Shown piece after piece: positions 1-64,000 of a DNA stretch of 64,000 nucleotides. The position numbers and the translations under genes were made by a program. Where the stretch lies: contig JBHLLU010000003.1 of assembly GCA_048938895.1 (NCBI GenBank), forward strand, positions 32,001-96,000, read 5' to 3'. The notes beneath the pieces are model-generated. The model was not told where the DNA came from and ran no database searches. It saw only the letters and a program-made list of their open reading frames with translations. Source of the stretch: Promethearchaeota archaeon. Lineage in GTDB: Archaea; Asgardarchaeota; Lokiarchaeia; Sigyniarchaeales; SOKP01. The stretch's first letter is position 1. Every line of letters starts with the position of its first letter.

Positions 1-215
1 GATTAAATATTGCAGGTTTACTTGGAGGAGCGGTTATTACTGAAACGACTTTTGGATTAAATGGGGTAGGTAAATTATTTATTGATGCTATACTATTGTA
101 TGATTATTGGGTGTTAGCAGCGTTGGTATTTCTTATAACCATTATCTTCATTATTGCAAATCTAATGACGGATGTAATCTATGCAATTTTAGATCCAAGA
201 ATAAGATATTCCTAG
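1..215 (+). CDS. Oligopeptide/dipeptide ABC transporter permease (DppB/OppB type), 3' fragment
   Basis: Frame starting at nt 3 reads LNIAGLLGGAVITETTFGLNGVGKLF...NLMTDVIYAILDPRIRYS* (TAG 213-215), the typical DppB C-terminus. Truncated by the window start and absent from the ORF track. Confidence 0.9.
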   Translation, partial: LNIAGLLGGAVITETTFGLNGVGKLFIDAILLYDYWVLAALVFLITIIFIIANLMTDVIYAILDPRIRYS

Positions 216-222
216 TAAGAAT

Positions 223-1245
223 GTGAATTTTTTAATGGAAAAATCTTATTTAATAGTAGGACAAGAAGAAATAGAAGAATTTGAATCTCAAACTAAAATT
301 CCAAAGAGAATAACTTTATGGTTTTTTAATAATATCAAATTTCTAATTCTCCCGGGATCCAGACTAGAAGAATTAGATATTAGAGAATTTGAATTTGAGA
401 GAACTGCAACAAAAAGACATCTAATTAAGAGATTAAAGAATCCCTTAACTATTCTGGGTTTTTGTATAATTTTTTTAATCGTTACTTTAGCAGTTTTTGC
501 CCCATGGATTTCACCCCAATCATTTGAATATGCAATGATCCCTCAGCCAGGTTCATGGAGCCCTCCATCTCTCGAACATCCCTTAGGACAAACAGCTATG
601 GGTGGGGATGTATTGTCCAGATTAATTTGGGGTGCGAGAACATCTCTAACAATTGCTCTTCCGTCGCTTACTCTAAGTGTAGTAGGAGGTGTAGTATTTG
701 GTGTACTCGCTGCGTATTATGGAGGATGGGTAGATACATTGATCATGAGAATTTGTGATGTCTTCCTTGCATTTCCAGGTTTAATACTAGCATTAGTGTT
801 CATAGCAATTTATGGTCCAATAATGGAGATGATACTTTTAATTTATGGATTTCTAGGTATTCCTTTTTATGCTCGTCTTATTAGAGGAAATGTATTATTA
901 GCTCGAGATCTTCCTTATATTAGTGCAGCTAAAACATCTGGAGCGGGGAATTGGAGGATTATGTTTAGACATATTCTGCCTAATGTGATACAACCCATAA
1001 TCATTTCTGTTACTTTTAATCTGGGGACAGTAATCTTAGGATTAGCTGGTCTTTCCTTTTTAGGTATGAATCAGTCTGTCTTAATTGAATGGGGAAATGA
1101 CATAAATGTTGCTCGAGAAAATCCATATGAGTCACCATGGGCAGGATTATGGCCAGGATTTATGATATTTTTAACAGTATTGGGTTTTATGCTGGTTGGC
1201 GATGGCTTACGAGATGCTTTAGATCCAAGGTTGAAAAATTTATAA
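223..1245 (+). CDS. Oligopeptide/dipeptide ABC transporter permease (DppC/OppC type)
   Basis: HPLGQTAMGGDVLSRLIWGARTSL, EAA-like loop, RHILPN, GDGLRDALDPR C-terminus. The start may be the ATG at 235. Confidence 0.9.
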   Translation: MNFLMEKSYLIVGQEEIEEFESQTKIPKRITLWFFNNIKFLILPGSRLEELDIREFEFERTATKRHLIKRLKNPLTILGFCIIFLIVTLAVFAPWISPQSFEYAMIPQPGSWSPPSLEHPLGQTAMGGDVLSRLIWGARTSLTIALPSLTLSVVGGVVFGVLAAYYGGWVDTLIMRICDVFLAFPGLILALVFIAIYGPIMEMILLIYGFLGIPFYARLIRGNVLLARDLPYISAAKTSGAGNWRIMFRHILPNVIQPIIISVTFNLGTVILGLAGLSFLGMNQSVLIEWGNDINVARENPYESPWAGLWPGFMIFLTVLGFMLVGDGLRDALDPRLKNL

Positions 1246-1396
1246 CTTTTTTTTCTTTTATTATTAACTTTCAATAAGTATATGAAATATTCATTAAGTT
1301 GGCTAGTTTCTCATAAAACTTTTTTTATTAAGAAAATTTAAAAAGAAATTAACCAAGAATATAGGAAAACTTAATTCTATTTGGATGTGAATTAAA

Positions 1397-2230
1397 ATTT
1401 CTGAAAATTATGCAATACTAACCAATAATCTCACAAAAAATTTCGGAAACGTCATAGCAGTTAACAATTTAAACCTAAAAATTCCATATGGGATAACATT
1501 TGGATTACTTGGTCCAAACGGAGCCGGAAAAACAACGACCGTTAGGATGCTTAATTCAATTATAACTCCAACGTCTGGTACTGCTAAAGTGGTAGGATAT
1601 GATATTATTGAACAAAGCCAAGACGTAAAAATCAATTCTGGATTCTTGCCTGAAACACCAGGTTTATACCAGAAATTAACCGCAAAAGAATTCTTAGAGT
1701 TTGTAGGTGAATTATATTATTTGCCAAAGAATGTAATTTCTAATCGCATTGATGAATTGATAAGTATTTTTGATTTAGAGGGGCGTGAAAATGATCTTCT
1801 AGAAGGATATAGTAGGGGAATGAAACAAAAAGTATGCTTATGTGCAGCTTTAATTCAAGATCCAAAGATTATATTTTTAGATGAACCCACGTCAAATTTA
1901 GATCCTGCAGCTGCGAGAATGGTTAAAGATCTAATATCAGATCTTGCAAAGAAGGCAGATAAAACGATATTTATCTGTACCCATCTTCTCGATGCCGCTG
2001 AAGAATTATGCGATTTAATCGGGATAATTGATAATGGTATATTAAAAGTAAAAGGAACCCCTCAAGAAATTATTAAATCAACTGAAACAAATGATTTAGA
2101 AGAGGCATACCTCAAAATAATGGGTGCTAAACATATGGAAGATTTATTAGTGTGGCGAGAAGAACTTCCAAAAAACCTTGAGAAAGTGAAGAAGGTTAAA
2201 AAAAAGAAAAAGAAGTTGAAAAATAAATAA
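1397..2230 (+). CDS. ABC transporter ATP-binding protein (ABC-2/multidrug type)
   Basis: Walker A (GLLGPNGAGKTT) lies in frame upstream of the track ATG at 1547, and the frame is open back to TGA 1388-1390. Signature YSRGMKQK and Walker B IFLDEPT are present. Start inferred at ATT 1397 (or 1391). Confidence 0.85.
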   Translation: MSENYAILTNNLTKNFGNVIAVNNLNLKIPYGITFGLLGPNGAGKTTTVRMLNSIITPTSGTAKVVGYDIIEQSQDVKINSGFLPETPGLYQKLTAKEFLEFVGELYYLPKNVISNRIDELISIFDLEGRENDLLEGYSRGMKQKVCLCAALIQDPKIIFLDEPTSNLDPAAARMVKDLISDLAKKADKTIFICTHLLDAAEELCDLIGIIDNGILKVKGTPQEIIKSTETNDLEEAYLKIMGAKHMEDLLVWREELPKNLEKVKKVKKKKKKLKNK

Positions 2231-3831
2231 TGGCACTCTGGAAAGCTATAGCTAAAAATGAGATCAAATTAAGAACAAGTCGTTTTCGTAAAAACAGAAT
2301 ATTATTTTTAGGGATGATATATAGTTTTCTTTTGTTATGGGCATTCTTGTTATGTCCCGTTATTTTTGACCTTTTTATGCCTACAATAATAAATGAAATT
2401 GGTTCTGAAATTTTAATGGTTGTTTCTCTATTAATTGAATTTGGGATGATGGCATTCTTTTTGGGCATCCTAATTTATCCACTAAATACCGTATATAGAA
2501 AGACTGAAATTGGTTTCAAAGAAGTATTATTAGCTTCCCCCGCTACCTCTGGGGATATTTTTTTGGGAGAATATATAGGTAAATTCCCAATTTATACCGC
2601 TATTATTTTAATCGTGACTCCATTAATCATTGGTATGTTAAATCCAATTATAAATCTAACTATTATTCAATATCTAATTATATATCTGTGCATTTTTGGA
2701 ATGGTACTTTTTGCTGCGTTGCTAGGATCAGTAATCTCATCTTGGCTTGAACATAGAATAGCAAAAAGCGAAAGAGCTCGAGATTTAGGTAAAGTTATTA
2801 TGTTTTTGCTTTCTATAGCAATTGTTGTAATAATGTATTCTCTCCAATTCTTGTTTAATTTTCTTATTAACAACCCCCAACTGAGAAATTGGGTTAGTTT
2901 CTATCCTTCAATATGGTTTTCAAATATAATCTTGTATTATATAGATCCAAGCTTAATAAGCAATTATTTTTTAAATATCTGGTTTAGTAGTTTAATTGTC
3001 ATTTCAGTTCCTACCTTTATACTCTATATTTCATATAAAAAAGCAGAGAGATTTTTCACTGTTGAAGGAGGGATTGAAAAAATATCAATTGTTATTGAAA
3101 GGGAAAATAAATTCTTTCAAATGATTAGGAAATTTGCAGGTCACAAGTGGGAAGGATTAATTATTACTCAACTAAAAGAATTTCTAAGAAAAAGAGAAAC
3201 AATTATGAAAATTGTTTATGTCTGTGGTATCGTGAGTGTGTTAGGTGTGTTTTTCTCTCTTCCTATAGGTGCAGAAGAAAATATAATACAATCAATGATT
3301 ATTGTAACACTTATTATTACGGGAGGGATGATGTATGGGTTTCTTTTTGGAAGTTATATTTTTGTGGGATCAAAGGATTTAATTTGGGTCTATAAAAGGA
3401 GTCCCAGAAATATTCGAGCTTTAGTTTATTCCTATATCTTATCAATGTTAATACTTAATATTATCATGACCTTAGGTTTAACCTGCTTTTTTACATTCTT
3501 TTTCAAGTTTGATTTCTTTACAATTCTCTTTTTCTTTGCATTTTATTTAATCTATAATCAGTTAGTCCTTTTTCAAGCAATAGGACTTCAATGTTTTAGT
3601 CCATCTTTTGAAGAAAAAGGGCGCGTAATGGCTACAAATAATTTAATTCTCATGGTCCTACAATTTGTTCCATTCCAGTTTATTATTACAGCCCTCTTGA
3701 TTTTATTTAGCCCTCCATCATCCCCAAATGCCGCAAAATTTTACTTCTTAAGTCCATTTCTGCTCATTTCTACCATAATTGCCCTTCCTTTATTATTTGT
3801 TGGTATTAAGCATTTGAGTAAAATTGAGTAA
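2230..3831 (+). CDS. ABC exporter permease, about 12 TM helices
   Basis: Very hydrophobic 533 aa protein with two halves; TAATG overlap with the ATPase gene. Confidence 0.75.
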   Translation: MALWKAIAKNEIKLRTSRFRKNRILFLGMIYSFLLLWAFLLCPVIFDLFMPTIINEIGSEILMVVSLLIEFGMMAFFLGILIYPLNTVYRKTEIGFKEVLLASPATSGDIFLGEYIGKFPIYTAIILIVTPLIIGMLNPIINLTIIQYLIIYLCIFGMVLFAALLGSVISSWLEHRIAKSERARDLGKVIMFLLSIAIVVIMYSLQFLFNFLINNPQLRNWVSFYPSIWFSNIILYYIDPSLISNYFLNIWFSSLIVISVPTFILYISYKKAERFFTVEGGIEKISIVIERENKFFQMIRKFAGHKWEGLIITQLKEFLRKRETIMKIVYVCGIVSVLGVFFSLPIGAEENIIQSMIIVTLIITGGMMYGFLFGSYIFVGSKDLIWVYKRSPRNIRALVYSYILSMLILNIIMTLGLTCFFTFFFKFDFFTILFFFAFYLIYNQLVLFQAIGLQCFSPSFEEKGRVMATNNLILMVLQFVPFQFIITALLILFSPPSSPNAAKFYFLSPFLLISTIIALPLLFVGIKHLSKIE

Positions 3832-3864
3832 AAAAAGATGATAAATAGCACTACAAGGAATTAA

Positions 3865-5682
3865 TCATTTTTCATAACTCCCAAATTGAGGAATTTTCTT
3901 AAGTTGATCTGAATTAAAAATTGGCCCATCTTTACAAATAGAAATATCATTATTCTCACCAACACAACAGGACCCACATAAACCAACACCACATTTCATT
4001 TTTCTCTCGAGGGAAGCTTGAATTTGAATATTCTTTGACTCCGCTAAATCTAATACTTTTTTCATCATTACCTCTGGACCACATGTGATAATTAAATCAA
4101 TTTTGCTATTAATTATAAGATCCTCAATTGTGTCTGTTACATAACATTTTCTTCCAAATGAGCCATCGTCGGTAGAACACATGGTGTTTGGGAGAAGTTC
4201 TATTAACCTATCAGCAAAAATTAAAGAAGCTTGGTCTTTAGCGCCTATAGTTACTATTACATTCTTTTTATTTTGTTTTAATGGTTCAATTAATGACGTT
4301 AAAGCAGCAATTCCCATTCCTCCTCCAACAATTAGAATGTTTGATGCATCTTCATAATTCCATGTATTGCCAAAGGGTCCTCTGATGCCAATTTTTTCAC
4401 CTACGTTAAGTTCAAATAATCTGGCTGTACCATCACCAATTTTTTGGACAGTAATTTCGACAAGATTGCCCTCTATGTTTGAAATAGACATAGGTAAAAA
4501 ATCTGTGTCGGGAAGCCATAATATCACAAACATACCTGGTCTATATACTTTTGCAATTCTTTCACTCCGAATTTGAAAACTTCTAATTTCTGGTGAATGT
4601 TTGACAATTGATTCAATTTTTACCATGTCTGTTTTATGTCTTGTTAGATCTAGTACTAAATCCTTACTTTCATTTAAAAGATTTTTAGTCTCAAGAAAAC
4701 CTTTTTCCACACAAATATCAACTATTTCCTTTCCTCTTTTATTTCTAATAATCAGAGTTTTCCATTCATTCTCACTTCCGATATTTCCAACTGATATATC
4801 AGCAAATTCTGCAGTATAATCCGAACATGAAAAGCAAGCGTTTCGAATTGATTTATCATATATATAATTTAATGGTAAATCTTTAACACTAGAGTTTGTA
4901 AATATTTTTAATTTAAATTCGCTTTTATTTGAGTCAAATTTAATAATATCATTAGGATTTACACTAAAATCCTTAAAACATTGATTCAATAATTGGTTAT
5001 AATAAGTCCCAAAGCAAAACGTACCTATTGCCAGTGAAACTAAATCATATGCCTCAAAATCAAAAATAGGATGATTTTGGAGTTTTCTTAATGCTTGGAT
5101 CTGGCATGGGGTGCCCACGACGGCACTACTCGTATATTCCTTATTAATTGCTTCTCCTAATAATGATAATGTTGGGCTTTGGCTTGGTTTATATCCCACC
5201 CCACGAAATAATTCTTTTTGATTTGATGCCATTATAGGATAGGGTATAAAGTTTTCATCTTTATCTGTAATTATGGCACAATCAATTAATTCCTCTTCCA
5301 TTGCCGTATATAATAATGTAGTAATTGGTCCTGCTTCAATAGAGAGTTGTTCTTTTGCCTTATCAGTTAATCTTACAGATATTATTTCCAGGTAATGCCC
5401 CAATATTTTCTCATACTCCTTCCCAAAAACCCATTTATCTAGTAGATCTACAGGGATTTGATCGATTCCTGTTTTTGGGCAAAGATTATAACATAGTCCA
5501 AATCCATCTCTACATGTATTACTGTCTTTGCAGGAACCATCCTCTATTGGAATTTCTTTTGACTTATCAAATTTGATATTAGCACAAAAAGCAGCACATG
5601 CTCCGCAATATACACATTTCCCTGTTCTAATTATTTCTGATTCTAATTCCTTCCAGCCTTTTTTGATTTTATGAATATACAT
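3865..5682 (-). CDS. Fusion of an FrhB/FdhB-like F420-binding subunit and a PyrK/NfnA-like FAD/NAD-binding [2Fe-2S] domain
   Basis: N-half has CVYCGACAAFC, VGTPCQIQALRK, GTFCFG and ACFSCSDYTAEFADISVGNIGS. C-half has RPGMFVILW, IRGPFG, VGGGMGIAAL, TCGPEVMM and MKCGVGLCGSC...CKDGPIF. Likely start is ATG 5682; the track gives 5700. Confidence 0.85.
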   Translation of the reverse strand: MYIHKIKKGWKELESEIIRTGKCVYCGACAAFCANIKFDKSKEIPIEDGSCKDSNTCRDGFGLCYNLCPKTGIDQIPVDLLDKWVFGKEYEKILGHYLEIISVRLTDKAKEQLSIEAGPITTLLYTAMEEELIDCAIITDKDENFIPYPIMASNQKELFRGVGYKPSQSPTLSLLGEAINKEYTSSAVVGTPCQIQALRKLQNHPIFDFEAYDLVSLAIGTFCFGTYYNQLLNQCFKDFSVNPNDIIKFDSNKSEFKLKIFTNSSVKDLPLNYIYDKSIRNACFSCSDYTAEFADISVGNIGSENEWKTLIIRNKRGKEIVDICVEKGFLETKNLLNESKDLVLDLTRHKTDMVKIESIVKHSPEIRSFQIRSERIAKVYRPGMFVILWLPDTDFLPMSISNIEGNLVEITVQKIGDGTARLFELNVGEKIGIRGPFGNTWNYEDASNILIVGGGMGIAALTSLIEPLKQNKKNVIVTIGAKDQASLIFADRLIELLPNTMCSTDDGSFGRKCYVTDTIEDLIINSKIDLIITCGPEVMMKKVLDLAESKNIQIQASLERKMKCGVGLCGSCCVGENNDISICKDGPIFNSDQLKKIPQFGSYEK

Positions 5683-5686
5683 ATCT

Positions 5687-6283
5687 TTAATTACCCCCAT
5701 TTAGCTTTTTTAAGAAATCTAGTGCTTCTTTTTTTCCAAGTTCAAAAGCTTCCATATTTTTTTTGAGTGTGGCGCTAGGCACAAATTTTTTCAGAGTTTC
5801 AATTGCAGATTCTTCTGATATTATTCTTGAAAGAATGGTGAACGCTCCAAATAAAATTGAATTTCCAAACACAATATTTCCAAAATTTTCAACGGCTAAT
5901 TTCTGAACAGGGATACTTAAAGATTTTTTTATCTGTTGTGCTATTTTAAATTCCTGGATCGTAGATGGATCCCAGATAAGATATCCTGTATTTTCCTCAG
6001 CTTTAAATTGATCAGGACCAACTCGTGCTGCTGATTCCCCAGAAAGTACAATCAAAAAATCATATGGTTTTAGAGCTTGAGGATAATCAATAGATTTTAT
6101 ATCTTTATCCAACTCCACAACCACTTCTGCCCAACACGCACCACCTCGAGCAGAAGCGCTATATGCTTCCGTTTGGGTAGCAGCTAAGTTTTCATAAAGT
6201 GATGCAGCAGTAATAATCATTTTTGATAATGTAATTACTCCCTGTCCACCAAATCCCGCAATACGTATTTCATATCTAGCCAA
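5687..6283 (-). CDS. korC: 2-oxoacid:ferredoxin oxidoreductase gamma subunit
   Basis: EIRIAGFGGQGVI, YSASARGG, NSILFGA, KNMEAFELG; TTG start. Confidence 0.85.
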   Translation of the reverse strand: MARYEIRIAGFGGQGVITLSKMIITAASLYENLAATQTEAYSASARGGACWAEVVVELDKDIKSIDYPQALKPYDFLIVLSGESAARVGPDQFKAEENTGYLIWDPSTIQEFKIAQQIKKSLSIPVQKLAVENFGNIVFGNSILFGAFTILSRIISEESAIETLKKFVPSATLKKNMEAFELGKKEALDFLKKLNGGN

Positions 6284-6286
6284 TCT

Positions 6287-7192
6287 TTATTCCTCTCCCA
6301 TAGCTATTTGCTTTATTTTTTCATATTCTTCACAATATTCTGGTTTATTAGGTTCATATCTGAATTCTCCGATGACATATTTATTTAGCAATTCTTCTTC
6401 AGTCATGAATTTTGCTTGGTTAATACGTACACTATTTCTTTTTATCCAATCAATCATTATACCTGTATTATCCATTTTCTGTCCTTTTATACCTAAATTT
6501 TCAGCACCTAAACTATCGAGATTTTTTCTTCCAAAATACGTAATACAAGGAGTTATTATCTCTATTACAGAAGTACCTTTATGATTTAATCCCTTCTTAA
6601 AATATTTCATTAATGTCCTTGGGTGAGCAACTGTTGTTCTGGCAACATAAGAAGCACCTGCAGTGAGTGCAAGTTTTACCCCATCGGTTCTATTTTCAAA
6701 CATTTTATAAGGTGTTGTTGAACTCATTGCACCAAATAAAGTTGTGGGTGCCCCTTGTCCTCCTGTCATGGCATAAATACTATTATTGAAAATAAGAATT
6801 ACACAATCAAGATTTCTTCGGCAAATATGCATAAAATGATTTCCTCCGATTCCTAAACAATCACCATCTCCAGTAAAAATAATAGGTTTCATTTTTGGGT
6901 TTGCCATTTTCATTCCTGTTGCTAGTGCTGGTGCGCGCCCATGTAATGTAAGTATTCTCTGAGTAGCATGGTGTAAAGTCAATAAAATCTGACCATAGCA
7001 TCCAATGCCAATTACTACCGGATATAGTTTAGGATCTAATTTTTCATCTTCAAAAACACGATTGAAAAGGTGACCTATAATTCCATATCCACATCCCGCG
7101 CAGAAAAGAGAGAAGTATCTCTTGAAATATTTTCCTGGCATCGAAATAGAGAGGTATGGATGCTCTGGTTGTTCACTTGGATATGTCGACAT
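6287..7192 (-). CDS. korB: 2-oxoacid:ferredoxin oxidoreductase beta subunit (TPP-binding)
   Basis: FCAGCG, GIGC, LHGRA, GDGD...NNSIYAMTGGQ, PCITY. Confidence 0.9.
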   Translation of the reverse strand: MSTYPSEQPEHPYLSISMPGKYFKRYFSLFCAGCGYGIIGHLFNRVFEDEKLDPKLYPVVIGIGCYGQILLTLHHATQRILTLHGRAPALATGMKMANPKMKPIIFTGDGDCLGIGGNHFMHICRRNLDCVILIFNNSIYAMTGGQGAPTTLFGAMSSTTPYKMFENRTDGVKLALTAGASYVARTTVAHPRTLMKYFKKGLNHKGTSVIEIITPCITYFGRKNLDSLGAENLGIKGQKMDNTGIMIDWIKRNSVRINQAKFMTEEELLNKYVIGEFRYEPNKPEYCEEYEKIKQIAMGEE

Positions 7193-8364
7193 TATTTTGC
7201 CACCTCCCTTATTACTTTTAAAATATCATCTGGATGATGAAAATCGCATATTTTAGGAATTTTTATTATAGGAATTTCTAATTTTGTTACTCGTTCGACT
7301 TGTTCTGCTATTATCCCAGTATAATTCAATTCAGGTACAATTACGGCTTTCGCGTTTTTTACGACATTCTTTACTTTTTCATCTGGAAATGGCCATAAAG
7401 TTATTAGCCGAAAAATCCCAACTTTAATTCCTTCCTTGCGTGCGATATCAACAGCACGATAACTAGTTCTAATTGGTAAGCCATATGAGATAATAATTAT
7501 TTCCGCATCCTCCATTTTATATTCTTCAGTCAGAGAAATTTTATCTAAATTAGTCTTTAGTTTATCAGTTAGCATCTTTGTGAAGGGAAGTGCCTGTCCC
7601 CTAGAGGACATTCCATTAGAACTATGTGGTTGATGAAGGAACATTAATGGTACATAATCAGTGCCCATAATTGGTGGTTTTGGGATTATGTATGAGTTTG
7701 TTTTATTATCAAAATATGAAAATTTATTTGTGAAATCACTAGGTAATTCACGAGAAATTACTCTCTCGATAATTTCCTCTTTTGGCGGTATAACCAATGG
7801 TTCATGAAGATGGCCTAAATACGCATCTGATACAAGAAAAACGGGACAGCGATACATCTCAGCAAAATTAAATGCTGTGATTGTTAAATCAAAAAGCTCT
7901 TGACAATTCATTGGGGCAAGTGCTATAACCCCAAATTCTCCATTACCTGCAAATCTCATTAAACCTAAATCATTATGATGAGGTTCGGTTACAAATCCAG
8001 TACCAGGACCATTTCTTTGAACATCACAAAACACAAAAGGGATTTCCAAGCAAGCTGCCATACTAATAGTTTCCACCATCAAAGAAAATCCGGGGCCTGA
8101 TGTTGCTGTCATTGATTTTGCTCCCACTAAAGATGCGCCCATTACTGCATTTATTGACGCCAATTCATCTTCCATCTGCATACAAACTCCTCCAACTTGA
8201 GGCATCCTAAATGCTAAATGCTCAATAACCTCTGTACTAGGTGTAATTGGATATCCCCCAAAAAAGTTAAGGCCTGCAGATAAAGCACCTTCTGCCATAG
8301 CAACATTACCCATCATAACATGCTTTCCTTCTGGTAAATATCTTTTATTATTTTTATCTCCCAT
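7192..8364 (-). CDS. korA: 2-oxoacid:ferredoxin oxidoreductase alpha subunit
   Basis: GYPITPSTE, QMEDELAS, TATSGPGFSLM, QRNGPGTG. Confidence 0.9.
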   Translation of the reverse strand: MGDKNNKRYLPEGKHVMMGNVAMAEGALSAGLNFFGGYPITPSTEVIEHLAFRMPQVGGVCMQMEDELASINAVMGASLVGAKSMTATSGPGFSLMVETISMAACLEIPFVFCDVQRNGPGTGFVTEPHHNDLGLMRFAGNGEFGVIALAPMNCQELFDLTITAFNFAEMYRCPVFLVSDAYLGHLHEPLVIPPKEEIIERVISRELPSDFTNKFSYFDNKTNSYIIPKPPIMGTDYVPLMFLHQPHSSNGMSSRGQALPFTKMLTDKLKTNLDKISLTEEYKMEDAEIIIISYGLPIRTSYRAVDIARKEGIKVGIFRLITLWPFPDEKVKNVVKNAKAVIVPELNYTGIIAEQVERVTKLEIPIIKIPKICDFHHPDDILKVIREVAK

Positions 8365-8377
8365 TCATCTCGCCTTC

Positions 8378-8641
8378 CTAGGTTTTAGCTTTCTCATTAC
8401 TTCTTTCTTTTTCGTCTAATACATAAATGCACCAATCAGGACATGCAAATTCACACCTTCTACATCCAGTGCAGTACTTTTCTTTACCTTCTACAACTTT
8501 AGGAACATAAGCAATCCTATAATTTAATTCTTCACTGAGTTCTAAGATCCCAGTTGGACATACTGCAATACAAGCTCTACATCCACCGCATCTACCTTTG
8601 TTTAAAAATAATGAGAATTTCTTTTCCTTATTTTCGATCAA
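8378..8641 (-). CDS. korD: 2x[4Fe-4S] ferredoxin / oxidoreductase delta subunit
   Basis: CGGCRACIAVCP and CTGCRRCEFACPDWCI; first gene of the operon; TTG start. Confidence 0.85.
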   Translation of the reverse strand: MIENKEKKFSLFLNKGRCGGCRACIAVCPTGILELSEELNYRIAYVPKVVEGKEKYCTGCRRCEFACPDWCIYVLDEKERSNEKAKT

Positions 8642-8808
8642 TTTCGGAATTTTAGTTCAACTTCTATTTTATTAAATTATAAATTAAAAATATTCTACTA
8701 ATTATAAATTTCAATCAATTTAGTATTAAGTTTTTGATTGAATTCTTAAATATTTTAAAATAGGAAATTAGATTATTAAAAACAATAGTGAATTCTGTTT
8801 ATTAATTA

Positions 8809-9540
8809 ATGATGCTTCTTAAACCGATGGAACCATTTGGGCTAGCCCTTAAGGAATTTTATCAAGGAAATGAGCAAGCTAAGGTAATATTTCTTCGAGA
8901 TGATGGATTAAGAGATGAATATTTTGTATCTCATTGTTTTAGAACTGAACGAGATTTTTCATCTATCGAAAAAAAGGCGTTAGATTTATGTTATGGAAAA
9001 AATCTAGATTTAGGAGCAGGAGTGGGACCACACAGTCTTGAACTCCAAAAAAAAGGATTTGAGGTTTACGCATTAGATATTTCATCTCACGCATGTGATA
9101 TTATGAAGAAGCGAGGTGTCAGAAATGTTATTTGTTCAGATGTTTATCAACTGGAAGAGAAGAATTTTGATACAATCTTATTAATGGGACGTGCAATTGG
9201 ATTTGTAGAAGATATATCTGGGTTACGGAAGTTTTTGGAATATTGCAAAGTTTTACTAAATCCAAATGGTCAAATTTTATTAGATTCTCTAGATGTAACC
9301 TTCCCTGATAATCTTCCCCCCCAACATTTAGCATATCAAGAGAGAAACCGAAAAATGGGGAGATATGTTGGAGTTATAGGTCTTCAAATGGAATACAAGG
9401 GGATGTTAGGTGAAAAATTTAGACTCTTACATGTTGATTCTCAAACCTTAAAAAAATGTGCAACAGAATTAGGGTGGTTTTTTGAACTGATTATTCAAGA
9501 GGCAGAAGGAAGCTACTTATGTAGAATTTTCAGAGATTGA
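8809..9540 (+). CDS. Class I SAM-dependent methyltransferase
   Basis: LDLGAGVG motif I, YALDIS, FDTILL, LLNPNGQIL. Confidence 0.85.
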   Translation: MMLLKPMEPFGLALKEFYQGNEQAKVIFLRDDGLRDEYFVSHCFRTERDFSSIEKKALDLCYGKNLDLGAGVGPHSLELQKKGFEVYALDISSHACDIMKKRGVRNVICSDVYQLEEKNFDTILLMGRAIGFVEDISGLRKFLEYCKVLLNPNGQILLDSLDVTFPDNLPPQHLAYQERNRKMGRYVGVIGLQMEYKGMLGEKFRLLHVDSQTLKKCATELGWFFELIIQEAEGSYLCRIFRD

Positions 9541-9569
9541 TTTTATACAAAATAATTGTTAAGATTAAA

Positions 9570-10082
9570 TCATTTAAGTTCTTCCAATAAATATCGGTCT
9601 AAGCCACCGATTTTAAGGAGATTTAAAAGTATTGGATGAATTTCAACTCCTTTAAACTTTTTTCCGGTAAACAAATTAATAACTTCCGCCTTGGGAATGT
9701 TAATTTCGATTTCTTCACCTGTCTTGAATTGCTTTGAGACATTTTCAACCTCTAATACAGTAAGAGCACGAGCAAATGAAGAACGATAAAAAATCCTAGC
9801 AAATGATTCAGCAACAATAGCTAAAATCCCTTTTTGCTGTAATATAGATGGAGCTGTTTCTCTACTTGAACCGCATCCAAAATTTTTACCTGCTACAATA
9901 ATATCACCATCTTTCACTTTACTTGGAAATTCCTTATATATTGTTTCACAGGTGTGTTCTGACATTTCTTTTGGATTATCTATATATTTGCTAGGGGAAA
10001 TAACATCTGTATCAACATTATCAGGAAAAACCCATATCTTTCCTCTTATAATATCTCTATATTCCTTATCCCTCTTTGTAAT
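9570..10082 (-). CDS. leuD: 3-isopropylmalate dehydratase/homoaconitase small subunit
   Basis: AGKNFGCGSSRE and AESFARIFYR are present. The conserved N-terminal GKIWVFPDNVDTDVISP lies in frame upstream of the track ATG (9965). Start inferred at ATT 10082, 6 nt after GAGGTGG. Could be hacB. Confidence 0.85.
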   Translation of the reverse strand: MTKRDKEYRDIIRGKIWVFPDNVDTDVISPSKYIDNPKEMSEHTCETIYKEFPSKVKDGDIIVAGKNFGCGSSRETAPSILQQKGILAIVAESFARIFYRSSFARALTVLEVENVSKQFKTGEEIEINIPKAEVINLFTGKKFKGVEIHPILLNLLKIGGLDRYLLEELK

Positions 10083-10095
10083 TTTTTTCCACCTC

Positions 10096-11364
10096 TTAAA
10101 AATTTCGTGGGTCTGTTATTTTCCCTTTTATTGCTGATGCTGCTACGGTTGCTGGTGATCCCAGATAAATTTTTGAATTAATACTACCCATTCTACCTTG
10201 AAAATTCCTATTTGAGCTAGATATACATGTTTCACCTGGTGCAAGAAGCCCTCCATGACCTCCAAAACAAGCTCCACAGCTGGGATTTGTGATTATCGCA
10301 CCAGCGTTTAAAAAAACTTCAAAGATTCCCTCAGTTGCTGCTTTCAACCATACGGTTTTTGAAGCTGGTGTAATTATCATGCGAACATCCTTGTGAATTT
10401 TCTTTCCTTCCAAAATATTTGCTGCTACCTTTAAATCTTCATATCTCCCATTTGTACAAGATCCTAAGAATGCTTGGTTGATGTTAATACCTTCTACTTC
10501 AGTAACGGGTTTAACATTATCAATGGTATGCGGGCAAGAAATTTGAGGTTCTAATTCATCAACATCCATTTCATAGATTTTTTCATATATGGCATCCTCA
10601 TCAGGTTTCACTAAATTGAATGACTTTTTTGTTCTTTTTCTAACCCAATCGATAAGTTTTTGGTCAGGAACTCCAAAGGCAAACTTTGCACCTAATTCCA
10701 AAGCAAAATTAGACATTGTCATTCTAGAGGAAATACTTAAATCTTCCATGGCATTTCCTGTAAATTCAATAGATTTGTAATTCGCAACTTCAGCAGTGTA
10801 ATCTCCGGCAATTTTTATAATTATATCTTTGCTCATTATGTTGTTAGAGAGCTTACCAGAAATGTTAAATTTTATAGTATGGGGTACTTTAAACCATAAT
10901 TTTCCTTTCACATATGCATAAAAAAGATCAGTATTTCCAACACCACAACTTGCTGCATTAAAAGCTCCATATGTCGTTGTATGACTGTCACCACCAATAA
11001 TTAGCATACCTGGTCTAATGTGACCCTTCTCTGGTAATACTTGGTGGCAAACACCCTCTTTTATGTCATAAAAATGTGTTATTCCTTGTTTTTTAACAAA
11101 ATTTCGAATCATATCATGGACTGTCGCCCATCTTTCAGTTGGGGCAGGATTATAATGATCGAATAACACTACAATTTTATTTGGATCAAATACTTTTCTC
11201 TTTTCGGAGGGTTTTATTTTATTAAAATCTAAAGAAACCTTTGCAGTACCAAAATGACTCATTATAAGGTCGATTCTGGCATTTATTATATTTCCTGGTT
11301 TAACTTCATATTCAGAAATATTATGAACCGAAAGAATCTTTTCTGCAATAGTTTTTCCATCCAT
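10096..11364 (-). CDS. leuC: 3-isopropylmalate dehydratase/homoaconitase large subunit
   Basis: GVCHQV, GDSHTTTYGA, GSCTNGR, NPSCGACFG, NRNFQGRMG, SPATVAASA. Substrate (LeuC vs HacA) not resolved. Confidence 0.9.
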   Translation of the reverse strand: MDGKTIAEKILSVHNISEYEVKPGNIINARIDLIMSHFGTAKVSLDFNKIKPSEKRKVFDPNKIVVLFDHYNPAPTERWATVHDMIRNFVKKQGITHFYDIKEGVCHQVLPEKGHIRPGMLIIGGDSHTTTYGAFNAASCGVGNTDLFYAYVKGKLWFKVPHTIKFNISGKLSNNIMSKDIIIKIAGDYTAEVANYKSIEFTGNAMEDLSISSRMTMSNFALELGAKFAFGVPDQKLIDWVRKRTKKSFNLVKPDEDAIYEKIYEMDVDELEPQISCPHTIDNVKPVTEVEGININQAFLGSCTNGRYEDLKVAANILEGKKIHKDVRMIITPASKTVWLKAATEGIFEVFLNAGAIITNPSCGACFGGHGGLLAPGETCISSSNRNFQGRMGSINSKIYLGSPATVAASAIKGKITDPRNF

Positions 11365-11438
11365 TTAATAACATCAGTATGAATTTTTGTATATAAATAA
11401 TAGAAAGGGTAAAAATTTGAAGAATAAAGCATACCCAT

Positions 11439-12863
11439 TTAAAGATATGCTAATGCAATGTTATCTAACTGCTTTTGGAGTGATGAATCAATAGGTTTTA
11501 GAGAAGGTTTATTAAGTAATCTAATTGCTTCTTCTCTTGCTCTCTTTCTGGATGACTTTGATCCGTTTTTCTTCCATGTTTCCCGAGTCATTCTATCTAT
11601 AATTTGACTAGGAAGAAATAATTCTTTTCTAAAATATTTCAAAGTTAAAGGATGCGATAACAATTCTTCTTTATCTTCATAATCTTTCAAAATTTCTGAA
11701 GCAAATGGTTTCCCATAATCTTCAATACCGCGAATCAATCTTTTAACCATACCTGCAATTTCATTGTCGGTGATAAGTTTCTCAATACTTTGAGTAGATT
11801 CAAAATCAAGCATTCCGGGACCAGAAATCATATTAATTCCAGCAAGACCCGCAAGCAGTGCCCCCATTCCTGCCTCAAAACCCGCTTGTCCATCAGGAAT
11901 TTTGGAATCGCTTAAACTCATATAGGCATGAGTAGGCAAGTTCAAAAACTTACCCATTTCAACATCTCCAAGATTAATCATCATGGTTTCAATCGCGCCC
12001 ATCGGTGTAGTACCATGTTTCATATCGAATACAGCAGGGGAACCACCCCAAATTAATGGAGCACCTTTATTAGTTGATTGAACAATCACAACTCCTGCAA
12101 GGCACTCGGCACAATGTTGGGTAATTGACCCTATTAAAGTAATAGGAGCACTGGCTCCTGATAAAGGCATTGAGACAAATTCCGAAGGAATCATGCTTTT
12201 AGCAGCATCTATCAATGATTGGGTTGTTAGATCAGACCATTTTAATGGAGGACTAGGACAAGCATCAAATATTGCTAACGGTTTCCGAGCTAAATCATCT
12301 TCAGAATTTCTACATACTAATAAAATTTCTTTCATAATTGAAAAGCTTTCTTTTCTAAATGTTCCCGTTACTACAGGTTTAAAACAATTCGATAATGCTA
12401 AATATAAACGATGCCAATCCTGTGCATCATTAGGAACGTCTTGATAGATCAGAGCAGTACTTTGGGCTTCAATATACTTCAATTGCTCAACGATCTTGGA
12501 AAATCTAATGAAGTCATTAGATTGTCCCTCTCTTAGTTGTCCTGTACTTTCATCGAGTATGAAAATAGCAGCTGACCCAGGATCGTAATGAACTTGATCC
12601 TCTGTTAAAGTTATATGTTCTTCCCCTTCTCTATCAAATAGCGTAATCTTATTAGGGGTTGAATTCAAAGCTTTATCAATCAAATCTGATGGGATAAAAT
12701 ACCTTGAACCATCATGGTTCAACCCCATCTTTTCAAACATATCAATTGCTTCTTGATTTTCAATAAATATTCCTTGGGTTTCTAAAATTGTTTTTGCTTC
12801 CTCTAAAATGAGTTTTTTATGTTCAATATCTAAAATACTAATCTTTGGTCTAATTATTGTCAT
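11439..12863 (-). CDS. MttB-superfamily methyltransferase (non-pyrrolysine, MtgB-like)
   Basis: SPPLKW, MPLSGASAPITLIG, FDMKHG, DSKIPDGQAGFE, GPGMLDF; no in-frame TAG. Confidence 0.85.
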   Translation of the reverse strand: MTIIRPKISILDIEHKKLILEEAKTILETQGIFIENQEAIDMFEKMGLNHDGSRYFIPSDLIDKALNSTPNKITLFDREGEEHITLTEDQVHYDPGSAAIFILDESTGQLREGQSNDFIRFSKIVEQLKYIEAQSTALIYQDVPNDAQDWHRLYLALSNCFKPVVTGTFRKESFSIMKEILLVCRNSEDDLARKPLAIFDACPSPPLKWSDLTTQSLIDAAKSMIPSEFVSMPLSGASAPITLIGSITQHCAECLAGVVIVQSTNKGAPLIWGGSPAVFDMKHGTTPMGAIETMMINLGDVEMGKFLNLPTHAYMSLSDSKIPDGQAGFEAGMGALLAGLAGINMISGPGMLDFESTQSIEKLITDNEIAGMVKRLIRGIEDYGKPFASEILKDYEDKEELLSHPLTLKYFRKELFLPSQIIDRMTRETWKKNGSKSSRKRAREEAIRLLNKPSLKPIDSSLQKQLDNIALAYL

Positions 12864-12885
12864 AATTTATCCTTTATCTTGAAAT

Positions 12886-13764
12886 TTAAATTAAATCTAT
12901 AATTTTTTTAATTTCCCTTATTGTATCAGGTGATGTACCGCAGCAACCACCAACTACTTTTACTCCTAATTTAATCATTTTCTTTATATCATTTACAAAT
13001 TCTTGAATAGGTTGTTCATAAAAAGTTTTGGTTCCTTCTATTCTTGGTTTCCCTGCATTAGGTTTTATGGATATTGGTAAATCTGTAAGTTCTACTGCTT
13101 CTTTTACCAAATCAAGCATATCATTTGATCCAATAGTACAATTTGCTCCTATCACATCAACATTTTCATTTTCTAATGTATGAATACATTTTTCTAAAGG
13201 ATCACCCATAATTGTAAAAAAACCTCTTTTAGTCTTTTTATATGTAATTGAAGCAATAATAGGTTTCGTTGATACTTCTTTTACAGCATGGACTGCAGCA
13301 AGCATTTCTTCTAAATCTGAAATTGTCTCAATATGAAATAAATCAACTCCCTTGTCTAAAAGTTCGGTTTGTATTTTAAAACTTGAAAACCATTCATCAC
13401 GTGTAATTTTTCCTACAGGGGGTCTAAACTCTCCAGTTGGCCCAATATCACCAACAATTAAACGTTCTGGAGGGCAAGCTTTTTGAATATTCTCTAATGC
13501 TTTTTCAATTATAGTATCGATTTTATGTTCAAGGTTATGATTTCTCAGATTTAATGGAGTTGATCCAAATGTATTTGATTGACACATATCTGAACCAGCA
13601 TTATAATAAGATTTATGGATATTAAAAATTGTATCTGGTTTTTCTATATTCAATATGTCTGGTACTTTACCTGGCTCTAATCCCCGTTTAATCAGTTCAG
13701 TCCCCATTGCCCCATCAAAAAGTATTATTTTTGATTCATCTTTCAACCAATCATGAAATGACAT
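12886..13764 (-). CDS. Homocysteine S-methyltransferase domain protein (stand-alone MetH N-terminal module)
   Basis: DGAMGTEL, SNTFG, GDIGPTG, GANC, KPNAGKP and GGCCGT (Zn ligands). Confidence 0.9.
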   Translation of the reverse strand: MSFHDWLKDESKIILFDGAMGTELIKRGLEPGKVPDILNIEKPDTIFNIHKSYYNAGSDMCQSNTFGSTPLNLRNHNLEHKIDTIIEKALENIQKACPPERLIVGDIGPTGEFRPPVGKITRDEWFSSFKIQTELLDKGVDLFHIETISDLEEMLAAVHAVKEVSTKPIIASITYKKTKRGFFTIMGDPLEKCIHTLENENVDVIGANCTIGSNDMLDLVKEAVELTDLPISIKPNAGKPRIEGTKTFYEQPIQEFVNDIKKMIKLGVKVVGGCCGTSPDTIREIKKIIDLI

Positions 13765-13793
13765 TTTTTCAATTACCTCCTATAAATTAAGCT

Positions 13794-14441
13794 TTATTTG
13801 TTAAGTAGAGAGGTAACTAATCTTACCGCATCAATAGCATTTTCAGCGAACCCATCAGCATTACATTCCTTAACCCATGAACCAGTCACTGGAGCACCAC
13901 CAAGAATTACTTTAAACTTATCCAATAAATTGCGTTCCTTTAGAATTTCGATAATTCTTTTTTGTCCAAACATAGTAGTTGTCAGAAGTGCAGAAACACC
14001 AATTATATCTGCATTTTTTTCTATAGCTACATCCACAATTTTCTCGGCTGGAACATCAGTACCTAAATCATATACTTCATACCCATACGCTCTTAACATA
14101 GTAGCGACTATAGTTTTCCCTATGGAGTGAATATCTCCTTCTATCGTTGCCATGACTATAGTACCACGCGAAATTTCTTCAGATCCCTTTTTTAAGTGGG
14201 GAATTATTAAATCTAAGCTTTTTTGCATAACCTCTGCACCCTTCATTAATTCTGGAAGAAAAAATTCTCCTTCTTCCCATAATTCTCCAACTTTACGAAT
14301 TCCAGTTGCAAATCCTTTTTCAATGACATCCATTAAATCCATATCTTCAGAAATAGCTCTCTTTGCGAGATCTATCGCTTTTTCTTCATCTAAATCAACA
14401 ATAGAATCAACCATTTCTTTAAAAATATCTTCTTGAGACAT
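13794..14441 (-). CDS. Corrinoid (B12-binding) methyl-carrier protein, MttC/MtbC-like
   Basis: GEFFLPEL cap domain, EGDIHSIGK (DxHxxG), SALLTTTM, GGAPV. Confidence 0.92.
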   Translation of the reverse strand: MSQEDIFKEMVDSIVDLDEEKAIDLAKRAISEDMDLMDVIEKGFATGIRKVGELWEEGEFFLPELMKGAEVMQKSLDLIIPHLKKGSEEISRGTIVMATIEGDIHSIGKTIVATMLRAYGYEVYDLGTDVPAEKIVDVAIEKNADIIGVSALLTTTMFGQKRIIEILKERNLLDKFKVILGGAPVTGSWVKECNADGFAENAIDAVRLVTSLLNK

Positions 14442-14608
14442 TTCATATCACCTTTAGTCAAATTGATAGAAATTAATTTTTTGCTTAAAACATATCAATA
14501 TTATTTTACATATTAAGAATAAGAAAAACCTTATTGTTAAATAGAAAAAAATATTTGTAAGCCTTCCTTTTCGTTTTTAATTAAAGTTAGATCCCTAGTG
14601 ATTTAATC

Positions 14609-15958
14609 ATGAAGAAATTTTCAAAAGAGCCCCTTAGAGGATTTAAAGACTTTTACCCAGAGGATTTAAGAGAATTTAATTGGATCGTTGATAATATTGC
14701 ATATATTGCTGAATTATATAGTTATGACGAGTTTAGAAGTCCACAATTAGAACCTGTTGAAATTTTTGCTGCGAAAACTTCAGATGAACTTGTATATGAA
14801 CAATCATTTATTGTTGAGAAAAAGGAGGGAGAACGATTAATCTTGATTCCTGAACTAACACCATCATTAGCTCGAATGATTGCCAGAAAAAGTCAAGAAC
14901 TTAAGAAACCTATAAGATGGTTTTCAAATCCTACTTGTTTTCGGTATGAACGTCCCCAGAGAGGAAGACGTAGGATGTTTAATCAAATTAATTTCGATAT
15001 ATTAGGAGAAGAGAGTCTTTATGCGGAACTTGAAATTTTTAATATAATTGTGGACATTTTTAATGAGTTTGGGGCTACGGCTAAACAATTCCAAATTTAC
15101 TATAATAGCCGACGATTTATAGATGAGTTATGCAGATCCATCCTTAAATTCTCTCAGGATGAGATACCAATGGTATATAAAGTCATAGATAAGTCGGATA
15201 AAATGGAAAAGGAAGAATATAGGAAGTTTGTTAATGATTCATTTCAAGATGAATCCAAAATTAATGGGGTCTTAAAACTGACAAGTGCAAAATCTATCAA
15301 GGAATTATTGAATCAGTTTGATGTGATACCACAAGAGTTTTATAATTCAGAAGGATACTTAGAAATCGTAAACTTCGAAAAACTTATAATGGAATCTGGT
15401 CTTTCAGATTATTGTACTTTCGCTTCTAGTGTAGTAAGAGGCTTAGATTATTATACTGGCATTGTGTTCGAAGTTTTTGATACAGGTAGGGAAAATATAA
15501 GAAGTATTTTTGGAGGGGGGAGATATGATGATTTGTTATCTATATTTTCTGATGAAAGAATTTCTGGAATAGGTTTTGGATTGGGTATTTTAATGTTGTC
15601 ATTATTTTTAAAAACGTATAATTTAATCCCTGAAGAAGTATACAAAAAAGATTATTCAGATACAATATATATAACATCAGTCAATAAGGAGGTTGCAAGT
15701 TATTCAATTGATCTAGCACGCTCAATTCGAGATGAGGGTTTTCCTTGCATAGTTGATTATCGATTTTCAAATTTAAAAAATCAAATCAAGAAAGCAGATG
15801 AACTTGGTGTTTTTATAGTATTAATTATTGGTCCTGAAGAGTTTGAGGGAAATAAGGTTACCTTAAAAAATCTGATTTCTGAAGAACAAAAAACGGTTGA
15901 TTTTGAAGATATTATTGATGAGATTTATAGCATTCTTGATGAACTTGAAGAATCATAA
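14609..15958 (+). CDS. hisS: Histidine-tRNA ligase
   Basis: RGFKDFYP, PELTPSLAR, FRYERPQRGRRRMFNQ, VRGLDYYTG, GGGRYD, C-terminal anticodon-binding domain. Confidence 0.95.
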   Translation: MKKFSKEPLRGFKDFYPEDLREFNWIVDNIAYIAELYSYDEFRSPQLEPVEIFAAKTSDELVYEQSFIVEKKEGERLILIPELTPSLARMIARKSQELKKPIRWFSNPTCFRYERPQRGRRRMFNQINFDILGEESLYAELEIFNIIVDIFNEFGATAKQFQIYYNSRRFIDELCRSILKFSQDEIPMVYKVIDKSDKMEKEEYRKFVNDSFQDESKINGVLKLTSAKSIKELLNQFDVIPQEFYNSEGYLEIVNFEKLIMESGLSDYCTFASSVVRGLDYYTGIVFEVFDTGRENIRSIFGGGRYDDLLSIFSDERISGIGFGLGILMLSLFLKTYNLIPEEVYKKDYSDTIYITSVNKEVASYSIDLARSIRDEGFPCIVDYRFSNLKNQIKKADELGVFIVLIIGPEEFEGNKVTLKNLISEEQKTVDFEDIIDEIYSILDELEES

Positions 15959-16335
15959 ATCAACCAAAAGCTTAGCTTTTCATCTAAAATTAGCCCAAAA
16001 TAAGAAAAGAAGCAAAATGGGGGATGTATAGAGCTTTAAAACTAAGGCAATTATATAAATTCAGAATGAACCCTATTATTGATTGGGAAAAAAGTTACAT
16101 TTAATTTTCATTTAATAAAGAAAAATCAAAAAGGTTTCAACTTTCTAATTTAACTGCTTTATTGAATTAGATTTAGAGAGTAAAGAATTTAAAGGAAAGA
16201 AAACGTCAAATTCAAATTCTTAAAAAATTATTCATATTAAAAGAAAAATTGGAAATGAGTCCAAAAATTACTTAAATTCATAACCAACAATTACTAAAAT
16301 TATTGATTAAAAAACACAATTAAGTTAGAATAATT

Positions 16336-17256
16336 ATGCATTTTATTGAAAAATTAATTCAATTAATAAAAGAAAAAAAAAGTGTAATTTCGATGGGATT
16401 GGATCCTAGAATGGATAAAGAGGGTGAAATCCCTCAGTATCTCATCAAGGAATTACAAGATCCTAATAAGGTTATTTTAGAGTATAATAAGAGTTTAATC
16501 GAGAGTACATCAGATTTAATCCCTGTAGTTAAACCCCAAATTGCATTTTATGAAAAATATGAAGCCTTAGACGCGTTAAAAGAAACAATTAAATATGCAC
16601 ATAAGAATGATTTACTGGTAATATTAGATGCGAAACGAAATGATATTGGATCGACTTCCGAAGCATATGCTTATTCCATATTCAAAAATTATAATGCTGA
16701 TGCATGCACTATCAATGCATATCTAGGAATTGATGGTGTTAAACCTTTTCTTGATTACAAGGAGAAAGGTTTGTTTATTCTTGTAAAAACTTCAAATCCA
16801 AGTAGTGAGGATTTCCAAAATTTATTTAGTGCTAAATTAAAGGATGTACCTGATGATATTTCTGAATACCGAGTCCATGAATACGATTTGAAAAGAAATT
16901 ATATTATGATGGCTGAATTAGTGCAGTTTTGGTCTAAAGAACTCACTAAGTTTTCTAATTTTACTAATCTTGGAGTAGTTGCGGGTGCTACTTTCCCTAC
17001 AGAACTTAAAAAGATAAGAAAAATTGTAAAAAACTCTTTTATTCTAATTCCGGGTTATGGTATTCAAGGTGCTCAAGTAAAAGACATTAAAAATGGCTTT
17101 ACTAAGGATGGATTAGGAGCCATCGTGAATTCTTCAAGAGGGATAATTTATGCTTATAGTAAGAAGAAAGAATATACTCCAAATGAATTTTGTGAAGCTG
17201 CTAAAGATGAGATACTGAAAATGAATAAAAAAATTAATCCGGAAATTGGTATATAA
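16336..17256 (+). CDS. pyrF: Orotidine-5'-phosphate decarboxylase (subfamily 2)
   Basis: MGLDP, KPQIAFYE, ILDAKRNDIGST, KTSNP, GVVAGAT, LIPGYGIQG, NSSRGII. Confidence 0.95.
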   Translation: MHFIEKLIQLIKEKKSVISMGLDPRMDKEGEIPQYLIKELQDPNKVILEYNKSLIESTSDLIPVVKPQIAFYEKYEALDALKETIKYAHKNDLLVILDAKRNDIGSTSEAYAYSIFKNYNADACTINAYLGIDGVKPFLDYKEKGLFILVKTSNPSSEDFQNLFSAKLKDVPDDISEYRVHEYDLKRNYIMMAELVQFWSKELTKFSNFTNLGVVAGATFPTELKKIRKIVKNSFILIPGYGIQGAQVKDIKNGFTKDGLGAIVNSSRGIIYAYSKKKEYTPNEFCEAAKDEILKMNKKINPEIGI

Positions 17257-17271
17257 AAGATTATTGAACGA

Positions 17272-17691
17272 CTACAAAACATTGCCGATATTTCTAAATA
17301 TTAAATAATTAGCTCCGATTATTGGGCCTAAAATTAATAACGTTAATATAAATGAACGTGTAAGACCAGGTTTATGAATTACGTTTATAAGATTTAAGAC
17401 CAATAAAGTTGAAAAAATAACTGCCATTGCAATAAATGCTGGATTAGGGCCACCATAATAATCACATATACCATTTTTCGTACAATCCAGCTCTGTTAAA
17501 AGCATATCCAGAAGCATAGGACTACTGACAAATAAAGTTATTCCATATTGTATAAGATAACTCCCAGCAACCCATTTAATATTAGTTTTAGATTGAGCTT
17601 TAGTAATTGCCAAACCAATCCTCAGTATAAGAATACCACCTATAATTAAAACTCCTGCGATTATAAATGGTACATATTGCTGAATTTCCAT
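17272..17691 (-). CDS. Small membrane protein, about 4 TM, unknown function
   Basis: 139 aa ORF with four hydrophobic segments that fills the gap between neighbours. Confidence 0.7.
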   Translation of the reverse strand: MEIQQYVPFIIAGVLIIGGILILRIGLAITKAQSKTNIKWVAGSYLIQYGITLFVSSPMLLDMLLTELDCTKNGICDYYGGPNPAFIAMAVIFSTLLVLNLINVIHKPGLTRSFILTLLILGPIIGANYLIFRNIGNVL

Positions 17692-17887
17692 CGTTTTTAT
17701 GAATGAATTCTATTTGTAGAATTCATATTTATTTTTTAAACAATTTTTAATTAATCATATTATAAAAGATATTAGTTTTAAATTTATTTGGATTTACCTT
17801 TATTTAATTAGAATAAAAATTTATATTCATAATATTATAGAAAATTGAATTGGAGGAAGTAATAAAGATAGAAAGGTATGATATGCA

Positions 17888-19870
17888 ATGGTAGAAACTA
17901 AAGACGAAACTGTTCAAATTGACGATAACATTCCAAGGATCGCTGTTTTTATTTGCCAATGAGGTTTAAACATAGCGGAAGTAATTGCTACTAAGAATTT
18001 AGCGGAATTCGCGAAGACACTTCCAAATGTAGTTGAGGCAATAGATTATATAAGCTTGTGAACCGAATCTGGTGCGGAATTTATCAAGGAGAAAATGATT
18101 GAAACGAATGCAAATAGACTAGTAGTTGGTTCTTGTACTCCTAAAACTCATGAACCTGTATTTAAAAGCGTATTAGAAGCGATGAACATCGACTCTTCAT
18201 TCTTAGAATTTGCTAATATTCGCGAGCATTCTTCCTTTGTCCATAAACAAGATAGAGAGGGTGCTCGGAAAGTCGCTGAAGATGCCTTAAGATCAGCTGT
18301 GGCAAGAGCCTCTGTATTAGAAAAAATTATGATTAAAGAGGTTGATATTACGAAAAAAGCGCTTATAATTGGAGGTGGAGTAGCGGGATTATCGGCAGGA
18401 ATAGATTTAGCTGAAGAAGGATTTGAAGTACATTTAGTAGAAACTCAACCTACAATAGGGGGTAAAATGGCAAAACTCGATCGTACTTTTCCTACAGATG
18501 ATTGTAGCATATGAATTCTGGGACCTGTCATGCTACAAGCAGCACGAACGCCTGGGTTAAACATATATACTTACAGTGAAGTGGAAGATGTACAAGGATT
18601 CGTCGGGAACTTTACTGTAACAATTCGAAAAAAAGCCCGGTACGTGAATAACGATTGTAATGGTTGTGGCGCTTGTTGGGAAGTCTGTCCTGCGTATGGT
18701 TATAATGAATTTAACGAAGGTTTAGATTCAAGGAAAGCAATATATAGTTCATTTGCACAAGCTGTTCCTTCCTTAGCCCAAATCGACATGGATAGATGTA
18801 TTAAATGTGAGTTATGTAAAGCTGCTTGTGAAGTAGATGCAATTGATTTTGATCAGAAAGATGAAATGGTTGAATTAAAGGTTGGTTCAATCGTAGTTGC
18901 TACAGGATGGGACGAATTTGAACCTCCAACAGGATATTTAGGTTATAATAAATATCCTAATGTAATTACACAACTAAAATTAGAACGAATACTTGCTCCC
19001 AATGGACCCACTCTTGGACATCTAGCAAGGCCATCAGACGGAAAAGTACCAAAAAGAATACTATTTATTCAATGTGTAGGTTCGAGAGATTTAAATATGA
19101 ATACCTATTGTAGTTCTGGAGTTTGCTGTATGATTTCGATTAAAAATAGTAAATTAATTAAGCAGCATTCTCCTGAAACGGATATTACTGTTGCCTATAT
19201 GGATATGCGAGCCGCAGGTAAAGATTATGAAGAATATTTCACACTTTCACGAAAAGAAGGAATAAAATACATACGTACAAATGTCAGCAGAATAAAGGAA
19301 GATCCTGAAACTCATAACCTTAAAATCGTAATGCAAAACACATTAAGCTCAAGCGAATTGAAAGAATTAGAATTTGACATGGTAGTCCTCTCAGCAGCAA
19401 TGGTTCCAGCCAAGGGTGTAGAAAGTATTCAGAGAATTTTAAAACTTGAAACAAGTCAAGATGGATTTTTCAAAGAATTTCACGCACGACTTAACCCCAT
19501 TGATACGAAAATACCGGGTATAACTTTAGCGGGAGTTAGTCAAGGGCCAAAATCGATAGTCGAATCAATCGCTCAAGGAAGAGCTGCAGCATCTTCTGTT
19601 GCTAGGCTAATGAGTAAAGATAAATACCGAATATTATTAATTCGAGCCGCTGTGGAAGATAAAGAAAAATGTGCCAAATGTGGATTGTGTGAACTTAATT
19701 GTCCTTATAACGCTATTACTGTAAACGACGACGGTGCTGAAGTAAATGAAATTCTATGTAGGGGTTGTGGGAGTTGTTTAGCTAATTGCCCTTCAGAAGC
19801 AATTACATTACGCTATTATAGGGAACCTCAATATGAAAAACAAATTGACGCTATTTTGGAAGAAATATAG
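17888..19870 (+). CDS. hdrA: Heterodisulfide reductase subunit A, selenoprotein with three Sec (TGA 17960, 18059, 18512); 660 aa
   Basis: One frame from ATG 17888 reads PRIAVFICQ-U-GLNIA...DYISL-U-TESG...GSCTPKTHEP...IGGGVAG...FPTDDCSI-U-ILGPVM, then continues into track ORF 18530-19870. Each TGA sits at a conserved HdrA Cys position. Joins track ORFs 18095-18514 and 18530-19870. Confidence 0.93.
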
Positions 19871-19884
19871 AGAGGTGTAAAACC

Positions 19885-20346
19885 ATGGCAAGCAAATCTG
19901 AAAATGATATTAAAATTTTAGCTTTCCTTTGCTGGAAATGAGGTTATGGTGCAGGTGATATGGCAGGAACTATACGTGCACAGTATCCAGCCACACTTAG
20001 ACCGGTAAGAATAAATTGTACAGGACGAGTTACCCCTTCACTTATGATGCGAGCAATAGGGAAAGGCGCAGATGGAGTGGTTATAGGTGCTTGATATAGA
20101 GGAGAATGTGATTACGAAACGGGGAATTTAATTGCTGAAAGAAATGTTGGATATGTAAAAGAAATTTTAAAAACCACTGGAATTTCACCAGAACGAGTTC
20201 AAATGTTTCACTGTAGTGCTGCGGAGGGACAGAGATTCCAAGAAGAAGCAACAAGAATCACAAAATTAATAGAAAATTTAGGCAATAATCCCATTAAGGA
20301 TTCATTAAGATCTAGTGATCCAGAAATCAAGAAAAAGAAAAAATAA
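19885..20346 (+). CDS. mvhD: MvhD/VhuD [2Fe-2S] subunit, selenoprotein with two Sec (TGA 19939, 20092); 153 aa
   Basis: MASKSENDIKILAFLCWK-U-GYGAGDMAG..QYP..RINCTGRV..GADGVVIGA-U-YRGECDYETGN..GISPERV..CSAAEG; GAGGTG RBS upstream. Missing from the ORF track. Confidence 0.93.
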
Positions 20347-20414
20347 ACCGATTGAATGACTCTTATGAGAAAATCTTAGTCATAAGAAGACAAACTATAA
20401 TGTAATGGTTTCGG
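20345..20414 (+). promoter_or_regulatory. Putative SECIS element (eukaryote-like AUGA...GA core)
   Basis: ATGA (20356-59), stem TCTTATGA (20361-68), loop GAAAATCTTAG, stem TCATAAGA (20380-87), GA (20389-90). Weaker lower stem AAACC/GGTTT. Lies directly 3' of mvhD. Confidence 0.75.
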
Positions 20415-20489
20415 AAAATGAAATTTTTCAAAGTAATTAAAAAAAAAAAAAGTAATTTTTTATTAGATTAATTTAGAAAGTTTGATTCC

Positions 20490-20933
20490 TTATTCTCCTA
20501 AAAATTTTTCAAAAACGAAAGCCACCACGCATAATACTCCTGCAAGTAGAACTCCAATTGGAGCGAAACCTACGGTTAACCCCTCAGAATCAAAAACAAA
20601 CATCAATATTGGAAAAATAATTAATGCAATTCCGGTTAAAATGTAGACTAACCAATCCCATTTAAATTCCATGCCTTTCATATTGTGAAGTCCATAGAAT
20701 AACAATAATGCCGCTGCAAAAGCAGCAAATCCGAAAGTCCAAAGAGTGGCTGCATTACCACCAATCCACATATCAGTACCACCACCACTAGCATAAGTAA
20801 TAATAGCGCCCCACCAGTACTGAACGGTTACAGGACCTGTCTTATCACTGGCTACAGGAGTTAAGAGTGCGATAATCAATAAAACCGCGGCAATTAAAAT
20901 ATACAACCAAGTATCCTTTTTAAAATCAACCAT
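20490..20933 (-). CDS. Small membrane protein, about 4 TM, unknown function
   Basis: 147 aa hydrophobic ORF. Confidence 0.7.
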   Translation of the reverse strand: MVDFKKDTWLYILIAAVLLIIALLTPVASDKTGPVTVQYWWGAIITYASGGGTDMWIGGNAATLWTFGFAAFAAALLLFYGLHNMKGMEFKWDWLVYILTGIALIIFPILMFVFDSEGLTVGFAPIGVLLAGVLCVVAFVFEKFLGE

Positions 20934-21526
20934 TTTTTTTCAACTCAATTTTTGTAAATTTTATTACAAGCTTTTTTTAAAAATTGTACGTTAAGTTTTC
21001 TATCGTTGTTAAAATATATAAATCTTAGGAATAATCCCTTCTTTTTAAGTCTAACCTTAGAATTAATGTGCAAAAAAAAATACGACAAAAAAATAAGTAT
21101 TGCCCTATTAATAAAGAAAAATTGGTTTTTCTCGATTTCTTTTGGGTTTTAAGAGAACATAATTAATTTTAATTTCTAATTTACTAACAATAAATAAATA
21201 CGTTGAATCTGTCAAGGTCAAATTACAAAGAGTCATATTATTTATTTAAATTCGATTAATCCTCAAATTATAGATATTTCATATATGAAACAATATCTTA
21301 AAATGAATATGGTGTTTTTTGAACATCATTAATTAATAAATGCCTTTAATAATATATTTATAGCACGAAAATCAGATTCGATTTCAATTAGAAATCCCCT
21401 TTTTTTAAATAATTACCTAATTAAACATATCTACATGTTTTTATACTTGTTCTCCCCTTTATTCTAATAACATTTCAATTTATAATTTGTTTAAATACAA
21501 GAAAATAATGAATCAAGTGGTTTAAT

Positions 21527-22276
21527 ATGGGAGAAACTGATAAATTAGTCAGATTTGATGAAGAAACCTCACCATCAAAATTCATTGCGCTCATCGCAGT
21601 TCTCTTTATGATTTTCGAAGCTATAGAAATGTTCTATCAGTCAGATACATATCCAATTATAATATTTTTTGGTATTCTCGAAATAATACTTGCCGCGGTA
21701 ATCTTTTTTTCACTAGGTCTTTTTAATTTCTGGAAGATAAAAATACCATATTTATGGTGGCTTATGCTTATCTTTTTTCTAGTTTTATCAGGCCTTGAAT
21801 CTTTAGCTGCATTTCTCGATTTTCGATATCCATTTATGAGTAATTTTGATTTTACTTATTTTCCTTCGGTTCTATTGTTCTTCGTATTTTTAGTAGAAAT
21901 AATTCAACAAAAGAAGGAATGGAAAGCTTCAGAGATTTTAACTCTTTTCGGTGCTCTTTTTGCAATTTGGGATTGTATTTTAGTGTTCGGCTATTGGGCT
22001 AACCCTGGTGGTTTTATCTCTCCACGTAGTGGGGAATATTTTACATATGCATTTTTTGGATTGTTTTCAATAATCATTATGCTTCTAGCATACCAAGACT
22101 GGTTTGATATCAGAATTCCTTTCACATGGTGGGGCCTTTTAAGTGTCGGATTGTTCTTTTTTGTGATGGTGTCCCCGATTGCAAATTTTCAAGGGCAAAT
22201 TGAAGATCGTACTTATGCGGGTTTTGGTGGTATAATCCTCTTAATTGCAGCTGCATTGGGATTAAAAGATTATTAA
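21527..22276 (+). CDS. Polytopic membrane protein with internal duplication
   Basis: About 8 TM; KIKIPYLWW in the first half matches DIRIPFTWW in the second. Confidence 0.7.
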   Translation: MGETDKLVRFDEETSPSKFIALIAVLFMIFEAIEMFYQSDTYPIIIFFGILEIILAAVIFFSLGLFNFWKIKIPYLWWLMLIFFLVLSGLESLAAFLDFRYPFMSNFDFTYFPSVLLFFVFLVEIIQQKKEWKASEILTLFGALFAIWDCILVFGYWANPGGFISPRSGEYFTYAFFGLFSIIIMLLAYQDWFDIRIPFTWWGLLSVGLFFFVMVSPIANFQGQIEDRTYAGFGGIILLIAAALGLKDY

Positions 22277-22383
22277 ATTTATCAATAATAAATTTTTTTT
22301 TATTTTTTATCTGAATTCTTTGCTTAATTTTTAATTTCAAAATAAATTACTAAAGATAGTTATATTCATCAAAGTGAGTTTTT

Positions 22384-23670
22384 GTGGTTAAAGACATTGA
22401 AAAACAATTCATGAAAGCTGAGAAACTCTTCAAGGCTATGCAGTATAAACGAGCGGCAAAGTTATATGATAAAGTAGGGGATTTTTACATAAATCAAAAT
22501 AATTTTGAACTCGCTAGAAACTGTTATTTTGATGCTGCTAAATGCTGTATGAATGAGGATAAGTATTTAATTGGAATTGATTTTCTTAGGAAAGCCGGAA
22601 ATGCTTCACTTTCTAATAATGAGGTTGTAGATGCTAATCAATTTTTCAAAGAAACAATGAACTATATACCAAACTTACGAAGCGTTTCAGACCGAAATCA
22701 GAATTTTATTCTATTTTCCTGTTTATCGTATTTATGTCATTTTATTAAAGGTGAACAAGAAGAAGGGCTTAAGATTGTAAAGAAAATAAAGAATTCTGTT
22801 GATGATACTTATTTTCGGGAAAATCCGTTGATTCACCTAATAACAAATTTAACTATGATAATTAAAGAGAAAGATAAAAAATACGTTGAGAGAATTCAAA
22901 AAGATTTTAATAATTATAAATTTCGAGAAGCTGAAGCTTTTTTAGCAAAAAAGGCTTTGACTATAGCAAAAATGTATGCTTATTTGCTTATTACATTAAG
23001 TCTTAAGAAAAATATTTTTACTACAAATGAAACAATAAATTTATCGCTTGTTGTCAATACTAAACCTCTATTAGATATTAAACGAGATATTGAAATAAAA
23101 GATTTAACTATATCTAAAATCGGTATTACGCTTTCTGATAATTTAACTTCTCAGAAAAATCCTGAACTTCCGATTTCCATTCAACTAGGTCAAACTCGGG
23201 AAATTAATCTACTAATAAAACCCCACTTTCAAATGGAAAAGCCCTACATTGGTCCGATTATGTTGACATCAGATTTAGACGGAGATTTATTTTTTTCATA
23301 TGAAATATCTCAAATTTTAAAACCAAAATTAATATCTCCTCCTCCAACTCTCGAAATTTCAATGAAAAGTTTAAGACCTCCGCTCATTGATCAAACTTTT
23401 CCACTTGAAATCTTAATTGAAAACAAGAGTGAAGGAGAAGCTCTAAATCTTGATATAGAAGTGGAATTTCCAGAACAAATTAAGGTTATGAGAGGAACAT
23501 TAAAGAAACAAATATATTCCCTAAGATCTAATGAAAATATTAAATGGGAAGTTAATCTAAAGCCAATTGAAGCAGGAAATTACAAAATTAAGATTTTCAG
23601 TAAATTTAACGATCCTGATCAAAACTTAATTGAAGAAAAGAAAGAATTCCCACTTGATATAAAAATGTAA
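22384..23670 (+). CDS. SNAP/TPR-like helical N-terminus plus C-terminal Ig-like beta-sandwich domains
   Basis: RAAKLYDKVGDFY..LARNCYFDAAKC helical repeats; C-terminal FPLEILIENKSEGEALNLDIEVEFP..LKPIEAGNYKI strand pattern; GTG start. Confidence 0.55.
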   Translation: MVKDIEKQFMKAEKLFKAMQYKRAAKLYDKVGDFYINQNNFELARNCYFDAAKCCMNEDKYLIGIDFLRKAGNASLSNNEVVDANQFFKETMNYIPNLRSVSDRNQNFILFSCLSYLCHFIKGEQEEGLKIVKKIKNSVDDTYFRENPLIHLITNLTMIIKEKDKKYVERIQKDFNNYKFREAEAFLAKKALTIAKMYAYLLITLSLKKNIFTTNETINLSLVVNTKPLLDIKRDIEIKDLTISKIGITLSDNLTSQKNPELPISIQLGQTREINLLIKPHFQMEKPYIGPIMLTSDLDGDLFFSYEISQILKPKLISPPPTLEISMKSLRPPLIDQTFPLEILIENKSEGEALNLDIEVEFPEQIKVMRGTLKKQIYSLRSNENIKWEVNLKPIEAGNYKIKIFSKFNDPDQNLIEEKKEFPLDIKM

Positions 23671-23684
23671 AAGAGTGAATTATC

Positions 23685-24824
23685 CTAGATTACTATTGGT
23701 CCTTTATGGTTATATGTTACCTTTTCACATATGTCTTTGCCGATAATAATATCATCCTCTAATCGAAGACCCCATTTTCCTTTCCAATACAAACCTGGTT
23801 CATTCGTGTAAACCATATTCTCCTTAAGTAGGGAATCCTTAGAGACTTTCCAACTTACTCTTGGACCAACGTCATGGGCTTGAAAACCTAGGGAGTGTCC
23901 GAAACCGTGAAAAAATAATTTCTCATGATCGTATCCATTTTCTTCTAAATATTCACGACATTTTATAGCCGGTAGATTTGCAGGAGTGTTATCAACAAAA
24001 TACTTATTAGCTATTTCTTTTGATTCATAAAGAACATTATAAGCTTTAAGAAAATCTTCTGATGGTTTTTTACCGACCCAGAAAGTCCATGTTATATCAG
24101 AACACATCTGATCAATTTTTAACCCGGTATCAATTAATAGTACTCCTTCTTCAATTTTTTTATTAGATGTATTATGATGTGGATCAGCTGAGTGAGCTCC
24201 CGTTCCAATAATCATTGGGAATGAGGATTTCCCTATCTTCATATATTTATACTCAATTTCAGCTTTTAATTCATTTTCTTTCATTCCTTTTTTGAAAATA
24301 TCGGGAATGGTTTCCAATATTTCCAAAGTTGCTGTACATACATTTCGTAAATCTTTTAATTCCTCTTGATTCTTTACACTTCTTAATCCAAATATAATCG
24401 GTGCTGAGGATACAAATTCGGTGTTTGGGGCTAATTCTTTAATAGAAAAATAATCTCCAACTTTTAATTGATCAGCGTAAAAGAAGCTTTCATCAGTGAG
24501 AAGACCTTCAGCGATGTTCAGTGCAATCCGAGGTTTATTAATTATAGACTTCAATTTGGGAATAACATCTTTTAATGAACTAAATGAATCTACGTTGGCT
24601 TTAATACCTTTATTCTTCAATGAGTGTTCAATCATTGGAGCTTCCATCTCAACAGCAAGAATCTGATGTTCTCCATTTGCAGCAATGTAAATATATGTAA
24701 GAGAGGGAGCATTTACACCTAATAAAAAATGAGAGTGAACATCACTGCTTTCTTTAGAAATAGTTAACCAACCATCTACATTCATTTCTCTTATTAATTC
24801 CTGAGCGCGTTCAAATTTATTCAT
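23685..24824 (-). CDS. Xaa-Pro peptidase (M24 family)
   Basis: ADPHH, LIDTG..SDITWT, HGFGHSLGFQAHD, TNEPGLY, GLRLEDD. Confidence 0.9.
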   Translation of the reverse strand: MNKFERAQELIREMNVDGWLTISKESSDVHSHFLLGVNAPSLTYIYIAANGEHQILAVEMEAPMIEHSLKNKGIKANVDSFSSLKDVIPKLKSIINKPRIALNIAEGLLTDESFFYADQLKVGDYFSIKELAPNTEFVSSAPIIFGLRSVKNQEELKDLRNVCTATLEILETIPDIFKKGMKENELKAEIEYKYMKIGKSSFPMIIGTGAHSADPHHNTSNKKIEEGVLLIDTGLKIDQMCSDITWTFWVGKKPSEDFLKAYNVLYESKEIANKYFVDNTPANLPAIKCREYLEENGYDHEKLFFHGFGHSLGFQAHDVGPRVSWKVSKDSLLKENMVYTNEPGLYWKGKWGLRLEDDIIIGKDICEKVTYNHKGPIVI

Positions 24825-24980
24825 ATAGTAACCACATAGTTTCTAATCATTAATATAAACTTAATCTTAATTTGTTTATTTTTATTTTGATTTTCCATTT
24901 TATTAATCATAAAGCAGTAAAAAAATTATTAATCACTCTTTTCTTATATCTGTATAGAATAGAAAAATAATGATAATGTC

Positions 24981-26519
24981 ATGAAGCTTAAAGTTAAGGA
25001 AATTAATTTTGAAACCGGAAATACTAAGGATGTAGTTTTAAACATTAAAGACGCGCAGGAATTAGGGCAGAAAGCTGGAGAACGTATTTTTATTAAAAAC
25101 ATTCAGTCAAAGGCTATTCAAGATAAATTTTGGACTGCAATTATCCAAATCGATTACTCAAATTCAATAGTAGAACCTGGAGAAATTGGTGTATTTCTTG
25201 ATATTCTTCGTGAAAATAAAAATATGAGTAATAATGCAATTGTCTCTGTCAAACCTGCTGATCCCCCTGAATCATTTAAATTCATTCAAAAAAAAATTAA
25301 AGGAAATAAGCTTAAAAGCGAAGAAATAAATGCTATTGTCTCTGATGCTGTCTCAGGATCACTTTCTCGAATAGACTTGGCAGCATTTATTACAGGTGTT
25401 TCTATTAATGGGATGGACAATGAAGAAATGACTGCTCTAACTTTGGCTGAAACTAAAAGCGGGGAAATCTTTTATTTCGGAATGGATGTTTATGACAAGC
25501 ATAGTACCGGTGGAGTTCCAGGGAATAAAGTTTCCCTTATCATTGTTCCTATTGTTGCAGCTGCTGGGCTAACAATCCCTAAATCTTCGACAAGAGCAAT
25601 AACTTCACCATCAGGGACTGCTGATTCTATGGAAGTTTTAGCACCTGTTGCTTTTAATCCAGCTGAACTAAATGATATTGTTTCCAAAGAAAATGCATGT
25701 ATAATATGGGGAGGTGCCCTTGAAACAGCTCCCGCAGATAATATTCTAATTGAAATCGAACGTCCTTTACATATGGATCCAATCGGTTTGATGATTCCCT
25801 CTATTCTCACTAAAAAACTTTCATTGGGAGTAAAAAAATTAGTTCTTGATATTCCTGTTGGAGGTGGCACAAAATTTCCTACTCCGAACAATGGGAAACA
25901 ATTTGCTTATATATTTAAAGAAATTTCGGCAAATGTTGGTATTGAGGCTGAATGTGCTTTAACATTAGCCCATCAGCCAATTGGTCATGCGATTGGACCA
26001 GCATTAGAAGCAAAAGAAGCATTAAACCTACTTATGGATTATTCTGCAGGACCTAATTCACTAATAGAAAAATCTACCGATCTAGCGGGCATAATCCTCG
26101 AAATGAGTGGTAAAGCTCAGAAGGGTCAAGGTCAAAATCTAGCTAAAGATATCCTTCGTTCTGGAAAAGCATATGAAAAAATGAAAAGGATTATATCCGC
26201 CCAGGGAGGTAATCCCGATATAAAGCCTGAAGAGATTGAAATAGGTCCACATCTGAAAGAATTCTTTGCCGCAAAAGAAGGATACATTGTAGAAGTGAAT
26301 AATTCAATAATAAATCAGATAGCAAAAACAGCAGGCTGTCCAAGCTCAAAGACATCTGGTGTGGAAATAATTAAAAAACAAGGAGCAAAAGTTAAAGAGG
26401 GAGAAGTTGTTTTCAGAATTTATTCGCACAGTCAATCAAAATTAAGAAAAGCAGAAAAAATCTATAATGCGACTGGTGGTCCTATCCACTTAGGAGGAAT
26501 GATGATAGAGAGAATTTAA
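24981..26519 (+). CDS. AMP phosphorylase (archaeal thymidine phosphorylase family)
   Basis: N-terminal extension, DKHSTGGVPGNK, SSTRAITSPSGTAD, QPIGHAIGPALEA, AQGG. Confidence 0.9.
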   Translation: MKLKVKEINFETGNTKDVVLNIKDAQELGQKAGERIFIKNIQSKAIQDKFWTAIIQIDYSNSIVEPGEIGVFLDILRENKNMSNNAIVSVKPADPPESFKFIQKKIKGNKLKSEEINAIVSDAVSGSLSRIDLAAFITGVSINGMDNEEMTALTLAETKSGEIFYFGMDVYDKHSTGGVPGNKVSLIIVPIVAAAGLTIPKSSTRAITSPSGTADSMEVLAPVAFNPAELNDIVSKENACIIWGGALETAPADNILIEIERPLHMDPIGLMIPSILTKKLSLGVKKLVLDIPVGGGTKFPTPNNGKQFAYIFKEISANVGIEAECALTLAHQPIGHAIGPALEAKEALNLLMDYSAGPNSLIEKSTDLAGIILEMSGKAQKGQGQNLAKDILRSGKAYEKMKRIISAQGGNPDIKPEEIEIGPHLKEFFAAKEGYIVEVNNSIINQIAKTAGCPSSKTSGVEIIKKQGAKVKEGEVVFRIYSHSQSKLRKAEKIYNATGGPIHLGGMMIERI

Positions 26520-26540
26520 TTAACATTTTAAAATGAACCT

Positions 26541-28031
26541 ATGCCTTTAACACCGCAAGCAATTTACAGAGATTTTATAAATGGAGATTTGGATAAACCA
26601 TTTGCTACAGAACTGTTAATAACTCTTATAGATAATGCAGAAAATATTGAAACTCGCATTGAGAGTATCGATGTACTAAATAAACTTCAAGTCAATGATG
26701 ATAAAACCTTTGATTTTTTAGAACATTTATTGATTTCTGACCTAAATGAGGATATAAGAAACTTAACAATCTCTGTACTCAGAGATAGATATTTAGATAG
26801 AGCACTTGAACCTATGATTTGGGCTAGTGAGCATGAAAATTCATTAAAATGTTTGATATCTATTATTTTAACAGTTGGTCAAATTGATAATCATAATGCT
26901 AGAGAAGTCTTAATTAAAAAATTAAAAAAGTTCAGTAAGAATGAAGAAAAGCATATTTTACTGAATAATTCAGAAAAATTAGCAATAGAGAAATTGCCTA
27001 ATAGGGAATTAGCAGATATTTTAATTAATTATTATATAATCTCTTTCTTAAAGGCAACATTTGGATATTTTAGGTTTAAGCATAATGAATTGTGGAAGAT
27101 TACTGAATTAGATTTATCTAATGTTGAGAGATACAGCTCTGGCTTGAATAAACTAGAATATTTCCTAGAGCCTATTTTTTCTCTGAAAGCTCTTACTTCA
27201 TGTGATTTACGGTTTAATCACTTAACAACAATTCCAGACTGTTTCAATAACTCAATCGAATATTTAGATTTGAGTTATAATAAACTAATAAAACTTCCTA
27301 GCTTAAGTAATTATACGAATATTATAAGTTTGAATTTGAAATCAAACCGATTGAGGATCCTTCCGGAATCTATTGGTTCTCCACTAACTCTTGAGTATTT
27401 AAATTTGAGGAATAATATGTTAAAGTCTCTTCCCAAATCCATAAGCTTTCTTACTTCACTTAAAATTCTTGATTTACATGGGAATAAACTAGATTCCATC
27501 AAATTTGATCTGAGTAATTCAATAAAAGAATTAGAATTAGGATGGAATAATTTTAAATCAGTACCACAAGGTATAAAGTCATTGTTGTCATTAGAGAGAT
27601 TAGGATTAGGAGGTAATAAGTTATTGGAATTGCCAACTTGGATAGGTGATTTTAAGTTTCTTAAACAATTAGATTTATATGATAATAAATTAAATGAGAT
27701 TCCGGAATCAATTGGCAACCTTGGATCTTTGGAGAATTTAAACTTGCGAAATAATCAATTGAGTGTACTTCCTTCCTCATTACAAAATTTGAAATCTATT
27801 ATAAGTCTAAACTTAAGTTGGAATAATTTCTCAGTACTCCCAAATTGGATTGGTTCCTTATCGTTATTAGAGGAATTAAACCTATGGGGTAATCGATTAA
27901 CAGCCCTTCCTAAGTCAATAGCTTTACTGCCATCATTAAAAGTATTGGATTTGAATTTCAATCAATTTAATGAAATTCCCCCCTTTTTAAAAGAATTAAA
28001 AAAATCAAAAGGGCTAATCATAAAGTTATAA
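26541..28031 (+). CDS. HEAT-like N-terminal domain + leucine-rich repeat protein
   Basis: About 12 LRRs with roughly 23 aa spacing (LxxLxLxxNxLxxLPxSIG); N-terminal LEHLLISDLNEDIR helical repeats. Confidence 0.9.
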   Translation: MPLTPQAIYRDFINGDLDKPFATELLITLIDNAENIETRIESIDVLNKLQVNDDKTFDFLEHLLISDLNEDIRNLTISVLRDRYLDRALEPMIWASEHENSLKCLISIILTVGQIDNHNAREVLIKKLKKFSKNEEKHILLNNSEKLAIEKLPNRELADILINYYIISFLKATFGYFRFKHNELWKITELDLSNVERYSSGLNKLEYFLEPIFSLKALTSCDLRFNHLTTIPDCFNNSIEYLDLSYNKLIKLPSLSNYTNIISLNLKSNRLRILPESIGSPLTLEYLNLRNNMLKSLPKSISFLTSLKILDLHGNKLDSIKFDLSNSIKELELGWNNFKSVPQGIKSLLSLERLGLGGNKLLELPTWIGDFKFLKQLDLYDNKLNEIPESIGNLGSLENLNLRNNQLSVLPSSLQNLKSIISLNLSWNNFSVLPNWIGSLSLLEELNLWGNRLTALPKSIALLPSLKVLDLNFNQFNEIPPFLKELKKSKGLIIKL

Positions 28032-28077
28032 GAAGAAACCAGTAATTTAAAAAGGTTATGTCAATTCTTTTAAACTA

Positions 28078-29436
28078 ATGGAACTTACACCCGATAAAAT
28101 CTACAAAGACTACTTAAAAAACAATTTAGATAAACATTCAGCAGCAAGACTTTTATTATCCTTAATTGAAAATAGTGATAGTGATAAAATTAGAATTGAC
28201 TGTATTCGGGAAATTTCACGTATAGGAATCAAAGATGAGAACACTTTCAAAATTTTGGAGAATTTACTTATTTCTGACTCTAATGAAATAATTAGAAACA
28301 CAGCCGCTCTTACTTTAAGAAGTAATTACTTAGATAGAATATTTGAGCCAATGAAATGGGCACTTGTTCATGAGGAATCCCTAGATTGTTTAGAAACTAT
28401 TTACGAGACTCTAATTAGGATTATTCAAAAATATAAGGAAGACTCAAATCCGTTAGCTAAGTCAATATTACTTTCAGAGGTTGAAAAAATTCGACGGAAA
28501 GAATTTAAATTGGGATTTGAAATATTATGTGAAACAAAAAAGATTTATTCATTTACAAAAAAAGATCTTAGTGAAATCGTCATTAATTATTTCACTCTAC
28601 TTCTATTAGAGAAATCATATTGGCGAATAAAATATAAAATTGAAAAGTGTAAAATAACTGAATTAGATTTTATTTTTAAAGGTATAATAAGTCTTCCTGA
28701 AGCGATTAAGCACCTTAGCGATTTAAAGACTTTAATTCTAAGATATAATCAATTAATTCAACTTCCTGATTGGATTGATTCTCTTCAATCCCTTGAAGAA
28801 TTAAATGTCAACGTTAACAATCTAAATGAACTTCCTAATTCGATTGGAATGTTGAGCTCTCTCAAAGAATTATCTTTGTGGAAGAATGAGTTAACTTATC
28901 TCCCAAATTCAATTGGAAAATTGAGTTCATTAAAAACCTTAAATTTAAGGCTTAATCAAATAAAAAGATTACCAAAATCAATTGGGAACCTAGTTTCATT
29001 AAAATTGTTAGACTTACATGATAATCAATTGAATGAAATCCCCGAATCATTGGAGAACCTTAATTCCTTAGAAGAACTATTTCTAAGTTGGAATAATGTA
29101 AAAGAATTGCCAGAATCTATTGGATATATACCATTACTAAAGTTGCTTGACTTGGAAAGGAATGAATTAGTTGATATACCTGATAGTATTGGACATCTTA
29201 ATTCTTTAGAGATATTGAACTTGAGTGATAATAATTTAAAAAGAATTCCTGAAAGTATTGGTAATTTAGACAACCTAAGATATTTAAATCTATCAAGAAA
29301 TGAAATTGATGTACTCCCTAAATCACTTAAGTCATTGAACTCATTAAAAGAATTATATCTAGGAGAGAATCAAATAACAATCATCCCAGAACATCTAAAA
29401 AAACTTGAAGAAAGGGGATTAAAAATTTTTTTATAA
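28078..29436 (+). CDS. HEAT-like N-terminal domain + leucine-rich repeat protein (paralog of upstream gene)
   Basis: About 10 LRRs; N-terminal domain clearly homologous to 26541-28031. Confidence 0.9.
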   Translation: MELTPDKIYKDYLKNNLDKHSAARLLLSLIENSDSDKIRIDCIREISRIGIKDENTFKILENLLISDSNEIIRNTAALTLRSNYLDRIFEPMKWALVHEESLDCLETIYETLIRIIQKYKEDSNPLAKSILLSEVEKIRRKEFKLGFEILCETKKIYSFTKKDLSEIVINYFTLLLLEKSYWRIKYKIEKCKITELDFIFKGIISLPEAIKHLSDLKTLILRYNQLIQLPDWIDSLQSLEELNVNVNNLNELPNSIGMLSSLKELSLWKNELTYLPNSIGKLSSLKTLNLRLNQIKRLPKSIGNLVSLKLLDLHDNQLNEIPESLENLNSLEELFLSWNNVKELPESIGYIPLLKLLDLERNELVDIPDSIGHLNSLEILNLSDNNLKRIPESIGNLDNLRYLNLSRNEIDVLPKSLKSLNSLKELYLGENQITIIPEHLKKLEERGLKIFL

Positions 29437-29439
29437 TTT

Positions 29440-31203
29440 TTATTGAGTGTCATATAACTCTTTTATTTCTTGTACAGTTGTAATATCTTTTGGACCTTTT
29501 TCAGGACGTAATCTTTGAAATACAGGAAATCTCATGGAATACCCTAAGGTTATAAATTTTTCACTAATTGTTATTTCATCACCTGTTATCTCCATAACAA
29601 CTTCTGGGTTTAGCCAAATATCTGGTTTATCTTCACATATAACATTAGATGGTCTCCTTTCCATTCTGTATTCTTCTAATTCTTTTGTAAGTGTTTCTGA
29701 CAATTCATCATTGATCCCTGAAAAAAAACGTGTAAAAGCTATGTAATTATCGCTTTCAGGATCGTATACTGCGCCTATATACGTCCCCAATACACCCGTC
29801 CTACGTCCTTTCCCGTAAAAAGCTCCCACTAAAACCACATCAACATTATCCTTTAATTTTCCCCCCTCTAAGCTTTTCAATTTTAGCCATTTATAACCAC
29901 GATTTCCTGCTTGATATACTGAATCGTCTTTAATCGATTTAGCCATTATTCCTTCACATCCTTTTTCTCTAGCCTCATTAAAGAAATCAAGTAATTCTTC
30001 TGTAGTATTGATATACACTGATTCAACTAACCTTAACTCATCCCTCTCTTTTACAATTTCTTCAAGTTTGGATCTCCTTTCTTGGAAAGATCTGTCGATA
30101 TAAGATTTATCTTCCAACTTTAGTAGATCAAATACATAAAAACATACAGGAACTTCCTTTATAATATCTTTAACATCATATTTTCGTCGTCTTTGACTTA
30201 ATACTTGAAAAGGAAGCATTTTTTCATACACATGGTCCATGGCAACAACTTCCCCCTCAAATATTACATCTTTGGCTTTTATGTTTTCTTGTATAATTTT
30301 GCAAACATCAGGATATTGTTCCGAGATATCAAGTAATCGTCTGGAAAATAATATAATATTGTCATCCTTTTTATGGATTTGGAGTCTTTCACCATCTAAT
30401 TTATATTCTCCTATAAATGGTACACCTAATCTATTAATGAATTCGGTGTATATTTCTCTTGAAGCAAGCATACTAAGAATTGGAATACCATATTCTATTT
30501 CGATTTCTTTAACTTTTTCTAAACCCTTCTCTGCTAATATTTTTGAAATTTCGCCTAAATCAGGATGCAAATTATAGGCTTTTTCAATACTATCCTTGTT
30601 TTCTCTATTACCTGTGAAAGCTAGAGCTAAACCTTCAATTATTGTGGGAGACTGAACCCCAACCCTTAATGTAGATGTGATAATCCTTAATAAATATTTA
30701 GTTTCCAATGGGGAACTTCTTCTTATTAATCCTCTTAGTATTCCTAGTTTGACATCATGCGATCCAGTGCCTTCAGTCAAGGCAATTTTTTTTAATTCTG
30801 CATATAATTCAGAAATTTTTAGAGATAATTCTGAATTATCATCACTTTGATTATAATCAAATAAAGATTTCTGTTTCTTTTTTTTCAAAAGTATAAATTC
30901 TGCTGTCGCTCCAATATCCCCCTGTTTAACGAGCACTTCTTTTATTCTTTTACTTTCTAATCCAGAATGTAGAGCTAAAGCTTCAATGATCATCTTTTCA
31001 GCTATTCCCATCTTGGGAAATTGTTTTATATTAGGAACTAATTGGCCTTGTAAAAGGTAAATAATTTTATCCAAATCCTTAAAATCTCCAGTTTTTCTTA
31101 TATCTTCAAAAAAAGATGATAGGATGTCAATCATTTCAAGTCTTTTTGTAGTGTTCTCCAGTGCAGAAAACAAGTGTGCTAGCTTATTGAATTTCATTAT
31201 CAT
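29440..31203 (-). CDS. lig: ATP-dependent DNA ligase
   Basis: EYKLDGERLQIH, EGEVV, FDLL, EGIMAK, WLKLK, MRFPVF. Confidence 0.95.
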   Translation of the reverse strand: MIMKFNKLAHLFSALENTTKRLEMIDILSSFFEDIRKTGDFKDLDKIIYLLQGQLVPNIKQFPKMGIAEKMIIEALALHSGLESKRIKEVLVKQGDIGATAEFILLKKKKQKSLFDYNQSDDNSELSLKISELYAELKKIALTEGTGSHDVKLGILRGLIRRSSPLETKYLLRIITSTLRVGVQSPTIIEGLALAFTGNRENKDSIEKAYNLHPDLGEISKILAEKGLEKVKEIEIEYGIPILSMLASREIYTEFINRLGVPFIGEYKLDGERLQIHKKDDNIILFSRRLLDISEQYPDVCKIIQENIKAKDVIFEGEVVAMDHVYEKMLPFQVLSQRRRKYDVKDIIKEVPVCFYVFDLLKLEDKSYIDRSFQERRSKLEEIVKERDELRLVESVYINTTEELLDFFNEAREKGCEGIMAKSIKDDSVYQAGNRGYKWLKLKSLEGGKLKDNVDVVLVGAFYGKGRRTGVLGTYIGAVYDPESDNYIAFTRFFSGINDELSETLTKELEEYRMERRPSNVICEDKPDIWLNPEVVMEITGDEITISEKFITLGYSMRFPVFQRLRPEKGPKDITTVQEIKELYDTQ

Positions 31204-31299
31204 TCATGGGATTAGTTTGAAATATTTTTATGTAAAACCTATTACATAATAAAAAAGAATATAATAAAAATAATAATAATTATGAGTATCTGAATTTTT

Positions 31300-32187
31300 T
31301 TATATTAATTTTGAAAGCTCAATAAACTTCTTTTGGATTGCTGTTTTTATTTTAGGATCTATTCTACTAAAAGATTGGGCAGAAAAGTTTATTTTCTTTC
31401 CTTCTTTTAAGGAAAAACTGCATATAGGACCATCCATTTCTTCAACAGAATAACTCCCATCTTTCTTTTTAGATATCCAAATGTCATCAAAATGATCTAA
31501 TATAGCACTAAACACAAAAGCGATCTTAGCATTCGTAGTTAAACCTGCTTTTGAGACTAGAGCTGTTGGGATTGGTTCATTTGTTGCTTTTATTGAAGGT
31601 AATGGTTCAGCCACATCATATTCGGAAGCTGTACTAGTGGACTTGGTTGGTGTTGATGTAGGCTTTGATAGTACCGGTGAAGAAACAGGTTGGGGTTCTA
31701 CTGGTTTTGGTAATGGTTTAGTTTCAACTTTAGGTGTTTCTATAACCTTGGGTGCTTCTACCACTTTGGGTGCTTCTACCACTTTGGGTGTAGGACTAGG
31801 AGCAGTTACTTCCGTTTGAAAAGTAATTATAAAATTATCTAATTCCGTAAATTTTCTATCTAGTAAACTTTGTAACTCGTCATTCATTTGGGTATCTTCT
31901 TGAACTTTTCCTACTTTTCTCGCGTCTATTTCTTTTATTGATTTAATATCGCGACCAATAATGCTTTTTCCAACACTATATCCATGTCCCTTTAGAGATT
32001 CTGCTTGTCTTAAAGCTGTTCTTCTAGCAACTAATCCCTGCTGAACTCCATGCCATAAATAAAGTGATTCCGAACCTTCATCCATTACTATTATTGAAGT
32101 ATCTGGAACAAAATTCTCTTTATCCCATTTAACTGGAACAATTTCCCCTCCGGGTCTTGCGTTGAACATAAGAGCAAATTCTGTCAT
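31300..32187 (-). CDS. Gelsolin-like domain protein with Pro-rich linker and C-terminal domain
   Basis: DTSIIVMDEGSESLYLWHG...ARRTALRQAESL fits the gelsolin fold pattern; followed by a P/T/S/K-rich linker. Confidence 0.7.
   Translation of the reverse strand: MTEFALMFNARPGGEIVPVKWDKENFVPDTSIIVMDEGSESLYLWHGVQQGLVARRTALRQAESLKGHGYSVGKSIIGRDIKSIKEIDARKVGKVQEDTQMNDELQSLLDRKFTELDNFIITFQTEVTAPSPTPKVVEAPKVVEAPKVIETPKVETKPLPKPVEPQPVSSPVLSKPTSTPTKSTSTASEYDVAEPLPSIKATNEPIPTALVSKAGLTTNAKIAFVFSAILDHFDDIWISKKKDGSYSVEEMDGPICSFSLKEGKKINFSAQSFSRIDPKIKTAIQKKFIELSKLI
31730..31790. repeat. 18-bp tandem repeat inside the gelsolin-like gene (encodes PKVVEA/PKVIET)
   Basis: TTGGGTGCTTCTACCACT twice (31748-31783), a partial copy to 31790 and a degenerate copy at 31730-31747. 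Confidence 0.9.
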
Positions 32188-32404
32188 CTGTCAACATCCT
32201 AAGTTATTTTTTTATAACATACATGAATTTTATGATATAAATAAAATAGTGTCAGTAAATTTAAAAATTCAGTTTTCAAAATTACCCTTCATATAAATTT
32301 TTGAAAAATATATCTTCCTAAGATTAACCTGAACATAAAAAGGATTGAAATTGAAATAATATCGATCATTAAATTCTTAAATTTACAATGGTTATTGATT
32401 TTAA

Positions 32405-33385
32405 ATGAGTGAAAAAGTGTTAAAACTAACAATTCCAAAAGGGAGCCTGCAAGAAGATATAGCAATTTTCTTTGAAAGAGCTGGTTTAAAGTTGAAATCA
32501 GTATCAAAGAGAGATTATCGTCCTTCAGTAGGAGATCCAGAGATTTACATTAAATTATTACGACCACAAGAAATACCTAATTATCTTGTGGGAGAAGATG
32601 AATTTGATTTAGGGATTTCGGGATTGGATTGGGTTAAGGAAACTAAAGCTGAAGTTGAAATTTTATTAGATTTAGAGATAGGTGCCGTTTCCATAGTTTT
32701 ATGTGCTCCTAATAATTGGGACAATATATTTAGTTTAGATGATATTCTTAATAAATTTGCAAAGAATAATAAACCATTAAGGATTTCCACAGAATATTTA
32801 ACTTTATCTGTAAACTATTTAATGAAAAATGAAACCTATCAAAAATTTTTCGGGGAAATTTCTCCTTTAGTTATCACTCCTTGGAAAACTTGGGGTGAAA
32901 ATGAAAAAGTGAAAATATTCCTTTCTTTTGGAGCAACAGAAGCTAAACCCCCAGAAGAAGTAGATGTTATAATCGATAATACCTCAACGGGAACGACTAT
33001 AAAAGCTAATAATTTAAAAATCATAGAAATCATCGACACCTCAACAGCAGTATTGATTGCTAATAAAAATGCATTAAAACATAATTGGAAACAAGAAAAA
33101 ATTAAAGACATTCTTGTATTACTTAAGGGAGTAATAGAAGCTAAAAAGAAGCTTCACATCTTTATGAATGTTAAAGAAGAAAATCTAAATGAGGTGATAT
33201 TAAAACTTCCTGCGTTAAAGCGTCCAACAATCTCAAAACTAGTCGGAACTGATGGTTGGTATGCAATAAATACTATTATTAGAAAAAAAGAGTTCTTAGG
33301 GCTAATCCCAATATTAAGAAAATATGCTCAAGGTTTAGTAGTACACGAACCTAGGCAAATTTTGCCTTTGGAAGAACTAAAGTAA
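32405..33385 (+). CDS. hisG: ATP phosphoribosyltransferase (long form)
   Basis: IPKGSL, LRPQEIP, DLGISGLDW, SFGATEAKPP, TGTTIKANNL, C-terminal PTISKL regulatory domain. Confidence 0.95.
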   Translation: MSEKVLKLTIPKGSLQEDIAIFFERAGLKLKSVSKRDYRPSVGDPEIYIKLLRPQEIPNYLVGEDEFDLGISGLDWVKETKAEVEILLDLEIGAVSIVLCAPNNWDNIFSLDDILNKFAKNNKPLRISTEYLTLSVNYLMKNETYQKFFGEISPLVITPWKTWGENEKVKIFLSFGATEAKPPEEVDVIIDNTSTGTTIKANNLKIIEIIDTSTAVLIANKNALKHNWKQEKIKDILVLLKGVIEAKKKLHIFMNVKEENLNEVILKLPALKRPTISKLVGTDGWYAINTIIRKKEFLGLIPILRKYAQGLVVHEPRQILPLEELK

Positions 33386-33390
33386 TATTT

Positions 33391-34704
33391 TTGATGAAAA
33401 TGAATCCTCTAAAAATTATACAATCTGAAGAGTTAAATGAGGGAACTTTATCACATTATATTCCTCGAGCTGAAACAAAGTTAGAATCGACAAAAAAGGT
33501 TGTATATAATATCATTCGAGAAGTAAGAAAAAGAGGCGATAAGGCTTTAATCAAGTTTACACGTAAATTTGATGAAGTAGATCTAACTGATCAGGAGATA
33601 AAAGTATCAAAAGAAGAGATTTCTCAATCATATGATATTATTGATCAATCTTTATTAATAGCGATGCAAAAAGCTAAGGAGAATTTGATTAAATTTAATG
33701 AAGCTCAAAAACGAGAAGATTGGACTATTGAAATAACTAAAGGTGTTATTGCAGGACAGGTTTATCGTCCATTAGAGGCAATAGGAATATATGTTCCTGG
33801 GGGTCAGGCAATTTATCCAAGTACAGTAATGATGATCGCAGCACCTGCATATGTAGCAGGAATAAAAGAAATTATCATGTGTACACCACCTCAACAAAAT
33901 AAAAAAATTTCTCCCGAAATATTAGTGGCTGCAAACGAATTTAATATTGAAAAAATATATAAAGTCGGTGGAGCCCAAGCTATCGCTGCTATGGCATATG
34001 GAACCGAAACTGTTCCTAAAGTACAGAAAGTAATAGGACCTGGTAATGTTTGGGTTAATACGGCTAAACAACTTCTTTCAAATACTATTGCGATAGACAC
34101 ACCTGCAGGTCCTTCAGAAATATTAATTATCGCAGATGAGTTTGCAGATTATAATTATCTCATCGTCGATTTTCTCTCACAAATTGAACATGATCCAGAA
34201 AATGTTGGCATTATTGTAACGGATTCACAAGAATTAATTGATAAAACTATAGATTCGCTTGAAAAATATATTATACAATCGAAAAGACATATCATTATAA
34301 GAACTGCACTCAAGAATAATTCAATCCTTATTAAAGCAAAAAATTTAGAAGATTGTATAAGAATAAGCAACTTAATTGCTCCAGAACATTTAGAAATTTT
34401 AATTGAAAATCCCCATGAAATAGTAGGTAAAATTAAAAATGCCGGGGCTATATTTCTTGGTCCATTTTCTCCTATACCTTTAGGGGATTATTGTGCGGGA
34501 ACAAATCACATCTTACCCACAGGTGGAACTGCAAAAATTTATTCTGGTTTGAACTTATATGATTTTCTTAAAACAATTGATATTTTAAAATGTGATATAG
34601 ATGGTTTAAAAGAGCTTAGTACAATTGCAATAAAATTAGCAGAATTTGAAGGACTAGATGCTCACAAGAGATCCATCGAAGAAAGATTAAAAAATAAAGA
34701 TTAA
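33391..34704 (+). CDS. hisD: Histidinol dehydrogenase
   Basis: GIYVPGG, GGAQAIAAMAYGT, GPGN, DTPAGPSE, SQIEHD, APEHLE, GDYCAGTNHILPT. Confidence 0.95.
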   Translation: MMKMNPLKIIQSEELNEGTLSHYIPRAETKLESTKKVVYNIIREVRKRGDKALIKFTRKFDEVDLTDQEIKVSKEEISQSYDIIDQSLLIAMQKAKENLIKFNEAQKREDWTIEITKGVIAGQVYRPLEAIGIYVPGGQAIYPSTVMMIAAPAYVAGIKEIIMCTPPQQNKKISPEILVAANEFNIEKIYKVGGAQAIAAMAYGTETVPKVQKVIGPGNVWVNTAKQLLSNTIAIDTPAGPSEILIIADEFADYNYLIVDFLSQIEHDPENVGIIVTDSQELIDKTIDSLEKYIIQSKRHIIIRTALKNNSILIKAKNLEDCIRISNLIAPEHLEILIENPHEIVGKIKNAGAIFLGPFSPIPLGDYCAGTNHILPTGGTAKIYSGLNLYDFLKTIDILKCDIDGLKELSTIAIKLAEFEGLDAHKRSIEERLKNKD

Positions 34705-34762
34705 ATTTAATTATTGATAATTGTTAGTAAATATTTGATTTATTATTACAAAAGGTAAAAAA

Positions 34763-35848
34763 ATGGAACTGAATGAATTACTAAGAGAACACTTAAGAAA
34801 ATTTTCAGCTTATGAACCGGGGGAACAACCTACCGAAGATGGTTGGCTTAAGTTAAATACTAATGAAAACCCATTTCCTCCAATTCCGGAAATTTTGAAC
34901 GATATTAAGAATGCTGTTAATGAAAAAATTAGACTGTATCCTGATCCTACCTCATTTGAATTACGAAAAGAAATTCTAAATGTGTTGTTACGAGATAAAG
35001 ATACTTTAACGAATAGAAATTCAATATTCATTGGAAATGGATCTGATGAAATTTTTGATATAATCTTTAAGATATTTATTGATCCAGATGATGAAGTTGT
35101 AATTTTTTATCCATCTTATGGTCTATATAAAGTAATCGCAACATTATATAATGCTAAAATTATAGAACTTCAATTAAATGATGATTTCTCTATACCGGAT
35201 GCTGCATTTAACGTAAAAGGTAAATTAATGTTTATTAATTCCCCTAATAATCCAAATGGGAAATCTTTTAATAGTGAAACAATTTTAAAATTATGTGAGA
35301 GTTTTTCAGGGGTAGTAGTTGTCGATGAGGCATATGCAGATTTTTCAGATCAAACTAGCCTTTCACTTTTGAAAAAAGTTAAGAATTTAATAGTTATCAG
35401 GTCATTTTCCAAAAGTTTTTCTTTAGCATCCCTTAGGATTGGTTTTGCTTTGGCAGATCCAGCGATTATTAAAGAAATGAATAAAGTAAAATTACCATAT
35501 AATATAAACTATTTGGCCCAAGTCGCTGCTTTGTCATGTATTAAACACAGTAAAAAAATCCTTGAAAGAAACAAAACAATAATAGAAGAAAGACAAAGGT
35601 TAACTGAAATTTTAAATCAATTTGAGGGAATAACTGTTTTAGCATCTGATTCTAATTTTATTTTTGTTAAATTTGAAGACAAAGCTAAAACTCTACAATT
35701 TGTTTGGGATTTGAGGGAAATGAAGATCATAGTCCGACATTTTAGCAAACCAGGACTTTACAATTATATAAGAGTCACTATTGGTACTGTGGAAGATAAT
35801 AATAAATTTATTGATGCTTTTACTAAAATAGCTAAAAAATATTTATAG
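34763..35848 (+). CDS. hisC: Histidinol-phosphate aminotransferase
   Basis: KLNTNENPF, GNGSDE, SPNNPNG, VDEAYADF, RSFSKSFSLASLRIG. Confidence 0.95.
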   Translation: MELNELLREHLRKFSAYEPGEQPTEDGWLKLNTNENPFPPIPEILNDIKNAVNEKIRLYPDPTSFELRKEILNVLLRDKDTLTNRNSIFIGNGSDEIFDIIFKIFIDPDDEVVIFYPSYGLYKVIATLYNAKIIELQLNDDFSIPDAAFNVKGKLMFINSPNNPNGKSFNSETILKLCESFSGVVVVDEAYADFSDQTSLSLLKKVKNLIVIRSFSKSFSLASLRIGFALADPAIIKEMNKVKLPYNINYLAQVAALSCIKHSKKILERNKTIIEERQRLTEILNQFEGITVLASDSNFIFVKFEDKAKTLQFVWDLREMKIIVRHFSKPGLYNYIRVTIGTVEDNNKFIDAFTKIAKKYL

Positions 35849-35913
35849 ATTAATAACAATAATTCAAATAATTAATTGTTCATTAATTATTTTTATATGG
35901 GTTTTTTGACGGG

Positions 35914-37185
35914 GTGATGAAAATTCCAAAGAAGAAGGAAAAACACAAAAAGAAAAAAGAAAAAGGTAAAAAGAAAGGAAAAATAGAATCAAAAAAACTA
36001 CAAAACCTTGTTGAGTGTGAATTTTGTGGTTATAAGATTATAAAACCCTTTCCAAAGGACAATTTTTGTCCTAAATGTAAGAAATTTTTGCCTGAATTAT
36101 ATGAACGGACAGCAGATCAATCCGTAAATGTTCAACCGAAAGAGTTTAAAACTCAAACTTCAACATTATCGTCAAAGTTTGGAGACAAAGTAAAGGTAAA
36201 AGAAAAACCTTTGACTGTCTCATTCGAAAGTGATACAATCGAATTATCTAAAGGAGAATACGTAAAATTACTCGGAATTACTTCAGTTGACAGAACTGAG
36301 CTATACTGTAGCAACGATAATTATATTTACTTATTAGAATTGACAAATAATCTCGATTTCATAGCAACTGGTATTTTAGAGGGTGAACTTGACAAAATGT
36401 TATTGATTTCTGAAGAAAATGTAGAAGAAAAATGTCAGTTTTATGTGAAAGATGAGATAATATATTTGGTTTATGGTATATTTCCAGATAAAAAAGGCAA
36501 ATGGATACTTGAACAAATGTCAAATAATTTCTCAGAATTAATAAAAGGTAAAGATGCTAACGACCTCGATAAACTCGATAAATATGAGATTGAGAGAGAA
36601 TTTGAAAAACGAATAAATTATATTTTGAAAGAATATCTAACACTACAAGAAGTATTTTCAGATCAAGATTTACCTTATGTAGAAGATTCTATTCGTATAG
36701 ACTATATTGGTCTCTCTTCAATGTCAATTGGTGTTATTTCATTATTAATTGGAGAGGATTTAAATATAGAACTACAAATTAAAGTTGACACCCCTGAAGA
36801 AGAGAAGGAAATGAAAGAATCTATGCTTACAGCAAGGATAGAAGCTATTGCGGCAAACACACAAGGTAATACAGGGGCTATTCCTCGTTGGATTGCTGTT
36901 AAATTAGGTTTTCAAAATTATAGGTTCTTAACTTTTGAAAAATATCAAAATGATTATTATCTTTCCTTATTATCAGAGGGCAATTTACATAAACTTCCAA
37001 AAGTGGAAGAATTGTTAAAACCTGAAATTGATGCAGTAGTCAAGACACCTTTTTCGGGTAATCTAAGACCTTTTAACGAACTGAAGCAGCGCCTGGAAAA
37101 GCTTTTTTCAAAAAGAAGAAAATTTCCCCCATTTGAATTCGGAGATGAGGATATCGAGGGAAAAGAAAAAGAACCAGAAAAATAA
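35914..37185 (+). CDS. Lys-rich N-terminus + Zn ribbon + putative longin/roadblock-like domains, unknown function
   Basis: CEFCG..CPKC. Two segments have alpha/beta patterns resembling longin/roadblock folds (by-eye inference). Confidence 0.55.
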   Translation: MMKIPKKKEKHKKKKEKGKKKGKIESKKLQNLVECEFCGYKIIKPFPKDNFCPKCKKFLPELYERTADQSVNVQPKEFKTQTSTLSSKFGDKVKVKEKPLTVSFESDTIELSKGEYVKLLGITSVDRTELYCSNDNYIYLLELTNNLDFIATGILEGELDKMLLISEENVEEKCQFYVKDEIIYLVYGIFPDKKGKWILEQMSNNFSELIKGKDANDLDKLDKYEIEREFEKRINYILKEYLTLQEVFSDQDLPYVEDSIRIDYIGLSSMSIGVISLLIGEDLNIELQIKVDTPEEEKEMKESMLTARIEAIAANTQGNTGAIPRWIAVKLGFQNYRFLTFEKYQNDYYLSLLSEGNLHKLPKVEELLKPEIDAVVKTPFSGNLRPFNELKQRLEKLFSKRRKFPPFEFGDEDIEGKEKEPEK

Positions 37186-37303
37186 TTCAATTTTCGTCAT
37201 AATTTGAAATACACAAATTAGGAGAGTAATGATTGTATTAACTTAATCCTGCTTGAAATACACCCATGAAAAATAATTTATTCTAAATTAATTATAGTTC
37301 ATC

Positions 37304-38266
37304 ATGAAATATACTCCTGAAAAAATTTGGCAAGAATTTGAAACTAATAGTATCAGTTTACTAACTGCTACAGAATTATTAGTATCCATCATTGAAAATA
37401 GTAATGAAAGTGAGATTAGGGTAAATGCAATAAGTACTTTAGCCAAAATTATTTCAGGAGGAGTAAAAATGTATAAAATTTTAGAGAATTTGGTTGTTTC
37501 AGAAGAAAATGTTAAAGTTAGGATGATTGCCATAAATTATGTCGGTAAAATCTTTTTGTACAGAGCTTTACCACTATTGAGTTGGGCTATTAAACATGAA
37601 AGTGATTATAATTGCCAAATTGAAATAGTAAAATTATTAGGGTCTATAAATGTGCAAGAATCCAAATTATTATTATATAGAGAGATTCAGAAATTCATTA
37701 AAAAAAGATATATAAATAAAGACAGAAAGATTGAAAACAGAAAGTTCAAAAATGTATTAAGAATTTTACTGAAAGAAAAGGATTTTGAAGATTTCACTAA
37801 TGATGAGTTAGCTAAAATTCTAATAAACATTTTAGTTATTTCTCAGTTATTCACAGAATATAACAATATCTATTATGAATTAAATCGACAAAATGGGTTG
37901 ATTGAGAAGCTAGATTTATCTGATATGGAATATGAAGTTAAAGGAACACCATCAGGTTGGAAAAATAACATCAAATCTCTCTCTGATATCCCTGGAATTA
38001 ATTTTTTACATTCATTAAGTTATCTTGATCTTTCTAATAATGAAATTATCAATATTGGAGAACTAAACTTTTTACCAAATTTAACTCATCTCATTTTAAA
38101 AAACAATAAATTAAGCAGAAAAGAAAATCTTGAATACTTTAAACATCTAGCCCATCTCGAACACTTAGATTTAAGGGGTAATGAAATAGTTAAATACGTT
38201 CATAAAAATAACTTTAATCCAAACGTCAGAATTCTTTTAAGAGATCAAGATAAAGAGATAAAATAA
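37304..38266 (+). CDS. HEAT-like N-terminal domain + short LRR protein (third paralog)
   Basis: TPEKIWQ..ATELLVSIIENS..LENLVVSEENVKVR..WAIKHE; 3-4 C-terminal LRRs. Confidence 0.85.
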   Translation: MKYTPEKIWQEFETNSISLLTATELLVSIIENSNESEIRVNAISTLAKIISGGVKMYKILENLVVSEENVKVRMIAINYVGKIFLYRALPLLSWAIKHESDYNCQIEIVKLLGSINVQESKLLLYREIQKFIKKRYINKDRKIENRKFKNVLRILLKEKDFEDFTNDELAKILINILVISQLFTEYNNIYYELNRQNGLIEKLDLSDMEYEVKGTPSGWKNNIKSLSDIPGINFLHSLSYLDLSNNEIINIGELNFLPNLTHLILKNNKLSRKENLEYFKHLAHLEHLDLRGNEIVKYVHKNNFNPNVRILLRDQDKEIK

Positions 38267-38275
38267 AAAAAAAGA

Positions 38276-39607
38276 TTAATCTTCTATTAATTGGGTTTTA
38301 CCACTACCCCATACACCAAGCGCAATTCCTAATTCCTTTTGTTCTTTAGCAACCTGTTTTACATTTTTACCCTGCATCACAGCATCAATCGCTTGTCTAA
38401 ATGCTTTTGCTCCTGATATTGGTCCATCAGGATGACTATGAATACCTCCACCACTCCCTATTAGAATATCATTACCCGCTTCTTTCATACATTTTTCAAC
38501 CATACCTGGCGTAATTCCTCCACTTGGCATTGGTAATGTTGGTCTAATGTGTTGAAGCGGAAATCGAAGAGCTTTGAGGTTTTGTTCGTATCTCTCATCC
38601 AATATTTCAGCTTTTCCATAAGGTGCAGGGATTACAACGGTGTCAGCACCACAAATTCTTGGCAACTTAGCAAATGTTAGCATACTAGTTATCCCTGTCC
38701 ACTCGCCCCCGAAGTATGTTCCTCCAAAATCCATATGACCTAAAATAGGTACTTTTATTGAAGGATCTTCAGCAATCTGTCTTAATGCTTCAAATCCAGT
38801 TGTTAAATAGTTGATCATCAAAGCATTAGCACCTAATTCTATCATTTTATCGGCGTATTCGAACATTTCTGGGAACTTGGTAGTAATATTTATAGTATAT
38901 AAAGTTTTTTCTCCTTTTTCTGAGTCTGCTTTATCAACAGCTTCCATTACTTTTACAATCCTCTCTTCTAATCGATTAAAGGAAGGATCTGATATTAATT
39001 CATCATCTTTTACAACATCACAACCCCCAACAGCAGCTTGATATACTAAATCTGCTGCAACATCAGCAGTATGACCTGTACATGGTTTTACCATATTATT
39101 TAACAAAGGTCGTTCTGGGACATTCAGTAGTTTTCTTAATCCATCAATTCCAAACTTAGGTCCTTTATATTCTTCTAACCAAGCCTTTGGGAATGCAAGA
39201 TCTACTAATTTCAATCCATGGGTAATACTAATATTTCCAATGACACTTGAAAGTAACATTGGTATCCCCATTCCTTTGATATTTATAACGGGGAACCCGA
39301 TTTGTACAAAATATATTCTCTCCTTTAAATCCTTAGGGACAACATATTCAAAATGGGGTAGTTCGTACACTCCTAACACTCTTGCCACATGATGTTTTCT
39401 AACTTCTTCGGTCTCAGCAGGAACTCGTACCCAAGTTCCTGTTGATTGCTCTATTGCTGCAAATCTCGAAAGGTAGTTAACATTTTGTCCTTTTGGGCGT
39501 TTAATGATATAACTTGCAATTACATACTTTTCCAAGTCAATTCCATCTAATCCAATGGCTTCTGGAGTATCTAAATATTTTTCACAGCTAGGAAATATTT
39601 CATCCAT
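38276..39607 (-). CDS. RuBisCO-like protein (form IV)
   Basis: EQSTGTW, GPKFGIDG, DVVKDDE, PSGG and GSGGGIHSHPDG are present, but KPC replaces KPK and HM replaces HR. Likely start is ATG 39607. Confidence 0.85.
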   Translation of the reverse strand: MDEIFPSCEKYLDTPEAIGLDGIDLEKYVIASYIIKRPKGQNVNYLSRFAAIEQSTGTWVRVPAETEEVRKHHVARVLGVYELPHFEYVVPKDLKERIYFVQIGFPVINIKGMGIPMLLSSVIGNISITHGLKLVDLAFPKAWLEEYKGPKFGIDGLRKLLNVPERPLLNNMVKPCTGHTADVAADLVYQAAVGGCDVVKDDELISDPSFNRLEERIVKVMEAVDKADSEKGEKTLYTINITTKFPEMFEYADKMIELGANALMINYLTTGFEALRQIAEDPSIKVPILGHMDFGGTYFGGEWTGITSMLTFAKLPRICGADTVVIPAPYGKAEILDERYEQNLKALRFPLQHIRPTLPMPSGGITPGMVEKCMKEAGNDILIGSGGGIHSHPDGPISGAKAFRQAIDAVMQGKNVKQVAKEQKELGIALGVWGSGKTQLIED

Positions 39608-39724
39608 TATTTTCACATAATTATATTGATTGTATTTGGTGAAAATAATATTGATCAATTCAAAAATTCTTTGATATAATAGGAAAAGTGAAATAAAAAA
39701 AAATGAAATAATTATAAAAATAAA

Positions 39725-40840
39725 TTAATCTTTGGCTTTAGCTTTTTCTTTTTGTACTGTTTTTATATTTGTGTATGTATTTTCGAGTACATTTAAATAT
39801 TCGATTAATACCTGATCTGACTTTGATTTCTGATCATAAACTGTCTTGATCACATTCATAACATATTTAGGAAACAGAAGTTCTAAATAAAAGTCTGATA
39901 GAAGTGCATAATATTCATTTCCTCTTTCATCTTGAAATACTTGTATTAATTGAGTATCCCAGAGCAGCTTCAATACATCATCAAGATCTTCAACCCCTTT
40001 CTTCCTAAGTTTTTCCAAATCATTTTTGGTGACTACAGAAGTACGTAGTAATCGTATAGTTTCATAAACTTGTGGGTTTGTCAGAACGTCAAGTATTCTT
40101 AGGTTATCTGCTTCACTAGGTTGATAATTTTGAAAATATCGACGAACATCGGTTTTATAATTTTCAACAAGTTGGGAGGGTAAACCTCTTTCTGCTGGAT
40201 TTCTTAAAATCGTGGCTGGTGGCATGCGCATAAGTACGATGTCTTTGATCAAAAATATTAATTCAGAGGGCATACCTTTTACAGAAGCCTCTTTAACAAT
40301 TTCACGTTTAATGAGTTCCATCAGAACTCCTTCGACATCAACAAAACCTTGTTTGTACCTGTCTTTTAACCAAATCATCAACTCTGATTTGGAGACTACA
40401 CCTTCGTCTCTTAATCGTTTTATTATCATTCGTTTGATCTCATCTTGATAGGTTAAAGCAAGTCGCTGTTCAGTACTTAAAGTAGGGTATACAGATAACC
40501 GTCGAAACAAAGTGGGGATCATTTGGAGAAAAGCATTATTTTCTAAATTTGTAAGGATAATTCTGGAAATGTCAATCAAACCTTCTTCGTATGCATCTGG
40601 ATCATCGTCAAGATTTAAAAGTAAGAGAATATAGAAGTTTTTATCCGGTCCTGTGTAATATGATGCTATGTTTAATGATCCAATCATTAAACTTATCATT
40701 CCAGATTCTCCACTATACTCGTGGGTACTATATACTTGCATAAGAGTTTTTTCAGTTAGTACGATTTCTTCAGGATATTTTGAGAGAATTTCTGTTCCTG
40801 CTCTATCATCCCATTTCATTATAACTAATCCAATTGGCAT
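39725..40840 (-). CDS. Longin/uDENN-like + tandem winged-helix-like protein, paralog A
   Basis: GLVIMKWDDRAGTEILSKYP N-terminal hairpin motif and two wHTH-like segments. ATG directly follows the upstream TAA. Confidence 0.6.
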   Translation of the reverse strand: MPIGLVIMKWDDRAGTEILSKYPEEIVLTEKTLMQVYSTHEYSGESGMISLMIGSLNIASYYTGPDKNFYILLLLNLDDDPDAYEEGLIDISRIILTNLENNAFLQMIPTLFRRLSVYPTLSTEQRLALTYQDEIKRMIIKRLRDEGVVSKSELMIWLKDRYKQGFVDVEGVLMELIKREIVKEASVKGMPSELIFLIKDIVLMRMPPATILRNPAERGLPSQLVENYKTDVRRYFQNYQPSEADNLRILDVLTNPQVYETIRLLRTSVVTKNDLEKLRKKGVEDLDDVLKLLWDTQLIQVFQDERGNEYYALLSDFYLELLFPKYVMNVIKTVYDQKSKSDQVLIEYLNVLENTYTNIKTVQKEKAKAKD

Positions 40841-43800
40841 TTAATCAATCCCTCCTTTAGATTCTTTATATGATTCTGCGGATTCCGATAGAGACTTCTT
40901 TTTCTTACTTTCAATTCCTAGAACATCTCGCATTGATAATCCAAGCAGATCCCATCTATCGCCTAACTGTCTCACCATATATTCTTCTTTTGAAGGATAG
41001 AGTAGTGATTCTGAAATTGTTTTTCTACCCTTGATATCCTTCTTCATCTTTCTTGCTTTCTTAACGAATTTGGGAATCCTAGCTTGCTGGATAGTCCTAT
41101 ATATCGCTAAACTCGCCGTCACTGCAACAACCGCTCCTAAAATCATCAACAAGTAAAAAGTTGGGAAACCAAAAGTTTCATGCATATTAACCACAATAGT
41201 TAATGTTGTAGTAACTGTAGAGAAATTTGGTTTTTCAATTGTAAGCGTTGCAGTATAAGTTGCAGGTACAAAGAATGCATCAGGAATCTTATCAACCTTA
41301 ACTGTGTAAGTTCCATCACCATTAGGAGTGAAATCATAGTCTTCTCCCCTAAATGTTATGTAAACATCTGCTCCTGTTACGGCTACTGAACCATTATTCG
41401 GATCTGTAATTGTTATAGTGAACTCTAATGATTTTCCTGAATCTACTTCAGTTTTAGTCCCCTTAAATTCAGCTGGTAAACTGTAACCAAATACTCTTTT
41501 GTTAATAGTTAAAGATATTATAGCTATTCGATGTTCATAATTCATTTTGTTTAATGTCACAATAACTGAATATTCCCCATCTTCACGTGTTTCTGTATTA
41601 ATGTCTAATACAAAATCGTGACTACTAGTTTCGAAAAGAGTGCCAATTTCTGTAGTACCTGGAATTGGAACTCCAAATTCATCAAGTTTCTGTAAAATAT
41701 AACTTTGTTCATCCAAGTTTGAGATCTTGCTTGATGTGAAAACATCTTCATAGGTAAAAGTGAAATTTATCGCTTCAAAAATGAAAATATTCTCAGAATC
41801 ATATAATATTCCAGATTCTCCGTTAATTTCTGTGGGTCTGGATATAATTTCTATATACATCCCAAAATCTTCAATTTGAGTATAGTTTTCAAGCTTAACT
41901 GTTATGTCAATTCTATATTTACCAACATTAGTTGCATCTGAAGTATCAATTTCAAAAGTATAATATCCCGGTGAAGGACCTGGACTTAACAAACCGGAAC
42001 CGTAATCCCAATCATATATAAATGATTCAGGAGTTAAAGCTGAATTAGTTCCAGTGTCAAAAAATCTGGCCGTAATATTGATAGTAAAACCATAGTATTC
42101 GGAGATTTCATAATCTCCCCCTGTATTTTTAGATAATTCTGACAATGTTGTGTAGTCATGCAATGTTAATCCTGTTGGTTTAGCAAATACAGTGATCCCA
42201 AAATATTCTTCATCTGGATCATTCCAGAATGGCTTATACCCCCTTATAAGTACATAATAGAAATCGCTTTCATATCCTGCTGAGACAATACTGGAGTTTA
42301 CTGTAACAGTAAAATTTCCAGTAGGACCTGGTGCTTGGATCATTGATTTTTCAAACAATGCTACCCCATATTTAGAATAAATAGTCCAAGTTGCTGATGT
42401 GGCAAAACCGTTTCGATTCCAATCACCAATCCAAGATTGACCACTATCATCAGATGTTTCATAAACAAGCGAGAATGACATATTTTGGCCCCAGACAACG
42501 GAAGAAACACCTTGAACGTTTGTAAAATTGGCTATTCGCTGTGTAAAGTTTAAATCCAAGAAAAACACTAATAAAGCGGCTTGTGTTAGACTATAATTAT
42601 AGTAAGGAGTGATGCTCCCTGGCTTTCCTTTATCGGAAGTATTTACAATAAAGGTTTGTGGTTGATTCACTATCCAGAGTGTGAAGTTGTACGCTTGTCC
42701 TGTTAAATACCAAAATCCAAAATCTGTAGTATAAGCCCCATGGGCATATCCAGAGGTGTCCGTTTCCATTTCTATCACATCTTGTGAGGTATTATTCAAT
42801 TGGACTTTCACAGTTACTCCAGTAACGCTTTCTGTCCCTGTATTATCCATAACTCTTATATCTAACTTTGCCATGGTTGTTACTATGAATTCATAGTAAA
42901 TCTGTGGTGGTCCTAAATTAATGACTGTATTAGAACTTAATGGAGTAGGATCACTGTAATAATCAGGATTATCATAATATACTGTATAATTATAACTAGA
43001 TGAAGATATCCAACGGAACGTTGCTTCACCGTTAATATCCAAAGGAATTGTATCTATCACAGGAATACTACTATTACCTACTTCTACATATCCATAATTT
43101 AAAGGATCACCATCAACATCATCCACTTCAAAATCAATTGTCCAAAGATTAACTGTAATATTGGTTGTAATAAATAAACCTTCAAATTCGACTTCACCTC
43201 CAGGACCACTTCTACTATCATATACAATTCTTTCATCTAATCCATTATAGAGTGTATAATTGACTGTTATATTGTAGGAACCGAATGGTACTTTTAAAAA
43301 CTCGACTGAACCATCAGTTAAAGTAAATTTTGTGTATGTAGTACTATCGAGAGTAAGAATATGAGTATTATTTTCCCATAGAGAAACTTCAGCTCCAGGT
43401 ACTAATCTATCATCCTCATCTTTAATGATAATTGTAACTGTAGCCGCACGCTCAACCTCGCTTTGTAACGCTATATCTAAAGTATAATAATTTGCTAACC
43501 ATTCAATTTCATTAGCTGAAAGAGCATAATCAAAGTACCTAACATCGTCTAATAATCCTTGGAAATATTGGTTATTTCTTCCTCCATTAAACGAAGTTGC
43601 TTCTGAACCATCCCCAATAAACCCAAATCTAGTTTCTGAAATGTCTCCTATAGGGAGTCCATTCCAAGCGTCTTTTTGATTATCAAATATTCCGTCTACA
43701 TAAATCTTTTTATCAAATTCTTGGGAATAATCGAAAGTTATAACACAATGATGCCATTCAGCTGGAACATCTTCATCAATTAATGTTAATCCATTAAAGT

Positions 43801-44722
43801 CATCAATACCTCCTACATCATTAGCAGAATCAAATTCAACATGACCATCAGTAGCCATATATCCTGGTTCCCCAGCTGCAAAAGTCATATATTCTGATCT
43901 GTCAAAATCTAATATTGACCATCCGCCTTGATTTAAAGATATCTTTACCCAAGCGGAGGCAGTAAATTCATAAACAGGACCCGTTAATGTTGTAAGAATA
44001 TAATCAGGATCTGCTCCGTTGTAATTAAAAGACATATTTAAGGCAATATATTCATTTGAACCATCCATCGAAATGGCATAATTCCCTTCTAGTTCAGGAG
44101 TTGCAACGAAATCAACATCTTCCATATTGAACATGGTTCCATGGTATAAATTACCCATGGAATCATACACTCTATTCCCAGATCCCTCTTCAAATTCCCA
44201 TCTAGCAATTCCAGCAGGACAATTACTCATATAATAATTTGCCGCTTGACCAATAGTACTATTGCCATAATATAAATATGTATCATAATCAGTTGTACCT
44301 GCTGTGGAATTTACCTCAAACCAGACAGTTGCCCAATCATCACTAGGGAAGTCTTTTTTGATATAATACCTCCTTACTACATCATTTTCTACTATTCTTA
44401 TATCATCTAAATCTTCCTGTAAGTGTCCTGCATTATATAAATTCTTCCAGTTAATCTCAATTTTTACGATATTATCTTCCAAATTAAATGTTCCGGGATT
44501 TGTAATATTAATGCATTGTCTCCATTGAAAAGACACATTCCACCATGGATCTTCACCAATACCATTATTTAACATGGGTAGAATTGGTTTTTCTTGTTCT
44601 TTAGCTTTATCAATTTTCTCTTGCATATTCGGGACCAATGGAATAACAAATAATATAGAACTTATTGTCAGCGTCAGTAACAGTGTTGTTGCGAACTTAT
44701 GTTTAAACATTGTACTTTTCAT
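40841..44722 (-). CDS. Large single-pass cell-surface protein A (DUF2341-like, LamG/ConA-like, Ig-like repeats, TM, cytoplasmic tail)
   Basis: N-terminal hydrophobic signal; WWNVSFQWRQCINITN..YLYYGN; RWEFEEGSG..WHHCVITFD..IYVDG..GLLDDVRYFDYALS; C-terminal TM then an ~80 aa basic tail. Confidence 0.8.
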   Translation of the reverse strand: MKSTMFKHKFATTLLLTLTISSILFVIPLVPNMQEKIDKAKEQEKPILPMLNNGIGEDPWWNVSFQWRQCINITNPGTFNLEDNIVKIEINWKNLYNAGHLQEDLDDIRIVENDVVRRYYIKKDFPSDDWATVWFEVNSTAGTTDYDTYLYYGNSTIGQAANYYMSNCPAGIARWEFEEGSGNRVYDSMGNLYHGTMFNMEDVDFVATPELEGNYAISMDGSNEYIALNMSFNYNGADPDYILTTLTGPVYEFTASAWVKISLNQGGWSILDFDRSEYMTFAAGEPGYMATDGHVEFDSANDVGGIDDFNGLTLIDEDVPAEWHHCVITFDYSQEFDKKIYVDGIFDNQKDAWNGLPIGDISETRFGFIGDGSEATSFNGGRNNQYFQGLLDDVRYFDYALSANEIEWLANYYTLDIALQSEVERAATVTIIIKDEDDRLVPGAEVSLWENNTHILTLDSTTYTKFTLTDGSVEFLKVPFGSYNITVNYTLYNGLDERIVYDSRSGPGGEVEFEGLFITTNITVNLWTIDFEVDDVDGDPLNYGYVEVGNSSIPVIDTIPLDINGEATFRWISSSSYNYTVYYDNPDYYSDPTPLSSNTVINLGPPQIYYEFIVTTMAKLDIRVMDNTGTESVTGVTVKVQLNNTSQDVIEMETDTSGYAHGAYTTDFGFWYLTGQAYNFTLWIVNQPQTFIVNTSDKGKPGSITPYYNYSLTQAALLVFFLDLNFTQRIANFTNVQGVSSVVWGQNMSFSLVYETSDDSGQSWIGDWNRNGFATSATWTIYSKYGVALFEKSMIQAPGPTGNFTVTVNSSIVSAGYESDFYYVLIRGYKPFWNDPDEEYFGITVFAKPTGLTLHDYTTLSELSKNTGGDYEISEYYGFTINITARFFDTGTNSALTPESFIYDWDYGSGLLSPGPSPGYYTFEIDTSDATNVGKYRIDITVKLENYTQIEDFGMYIEIISRPTEINGESGILYDSENIFIFEAINFTFTYEDVFTSSKISNLDEQSYILQKLDEFGVPIPGTTEIGTLFETSSHDFVLDINTETREDGEYSVIVTLNKMNYEHRIAIISLTINKRVFGYSLPAEFKGTKTEVDSGKSLEFTITITDPNNGSVAVTGADVYITFRGEDYDFTPNGDGTYTVKVDKIPDAFFVPATYTATLTIEKPNFSTVTTTLTIVVNMHETFGFPTFYLLMILGAVVAVTASLAIYRTIQQARIPKFVKKARKMKKDIKGRKTISESLLYPSKEEYMVRQLGDRWDLLGLSMRDVLGIESKKKKSLSESAESYKESKGGID

Positions 44723-45184
44723 TTCATATCAATTTTTTTAGTAATTACTTTTTTTAAAAATAGGTTTTCATAAATAATACCAATTCTTGTATTTATTTTT
44801 TTATCTATCAAAATTAATTTGGCATAACAAATTCAAAATCGTCAATAAACGCAACAGAATAGAGCAATAGATCGTGTTCAAAATAATTTTTAAACTTTTG
44901 TTGTTTTACATAATTTTATTAGTTTTTTGATTAAAAAAGGTAATTCCTAAGGTAATATTGTTATCAAAAAAATTATACTTTTCTTGTATAGAGAAAAAGG
45001 GATATTTTTAAAATGAAATTTATAATTCAATAATTACTTTCATCTTCCATATCGCACGTTCTTTAAATCCTAAAAATTTAAATAATTTAATTTAGATTGT
45101 AGATTCAAATAAAAGTTTCAAACTTTTTCATTTATTAATTTAATTCTTAAGATTCGTCTTTTTAATTGTAAGAAGGTATTGTAT

Positions 45185-46225
45185 ATGCTAAGGCAAGTCT
45201 ATATTTTGAAAGAAGGGAACATATTATATAACAAAAATTTTGGAAAATCTCTTTCAATTGAAGATTTCCAAAAGCATATTCAAGAGATTGTTGAAGAGAC
45301 CGAAAAAGGAACAAATTTAGATAGTTATGATTATTTCAAGTATAAAATTGTATATTCTCAAGTAGAAAATGAGGATTTAATGTTTACTTTCGTAACAGAT
45401 ATAAATGATGATGTTAGAAGATCGAAAGAAGAATTAAATAAATTAAAGAAAGAATTTTTAGATACTTTTGGTGATAATTTAGATGGTTTGGATCCAGTAC
45501 TTATGGAGATACTAGCTCCAATTATAGACACCATACATAGAAATCTTAAAACAAAAATATCCTTAGTTGGGTTTTCTGGAGTTGGGAAGACCACCACAAC
45601 GAATCTCATCTGTGCTGATGAAATCCCTTCTGTTCACATCCCTACTATCACGGGGAAAATCTCTACAGTTAAGATTGGCAAGTTATATTTCCATTTATGG
45701 GATTTTGCTGGACAAGAACAGTTTAGTTATCTTTGGAATGATTTTATCCTTGGTAGCGATGCTGTACTTATAATTACAGATTCTACATTAGAAAATGTAG
45801 AAAAAAGTAAATTTTTTATTGAGTTAATAAAGGAACACGCTCCTTATGCTCATACTGCGGTAATAGGTAATAAACAAGATCTGCCTGATGCATTATCTAT
45901 AGAAAAAATCCAAGAGATATCGGGAGTGAAAACATATTCAATGGTAGCAATCGATCCCAACAACAGAGACAAGATGATACAAATTGTAGCAGATATTTTA
46001 GAAATCAACACAGATGTATCTCCATTGTTGAAACCATTATTTGAAAGAGATCAACTTATAAATAAAGCTAGAGAATGTTTGGAAGGTGGTGATATAGCCC
46101 AAACCGCCGAATATTTTGAGAAGATATCAGATCTCTGCCTTGAATTAGGAGATGATACGCTATATAAGGAGTTTGATGAGAAAGCAAGAAAACTCAAGAG
46201 CTATTTAACAAAGAATGAAAATTAA
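45185..46225 (+). CDS. Small GTPase (Arf/Rab-like) with N-terminal longin-like domain and C-terminal helical domain
   Basis: G1 GFSGVGKTT, G2 PTI, G3 WDFAGQE, G4 NKQD; N-terminal VYILKEGNILYNKNF longin pattern. The track starts at TTG 45179. Confidence 0.85.
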   Translation: MLRQVYILKEGNILYNKNFGKSLSIEDFQKHIQEIVEETEKGTNLDSYDYFKYKIVYSQVENEDLMFTFVTDINDDVRRSKEELNKLKKEFLDTFGDNLDGLDPVLMEILAPIIDTIHRNLKTKISLVGFSGVGKTTTTNLICADEIPSVHIPTITGKISTVKIGKLYFHLWDFAGQEQFSYLWNDFILGSDAVLIITDSTLENVEKSKFFIELIKEHAPYAHTAVIGNKQDLPDALSIEKIQEISGVKTYSMVAIDPNNRDKMIQIVADILEINTDVSPLLKPLFERDQLINKARECLEGGDIAQTAEYFEKISDLCLELGDDTLYKEFDEKARKLKSYLTKNEN

Positions 46226-46264
46226 TAATTATAGGTAAAAATAAAATAAAAAAAATAAAAAAAA

Positions 46265-47377
46265 TTATCCTTCTTTCTCTTCTTCTACTTTAATTTCAGC
46301 AGGATGATATGCTTCATCTAGTACATTAAGATACTCTATTAACACTTCACTTGATTTCGATTTCACTTCATACTGATATATTATGGTGTTTAACATATAT
46401 TTAGGATACAGTAAAGAGCTATGGAAATCCGTGAGAAGAGCATAGTATTCTGTTCCTTTTGGATCTTGAAAAACGTGTATCATTTGATTTTCCCATAACT
46501 TCTTTAATCCCGCATCGATATCATCAACCCCTTTTTTCCTAAGTTTCTCTAAGACGTTTTTTGTGACAATAGATATTCTAAGTAATTTTAAAATTTCATA
46601 TACTTGAGGATCTGCAATTATATCATCTAATACTTTCAGATTATCTTCATCTGATGGTCGATATTTTTGAAAGAATTTCTTGACTGCCACATTATAATCT
46701 TCTCTAAATTTTTCAGGAAGTCCTCTTTCAGTAGGATTTTTAAGTAAGGATATGGGAGGTCTCCGAATCATGAATATATCATTAGTGAGAAAAATTAATT
46801 CAGAAGGCATCCCCTTGACTGATGCTTCTTTTATGATGTCCTTTTTGATTAATTCCATAAGAATCGCATCTACATCGAAAAATCCTTCCCGATATCGGTC
46901 TTTTAACCAAATGTTCAATTCCGACTTAGAGATCACGCCTTCATCTCTTAATCTTTTAATAATCAACCTATTTACATCATCAAGGTATGTAATTGCCAAA
47001 TTTTGTTCCCTATTTAAATAGGGATAAGTTGATAGTCTCTGAAATAAGAAGGGGATCATTTCTAAGTATGCCTTATCTTCAAAGTTTTGAAATATCACAC
47101 GTGAAATGTCAGCCAATCCACCTTCGAAGGTATCTGCATCTTCATCTAAGTTAAGAAGTAAGATAATATAGAGAGGTTTATCTCTTCCGGTATAATATGA
47201 AGCAATATTTAGAGGACCCACAAGCAAACTTATCATTCCCGGTTCTCCTGTATACTCATGTGCAGCATATATTTGCATTAATGTTTCTTCACTGATTACT
47301 AATTCATCTGGATATTTTGCAAGGATTTCTGTACTTACTTTAATATCCCATCTCATTAATACTAATCCAATTGGCAT
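46265..47377 (-). CDS. Longin/uDENN-like + tandem winged-helix-like protein, paralog B
   Basis: Colinear and highly similar to 39725-40840 (e.g. LNIASYYTG, IIKRLRDEGV, KEASVKGMPSELIFL, YYALL); TAATG overlap with the upstream gene. Confidence 0.6.
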   Translation of the reverse strand: MPIGLVLMRWDIKVSTEILAKYPDELVISEETLMQIYAAHEYTGEPGMISLLVGPLNIASYYTGRDKPLYIILLLNLDEDADTFEGGLADISRVIFQNFEDKAYLEMIPFLFQRLSTYPYLNREQNLAITYLDDVNRLIIKRLRDEGVISKSELNIWLKDRYREGFFDVDAILMELIKKDIIKEASVKGMPSELIFLTNDIFMIRRPPISLLKNPTERGLPEKFREDYNVAVKKFFQKYRPSDEDNLKVLDDIIADPQVYEILKLLRISIVTKNVLEKLRKKGVDDIDAGLKKLWENQMIHVFQDPKGTEYYALLTDFHSSLLYPKYMLNTIIYQYEVKSKSSEVLIEYLNVLDEAYHPAEIKVEEEKEG

Positions 47378-50300
47378 TAGAACTCTTCACCTCCATTTTT
47401 ATCAATGTTTTTCCCTATCGGTGATTTCTGAGTTTTTGAATCAGCGATTCCTAAAGTTTCATTAAGAGACAGCCCAAGTTCTTTCCAATCATCCCCAAAT
47501 AACTTTGTTATCATCTCTTCTTTAGTAGGAATTGAGAGGGACGCTGGAATTTTCTTCTTTGATTTTATATAACCTTTGATTTTCCTGATTTTCTTTATAT
47601 GTTTAGGAATTCTTGCCTGTTGTATGACCCTGTATGCGACAACACTTCCCACTACTCCAACGATAGCTGCGGTTATTAGAATAAAGTAGAATGTTGGCAT
47701 TCCTGGAAAAATTTCTTCCATCTTCACTACAACTGTTATTGTTATTTCTTGAGTTGTAAAATTTACCATTTCGATAGTCATTTTACCTACAAGAGTTTTG
47801 GATGTGATAAAAGTATCAATATGAGAAGTTGAAATAGTCGCTGTATATATTCCTGACGAAATCTCTGTAAATGGGAAATCAACACCACCTATGTTTAAAA
47901 CGACTTGAGCACTCTCTAAATTAATACTTCCTCGACTAAGGTCTAATAAATTTACTTCAATTTCAGCATCATCTCCTTGATTAACGCTTATATGATTGTT
48001 ACTTCCTAAACCTGTTATAGAAACATCAAATTCTCTTAACTTAATTTTTAAGTTTACAAGGGCAGCTCTAGCTTCATAATTATCCTTTTGAAGATTAACA
48101 TATAGGTAATAAAAACCAACATTTTTAACTTCAGTATTAAAATCTAAAGAATAAGTTCCATCAGGGTTTTCATATAATAATCCAAAACCATCTTTTCCTT
48201 GCTTAATCGTCCCATTATTATATAATTCTTGCCATGTATAAATTGCAACATCTAAATCCCGTAAAAGCTGATTTCCTCCTAAAGTATCAGTGTAAGAGTA
48301 TGTAAAGATTTCAGTATCTTCAACCCATAATTCCACTGTATTATAAGCTAAATCTGTAGTTCCATTAATTGCTGTTGGTCTTTCAACGATATCGAGAAAA
48401 GTTATTATTGTTTGAGATGTAAAATTTTCTCTTGATGCTGTAATAGTTATTGGGTATTTACCAACATTTATAGCTAAGGATGTATCAATCGCACAAGAGT
48501 AGAATCCAGGATATACAAGATCTTTACTAAAATATATGGATGGTTGACTGAGCCAATCAAAAGAAACTGTTGCACCATCTAATGGATCATTTGGGGCTAT
48601 ATAAAATCTCACAGTGATATTAATAATTTCAGTAAATTCTTTTTTATATTCGGATATTACTAGGCGTGTTTCATAATCATATAAGTTTAAGAATGTTGCA
48701 GCTGCATTTACTTGTACTTGTTGATAATAATTTTCTGGGGGTTCATATCCTGGAATACTTCCATCAACTATAAACCAATATTTCTTAAAATCATTCCCTG
48801 CGGACAATTTACTTGAATTAAGAGTAAGAGAATAATTTTTTAGAACCATTCCTTGATAATTTGGTGTTAAATCTGCTGTTAGTACTACCTTCCCTGTCTC
48901 CCAATCTTCTACATAACAAATGAAAGATCCTTCATCAGGAACAAGATTCCAAATACTACCATCAGTTGTATATGATATATTGATAGTCATATGCAAGTCC
49001 CCAATACCCCAAATTGCCTGAGAAATGTCTGTGATCAATTCGATTTGAGTTTCAATTGTAGGTGGTGGAGGAGCCTCTTCATAATCAAGAATAATTGAAG
49101 ATTCTTTGGTCAACGTATAATTGTATATAGAAATTGTTCCAAAAGGCTCCCATTGTTTTGGGGATGTTTCATTAATTTTGAAATCAACGGAATTACCAAT
49201 TCTTCGAAGTGTTATATTATAGCTATATCCAATTAGAAAAATAAATGGTTTATAGGTTTCATCATCATGAGAAGCCCATCCATCATCATTAGTAGTCAAA
49301 GTTGTAATTAAGTTTGTTCCATTCCAAATTTTAACACTAACAAAAGGAACTGGATCAAATGAATAAGCATCGTCAATTACTCTAATATTCATTTTAGCCA
49401 ACGCGTTCTTATTATATATGTTGGTTAATTCTGTTGTGTTGACTTTGATCAAACCAGTGTGTCCACCAACACGATATCCTTGTATATCAACTAAAATCCC
49501 ATATACATCATAATTTTCTGCTTTAAGTTCATCATTATCAATAGTACCAATATCAAATGATTTGAAAAAATCTGTACTTGACATAGTGAGATTTTGATAA
49601 ATTACATTATTTATTGTTTGGTTGTTTTTATCAATATAGTAAATTGTCATATTATCTATTCGATCTTGCATATTTTCAAGTGTTATATTGAAATTAACCA
49701 ATTTTTTATGACTAAATTCATCCATCGATCCCCCTGTATAGATTCGTTCATAAACCCTATAATAATTTCCAGGATCTTGGTCATAGGTATTAAGCGGTAA
49801 AGCATGATCATAATATTTCTCGTTTTGTACGTAATTAGTTCGGTAAATGAAACTTGAATTCAAAAGGAAATCATTGATACTATATTTTGTATTATAAAAA
49901 TAAACTTCATAATAGTAAAATGATGCATTGTTCCATTGAAACCTTGCGGTCCCATTAACTAGAGAAATCTTTTTCAAAAGAGTCCCTTCCTTATCATCAA
50001 AAATTTTAATATATCCATCACCTAAAAGATCATCATCCCAATCTACTATCTCAAAATCTATCGTCCAAATATCTACATCTAAAATAAACGTGTGAGATAA
50101 ATCAGATACATTATATAAATTCCATTTAGACGTCCCAAAATTATCTCTTGTACTATTGAATACTACATTTTCATAGCTGGGAGTAAATATATAATCCACA
50201 GTGAAATTATATATCCCAAAATTTAGATTTGTAAAAATAGTTTTTCCAGATTCATCTGTAGTTTGCTGTTTTATAATATTACTGTCTTGTACTAGTGATA

Positions 50301-51711
50301 CTTTAGCATTTGACACAATTCTGCCATCAATATCTCTTACAATGATGGTTATGTCAGATTTTTGTGACTGAACTTCATTTAATACAACGATTATTTCATC
50401 ATTATAAGTAAATTCAACATCATCTATTTGGGCAAATCCAGTATCATAATTCCCAGCTGCTGAATTTTCATCTCCATACATTCCAATCTCTAATGAGATA
50501 TTTTGGCCCATATAATTACTGAGATCAAAAGTTACAAATCCAGTTAATTCCCCTATATCAGTATCGAATGTTCCAGTTGTTGATGCTCCACCAAGAGTAT
50601 AATTTTGTAATGAGTATCCTCCCTTATTATTATGAGTAATTCCTTTAAAATACTCTAAATACTCACCATTTTGTTGGTGTAGATCAGGATCAACTGGTAT
50701 ACTAGGTGTAGCATTAATAACTCTAACAAAATATCCATCATTCCAAGCTTTACTCTCGCTTCCATCAAATCCCCATATTCTTACATTTTGCCAAAGTTTC
50801 AGAAAAATTTTACCACTACCATCATTTACAACTGGAACGACAAAAGGATCTGTATATAAAACTCCAGCAAATTGGTCATCATTACCAACAGTGTCAGTTA
50901 TAGAAGTCTGATTAGAACCCCATTTGTATGTATATGTTCCTCTTACTTGTACATCACCAGCAGGAGTGTCAACCAAACAATTTTGCCACCATTCAGTTGC
51001 TTGATCTTCTGTCTGTGAATCTTCTCCCACTAATGGAAGTCTAGGGGCGATATCATCGGGTACGTCATCAGACCATGTCCAACCCACAGGGTTATAATAA
51101 TGAGGAACAGATGAAGGATCTCCTGTTGGGTCATCTCCACTAGGGACATATTCAAAAGCTCCATTCTTAACTAATCCAAGACCATATTCTACTGCCGTAC
51201 TTTCTACATTCATATTACCAAAATATATATATGTATCAATCTGAGGATTGCTAGAAGATGTAAGATTTGTATTGAAATATATTGTTGCTTTGCCTGGTGA
51301 GGATACAAAACCATCAAAATCCTGAAAAATAAAAAAATCTCTCTCAAAAGGCTCATTATTTTTATATTCAATGACTCTAATATCTTTTAATGTGTCGTTT
51401 ACTTTATTTAGATACTCACCACTCCCATAAGATATGACTACACTAACACCATAGTTATCTAATTTAACCCCTGCTTGATTTGTTATGTTAATTAATGTCC
51501 TATAGGGCCAATTTGAATCCCACCAAGGATGAACACCTGAACTACTTAGCTCTAGGTCAATATCCTCTATACTATCTTCCACTGTTGTGTCATAAAAGGT
51601 TCCAGTAGAGGAGAAATTCATTAGATAGACTGGAAAAAGTATCATCAACAATAATATTGAAAGACATGCCGCTTTTTTTAATCTTAGTGCTCTTTTATGT
51701 CTAACTATCAT
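47377..51711 (-). CDS. Large single-pass cell-surface protein B (DUF2341-like, jelly-roll/CBM-like, Ig-like repeats, TM, cytoplasmic tail)
   Basis: WWDSNWPYRTLINITN..YIYFGN; LVKNGAFE..FDLSNYMGQNISLEI..IDDVEF; TM and tail homologous to protein A. Likely start is ATG 51711 (MIVRHKR + hydrophobic signal); the track gives 51864. Confidence 0.8.
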   Translation of the reverse strand: MIVRHKRALRLKKAACLSILLLMILFPVYLMNFSSTGTFYDTTVEDSIEDIDLELSSSGVHPWWDSNWPYRTLINITNQAGVKLDNYGVSVVISYGSGEYLNKVNDTLKDIRVIEYKNNEPFERDFFIFQDFDGFVSSPGKATIYFNTNLTSSSNPQIDTYIYFGNMNVESTAVEYGLGLVKNGAFEYVPSGDDPTGDPSSVPHYYNPVGWTWSDDVPDDIAPRLPLVGEDSQTEDQATEWWQNCLVDTPAGDVQVRGTYTYKWGSNQTSITDTVGNDDQFAGVLYTDPFVVPVVNDGSGKIFLKLWQNVRIWGFDGSESKAWNDGYFVRVINATPSIPVDPDLHQQNGEYLEYFKGITHNNKGGYSLQNYTLGGASTTGTFDTDIGELTGFVTFDLSNYMGQNISLEIGMYGDENSAAGNYDTGFAQIDDVEFTYNDEIIVVLNEVQSQKSDITIIVRDIDGRIVSNAKVSLVQDSNIIKQQTTDESGKTIFTNLNFGIYNFTVDYIFTPSYENVVFNSTRDNFGTSKWNLYNVSDLSHTFILDVDIWTIDFEIVDWDDDLLGDGYIKIFDDKEGTLLKKISLVNGTARFQWNNASFYYYEVYFYNTKYSINDFLLNSSFIYRTNYVQNEKYYDHALPLNTYDQDPGNYYRVYERIYTGGSMDEFSHKKLVNFNITLENMQDRIDNMTIYYIDKNNQTINNVIYQNLTMSSTDFFKSFDIGTIDNDELKAENYDVYGILVDIQGYRVGGHTGLIKVNTTELTNIYNKNALAKMNIRVIDDAYSFDPVPFVSVKIWNGTNLITTLTTNDDGWASHDDETYKPFIFLIGYSYNITLRRIGNSVDFKINETSPKQWEPFGTISIYNYTLTKESSIILDYEEAPPPPTIETQIELITDISQAIWGIGDLHMTINISYTTDGSIWNLVPDEGSFICYVEDWETGKVVLTADLTPNYQGMVLKNYSLTLNSSKLSAGNDFKKYWFIVDGSIPGYEPPENYYQQVQVNAAATFLNLYDYETRLVISEYKKEFTEIINITVRFYIAPNDPLDGATVSFDWLSQPSIYFSKDLVYPGFYSCAIDTSLAINVGKYPITITASRENFTSQTIITFLDIVERPTAINGTTDLAYNTVELWVEDTEIFTYSYTDTLGGNQLLRDLDVAIYTWQELYNNGTIKQGKDGFGLLYENPDGTYSLDFNTEVKNVGFYYLYVNLQKDNYEARAALVNLKIKLREFDVSITGLGSNNHISVNQGDDAEIEVNLLDLSRGSINLESAQVVLNIGGVDFPFTEISSGIYTATISTSHIDTFITSKTLVGKMTIEMVNFTTQEITITVVVKMEEIFPGMPTFYFILITAAIVGVVGSVVAYRVIQQARIPKHIKKIRKIKGYIKSKKKIPASLSIPTKEEMITKLFGDDWKELGLSLNETLGIADSKTQKSPIGKNIDKNGGEEF

Positions 51712-51961
51712 AAAATCATCTTTATCCAATTTTGTTTTATTTAAAATTTTTAAAACTAATATAAAAGAAGTCAAATAAAATATTTTGTTTATGAATAACC
51801 TAATCATGATAAAAAACATTGAATAACGATCAATAGAAGAAAAAAAATTAATCAAATTTAACATTTAAAACTACGATTAAAATTATGTGGACATTAAAAC
51901 ATTTATTTTTCGTAGAAAAAAGTTGAAAAATTGGCATCCAGCTTGCTGATAATAATGAAAA

Positions 51962-52606
51962 TTACATTATCTCTGGCTTTTTTTCAAGAACTAGAAATAT
52001 TCTCCTTTTTCTGGGATTCTGTGGATTGTCAATAATATATTGACCTTCAAAATTTGTATTTTCTGCAACAATTTTGCCAATAGTATCCATTATCTCGTCA
52101 TTTTTAGGGTAAAATTGTATTACTGCATTGGAATTAGACCTCAGAATCGAATAGAATAATGTAATAAGATTTATTAGGTCTATTCTCATATTTTTATTTG
52201 TAATATCTTTAAAAATCCATTGTAATGCCGAGATTGAAACAATACCATCAAAAGTGTTTGGCTTAAACGGAGCTAGGCACATATCTGCGTTAATTGGGTT
52301 TAAATCGTTTATTTCATAATGATGCAAAAAATTAAAAATAATATCAAGTCCAACAACTCTATATCCCATCTCCTTTAACAACATTGATGCAAATCCTGGT
52401 CCACAACCAGCATCTAAAATTAATGGGACCTTAATTGAAAAATTCATTAATTCTAAAGCTCTTAGTGTAATTTTTTGTTGAATTTTCCTCATGCTTTTAG
52501 AATTCGCATATTGGTTTAAGATGTCTCCATTAAAATATTCTGAGGCTTTCTCGTAGATTTCCTCTGGTCTTTTTATCTTTACATCAAATTTAAATTCGTT
52601 GTTCAA
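51962..52606 (-). CDS. Bud23/WBSCR22-like SSU rRNA guanine-N7 methyltransferase
   Basis: RPEE..Y..S..IQ..ITLRALELM, ILDAGCGPG, FDGIVSISALQW, AVIQFYPKN and IIDNPQNPRKRRIFLVL follow the Bud23 motif order; TTG start. Confidence 0.8.
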   Translation of the reverse strand: MNNEFKFDVKIKRPEEIYEKASEYFNGDILNQYANSKSMRKIQQKITLRALELMNFSIKVPLILDAGCGPGFASMLLKEMGYRVVGLDIIFNFLHHYEINDLNPINADMCLAPFKPNTFDGIVSISALQWIFKDITNKNMRIDLINLITLFYSILRSNSNAVIQFYPKNDEIMDTIGKIVAENTNFEGQYIIDNPQNPRKRRIFLVLEKKPEIM

Positions 52607-52760
52607 GTTTATAATTGATTTATTTTTTTATTTGATTAAATTATTAGATACAGTTTAATAAAATTTATATAACAAACCAAAAATTTTATTTAATTCTAAA
52701 TATTTATATTTTCATTCTATTTTAATTTTTAATAGTTTGACTCATTATTAGTATTCTATT

Positions 52761-53060
52761 ATGTCAGAGAAAGAAGAAAAACTCTTAGTTCGAAAGGCTA
52801 CAATAAATCTTAGGAGAAAATATGGAAGAACTAAACAGATTAATGTAGTTGAAAGAGATGCTTACATCCCAAAGGGCATTGAAAAGGAAATACGAGAATC
52901 AATTTCAAAGAAGAAAACAATTTTAGCAACTGATATCGCATTAAAATTTGATATTAGGATTTCAACAGCAAAAATTCTTCTGAAACAATATGAAGAAGAA
53001 GGATTGATAAAACTTCTGGATCCTTCCTTAAAATTAAAGATATATGTTCCTGCTTCTTAA
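52761..53060 (+). CDS. rps25e: 30S ribosomal protein eS25
   Basis: 99 aa basic winged-helix protein: IALKFDIRISTAKILLKQYEEEGLIKLL..LKIY. Confidence 0.75.
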   Translation: MSEKEEKLLVRKATINLRRKYGRTKQINVVERDAYIPKGIEKEIRESISKKKTILATDIALKFDIRISTAKILLKQYEEEGLIKLLDPSLKLKIYVPAS

Positions 53061-53174
53061 ATTTTTGATAAAACTCTTATTTGATATTGCAGTCTGTTGA
53101 ATTTATTACGTTCTTAGAAGAAAGAATTTTAAAAATATAATTGCTTAACTTCTATAGATAATTTTGATAAATTA

Positions 53175-53257
53175 GCAGATGTAGCCTAGCTGGTAAGACG
53201 CCGGCTTCGAGAGCCGGTGCGCATAAGCGCTCGGGGGTTCGAATCCCTCCATCTGCG
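53175..53257 (+). tRNA. tRNA-Ser(CGA)
   Basis: Acceptor GCAGATG/CATCTGC, anticodon arm CCGGC-TTCGAGA-GCCGG, long variable arm GCGC/GCGC, T-loop TTCGAAT, discriminator G. No intron; CCA not encoded. Confidence 0.93.
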
Positions 53258-53330
53258 TATATAATAATTAGTAATATAAGTGATTCTGCTACATAAAAAT
53301 CATTTATATAAGGTAAAACAAGATTATTTA

Positions 53331-54269
53331 TTATTGAATAATCTGTAATATTAAATTTTCCATTTGAGGTTTAGCTGCTTCGATTTTATCCAAAATTGTT
53401 ACTGTCTTTTGTAAATCTTCATCCTCATCAATAATGAAGAGTAAGAAAAAGTCAATATTACCAAATTTGAGTACTTCAATAACGCCAGAAAATCGTTCCC
53501 CATTGTCAAAAACATCAGAAAATTCATATAGAGTTCTGTTCTCTGCAACGACGCGTTTTTGAAGTTCTAAATAAATTCCGTAAATTTTAATCTTTTGCAT
53601 TAATTGTAGGTGTGGTCGATAATGCTCTCCAAGTGTTATTCCTTTAGAATCGAATAACGAAATTAGAATTGTATTATAATTTTTACTAATTTCCGCAAAT
53701 AAATTAGAAACCATTTCGATTTTTTCGAAAAGCATTGATAATCCGCTAGAAAATGCATCCATGATGGATTTGATATCAAAGATTGTCGTTTCAAAGAAGA
53801 AGATACTAAAATCGTTTGAATATCTTGTTAAAGCTTGTTTTAAAGTAAGGATTCTTTTATTTATCTCTACGTCATCTACAAGTTGAGGATCGAATTTATG
53901 AAAAAGAATTGCAACCATTACATCTTCTTGATGCTCTTTGAAAAACAATAATATCTCTTCTAAATAATCTATTGATTCAATGTACCTATCAAAATCTTGA
54001 GCATCAATAACGTAAAAAATCAAGTCTATCCCACTCAAAAATTTCTCGGGATGCTTCAAATAATCCTCCCGATAGATTCGCTGACCACCAAAATCTAATC
54101 TTGAAAATTCTAATCCCAAAAATCTAAAGGTATCTCGGGCAATTCTTCTCGTTGGCATTAATTTTGCTACTTCTTCTTCAAATCCAAACCGTTTTGTTAT
54201 TGCTGTTATTATACTGGTCTTACCTGCATTATCGAGACCTATGAAAGCTAGCTTCTTAAAAAGAATCAC
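53331..54269 (-). CDS. Rag/Gtr-like small GTPase with C-terminal roadblock-like domain
   Basis: G1 GLDNAGKTS, G3 DFGGQ, G4 HKFD, G5 ETTIFD (HKxD and TxIxD are Rag-type). C-terminal ILISLFDSKGITLG roadblock pattern; GTG start. Confidence 0.8.
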   Translation of the reverse strand: MILFKKLAFIGLDNAGKTSIITAITKRFGFEEEVAKLMPTRRIARDTFRFLGLEFSRLDFGGQRIYREDYLKHPEKFLSGIDLIFYVIDAQDFDRYIESIDYLEEILLFFKEHQEDVMVAILFHKFDPQLVDDVEINKRILTLKQALTRYSNDFSIFFFETTIFDIKSIMDAFSSGLSMLFEKIEMVSNLFAEISKNYNTILISLFDSKGITLGEHYRPHLQLMQKIKIYGIYLELQKRVVAENRTLYEFSDVFDNGERFSGVIEVLKFGNIDFFLLFIIDEDEDLQKTVTILDKIEAAKPQMENLILQIIQ

Positions 54270-54546
54270 CTTTGAATGCTATAATGATATTATAATATTT
54301 ATTTTATTTAAGTCTGAGTTTAAATAAAAGATGACAATTAAAAATCTTTTGGGTTTAAAGGCTTAATAGCATTACTTTAACTTAGTTAGAAAACATTTAA
54401 TTAAAAGAAAAACAAATTAAGAGGAAATAGAATACAAAGTATAAATGTATCGGATTTAAATCCATTAGAAGTCTATGATTCTTTTATGTTTAAGCTAAAT
54501 GTTTCAAAAAGCAATATGTCTGCCCTGTAATTAGCTTAAACAGCAA

Positions 54547-54828
54547 TTATCCCCCCGCTAGAGCAAACGATAAGTATATTTCATCATTATCGTTAAGTTT
54601 TGTCTTATAGTCTTTTAAGTATTTAATGTTCCTACCATTTAAAAGAATTAGAATCTGAGGATTTAAATGTTTTCTACTTTTATCTAATAATTCCTCTCCA
54701 AGCATTTCTTTATACTCCCCTAAAAATTGATTCATTATATCTCCAATAGTTTTACCTTCATATTCTACGAATTTCTTATTGATTCTCAGCTGAAAAATAT
54801 TTAATAAATGTAGTTTAATTTTAGCCAT
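54547..54828 (-). CDS. MoaD/SAMP ubiquitin-like small protein
   Basis: 93 aa, ILILLNGRNI..TKLNDNDEI, C-terminal LAGG. Confidence 0.9.
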   Translation of the reverse strand: MAKIKLHLLNIFQLRINKKFVEYEGKTIGDIMNQFLGEYKEMLGEELLDKSRKHLNPQILILLNGRNIKYLKDYKTKLNDNDEIYLSFALAGG

Positions 54829-54914
54829 GAAATTATTTCGTTTTAAGAATTTTGAATATTTTTATAAACAAAAAATGCCTTTTAAGTTTATTTTTTATGT
54901 TATGAAAATTTGAT

Positions 54915-56510
54915 TCAGATAAAAATATCGATGTTATACGTACCCACAGTTTTTATTTGGCCTGTTTTTAGATTATGTTCTTTCAATATAACATACCCTT
55001 CTTTATAGATTTCAATTTCAATGAAAGCTTTATCAAATCTTTCTGTACTAAGATTTCCACCATTTGAAAAAACTGTACTGTCAATTTTGACATTAAATGC
55101 TATACTTGGTGTACTGTTCAAACATAGATCTATTTGAGAACGAGCGAATTGAGAGAGAACATCTCCAGAATCAGTTAATTCGGTTCTCCATACACTTAAA
55201 GGAGTAGGAATTAAACTATGAAAACAGCAAACACCAAATATTTTTTGATGGCTAAGGTTCAAAACTTTTTCAATAAATATATTCATTTTATTACGACCTA
55301 TAAATCCCTCAGTAGAATCTCGAGTGGTTGAATTTAACCCTTGAAAAAAAATTTTCTCATTTTCATAAAGTGGATTATAATCCCCAAAATATCGCTTCCA
55401 GTGTTGCCAAGCAGGTGGTATGGAATCAGTATATCCTGGTACAACCAAAAAAGGGTATATTAAATTGTCCATTTTTTGCCTAGCCAAAGCAAATTCTTCT
55501 TTGTAACTGTTTCTGGTAACATTTCCCGCATGTACTACCAAATCAACATCGTTAATATTGTTTATTAGCCCAATTACTTTATCTAAATTAGTCTTCTCAT
55601 TTTCTGATTCAGCTTTAATTAATGAATGTGAAAATTGTATAAATCTACATAAAGGTTTTTTACCTTTTTTAATATCTAATGGAAGGTAATATTTTACTTC
55701 ACGTTGAATTTCTTGCTTAGAATTAGAATCTAATATGGGAATTACCTGAAATTTGAGCTTATTCCCCTCTATATCTATAATAGCATAAGTAAACAGATCA
55801 CGATATCGGGTTTTATTACAACAAAATGTACCTGCATTAAAGATATATAAATCTTTTTCACTACTACTTAAAGTATATAAATTTGAAGTATGACGATGTC
55901 CATTTAAAACTAAATCTGCTTTCGCTTCCAAAAGCATTTTAAGCATATCTCCTGAATCATCAATAGCAGACCTTTCTTTTCCTGTATTAGGAATTGGGAT
56001 AAGTTGATGGTGAAAACATACTATTTTAAATTTATTTTCTCTTTCTTTTTTGATTAATTCTTCTCGAACTAATTCGATAATATTATGATGAATAATTCCC
56101 CCTGGTAAGTCTGGTTTAGTACTATCAATTCCAATGACAAACAACTCATCATCTTCATACTCATAATGCCTTCTTCCAATCATTTCTTCAAACAAGAGGT
56201 ATCCGACGTTCATAGCATCATGATTACCAATTAAAACCATCAAGGGGCATTTGGATTCAGGTTGGAACTTCTTAAATTGCTCTAATGTAAATTCATATTC
56301 TAATAATGTACCATTTTGAGTAATATCACCTAAATGTAGAAATAAATCAACATCTTCTATTTTATTTATTTGCTCTATACCTAAATTAAAGGTATGTAAG
56401 TTAAAGGGCCCTCCTGACTTGCTAATGTGCGTATCAGAAATAATTACAAGTCTTTTCTTGGTTTCAATATCTCTATTTGGGTCCAATTTCATACTTTTTT
56501 CAGTAATCAT
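54915..56510 (-). CDS. Metallophosphoesterase with a second, degenerate copy of the domain
   Basis: Domain 1 has ISDTH, LGDIT, GNHD, FHH and GHRH. Domain 2 has FSHSL, AGNVT, PGYTD, FHS and NSTPS. Confidence 0.85.
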   Translation of the reverse strand: MITEKSMKLDPNRDIETKKRLVIISDTHISKSGGPFNLHTFNLGIEQINKIEDVDLFLHLGDITQNGTLLEYEFTLEQFKKFQPESKCPLMVLIGNHDAMNVGYLLFEEMIGRRHYEYEDDELFVIGIDSTKPDLPGGIIHHNIIELVREELIKKERENKFKIVCFHHQLIPIPNTGKERSAIDDSGDMLKMLLEAKADLVLNGHRHTSNLYTLSSSEKDLYIFNAGTFCCNKTRYRDLFTYAIIDIEGNKLKFQVIPILDSNSKQEIQREVKYYLPLDIKKGKKPLCRFIQFSHSLIKAESENEKTNLDKVIGLINNINDVDLVVHAGNVTRNSYKEEFALARQKMDNLIYPFLVVPGYTDSIPPAWQHWKRYFGDYNPLYENEKIFFQGLNSTTRDSTEGFIGRNKMNIFIEKVLNLSHQKIFGVCCFHSLIPTPLSVWRTELTDSGDVLSQFARSQIDLCLNSTPSIAFNVKIDSTVFSNGGNLSTERFDKAFIEIEIYKEGYVILKEHNLKTGQIKTVGTYNIDIFI

Positions 56511-56516
56511 TTCTCT

Positions 56517-57254
56517 TCAATCTTCTTTCAATTTTGCAGGATGACCTAAATAAATAGAATTTTCTTTCAATACATCATTAAAATTTGTATAGGAATGCGC
56601 AGACAATTTTACGCCTTTTTTTAGATGAGTACCTGGTAATAGAACACATTTAGCCCCAATTAATGCATTATCTTCTACTCGAATCTTCTTCAATATAAAC
56701 TTATCCTGTTCAATTCCAAAACTAATAAGTGTACTTCCCATACCAATAATAACATTATTACCGATTTCCACGAACTCCGAAGAAATCCAACAAGTGTCAC
56801 ATATAGAATGTTTACCAATTTTTACTCCAAAAAATCTAAGAGTAAAACGATTTCTCATCCATGGGAATGGATTGGATGAAGAAATAAATAATGCCCATTT
56901 TTTAGTAAGATTTCTCAAATTCCAATATAAATAATCTTTATCTTTAATATCTCTGGAAAAAATACCTTCCTTTGGAGGGAATAATAAATTAATAAACGTT
57001 AAGAACAATTTAGAAAATAAAATTGCAGTCATTTGAAGCAGGTAAATGAAAATAATGACATTTAATGGAAGTAGAATAAAGAAAAGAAAGACTAAACTAT
57101 CCTTCCATAAATAAAGGATATATAAGTATTCAAAAAATGAGCATGGAATAAAACTGAGCATTATTATAATTAAATAAATAATTAGATATTTATTCCTTAT
57201 TTTCTCATCTATTGGTGTCGGGGATTCCCCTTTCAAACTCGCGGGTTGAAACAT
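56517..57254 (-). CDS. Membrane-anchored hexapeptide-repeat (left-handed beta-helix) acyltransferase-like protein
   Basis: Two TM, PPKEGIF, RFFGVKIG, VEIGNNVIIG, VEDNALIGAKCVLLPG, GHPA. Confidence 0.75.
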   Translation of the reverse strand: MFQPASLKGESPTPIDEKIRNKYLIIYLIIIMLSFIPCSFFEYLYILYLWKDSLVFLFFILLPLNVIIFIYLLQMTAILFSKLFLTFINLLFPPKEGIFSRDIKDKDYLYWNLRNLTKKWALFISSSNPFPWMRNRFTLRFFGVKIGKHSICDTCWISSEFVEIGNNVIIGMGSTLISFGIEQDKFILKKIRVEDNALIGAKCVLLPGTHLKKGVKLSAHSYTNFNDVLKENSIYLGHPAKLKED

Positions 57255-58102
57255 CAGTTATTCTTATCTCCACTTTTATTTTCTATTTGCTTTTCTTTAA
57301 TTCTTTCCACTTTTTCTTGAGATTCCTCTAAAGATTGGACGGGAAAATTCATACTTACAGGGGTTCCAACATGAATTAAATCACTTTCTAATTCTTGCCC
57401 AATCCATGTATAGCTATTTGCACCTAAAACAGACCCATCTTGCATTATAGTTCCCGGACTGACTATTGTCTGAGGTCCAACTACGCAAGCCTTACCAATT
57501 TTTACTTTCTTTATAACAATTCGATCATGATAAATTAAATGAGAAAAAATGCAAATATTTAACGATGTCATTGTAAAATCTCCAATTTCGACAAATTCAG
57601 GGTCTATATAGCCTTCATAAGCGACCACATTCTTTCCTATAGAAACACCGAACAAACGATAAATAAATATATCTGACCAAGGTATTGGAATCGCTCTAGC
57701 GAGCCAGATAGGAAAAAATGCATTCCAAAATCTCCGATGAGTGTACTTCCATTCCTTAGTTCCTCTTCCAAATACTCCCTCTTTAGGAGGATTTAATTTA
57801 TTCAATAATGTATTAATGCTGCCCGAAAACAATATAATAGAAAATGTGAATAGGAATAAGTTCCCATAAAGGTTTAAAGGGAGTAAGAACCATTCCCACC
57901 ATTGACCAATTAAAATAAAAGAAAGGAATCTCTCTCCTGTGAGTAGAAAATATAGATCATGATAAAACCAAATATTAACTAAGATTGAAACAGAACTTCC
58001 AACATATAATTGCAAAATAACGATTAAACTAAATGGTGTTTTATATACCCCTGAAGTTGAAATGTATTCTACTTTTGTTTCCAAATTTTCTTTAGTGTTC
58101 AT
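57254..58102 (-). CDS. Membrane-anchored hexapeptide-repeat acyltransferase-like protein (paralog)
   Basis: TM segments, PPKEGVF, RLFGVSIG, VEIGD, KIGKACVVG..PG, GTP; TGATG overlap with the next gene. Confidence 0.75.
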   Translation of the reverse strand: MNTKENLETKVEYISTSGVYKTPFSLIVILQLYVGSSVSILVNIWFYHDLYFLLTGERFLSFILIGQWWEWFLLPLNLYGNLFLFTFSIILFSGSINTLLNKLNPPKEGVFGRGTKEWKYTHRRFWNAFFPIWLARAIPIPWSDIFIYRLFGVSIGKNVVAYEGYIDPEFVEIGDFTMTSLNICIFSHLIYHDRIVIKKVKIGKACVVGPQTIVSPGTIMQDGSVLGANSYTWIGQELESDLIHVGTPVSMNFPVQSLEESQEKVERIKEKQIENKSGDKNN

Positions 58103-58358
58103 CGAAATTGTAGACCTTTAGTTATGATTTCTCTATAGTATAATATAATTTCGAAAATAATTAAAATATAATATTTAACTCAAATTATTTTAGTACTCTA
58201 AAGTCAAAAAAAATTAAAAGCTTAATTCAATATGATATATATAATATTTCAAAATAATTCAATAAACTAGTTAAAATTTTAATGATATTTGAATTGTTCA
58301 AAGGTGAATTATAATTAGTATTGACTGGGAAAAAGCAGAACAAAAACCAGAAAAAAAG

Positions 58359-59162
58359 TTGTCAATTGAAGGCAGATTCTTACTTGATCTTAGAGCTAAG
58401 GTAAACGATCTAGAAAAACAATTGTCCGAAACAAAAACTGAATTATCTCAAACACGAGATAAACTTGCACTCACTCAGAATGAACTAGCTGACACGAAAT
58501 CTACTCTTGATGACACCCGAGATACCCTTGAAAAAACTATTGGAGAAAATCAAAGGAAAGATCAAACTATTGAAGCTTCATCAGCAGAAATTGATACATT
58601 AAAAGCAGATAAGGAAAATTTAACTAAAGATTTAGAGGAAACTGTTGCCAAAGTTACTGATATTGGTCCAAAACTAAGTGCTTCAGAAGAAAACGTAGAG
58701 AACTTAACACAAGAATTAAAGGCTGCAAATCAAAAACTTCAATCAGATCAAGAATTAATCAATAAACTACAGGCTGAAAATGAAGAATTAACCTCAAAAC
58801 TTGCAACTGTCGAAGGTGAAATGACACAATTAAACTCACAGCTAACTGAATTGAATAACACTCTATTACAAAGAGATACTCAAATTCAAGAGTTAAGTGA
58901 TACAATGGCTGAAAAAGAACAAGCATTAGAGTCAACAACTGCTCATCTCACCGAAGTAGAATCTGAATTAGAAGAATTGAAACCGCCTGATATTGGAGCA
59001 GGAGGGTTTGCTGCTGATGAAAGAATTACATGTCCTATGTGCGGAGCCGTCGGACATGATATTAAAACCGTTGAAGATAAAGGAAAAGTCCTAAGCTACG
59101 TCGGACATATCCCAATGTATGCAAAAAAGCATGTTTGCAAAAAATGTGGATATGAATTCTGA
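58359..59162 (+). CDS. Long coiled-coil protein with C-terminal Zn ribbon
   Basis: About 200 aa of heptad pattern, then CPMCG..CKKCGYEF; TTG start. Confidence 0.8.
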   Translation: MSIEGRFLLDLRAKVNDLEKQLSETKTELSQTRDKLALTQNELADTKSTLDDTRDTLEKTIGENQRKDQTIEASSAEIDTLKADKENLTKDLEETVAKVTDIGPKLSASEENVENLTQELKAANQKLQSDQELINKLQAENEELTSKLATVEGEMTQLNSQLTELNNTLLQRDTQIQELSDTMAEKEQALESTTAHLTEVESELEELKPPDIGAGGFAADERITCPMCGAVGHDIKTVEDKGKVLSYVGHIPMYAKKHVCKKCGYEF

Positions 59163-59316
59163 GAAAACACCAATTTGGTAGAAAAGATTAATAAAATTTT
59201 TTATAACTCCCTTTTTATTTACTGATATTTCTCTATATTAATTTTTTTGGCAGATTAGCTTTCCATGATCTATATTTAGTAGATAAAGTTTGAAATTCAA
59301 ACTTTTATATACTTGT

Positions 59317-61131
59317 TTAATCATTAAATATTTCTATTATTAACGACTTAAGAGGGGGACTATCTTTCAATTCGAGAATTTGGCTAGTCTTATGATGTTT
59401 TTCGAGAGTTTGCCATATAGATGAATTATTTTGTAAATATTGTATAAATTTTGTTAATTTTTGTTTCGCGAGATAAGTCTGTCCCTTAAACAAATAGCAA
59501 AACGAAAAGGGGTCAATTGATTCTATAAGTAATATGTAATCCCCAAATTTAACTCGATCAAGTCCTTTAGAAAAGAATTCACTACTGAAAGAATTAAAAG
59601 CAGATAAGAAGCTGCTGAAAAGATCTTCATCAATTTTCCATTCATCTAAAAAGGGATAAGAGAAGACTAGTGTTCCCCCTTCAGCTAAAATCAATAATAA
59701 TGTAGATTTTTCCTCAAGTTCGTCTGGAATTTCAACAGAACGTTTTCCTTGGATACGTTCTAAGATTTGTTCGGTTTCTGCTAATTTAATGCGTTCAGTT
59801 ATAGGAAAAGTTTCCCAAATGTCTGAGTACTCAAGTAGTTTATCATGTTCGGTTGAAATCCCCCATGCTAATAGATCAAGTCCATGAAAGTCAGCAATAC
59901 GTTGTGCTTCAATTAACAATCTTCTTCCTTCTTCAAAATTCATTTGTATTAAGGCTAATTTTCCCTGTAATAATTTTGTTTCAGCTAACCAGTAATAATT
60001 ATGTGCCTTTTCTGCTATATCCAAACTTCTGGTAATCAATGGTTGAATTTCATCTAATATATTTGGATCATTATAGATAGATAACTCTTCCAATAATAAA
60101 TCACATAAGCTTCCTAAAGCATGTATTAATGCATCACCACTAACTTTTTCTATTAGTTCTTTGTAAATTGCCTGTGCTTCTACATGATCACGCATTCTTG
60201 TACTATTTTTCAATATATAAGCTTTAGCACCTAAATATAGAGTAGAAATATCGATTCCCTTAATTTTCGATTGATTGTATAGGTCAGAAAAACGGGAGAA
60301 ATAACGATTAGCTATATCAATAGAATTTTCATCAATATGATTTCCAATTAATAAGCTAAGGGCTAAAGCCATTGGTTGAATTAGACCCCATTTTTCAGAA
60401 AGAATCAAGCTGCGTTCAAAATATTCTATAGCTAGATTGATTTTTCCGATGACCCTATACACATATCCTAATCTAAATAAATTTCTGACTAAATGATCTG
60501 TAATATTTAGCTCTTCTGATAGAGCTAATGCCTGATGTCCATACTTTAAAGCTTGGTTGATTTCACTTTTTGTATAATACAAATTGGCTAAAATTATAAA
60601 TACATCAAGTTTAGTTCTATCTCTTATTTCCTCTATTGATAAACTTAATTTACAAAATTTAAATGCTTTACCATAATCTCCTTCTTGCTCGTATATTCGT
60701 GCGATTAGAGAATAACTATCTGCAATAGCAGCATTTATACCCAGTACTTTATTGATTTCTAAACTCTTTAAAGCATAATCTAATGCTTTCTTTCGTTTAT
60801 CTGGAGAATTGTATATATATCCTAATAGAAGATAAGTTGTTGCAAGACCCAAATTATTTTCTAATTTCTGTTCTTCAGTCAGTCTTAGGCATTCACGTGC
60901 TAGTTCTTTTGCGTTAATAATATTGCCTTTCAAGAGGAATATCCAAGCCTTTATTCTTAATAGATCTATTTTGATAAAATCTATCGAGGGATCATCTGCA
61001 TTAGTTTTTAATAATCTTTCAGCATCTTGGACATAATGAGTTGCATTGTCTAGATCCCCACTAAATGCTATATTTGCTTTTCTTATAAGAGTTCTCGCTT
61101 GCTCTAATTCTCTTGGGGAAGAATTGGTCAT
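59317..61131 (-). CDS. TPR-repeat protein with C-terminal longin-like domain
   Basis: Multiple TPRs (ALDYALKSLEI, ALKYGHQALAL, AIEYFERSLIL); C-terminal LLILAEGGTLVFSYPF..LFSSFLSAFNSFSSEFF. Likely start is ATG 61131. Confidence 0.8.
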   Translation of the reverse strand: MTNSSPRELEQARTLIRKANIAFSGDLDNATHYVQDAERLLKTNADDPSIDFIKIDLLRIKAWIFLLKGNIINAKELARECLRLTEEQKLENNLGLATTYLLLGYIYNSPDKRKKALDYALKSLEINKVLGINAAIADSYSLIARIYEQEGDYGKAFKFCKLSLSIEEIRDRTKLDVFIILANLYYTKSEINQALKYGHQALALSEELNITDHLVRNLFRLGYVYRVIGKINLAIEYFERSLILSEKWGLIQPMALALSLLIGNHIDENSIDIANRYFSRFSDLYNQSKIKGIDISTLYLGAKAYILKNSTRMRDHVEAQAIYKELIEKVSGDALIHALGSLCDLLLEELSIYNDPNILDEIQPLITRSLDIAEKAHNYYWLAETKLLQGKLALIQMNFEEGRRLLIEAQRIADFHGLDLLAWGISTEHDKLLEYSDIWETFPITERIKLAETEQILERIQGKRSVEIPDELEEKSTLLLILAEGGTLVFSYPFLDEWKIDEDLFSSFLSAFNSFSSEFFSKGLDRVKFGDYILLIESIDPFSFCYLFKGQTYLAKQKLTKFIQYLQNNSSIWQTLEKHHKTSQILELKDSPPLKSLIIEIFND

Positions 61132-61288
61132 TTTTATGGATTGCACTGTATAGATTAAAATTAAGGAAGACAAATTTCCTTAAAAGCGTTATGGAAAAAA
61201 CTTACATCGACTGTAATTGAAATGTTTTATATTTCTCTTCTCCTTGAATTCAAAATTTTAAAATATTTTACCTGTATTTATTACCATT

Positions 61289-62596
61289 ATGAATGATAGT
61301 CCCAAGAAGAAATTTATTGGATCCTTACCTCAAAAAGAACTCCTTAAGTTATATGCAAAACATGTGAATGGTCCCAAAGTACGCTTTTTCAAAAGTCTTG
61401 GTTTAGGAGTTATTCCCGGAGAAAGAGAAGGTGTTTTCCTACGTACACTGGAAGGTCCAAGACCTGGTGAACCTCCATTGGAGATGTATAACTGTCGTAC
61501 TTCGGGGGGTGTTTATAATTTAGGGCATTTAAATCCAAGAATCGTCCAGATCGTTAAAGATGCATTGGATGGAGGATTGGACATAGGAGACCATATTCTC
61601 TTATCTGAACAAAGGGCTTTATTAGGTAAAAAGCTTGCTGAATTAATGCCAGGAGATATAAGCAAAACTACTTTTGGTGTTGCTGGAGGGGAGGCTGTCG
61701 ATTGTGCGATTAAATTTTCAAGAGCATATACAAAACGTAAAGGATGCATATCAGCAATCGGTGGTTATCATGGTCATACAGGTTTTGCATTAGCAACAGG
61801 AGATCCCGTTTTCAAAGACAATTTTCTCTGGAATCTTCCCGGATTTACACAAGTTCCATTTGGTGATATTGATGCCCTGAGAAAAGTCATGAATGATGAT
61901 ACTGCTTGCTTAATTTTAGAAACTATCCCCGCTACAGGAGGAATCTTGATTGCTTCTGAAGGGTATTTTGCAGAAGTAAGAGAGATTTGCGATGAAAAGG
62001 GCGTGATGATGATTATCGATGAGGTTCAAGCGGGTCTTGGGAGAACTGGTGTGTTTTGGGCAATCTATGGTGGACTTTATCCCAATGAGAAAGTAGTGCC
62101 GGATTTTATGGTATTGGGAAAGGGTATGACATCTAGTATTTATCCCTTATCTGTATGTAGCTATAAACCGTTTATTGAGAAGGCAGTCTATAAAGATGAT
62201 CCATTTATTCATATCTCCACAACGGGTGGTTCTGATATTGGATGTGCGATCGCCTTAGAAATGCTCAATATCCAATCTGATCAGAAATTTTTAGATCATG
62301 TGAAAGATATGGGTAATATATTTCAAAAAGGATTGGAAGAAATTAAAGGAGATTTCCCCGATCTCCTTAATGAAGTTAGAGGTAGAGGACTCATGTGGGG
62401 TGTTGAATTCCACAATGAAAGGGATAGTCAATTAGCTATGCTTTCTATTATAAAAGAAGGAGTCTTACTTGACTATTGTAATAATAAAAAAGATACTGTC
62501 AAAATTTTGCCCCCTTTAATCGTCGAGAAACATGAGCTTGATGCGATTCTATCAAAGATACGCAGTGCTTTAGAAAAATTGAAAAAAATAAAGTAA
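61289..62596 (+). CDS. Class III PLP aminotransferase (putrescine/acetylornithine aminotransferase-like)
   Basis: GVYNLGH, GGEAVDCAIK, GYHGHTG, IIDEVQAGLGRTG, PDFMVLGKG, RGRGLM. Confidence 0.9.
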   Translation: MNDSPKKKFIGSLPQKELLKLYAKHVNGPKVRFFKSLGLGVIPGEREGVFLRTLEGPRPGEPPLEMYNCRTSGGVYNLGHLNPRIVQIVKDALDGGLDIGDHILLSEQRALLGKKLAELMPGDISKTTFGVAGGEAVDCAIKFSRAYTKRKGCISAIGGYHGHTGFALATGDPVFKDNFLWNLPGFTQVPFGDIDALRKVMNDDTACLILETIPATGGILIASEGYFAEVREICDEKGVMMIIDEVQAGLGRTGVFWAIYGGLYPNEKVVPDFMVLGKGMTSSIYPLSVCSYKPFIEKAVYKDDPFIHISTTGGSDIGCAIALEMLNIQSDQKFLDHVKDMGNIFQKGLEEIKGDFPDLLNEVRGRGLMWGVEFHNERDSQLAMLSIIKEGVLLDYCNNKKDTVKILPPLIVEKHELDAILSKIRSALEKLKKIK

Positions 62597-62604
62597 TGAT
62601 GAAA

Positions 62605-64000
62605 TTAAATCTTTAATTTTTTATCTTCATGGATTTTAGCCAGAGCTTCTCTAACTTGTTTTAACTTTTCCCCTTGTAAAGGATACTTATATATAGCTAG
62701 TATCGCGATTATTAGTGCGATAGCAGGATAAACAAAAATTAATATTCGAAGCGTCATTTGAATTTCCGAGGATGCAGGAAGTGTAAATACTTCCCAATCT
62801 GCTATTATAAACATCGGACCTATACTTACAAATACGACTATAATTGCTAAACGCAAGAAAAAAGAATTTACCCCGTAATATCCTGCTTCCCTCCGAATTC
62901 CCGTATTAACCTCATCTTCATCAATTATATCACTTACAATTAAATCTATAATGTAGAAAGAGCCTGAAAGTCCAAGACCTATAAAGAAGAAAACAAGTAT
63001 TGCAAGTATTTCCATATTTGGACCGAGAAACATCAATGGAAATAATGTTACGATCCAGGAAGTCATGGAGATCATCCATGCTTTTCTATTTCCAATCTTT
63101 CTAACTATAGGTTTCCATACAAAAGTTATGAATATTACCGATGAAATAAAAGCAGCTCCCATGAGCAATGAAATCATAAATCCATCTTCTATTGCTAATA
63201 CTGCTTTCGCATAGAGAGGTATGAGTGTTGGTAATATGCCATACACAAACCAATTCGCAATTTCTGCAGGAATATACCACATGAATGATTTACTTTTAAT
63301 ACACATTCTAATTGAGTTTGAAAAGCTTGGTGCTATTTTATAGTCTTCCTTGAAATGTTTTTTCTCTCTAGGTGTAAATATAGCGAAAATTAGACCAACT
63401 AAAATGACAATTATCATAGCAACCATTCCAAATAATTGATATTCTCCCAATGCTGTAGAAACAGCATGTGGATCTGAAGCATCTGGAGTAAAGTCCTCAA
63501 TAAACAAACCTGGTAAAACAAATGCAACAATTAAACCAAAAATGAGAAAAGCTTGTCGCACATTGTTAGCTTTTGTCCTTTCATTTTCAGAGATGAAAGT
63601 TTCTGGGAATAGTGATGTTGCATTAAGACTATACATAGTATAAAAGAACTCGAAAATAATGATAATAATCATAAAATAAATAAAATTACCAATCTGATTA
63701 TCTACTCCAATTGGAAATATTGGTGTAAACAAAAGAAATATTATTACTCCAAGAGGTACTATAGCAATCATAATATATGGTAAACGACGTCCAAATCTTG
63801 TATGTGTTCTGTCTGATAAAGAACCAAGCATAGGATCGTTGAGACTATTCCACACGGCCCATATTATAAACCCCATTGTAATTAATCCAATATTAAGTTG
63901 AACTACAGTAAAATAAAATGTAAACACCAGAAACGTAAAAGTTTGATAGGCAGCTTGGTCAGCTATTTGTCCTGTAGAATATTTTGCGGCCTTTATAAAA
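62605..64000 (-). CDS. MFS transporter, GPH/MelB family (5' end outside the window)
   Basis: WNSLNDPMLGSLSDRTHTRFGRRLPY, DIIDEDEVNTGIRREAGYYG; the frame stays open to the window edge. Confidence 0.88.
   Translation of the reverse strand, partial: FIKAAKYSTGQIADQAAYQTFTFLVFTFYFTVVQLNIGLITMGFIIWAVWNSLNDPMLGSLSDRTHTRFGRRLPYIMIAIVPLGVIIFLLFTPIFPIGVDNQIGNFIYFMIIIIIFEFFYTMYSLNATSLFPETFISENERTKANNVRQAFLIFGLIVAFVLPGLFIEDFTPDASDPHAVSTALGEYQLFGMVAMIIVILVGLIFAIFTPREKKHFKEDYKIAPSFSNSIRMCIKSKSFMWYIPAEIANWFVYGILPTLIPLYAKAVLAIEDGFMISLLMGAAFISSVIFITFVWKPIVRKIGNRKAWMISMTSWIVTLFPLMFLGPNMEILAILVFFFIGLGLSGSFYIIDLIVSDIIDEDEVNTGIRREAGYYGVNSFFLRLAIIVVFVSIGPMFIIADWEVFTLPASSEIQMTLRILIFVYPAIALIIAILAIYKYPLQGEKLKQVREALAKIHEDKKLKI

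Follow-up and report, generated by a model that had tools for sequence, protein, structure and literature searches.

Plexins and similar single-pass receptors join a large ectodomain, through one transmembrane (TM) helix, to an inner part that regulates GTPases. In Asgard archaea, NPRL2-like longins carrying a small C-terminal domain occur in most Thor and in a few Loki genomes, and many fusions of NPRL2-like longins exist, as far as the accessible text of the survey goes (10.1101/2020.10.19.343400). The surface of Ca. Lokiarchaeum ossiferum is described, in the available part of the report, as having a single membrane, unordered surface densities and long protrusions, and no ordered S-layer (PMC9834061). 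The roles of the many Asgard longins, those of the many Asgard small GTPases and the genes behind Asgard surface structures are open questions, and the system described here ties all three together.

The window, the whole 64,000-nucleotide stretch analysed (Promethearchaeota archaeon, GCA_048938895.1, contig JBHLLU010000003.1, positions 32,001 to 96,000), encodes two surface proteins, A and B, each followed by a gene for a partner protein, LA or LB (Table 1). Both surface ORFs were confirmed in the sequence, and the motifs quoted in a preliminary description of this DNA are present (WTIDFEVD and WTIDFEIVD, FGFPTFY and PGMPTFY, and both tail strings). The start of B is most likely M52, the ATG at 51711 that the preliminary description used as its end coordinate; the listed ORF begins at 51864, and residue numbers given for the domains, slot, TM helix and tail of B follow that 1495-aa ORF. 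A common domain order had been claimed for A and B, and outside a variable slot it holds, with 32-35% identity (33% over the N domain, 35% over the first Ig-like pair and 32% along the stalk): in BLASTP, A 5-164, 417-588 and 617-1277 align with B, leaving A165-416 and B228-491 unaligned. However, B has a second extra module at residues 665-820, which is also found in many A-slot relatives. A DUF2341-like domain had likewise been assigned to both; A passes the PF10102 cut-off narrowly (25.6 bits against 23.4), whereas B has no direct match and is linked to the family only through its alignment with the N domain of A (99.95% profile probability). In fused paralogs DUF2341 is found at E 7e-20 and 1e-17.

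Table 1. Features of the A/B locus (positions in the window; B residue numbers as in the text)
Feature	Positions	Strand	Residues	Basis or remark
Partner LA	39725..40840	-	371 aa	Longin (1-120), winged helices 1 (134-206) and 2 (256-322) and helices at the C-terminus, all predicted; model pLDDT 91
Surface protein A	40841..44722	-	1293 aa	Hydrophobic segment at the N-terminus, DUF2341-like domain, slot with LamG, stalk of Ig-like domains, single TM helix, tail of 85 aa
GGAGG, likely ribosome-binding site of LA	40851..40855	-		Within last A codons (Gly-Gly); TAA directly followed by LA ATG, gap 0
A conserved tail core	40910..41101	-	1208-1271	
A TM helix	41102..41173	-	about 1184-1207	Hydropathy
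A variable slot, LamG/ConA-like	43478..44215	-	170-415	PF13385 at 249-406, E 1.4e-15
A DUF2341-like N domain	44228..44560	-	55-165	Pfam, profile comparison
Arf-like small GTPase	45179..46225	+		PF00025 E 1.7e-18; end 40 bp from LB
Partner LB	46265..47377	-	370 aa	63% identical to LA
Surface protein B	47377..51711	-	1444 aa	From M52 (most likely start)
B conserved tail core	47443..47634	-	1411-1474	
B TM helix	47635..47709	-	about 1386-1410	
B extra module	49405..49872	-	665-820	Without counterpart in A
B variable slot, predicted CBM/lectin-like jelly roll	50392..51183	-	228-491	
B DUF2341-like N domain	51184..51543	-	108-227	Alignment, model, profile comparison

The close alignment of the two tails noted in the preliminary description was borne out, the cores being identical at 35 of 64 positions (55%) and the alignment scoring 170 against a maximum of 51 over 500 shuffles. 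The core comprises an invariant Pro, a basic amphipathic helix and a W-x-x-L-G-L segment. Topology prediction gives one TM helix with a K/R-rich inner side (in A, none in the preceding 15 residues and 11 in the following 25), and N-x-S/T sequons lie almost all outside, with 26 before the TM helix and none in the tail of A, and 30 outside and 1 in the tail of B. Such a tail could be a sortase-type signal for cleavage and lipid anchoring, like PGF-CTERM, since IFPGF precedes the TM helix in 33 of 91 relatives and a basic stretch follows it. We find this barely credible: NCBIfam CTERM models match none of 16 proteins; no PF09721 exosortase or archaeosortase was found in the 98.7% complete source genome (control positive in 1 of 14); the TM helix is followed by 64 conserved residues or by a 450-residue domain; and the tail is found also without a TM helix. 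On this evidence the tail is not a sortase signal. An atlas search gave no usable match for the tail, and matched the partner to unnamed clusters only.

The partner is predicted to fold as a longin plus two winged helices, which in LA resemble each other at 95.6% profile probability. The top Foldseek match of the LA model is a GATOR1 chain (E 8.3e-5, spanning the whole length), with a weak full-length superposition (TM-score 0.24, rmsd 22) and a longin superposition at Z 12.3 (rmsd 2.6, 118 aligned), other longins lying within 1-2 Z of this match. Chains B and C of GATOR1 are NPRL2 and NPRL3. At the GP motif site before strand 2, G is present in 98 and P in 16 of 109 partners (GT in LA, ST in LB). 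The arginine finger would sit in the strand 4-5 loop, and none is conserved there, Arg not being among the four commonest residues at columns 64-71 of the 109 partners. A possible alternative to a residue in that loop is column 13, where 49 of the 109 have Arg. The winged helices suggest another reading, in which the tail would sequester a DNA-binding protein at the membrane until a signal frees it, as with anti-sigma factors: winged helix 2 fits ArsR/TrmB/MarR-type Pfam models in at most 14 of 58 partners, structures of these types are weakly matched, and the gene after one distant partner is TrmB-like. We think such a transcription regulator improbable, as the helices that would recognise DNA are acidic (net charge -1.3 and -0.8 on average; LA net -8), the partner is fused to a membrane protein in about 100 clusters and the linkage to a GTPase would be left unexplained.

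Surface gene and partner gene are coupled. The ATG of LB overlaps the stop of B (TAATG), and a terminal GG is frequent in relatives. The stop of A is in frame with LA, but read-through as a general mechanism was rejected, 56 of 86 relatives having a -1 overlap. Scans for sigma-70 promoters and terminators remained at chance level. The profile search proposed in the preliminary description, run with the tail only, found 10 tails in 9 proteins of the source genome, all at E<1e-10 with the next match at 0.47; two abut a partner, three are fused to one, one sits 42 bp upstream and three lie in an array beside a partner. All 104 of 104 long partner homologs bear the tail, 85-89 residues ahead of the partner start, and the reverse order occurs in 3 of 143 representative homologs (P0321, P0412, P0350), with the tail at the C-terminus and no TM helix. 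The tail of P0321 is matched at E 5e-10 (36.8 bits against a shuffle maximum of 3.9); among the 150 listed matches of P0321 over 301 genomes, none extends into this tail, and the reverse-order fusions may include assembly artefacts. If the tail packs on the partner, the short linkers of forward and reverse fusions suggest that it would do so near the two termini of the latter.

Tail and partner also occur together across genomes. In the phylum, 115 of 151 genomes have the partner and 108 the tail, every tail-bearing genome having the partner, and in 33 genomes of 8 families that lack the partner the tail is absent too. One class, likely Heimdallarchaeia as inferred, is nearly empty (partner in 2 and tail in 3 of 70 genomes), and in both strong exceptions tail and partner are adjacent, each on one small contig. 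Of 61 tails in 15 selected genomes, 34 have a partner within 8 kb, where about 1 is expected, counts that are biased upward by a profile built from partner-linked tails, with several of these genomes contributing training rows. Linkage varies between families: 5 of 12 tails are linked in family f7, and none of 18 within 8 kb in f8 (0/3), f19 (0/4), f12 (0/8) and f30 (0/3). Over 400 pairs from 70 proteins (on average 62% identical in the tail, 32-36% in the stalk and 75-79% in the partner), tail identity follows that of the partner (Spearman 0.73-0.78) more closely than that of the stalk encoded by the same gene (0.23-0.35), though kin are not independent and near-saturated stalk identity lowers the latter value. 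Covariation over 212 paired rows (effective 108) recovered no recognisable intra-protein contacts, and inter-chain pairs were discarded. The arrangement as a by-product of recent duplication was rejected, given that the ectodomains are only 32-35% identical and that it recurs across families. Abutting genes, fusions, co-occurrence and co-divergence thus link tail and longin partner, as had been proposed.

Next to LB, and not next to LA, the window encodes a GTPase with G1, G3 and G4 motifs and an Arf-like G domain, preceded by a domain of about 120 aa, a putative longin; comparing profiles of this N domain and the longin of the partner gave no significant match (0.6%). At all loci of five families a homolog of the GTPase sits no more than 800 bp from the partner (f8 3/3, f19 2/2, f12 3/3, f15 1/1, f9 1/1), and the window GTPase is the best match, among 22 homologs in the source genome, for 5 of 10 tested partner-side GTPases. 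No close GTPase stands next to the partner at f2, f3, f21 and f26 loci and at 4 of 5 f7 loci, and none of 143 representatives is a partner-GTPase fusion.

The preliminary description also proposed a modular swap of an LamG/ConA-like domain in A for an unrelated one in B. The slot of A is indeed LamG (PF13385, 58.1 bits against a cut-off of 27.6), and that of B has no Pfam match at E 0.05, PF13385 included. In sequence the slots are unrelated (profile probability 0.6%, E 0.1; their alignment scores 18.0, shuffles 17.9 on average), but in fold both are jelly rolls, that of B by prediction. The B model (mean pLDDT 65, slot loops poorly modelled) matches jelly rolls only, and nearly all 50 VIA rows cover model residues of about 124-379, in the slot, at Z 7.2-9.6; they span lectin, GH16, CBM, MAM and reelin types, with the top rows tied within 1 Z. 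It is therefore conceivable, if rather unlikely, that both slots diverged in place from one ancestral jelly roll, without replacement, since legume lectins and GH16 are roughly level with CBMs as matches of the B model (Z 8-9.6, tied) and the slot is the fastest-changing part inside each slot type. Against this, the flanks hold 33-35% identity where the slot shows none, even profile against profile, and discordant trees independently show exchange between lineages. The ectodomain tree of B crosses genera, those of its tail and partner do not: the B ectodomain clusters with three proteins of genus g4 (support 1.0, slot 80-84% identical), whereas in 6 of 8 same-genus B relatives with partners 85-86% identical the slots are 27-30% identical. 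In six A-slot relatives whose partners are 89-93% identical, slot identity ranges over 22-89%. Relatives exchange entire ectodomains as well as single modules. A variable outside over a common inside stands, not as a swap from A to B but as family-wide exchange between lineages at fixed loci. The slots lack bounding DNA repeats, and hence a site-specific cassette mechanism is not seen. Rapid exchange above a fixed tail would point to selection on recognition, of partners, viruses or surfaces.

On balance we lean towards a mechanism in which A and B each cross the membrane once, have outer parts that are mosaic between relatives, and probably bind the partner encoded beside them through their conserved tail. 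The partner in turn would keep a dedicated Arf-like GTPase at that part of the membrane where the tip, a likely glycan binder, comes into contact. The surface gene is coupled, and in sister genes fused, to one whose product is predicted to share the fold of GTPase regulators of eukaryotes, so a likely role of the tail is to connect the cell surface with a small-GTPase switch. The tips would bind glycans or cells, and contact would cluster the complex and locally alter GTPase activity; any action of the partner on the GTPase would more probably be that of a platform for docking or exchange than that of a GAP of the GATOR1 type. Unlinked tails in some lineages, patchy GTPase linkage, the missing GP and Arg motifs and the weak full-length GATOR1 match count against this mechanism. 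Alternatively the tail might dock the partner merely so that the latter, alone or together with the GTPase, can deliver, position or cluster adhesins, like longin cargo adaptors, with no signal passing inwards. This we hold to be a doubtful but serious alternative: AP and COPI adaptor longins are among the fold matches (Z about 10-11), the partner has no catalytic motif, and one tail type sits on widely differing proteins, 500-5000 aa long and in many cases encoded at a distance from any partner gene, but one partner copy per surface gene, co-divergence of tail and partner, and permanent fusions exceed the needs of a shared adaptor, and a dileucine-type motif is present in just 3 of 39 tails. 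Ectodomain-less mini-genes (2 of 45 complete A-slot genes) retain TM helix, tail and partner, as the anchor would have it; a unit persisting without an input domain is a point against a receptor, although the mini-genes are compatible with both.

A bolder and rather less probable reading is an old Asgard form of transmembrane signalling, in which diversifying contact receptors with exchangeable lectin tips converge through one tail on an NPRL2/3-related longin platform with its own Arf-like GTPase. If so, it would provide a prokaryotic receptor-to-small-GTPase pathway and the ancestral role of the GATOR1-type scaffold, with soluble tail-carrying forms as self-occupied regulators of the same longin platform. 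What the system may say about the origin of eukaryotes is limited by its being nearly missing from one large class. It can be reduced to soluble parts of 64 residues (tail), 370 residues (partner) and 348 residues (GTPase).

No description of a surface system with this tail and partner was found in the open-access literature. The partner shares its predicted N-terminal longin with NPRL2/NPRL3 of GATOR1, as well as with FLCN-FNIP and C9orf72-SMCR8, and best matches GATOR1 chains; the spacing W33-D34...G38 of C9orf72 (PMC12290439) equals W10-D11-x-x-x-G15 of the partner. Unlike the GAP longins of NPRL2, FLCN and SMCR8, it has neither a conserved GP motif nor a conserved arginine finger; its C-terminal part, with two predicted winged helices, did not superpose as a whole on those of NPRL2/NPRL3, and it is tied to a surface protein, which they are not. 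A small-GTPase gene adjoins it, yet this is Arf-like and not Rag, sharing G1, G3 and G4 motifs and the G domain with Arf-related Asgard GTPases (10.1101/2024.02.28.582541); ahead of its G domain stands the domain of about 120 aa in place of an N-terminal amphipathic helix. The Asgard NPRL2-like families are linked, in the accessible text, to two-component signalling domains, with surface proteins and the tail unmentioned there, and the partner family may already be among the entries of its figure 5c or supplement (10.1101/2020.10.19.343400). LamG/DUF2341 and PGF-CTERM archaeal surface glycoproteins have in common with A and B a signal-like N-terminus, lectin-like and Ig-like domains, dense sequons and a PGF-like motif before the TM helix; A and B differ by their long conserved tail, a dedicated partner and the absence of a detected sorting enzyme. 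The fused form follows the logic of plexins, with no domain in common and no catalytic domain seen. In the available part of the Ca. Lokiarchaeum ossiferum report no genes are assigned to the surface structures (PMC9834061), and the A/B family is a candidate for structures of that type.

Surface proteins A and B, two large single-pass proteins, differ modularly around a shared architecture, as the preliminary description had proposed. They can be aligned at 32–35% identity in the DUF2341-like N domain, the first Ig-like pair and the stalk up to the cytoplasmic tail, and 35 of the 64 tail-core residues are identical, in keeping with the close tail alignment claimed, whereas the slot between N domain and Ig-like stalk gives no alignment (best BLAST E 0.33; profile-profile probability 0.6%). 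The slot of A contains LamG, and a model of B108–500 (31 sequences, pLDDT 65; numbering follows the 1495-aa frame from 51864) has tied matches to CBM, GH16, legume-lectin, MAM and reelin jelly rolls. Given LamG in A, these matches and the failed alignment, the two slots have no relationship in sequence but, as modelled, share a fold class; the earlier reading of A as LamG and B as unrelated thus stands for sequence but not for fold. B also carries a module (residues 665–820) that A lacks. The topology of both is type I, judged by sequons (2.3 per 100 residues outside versus 0.7 in the proteome, and 0–1 in the tails) and by the 10–11 K/R among the 25 residues following the TM.

The preliminary description had also proposed a swap between A and B; a variable ectodomain over a conserved tail holds, and exchange is seen among relatives of A and of B at their loci. 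The A locus was defined as partner followed by RuBisCO-like gene, with 45 genes called complete, of which at least one (L261) is possibly cut. Among the architectures at this locus are the N+LamG arrangement of A, a distant N+LamG form (~1430 aa), a type of ~1220 aa (no Pfam LamG match in the one scanned), forms of 1850–1900 aa, a 571-aa form, and two minis (143 and 147 aa) comprising hydrophobic segments and tail only. In the six genes closest to A, identity is 89–93% for the partner, 92–96% for the RuBisCO-like protein, 87–90% for the GTPase and 73–88% for the tail; slot identity is 89, 69, 41, 41, 37 and 22%, with flanks often at 56–64%. For B and 18 relatives, TM-tail and partner trees mostly track genus; in the ectodomain tree B and two same-genus proteins join three proteins of genus g4 and one of g6 (support 1.0). 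Identity of B to its G065 relative is 60–87%, dropping to ~45–50% near residues 1240–1300, and at the TM same-genus proteins exceed G065. Such a pattern would be expected from recombination within the membrane-proximal stalk; sorting of old alleles may instead be the source of the discordance. Tail identity follows partner identity more closely than it follows that of the stalk in the same protein.

Coordinates of genes in the window and of other tail-bearing loci
Feature	Position	Strand	Remarks
Surface protein B	47377-51711	minus	
Partner LB	46265-47377	minus	
Surface protein A	40841-44722	minus	
Partner LA	39725-40840	minus	
Arf-like GTPase	45179-46225	plus	between the A/LA and B/LB pairs
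RuBisCO-like protein	38276-39658	minus	directly after LA; order kept in 45 loci
Zinc-ribbon protein (unassigned family) and HEAT+LRR protein	35914-37185 and 37304-38266	plus	adjoining the RuBisCO-like gene
Rag-like GTPase	53331-54269	minus	1.6 kb past B; PF04670 E 1.9e-23; second candidate client
Mini-genes, 143-147 aa	L251:7570-8001, L266:7558-8001, L047:14757-15200		no ectodomain, still partner-coupled; two types, two genera
Fused proteins, five in tandem	G177:C9:430000-465000		each ~2660 aa
Three tail-bearing surface genes	L004:1636-12182 (G000:C53)		oriented away from distant partner; two TM-tail units in one of the genes
651-734 aa gene after each distant partner	L003:3914-5869, L004:12213-14417		one with TrmB-like HTH

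Linkage of the tail to a longin partner, as earlier suggested, is borne out by abutting genes, fusions and co-occurrence across the phylum. All 93 tails in 74 loci abut a partner, a count biased by selection since the loci were picked via the partner (some overlap other loci analysed); ten partners there lack an upstream tail, five of them at a locus edge. In the source genome (G000), a genome-wide scan identified 9 proteins with 10 tails between them, every one partner-linked. Across 15 hand-picked genomes a partner is encoded no more than 8 kb away for 34/61 tails, where chance would give ~1: 13/13 in family f1, 8/8 in f2, 5/5 in f13, 2/3 in f3, 1/2 in f29, 5/12 in f7 and 0/18 in f8, f12, f19 and f30. 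Unlinked tails retain the Pro-basic-helix pattern. Sortase processing of the tail fits poorly and is highly improbable. At loci L162 and L163, short f7 proteins with the tail motif (open frames of 279 and 143 aa) are encoded 5–6 kb away from a distant partner; one of the two lacks a clear TM.

Among 151 genomes of the phylum the partner occurs in 115 (weak matches, e.g. f17, included) and the tail in 108, never without a partner. The tail is present in Odinarchaeum and Atabeyarchaeum (P0196, P0194; named sources), and most named records among close relatives of the window's genes are labelled Promethearchaeota/Promethearchaeia (Lokiarchaeia). Tail and partner are both absent from 67/70 genomes of one class, which has COX1 above cut-off in 15/41 genomes and which we take, from its general traits, to be Heimdallarchaeia. 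Running against this, matches at 76–87% come from a few proteins that carry Heimdall- or Hodarchaeota labels; such closeness may point to mislabelled Loki bins.

At the junctions, the terminal Gly-Gly codons of A and of B spell GGAGG immediately upstream of the partner ATG, and a loose purine-rich pattern is found at 86/86 surface gene–partner junctions (gaps -1 to 3). Tail and partner share a single ORF in three paralogs on other contigs of the source genome, a bin with 7.5% contamination, in genome G132, and in 104/104 long homologs at a fixed offset of 85–89 residues. In a quick tree, the five fused sequences make up a single clade (SH-aLRT 99) that lies within the split pairs, so the fusion is likely derived. 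The reverse order, partner then tail with no TM, occurs in 3/143 representatives (P0321, P0412, P0350); judged by eye, P0418 and P0365 look like further soluble, TM-less partner homologs whose C-terminus is the tail motif.

The model of LA (58 sequences, pLDDT 91) predicts a longin, two homologous winged helices and C-terminal helices; GATOR1 chains rank first among its matches, and other longins follow closely. DNA binding by the partner would be a poor fit and is improbable. The GAP hallmarks of longin GAPs, as described in PMC12290439, are not conserved in the partner, and for this reason it was not assigned as NPRL2. Genes for homologs of the Arf-like GTPase neighbour the partner gene in five further families and one f13 locus; in six f1 loci they neighbour LB-type partners. 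Of 74 loci, 24 include a close homolog, a count limited by flank length; no homolog was seen beside the partner in f2, f3, f21 or f26, nor in most f7 loci. We lean, by a modest degree, towards a mechanism in which the partner would be docked at the membrane through the tail and would serve a dedicated GTPase, so that many ectodomain tips would feed a single output. Covariation gave no usable signal on this docking. The main rival, an inside-out anchor with no signalling, seems to us unlikely, if still a serious contender.

The best NCBIfam match of the RuBisCO-like protein is a methylthiopentyl-phosphate enolase model, below cut-off. Partner domains fused to SIR2+TPR, TIR, TPR or helix-hairpin-helix repeats were also seen (P0364, P0375, P0357, P0338, P0408, P0419, P0425); SIR2 and TIR often serve as effectors in defence.

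In the open-access literature searched we found no account of a tail-partner surface system. The accessible portion of PMC9834061 shows surface structures with no genes assigned, that of 10.1101/2024.02.28.582541 defines ArfR, and that of 10.64898/2026.10.28.762692 contains no occurrence of NPRL, GATOR, LamG or winged. The tail-partner system is real and is undescribed in the literature searched, its parts and its eukaryotic logic being known. Asgard NPRL2-like longins are described in the accessible text of 10.1101/2020.10.19.343400, where they are reported without surface partners.
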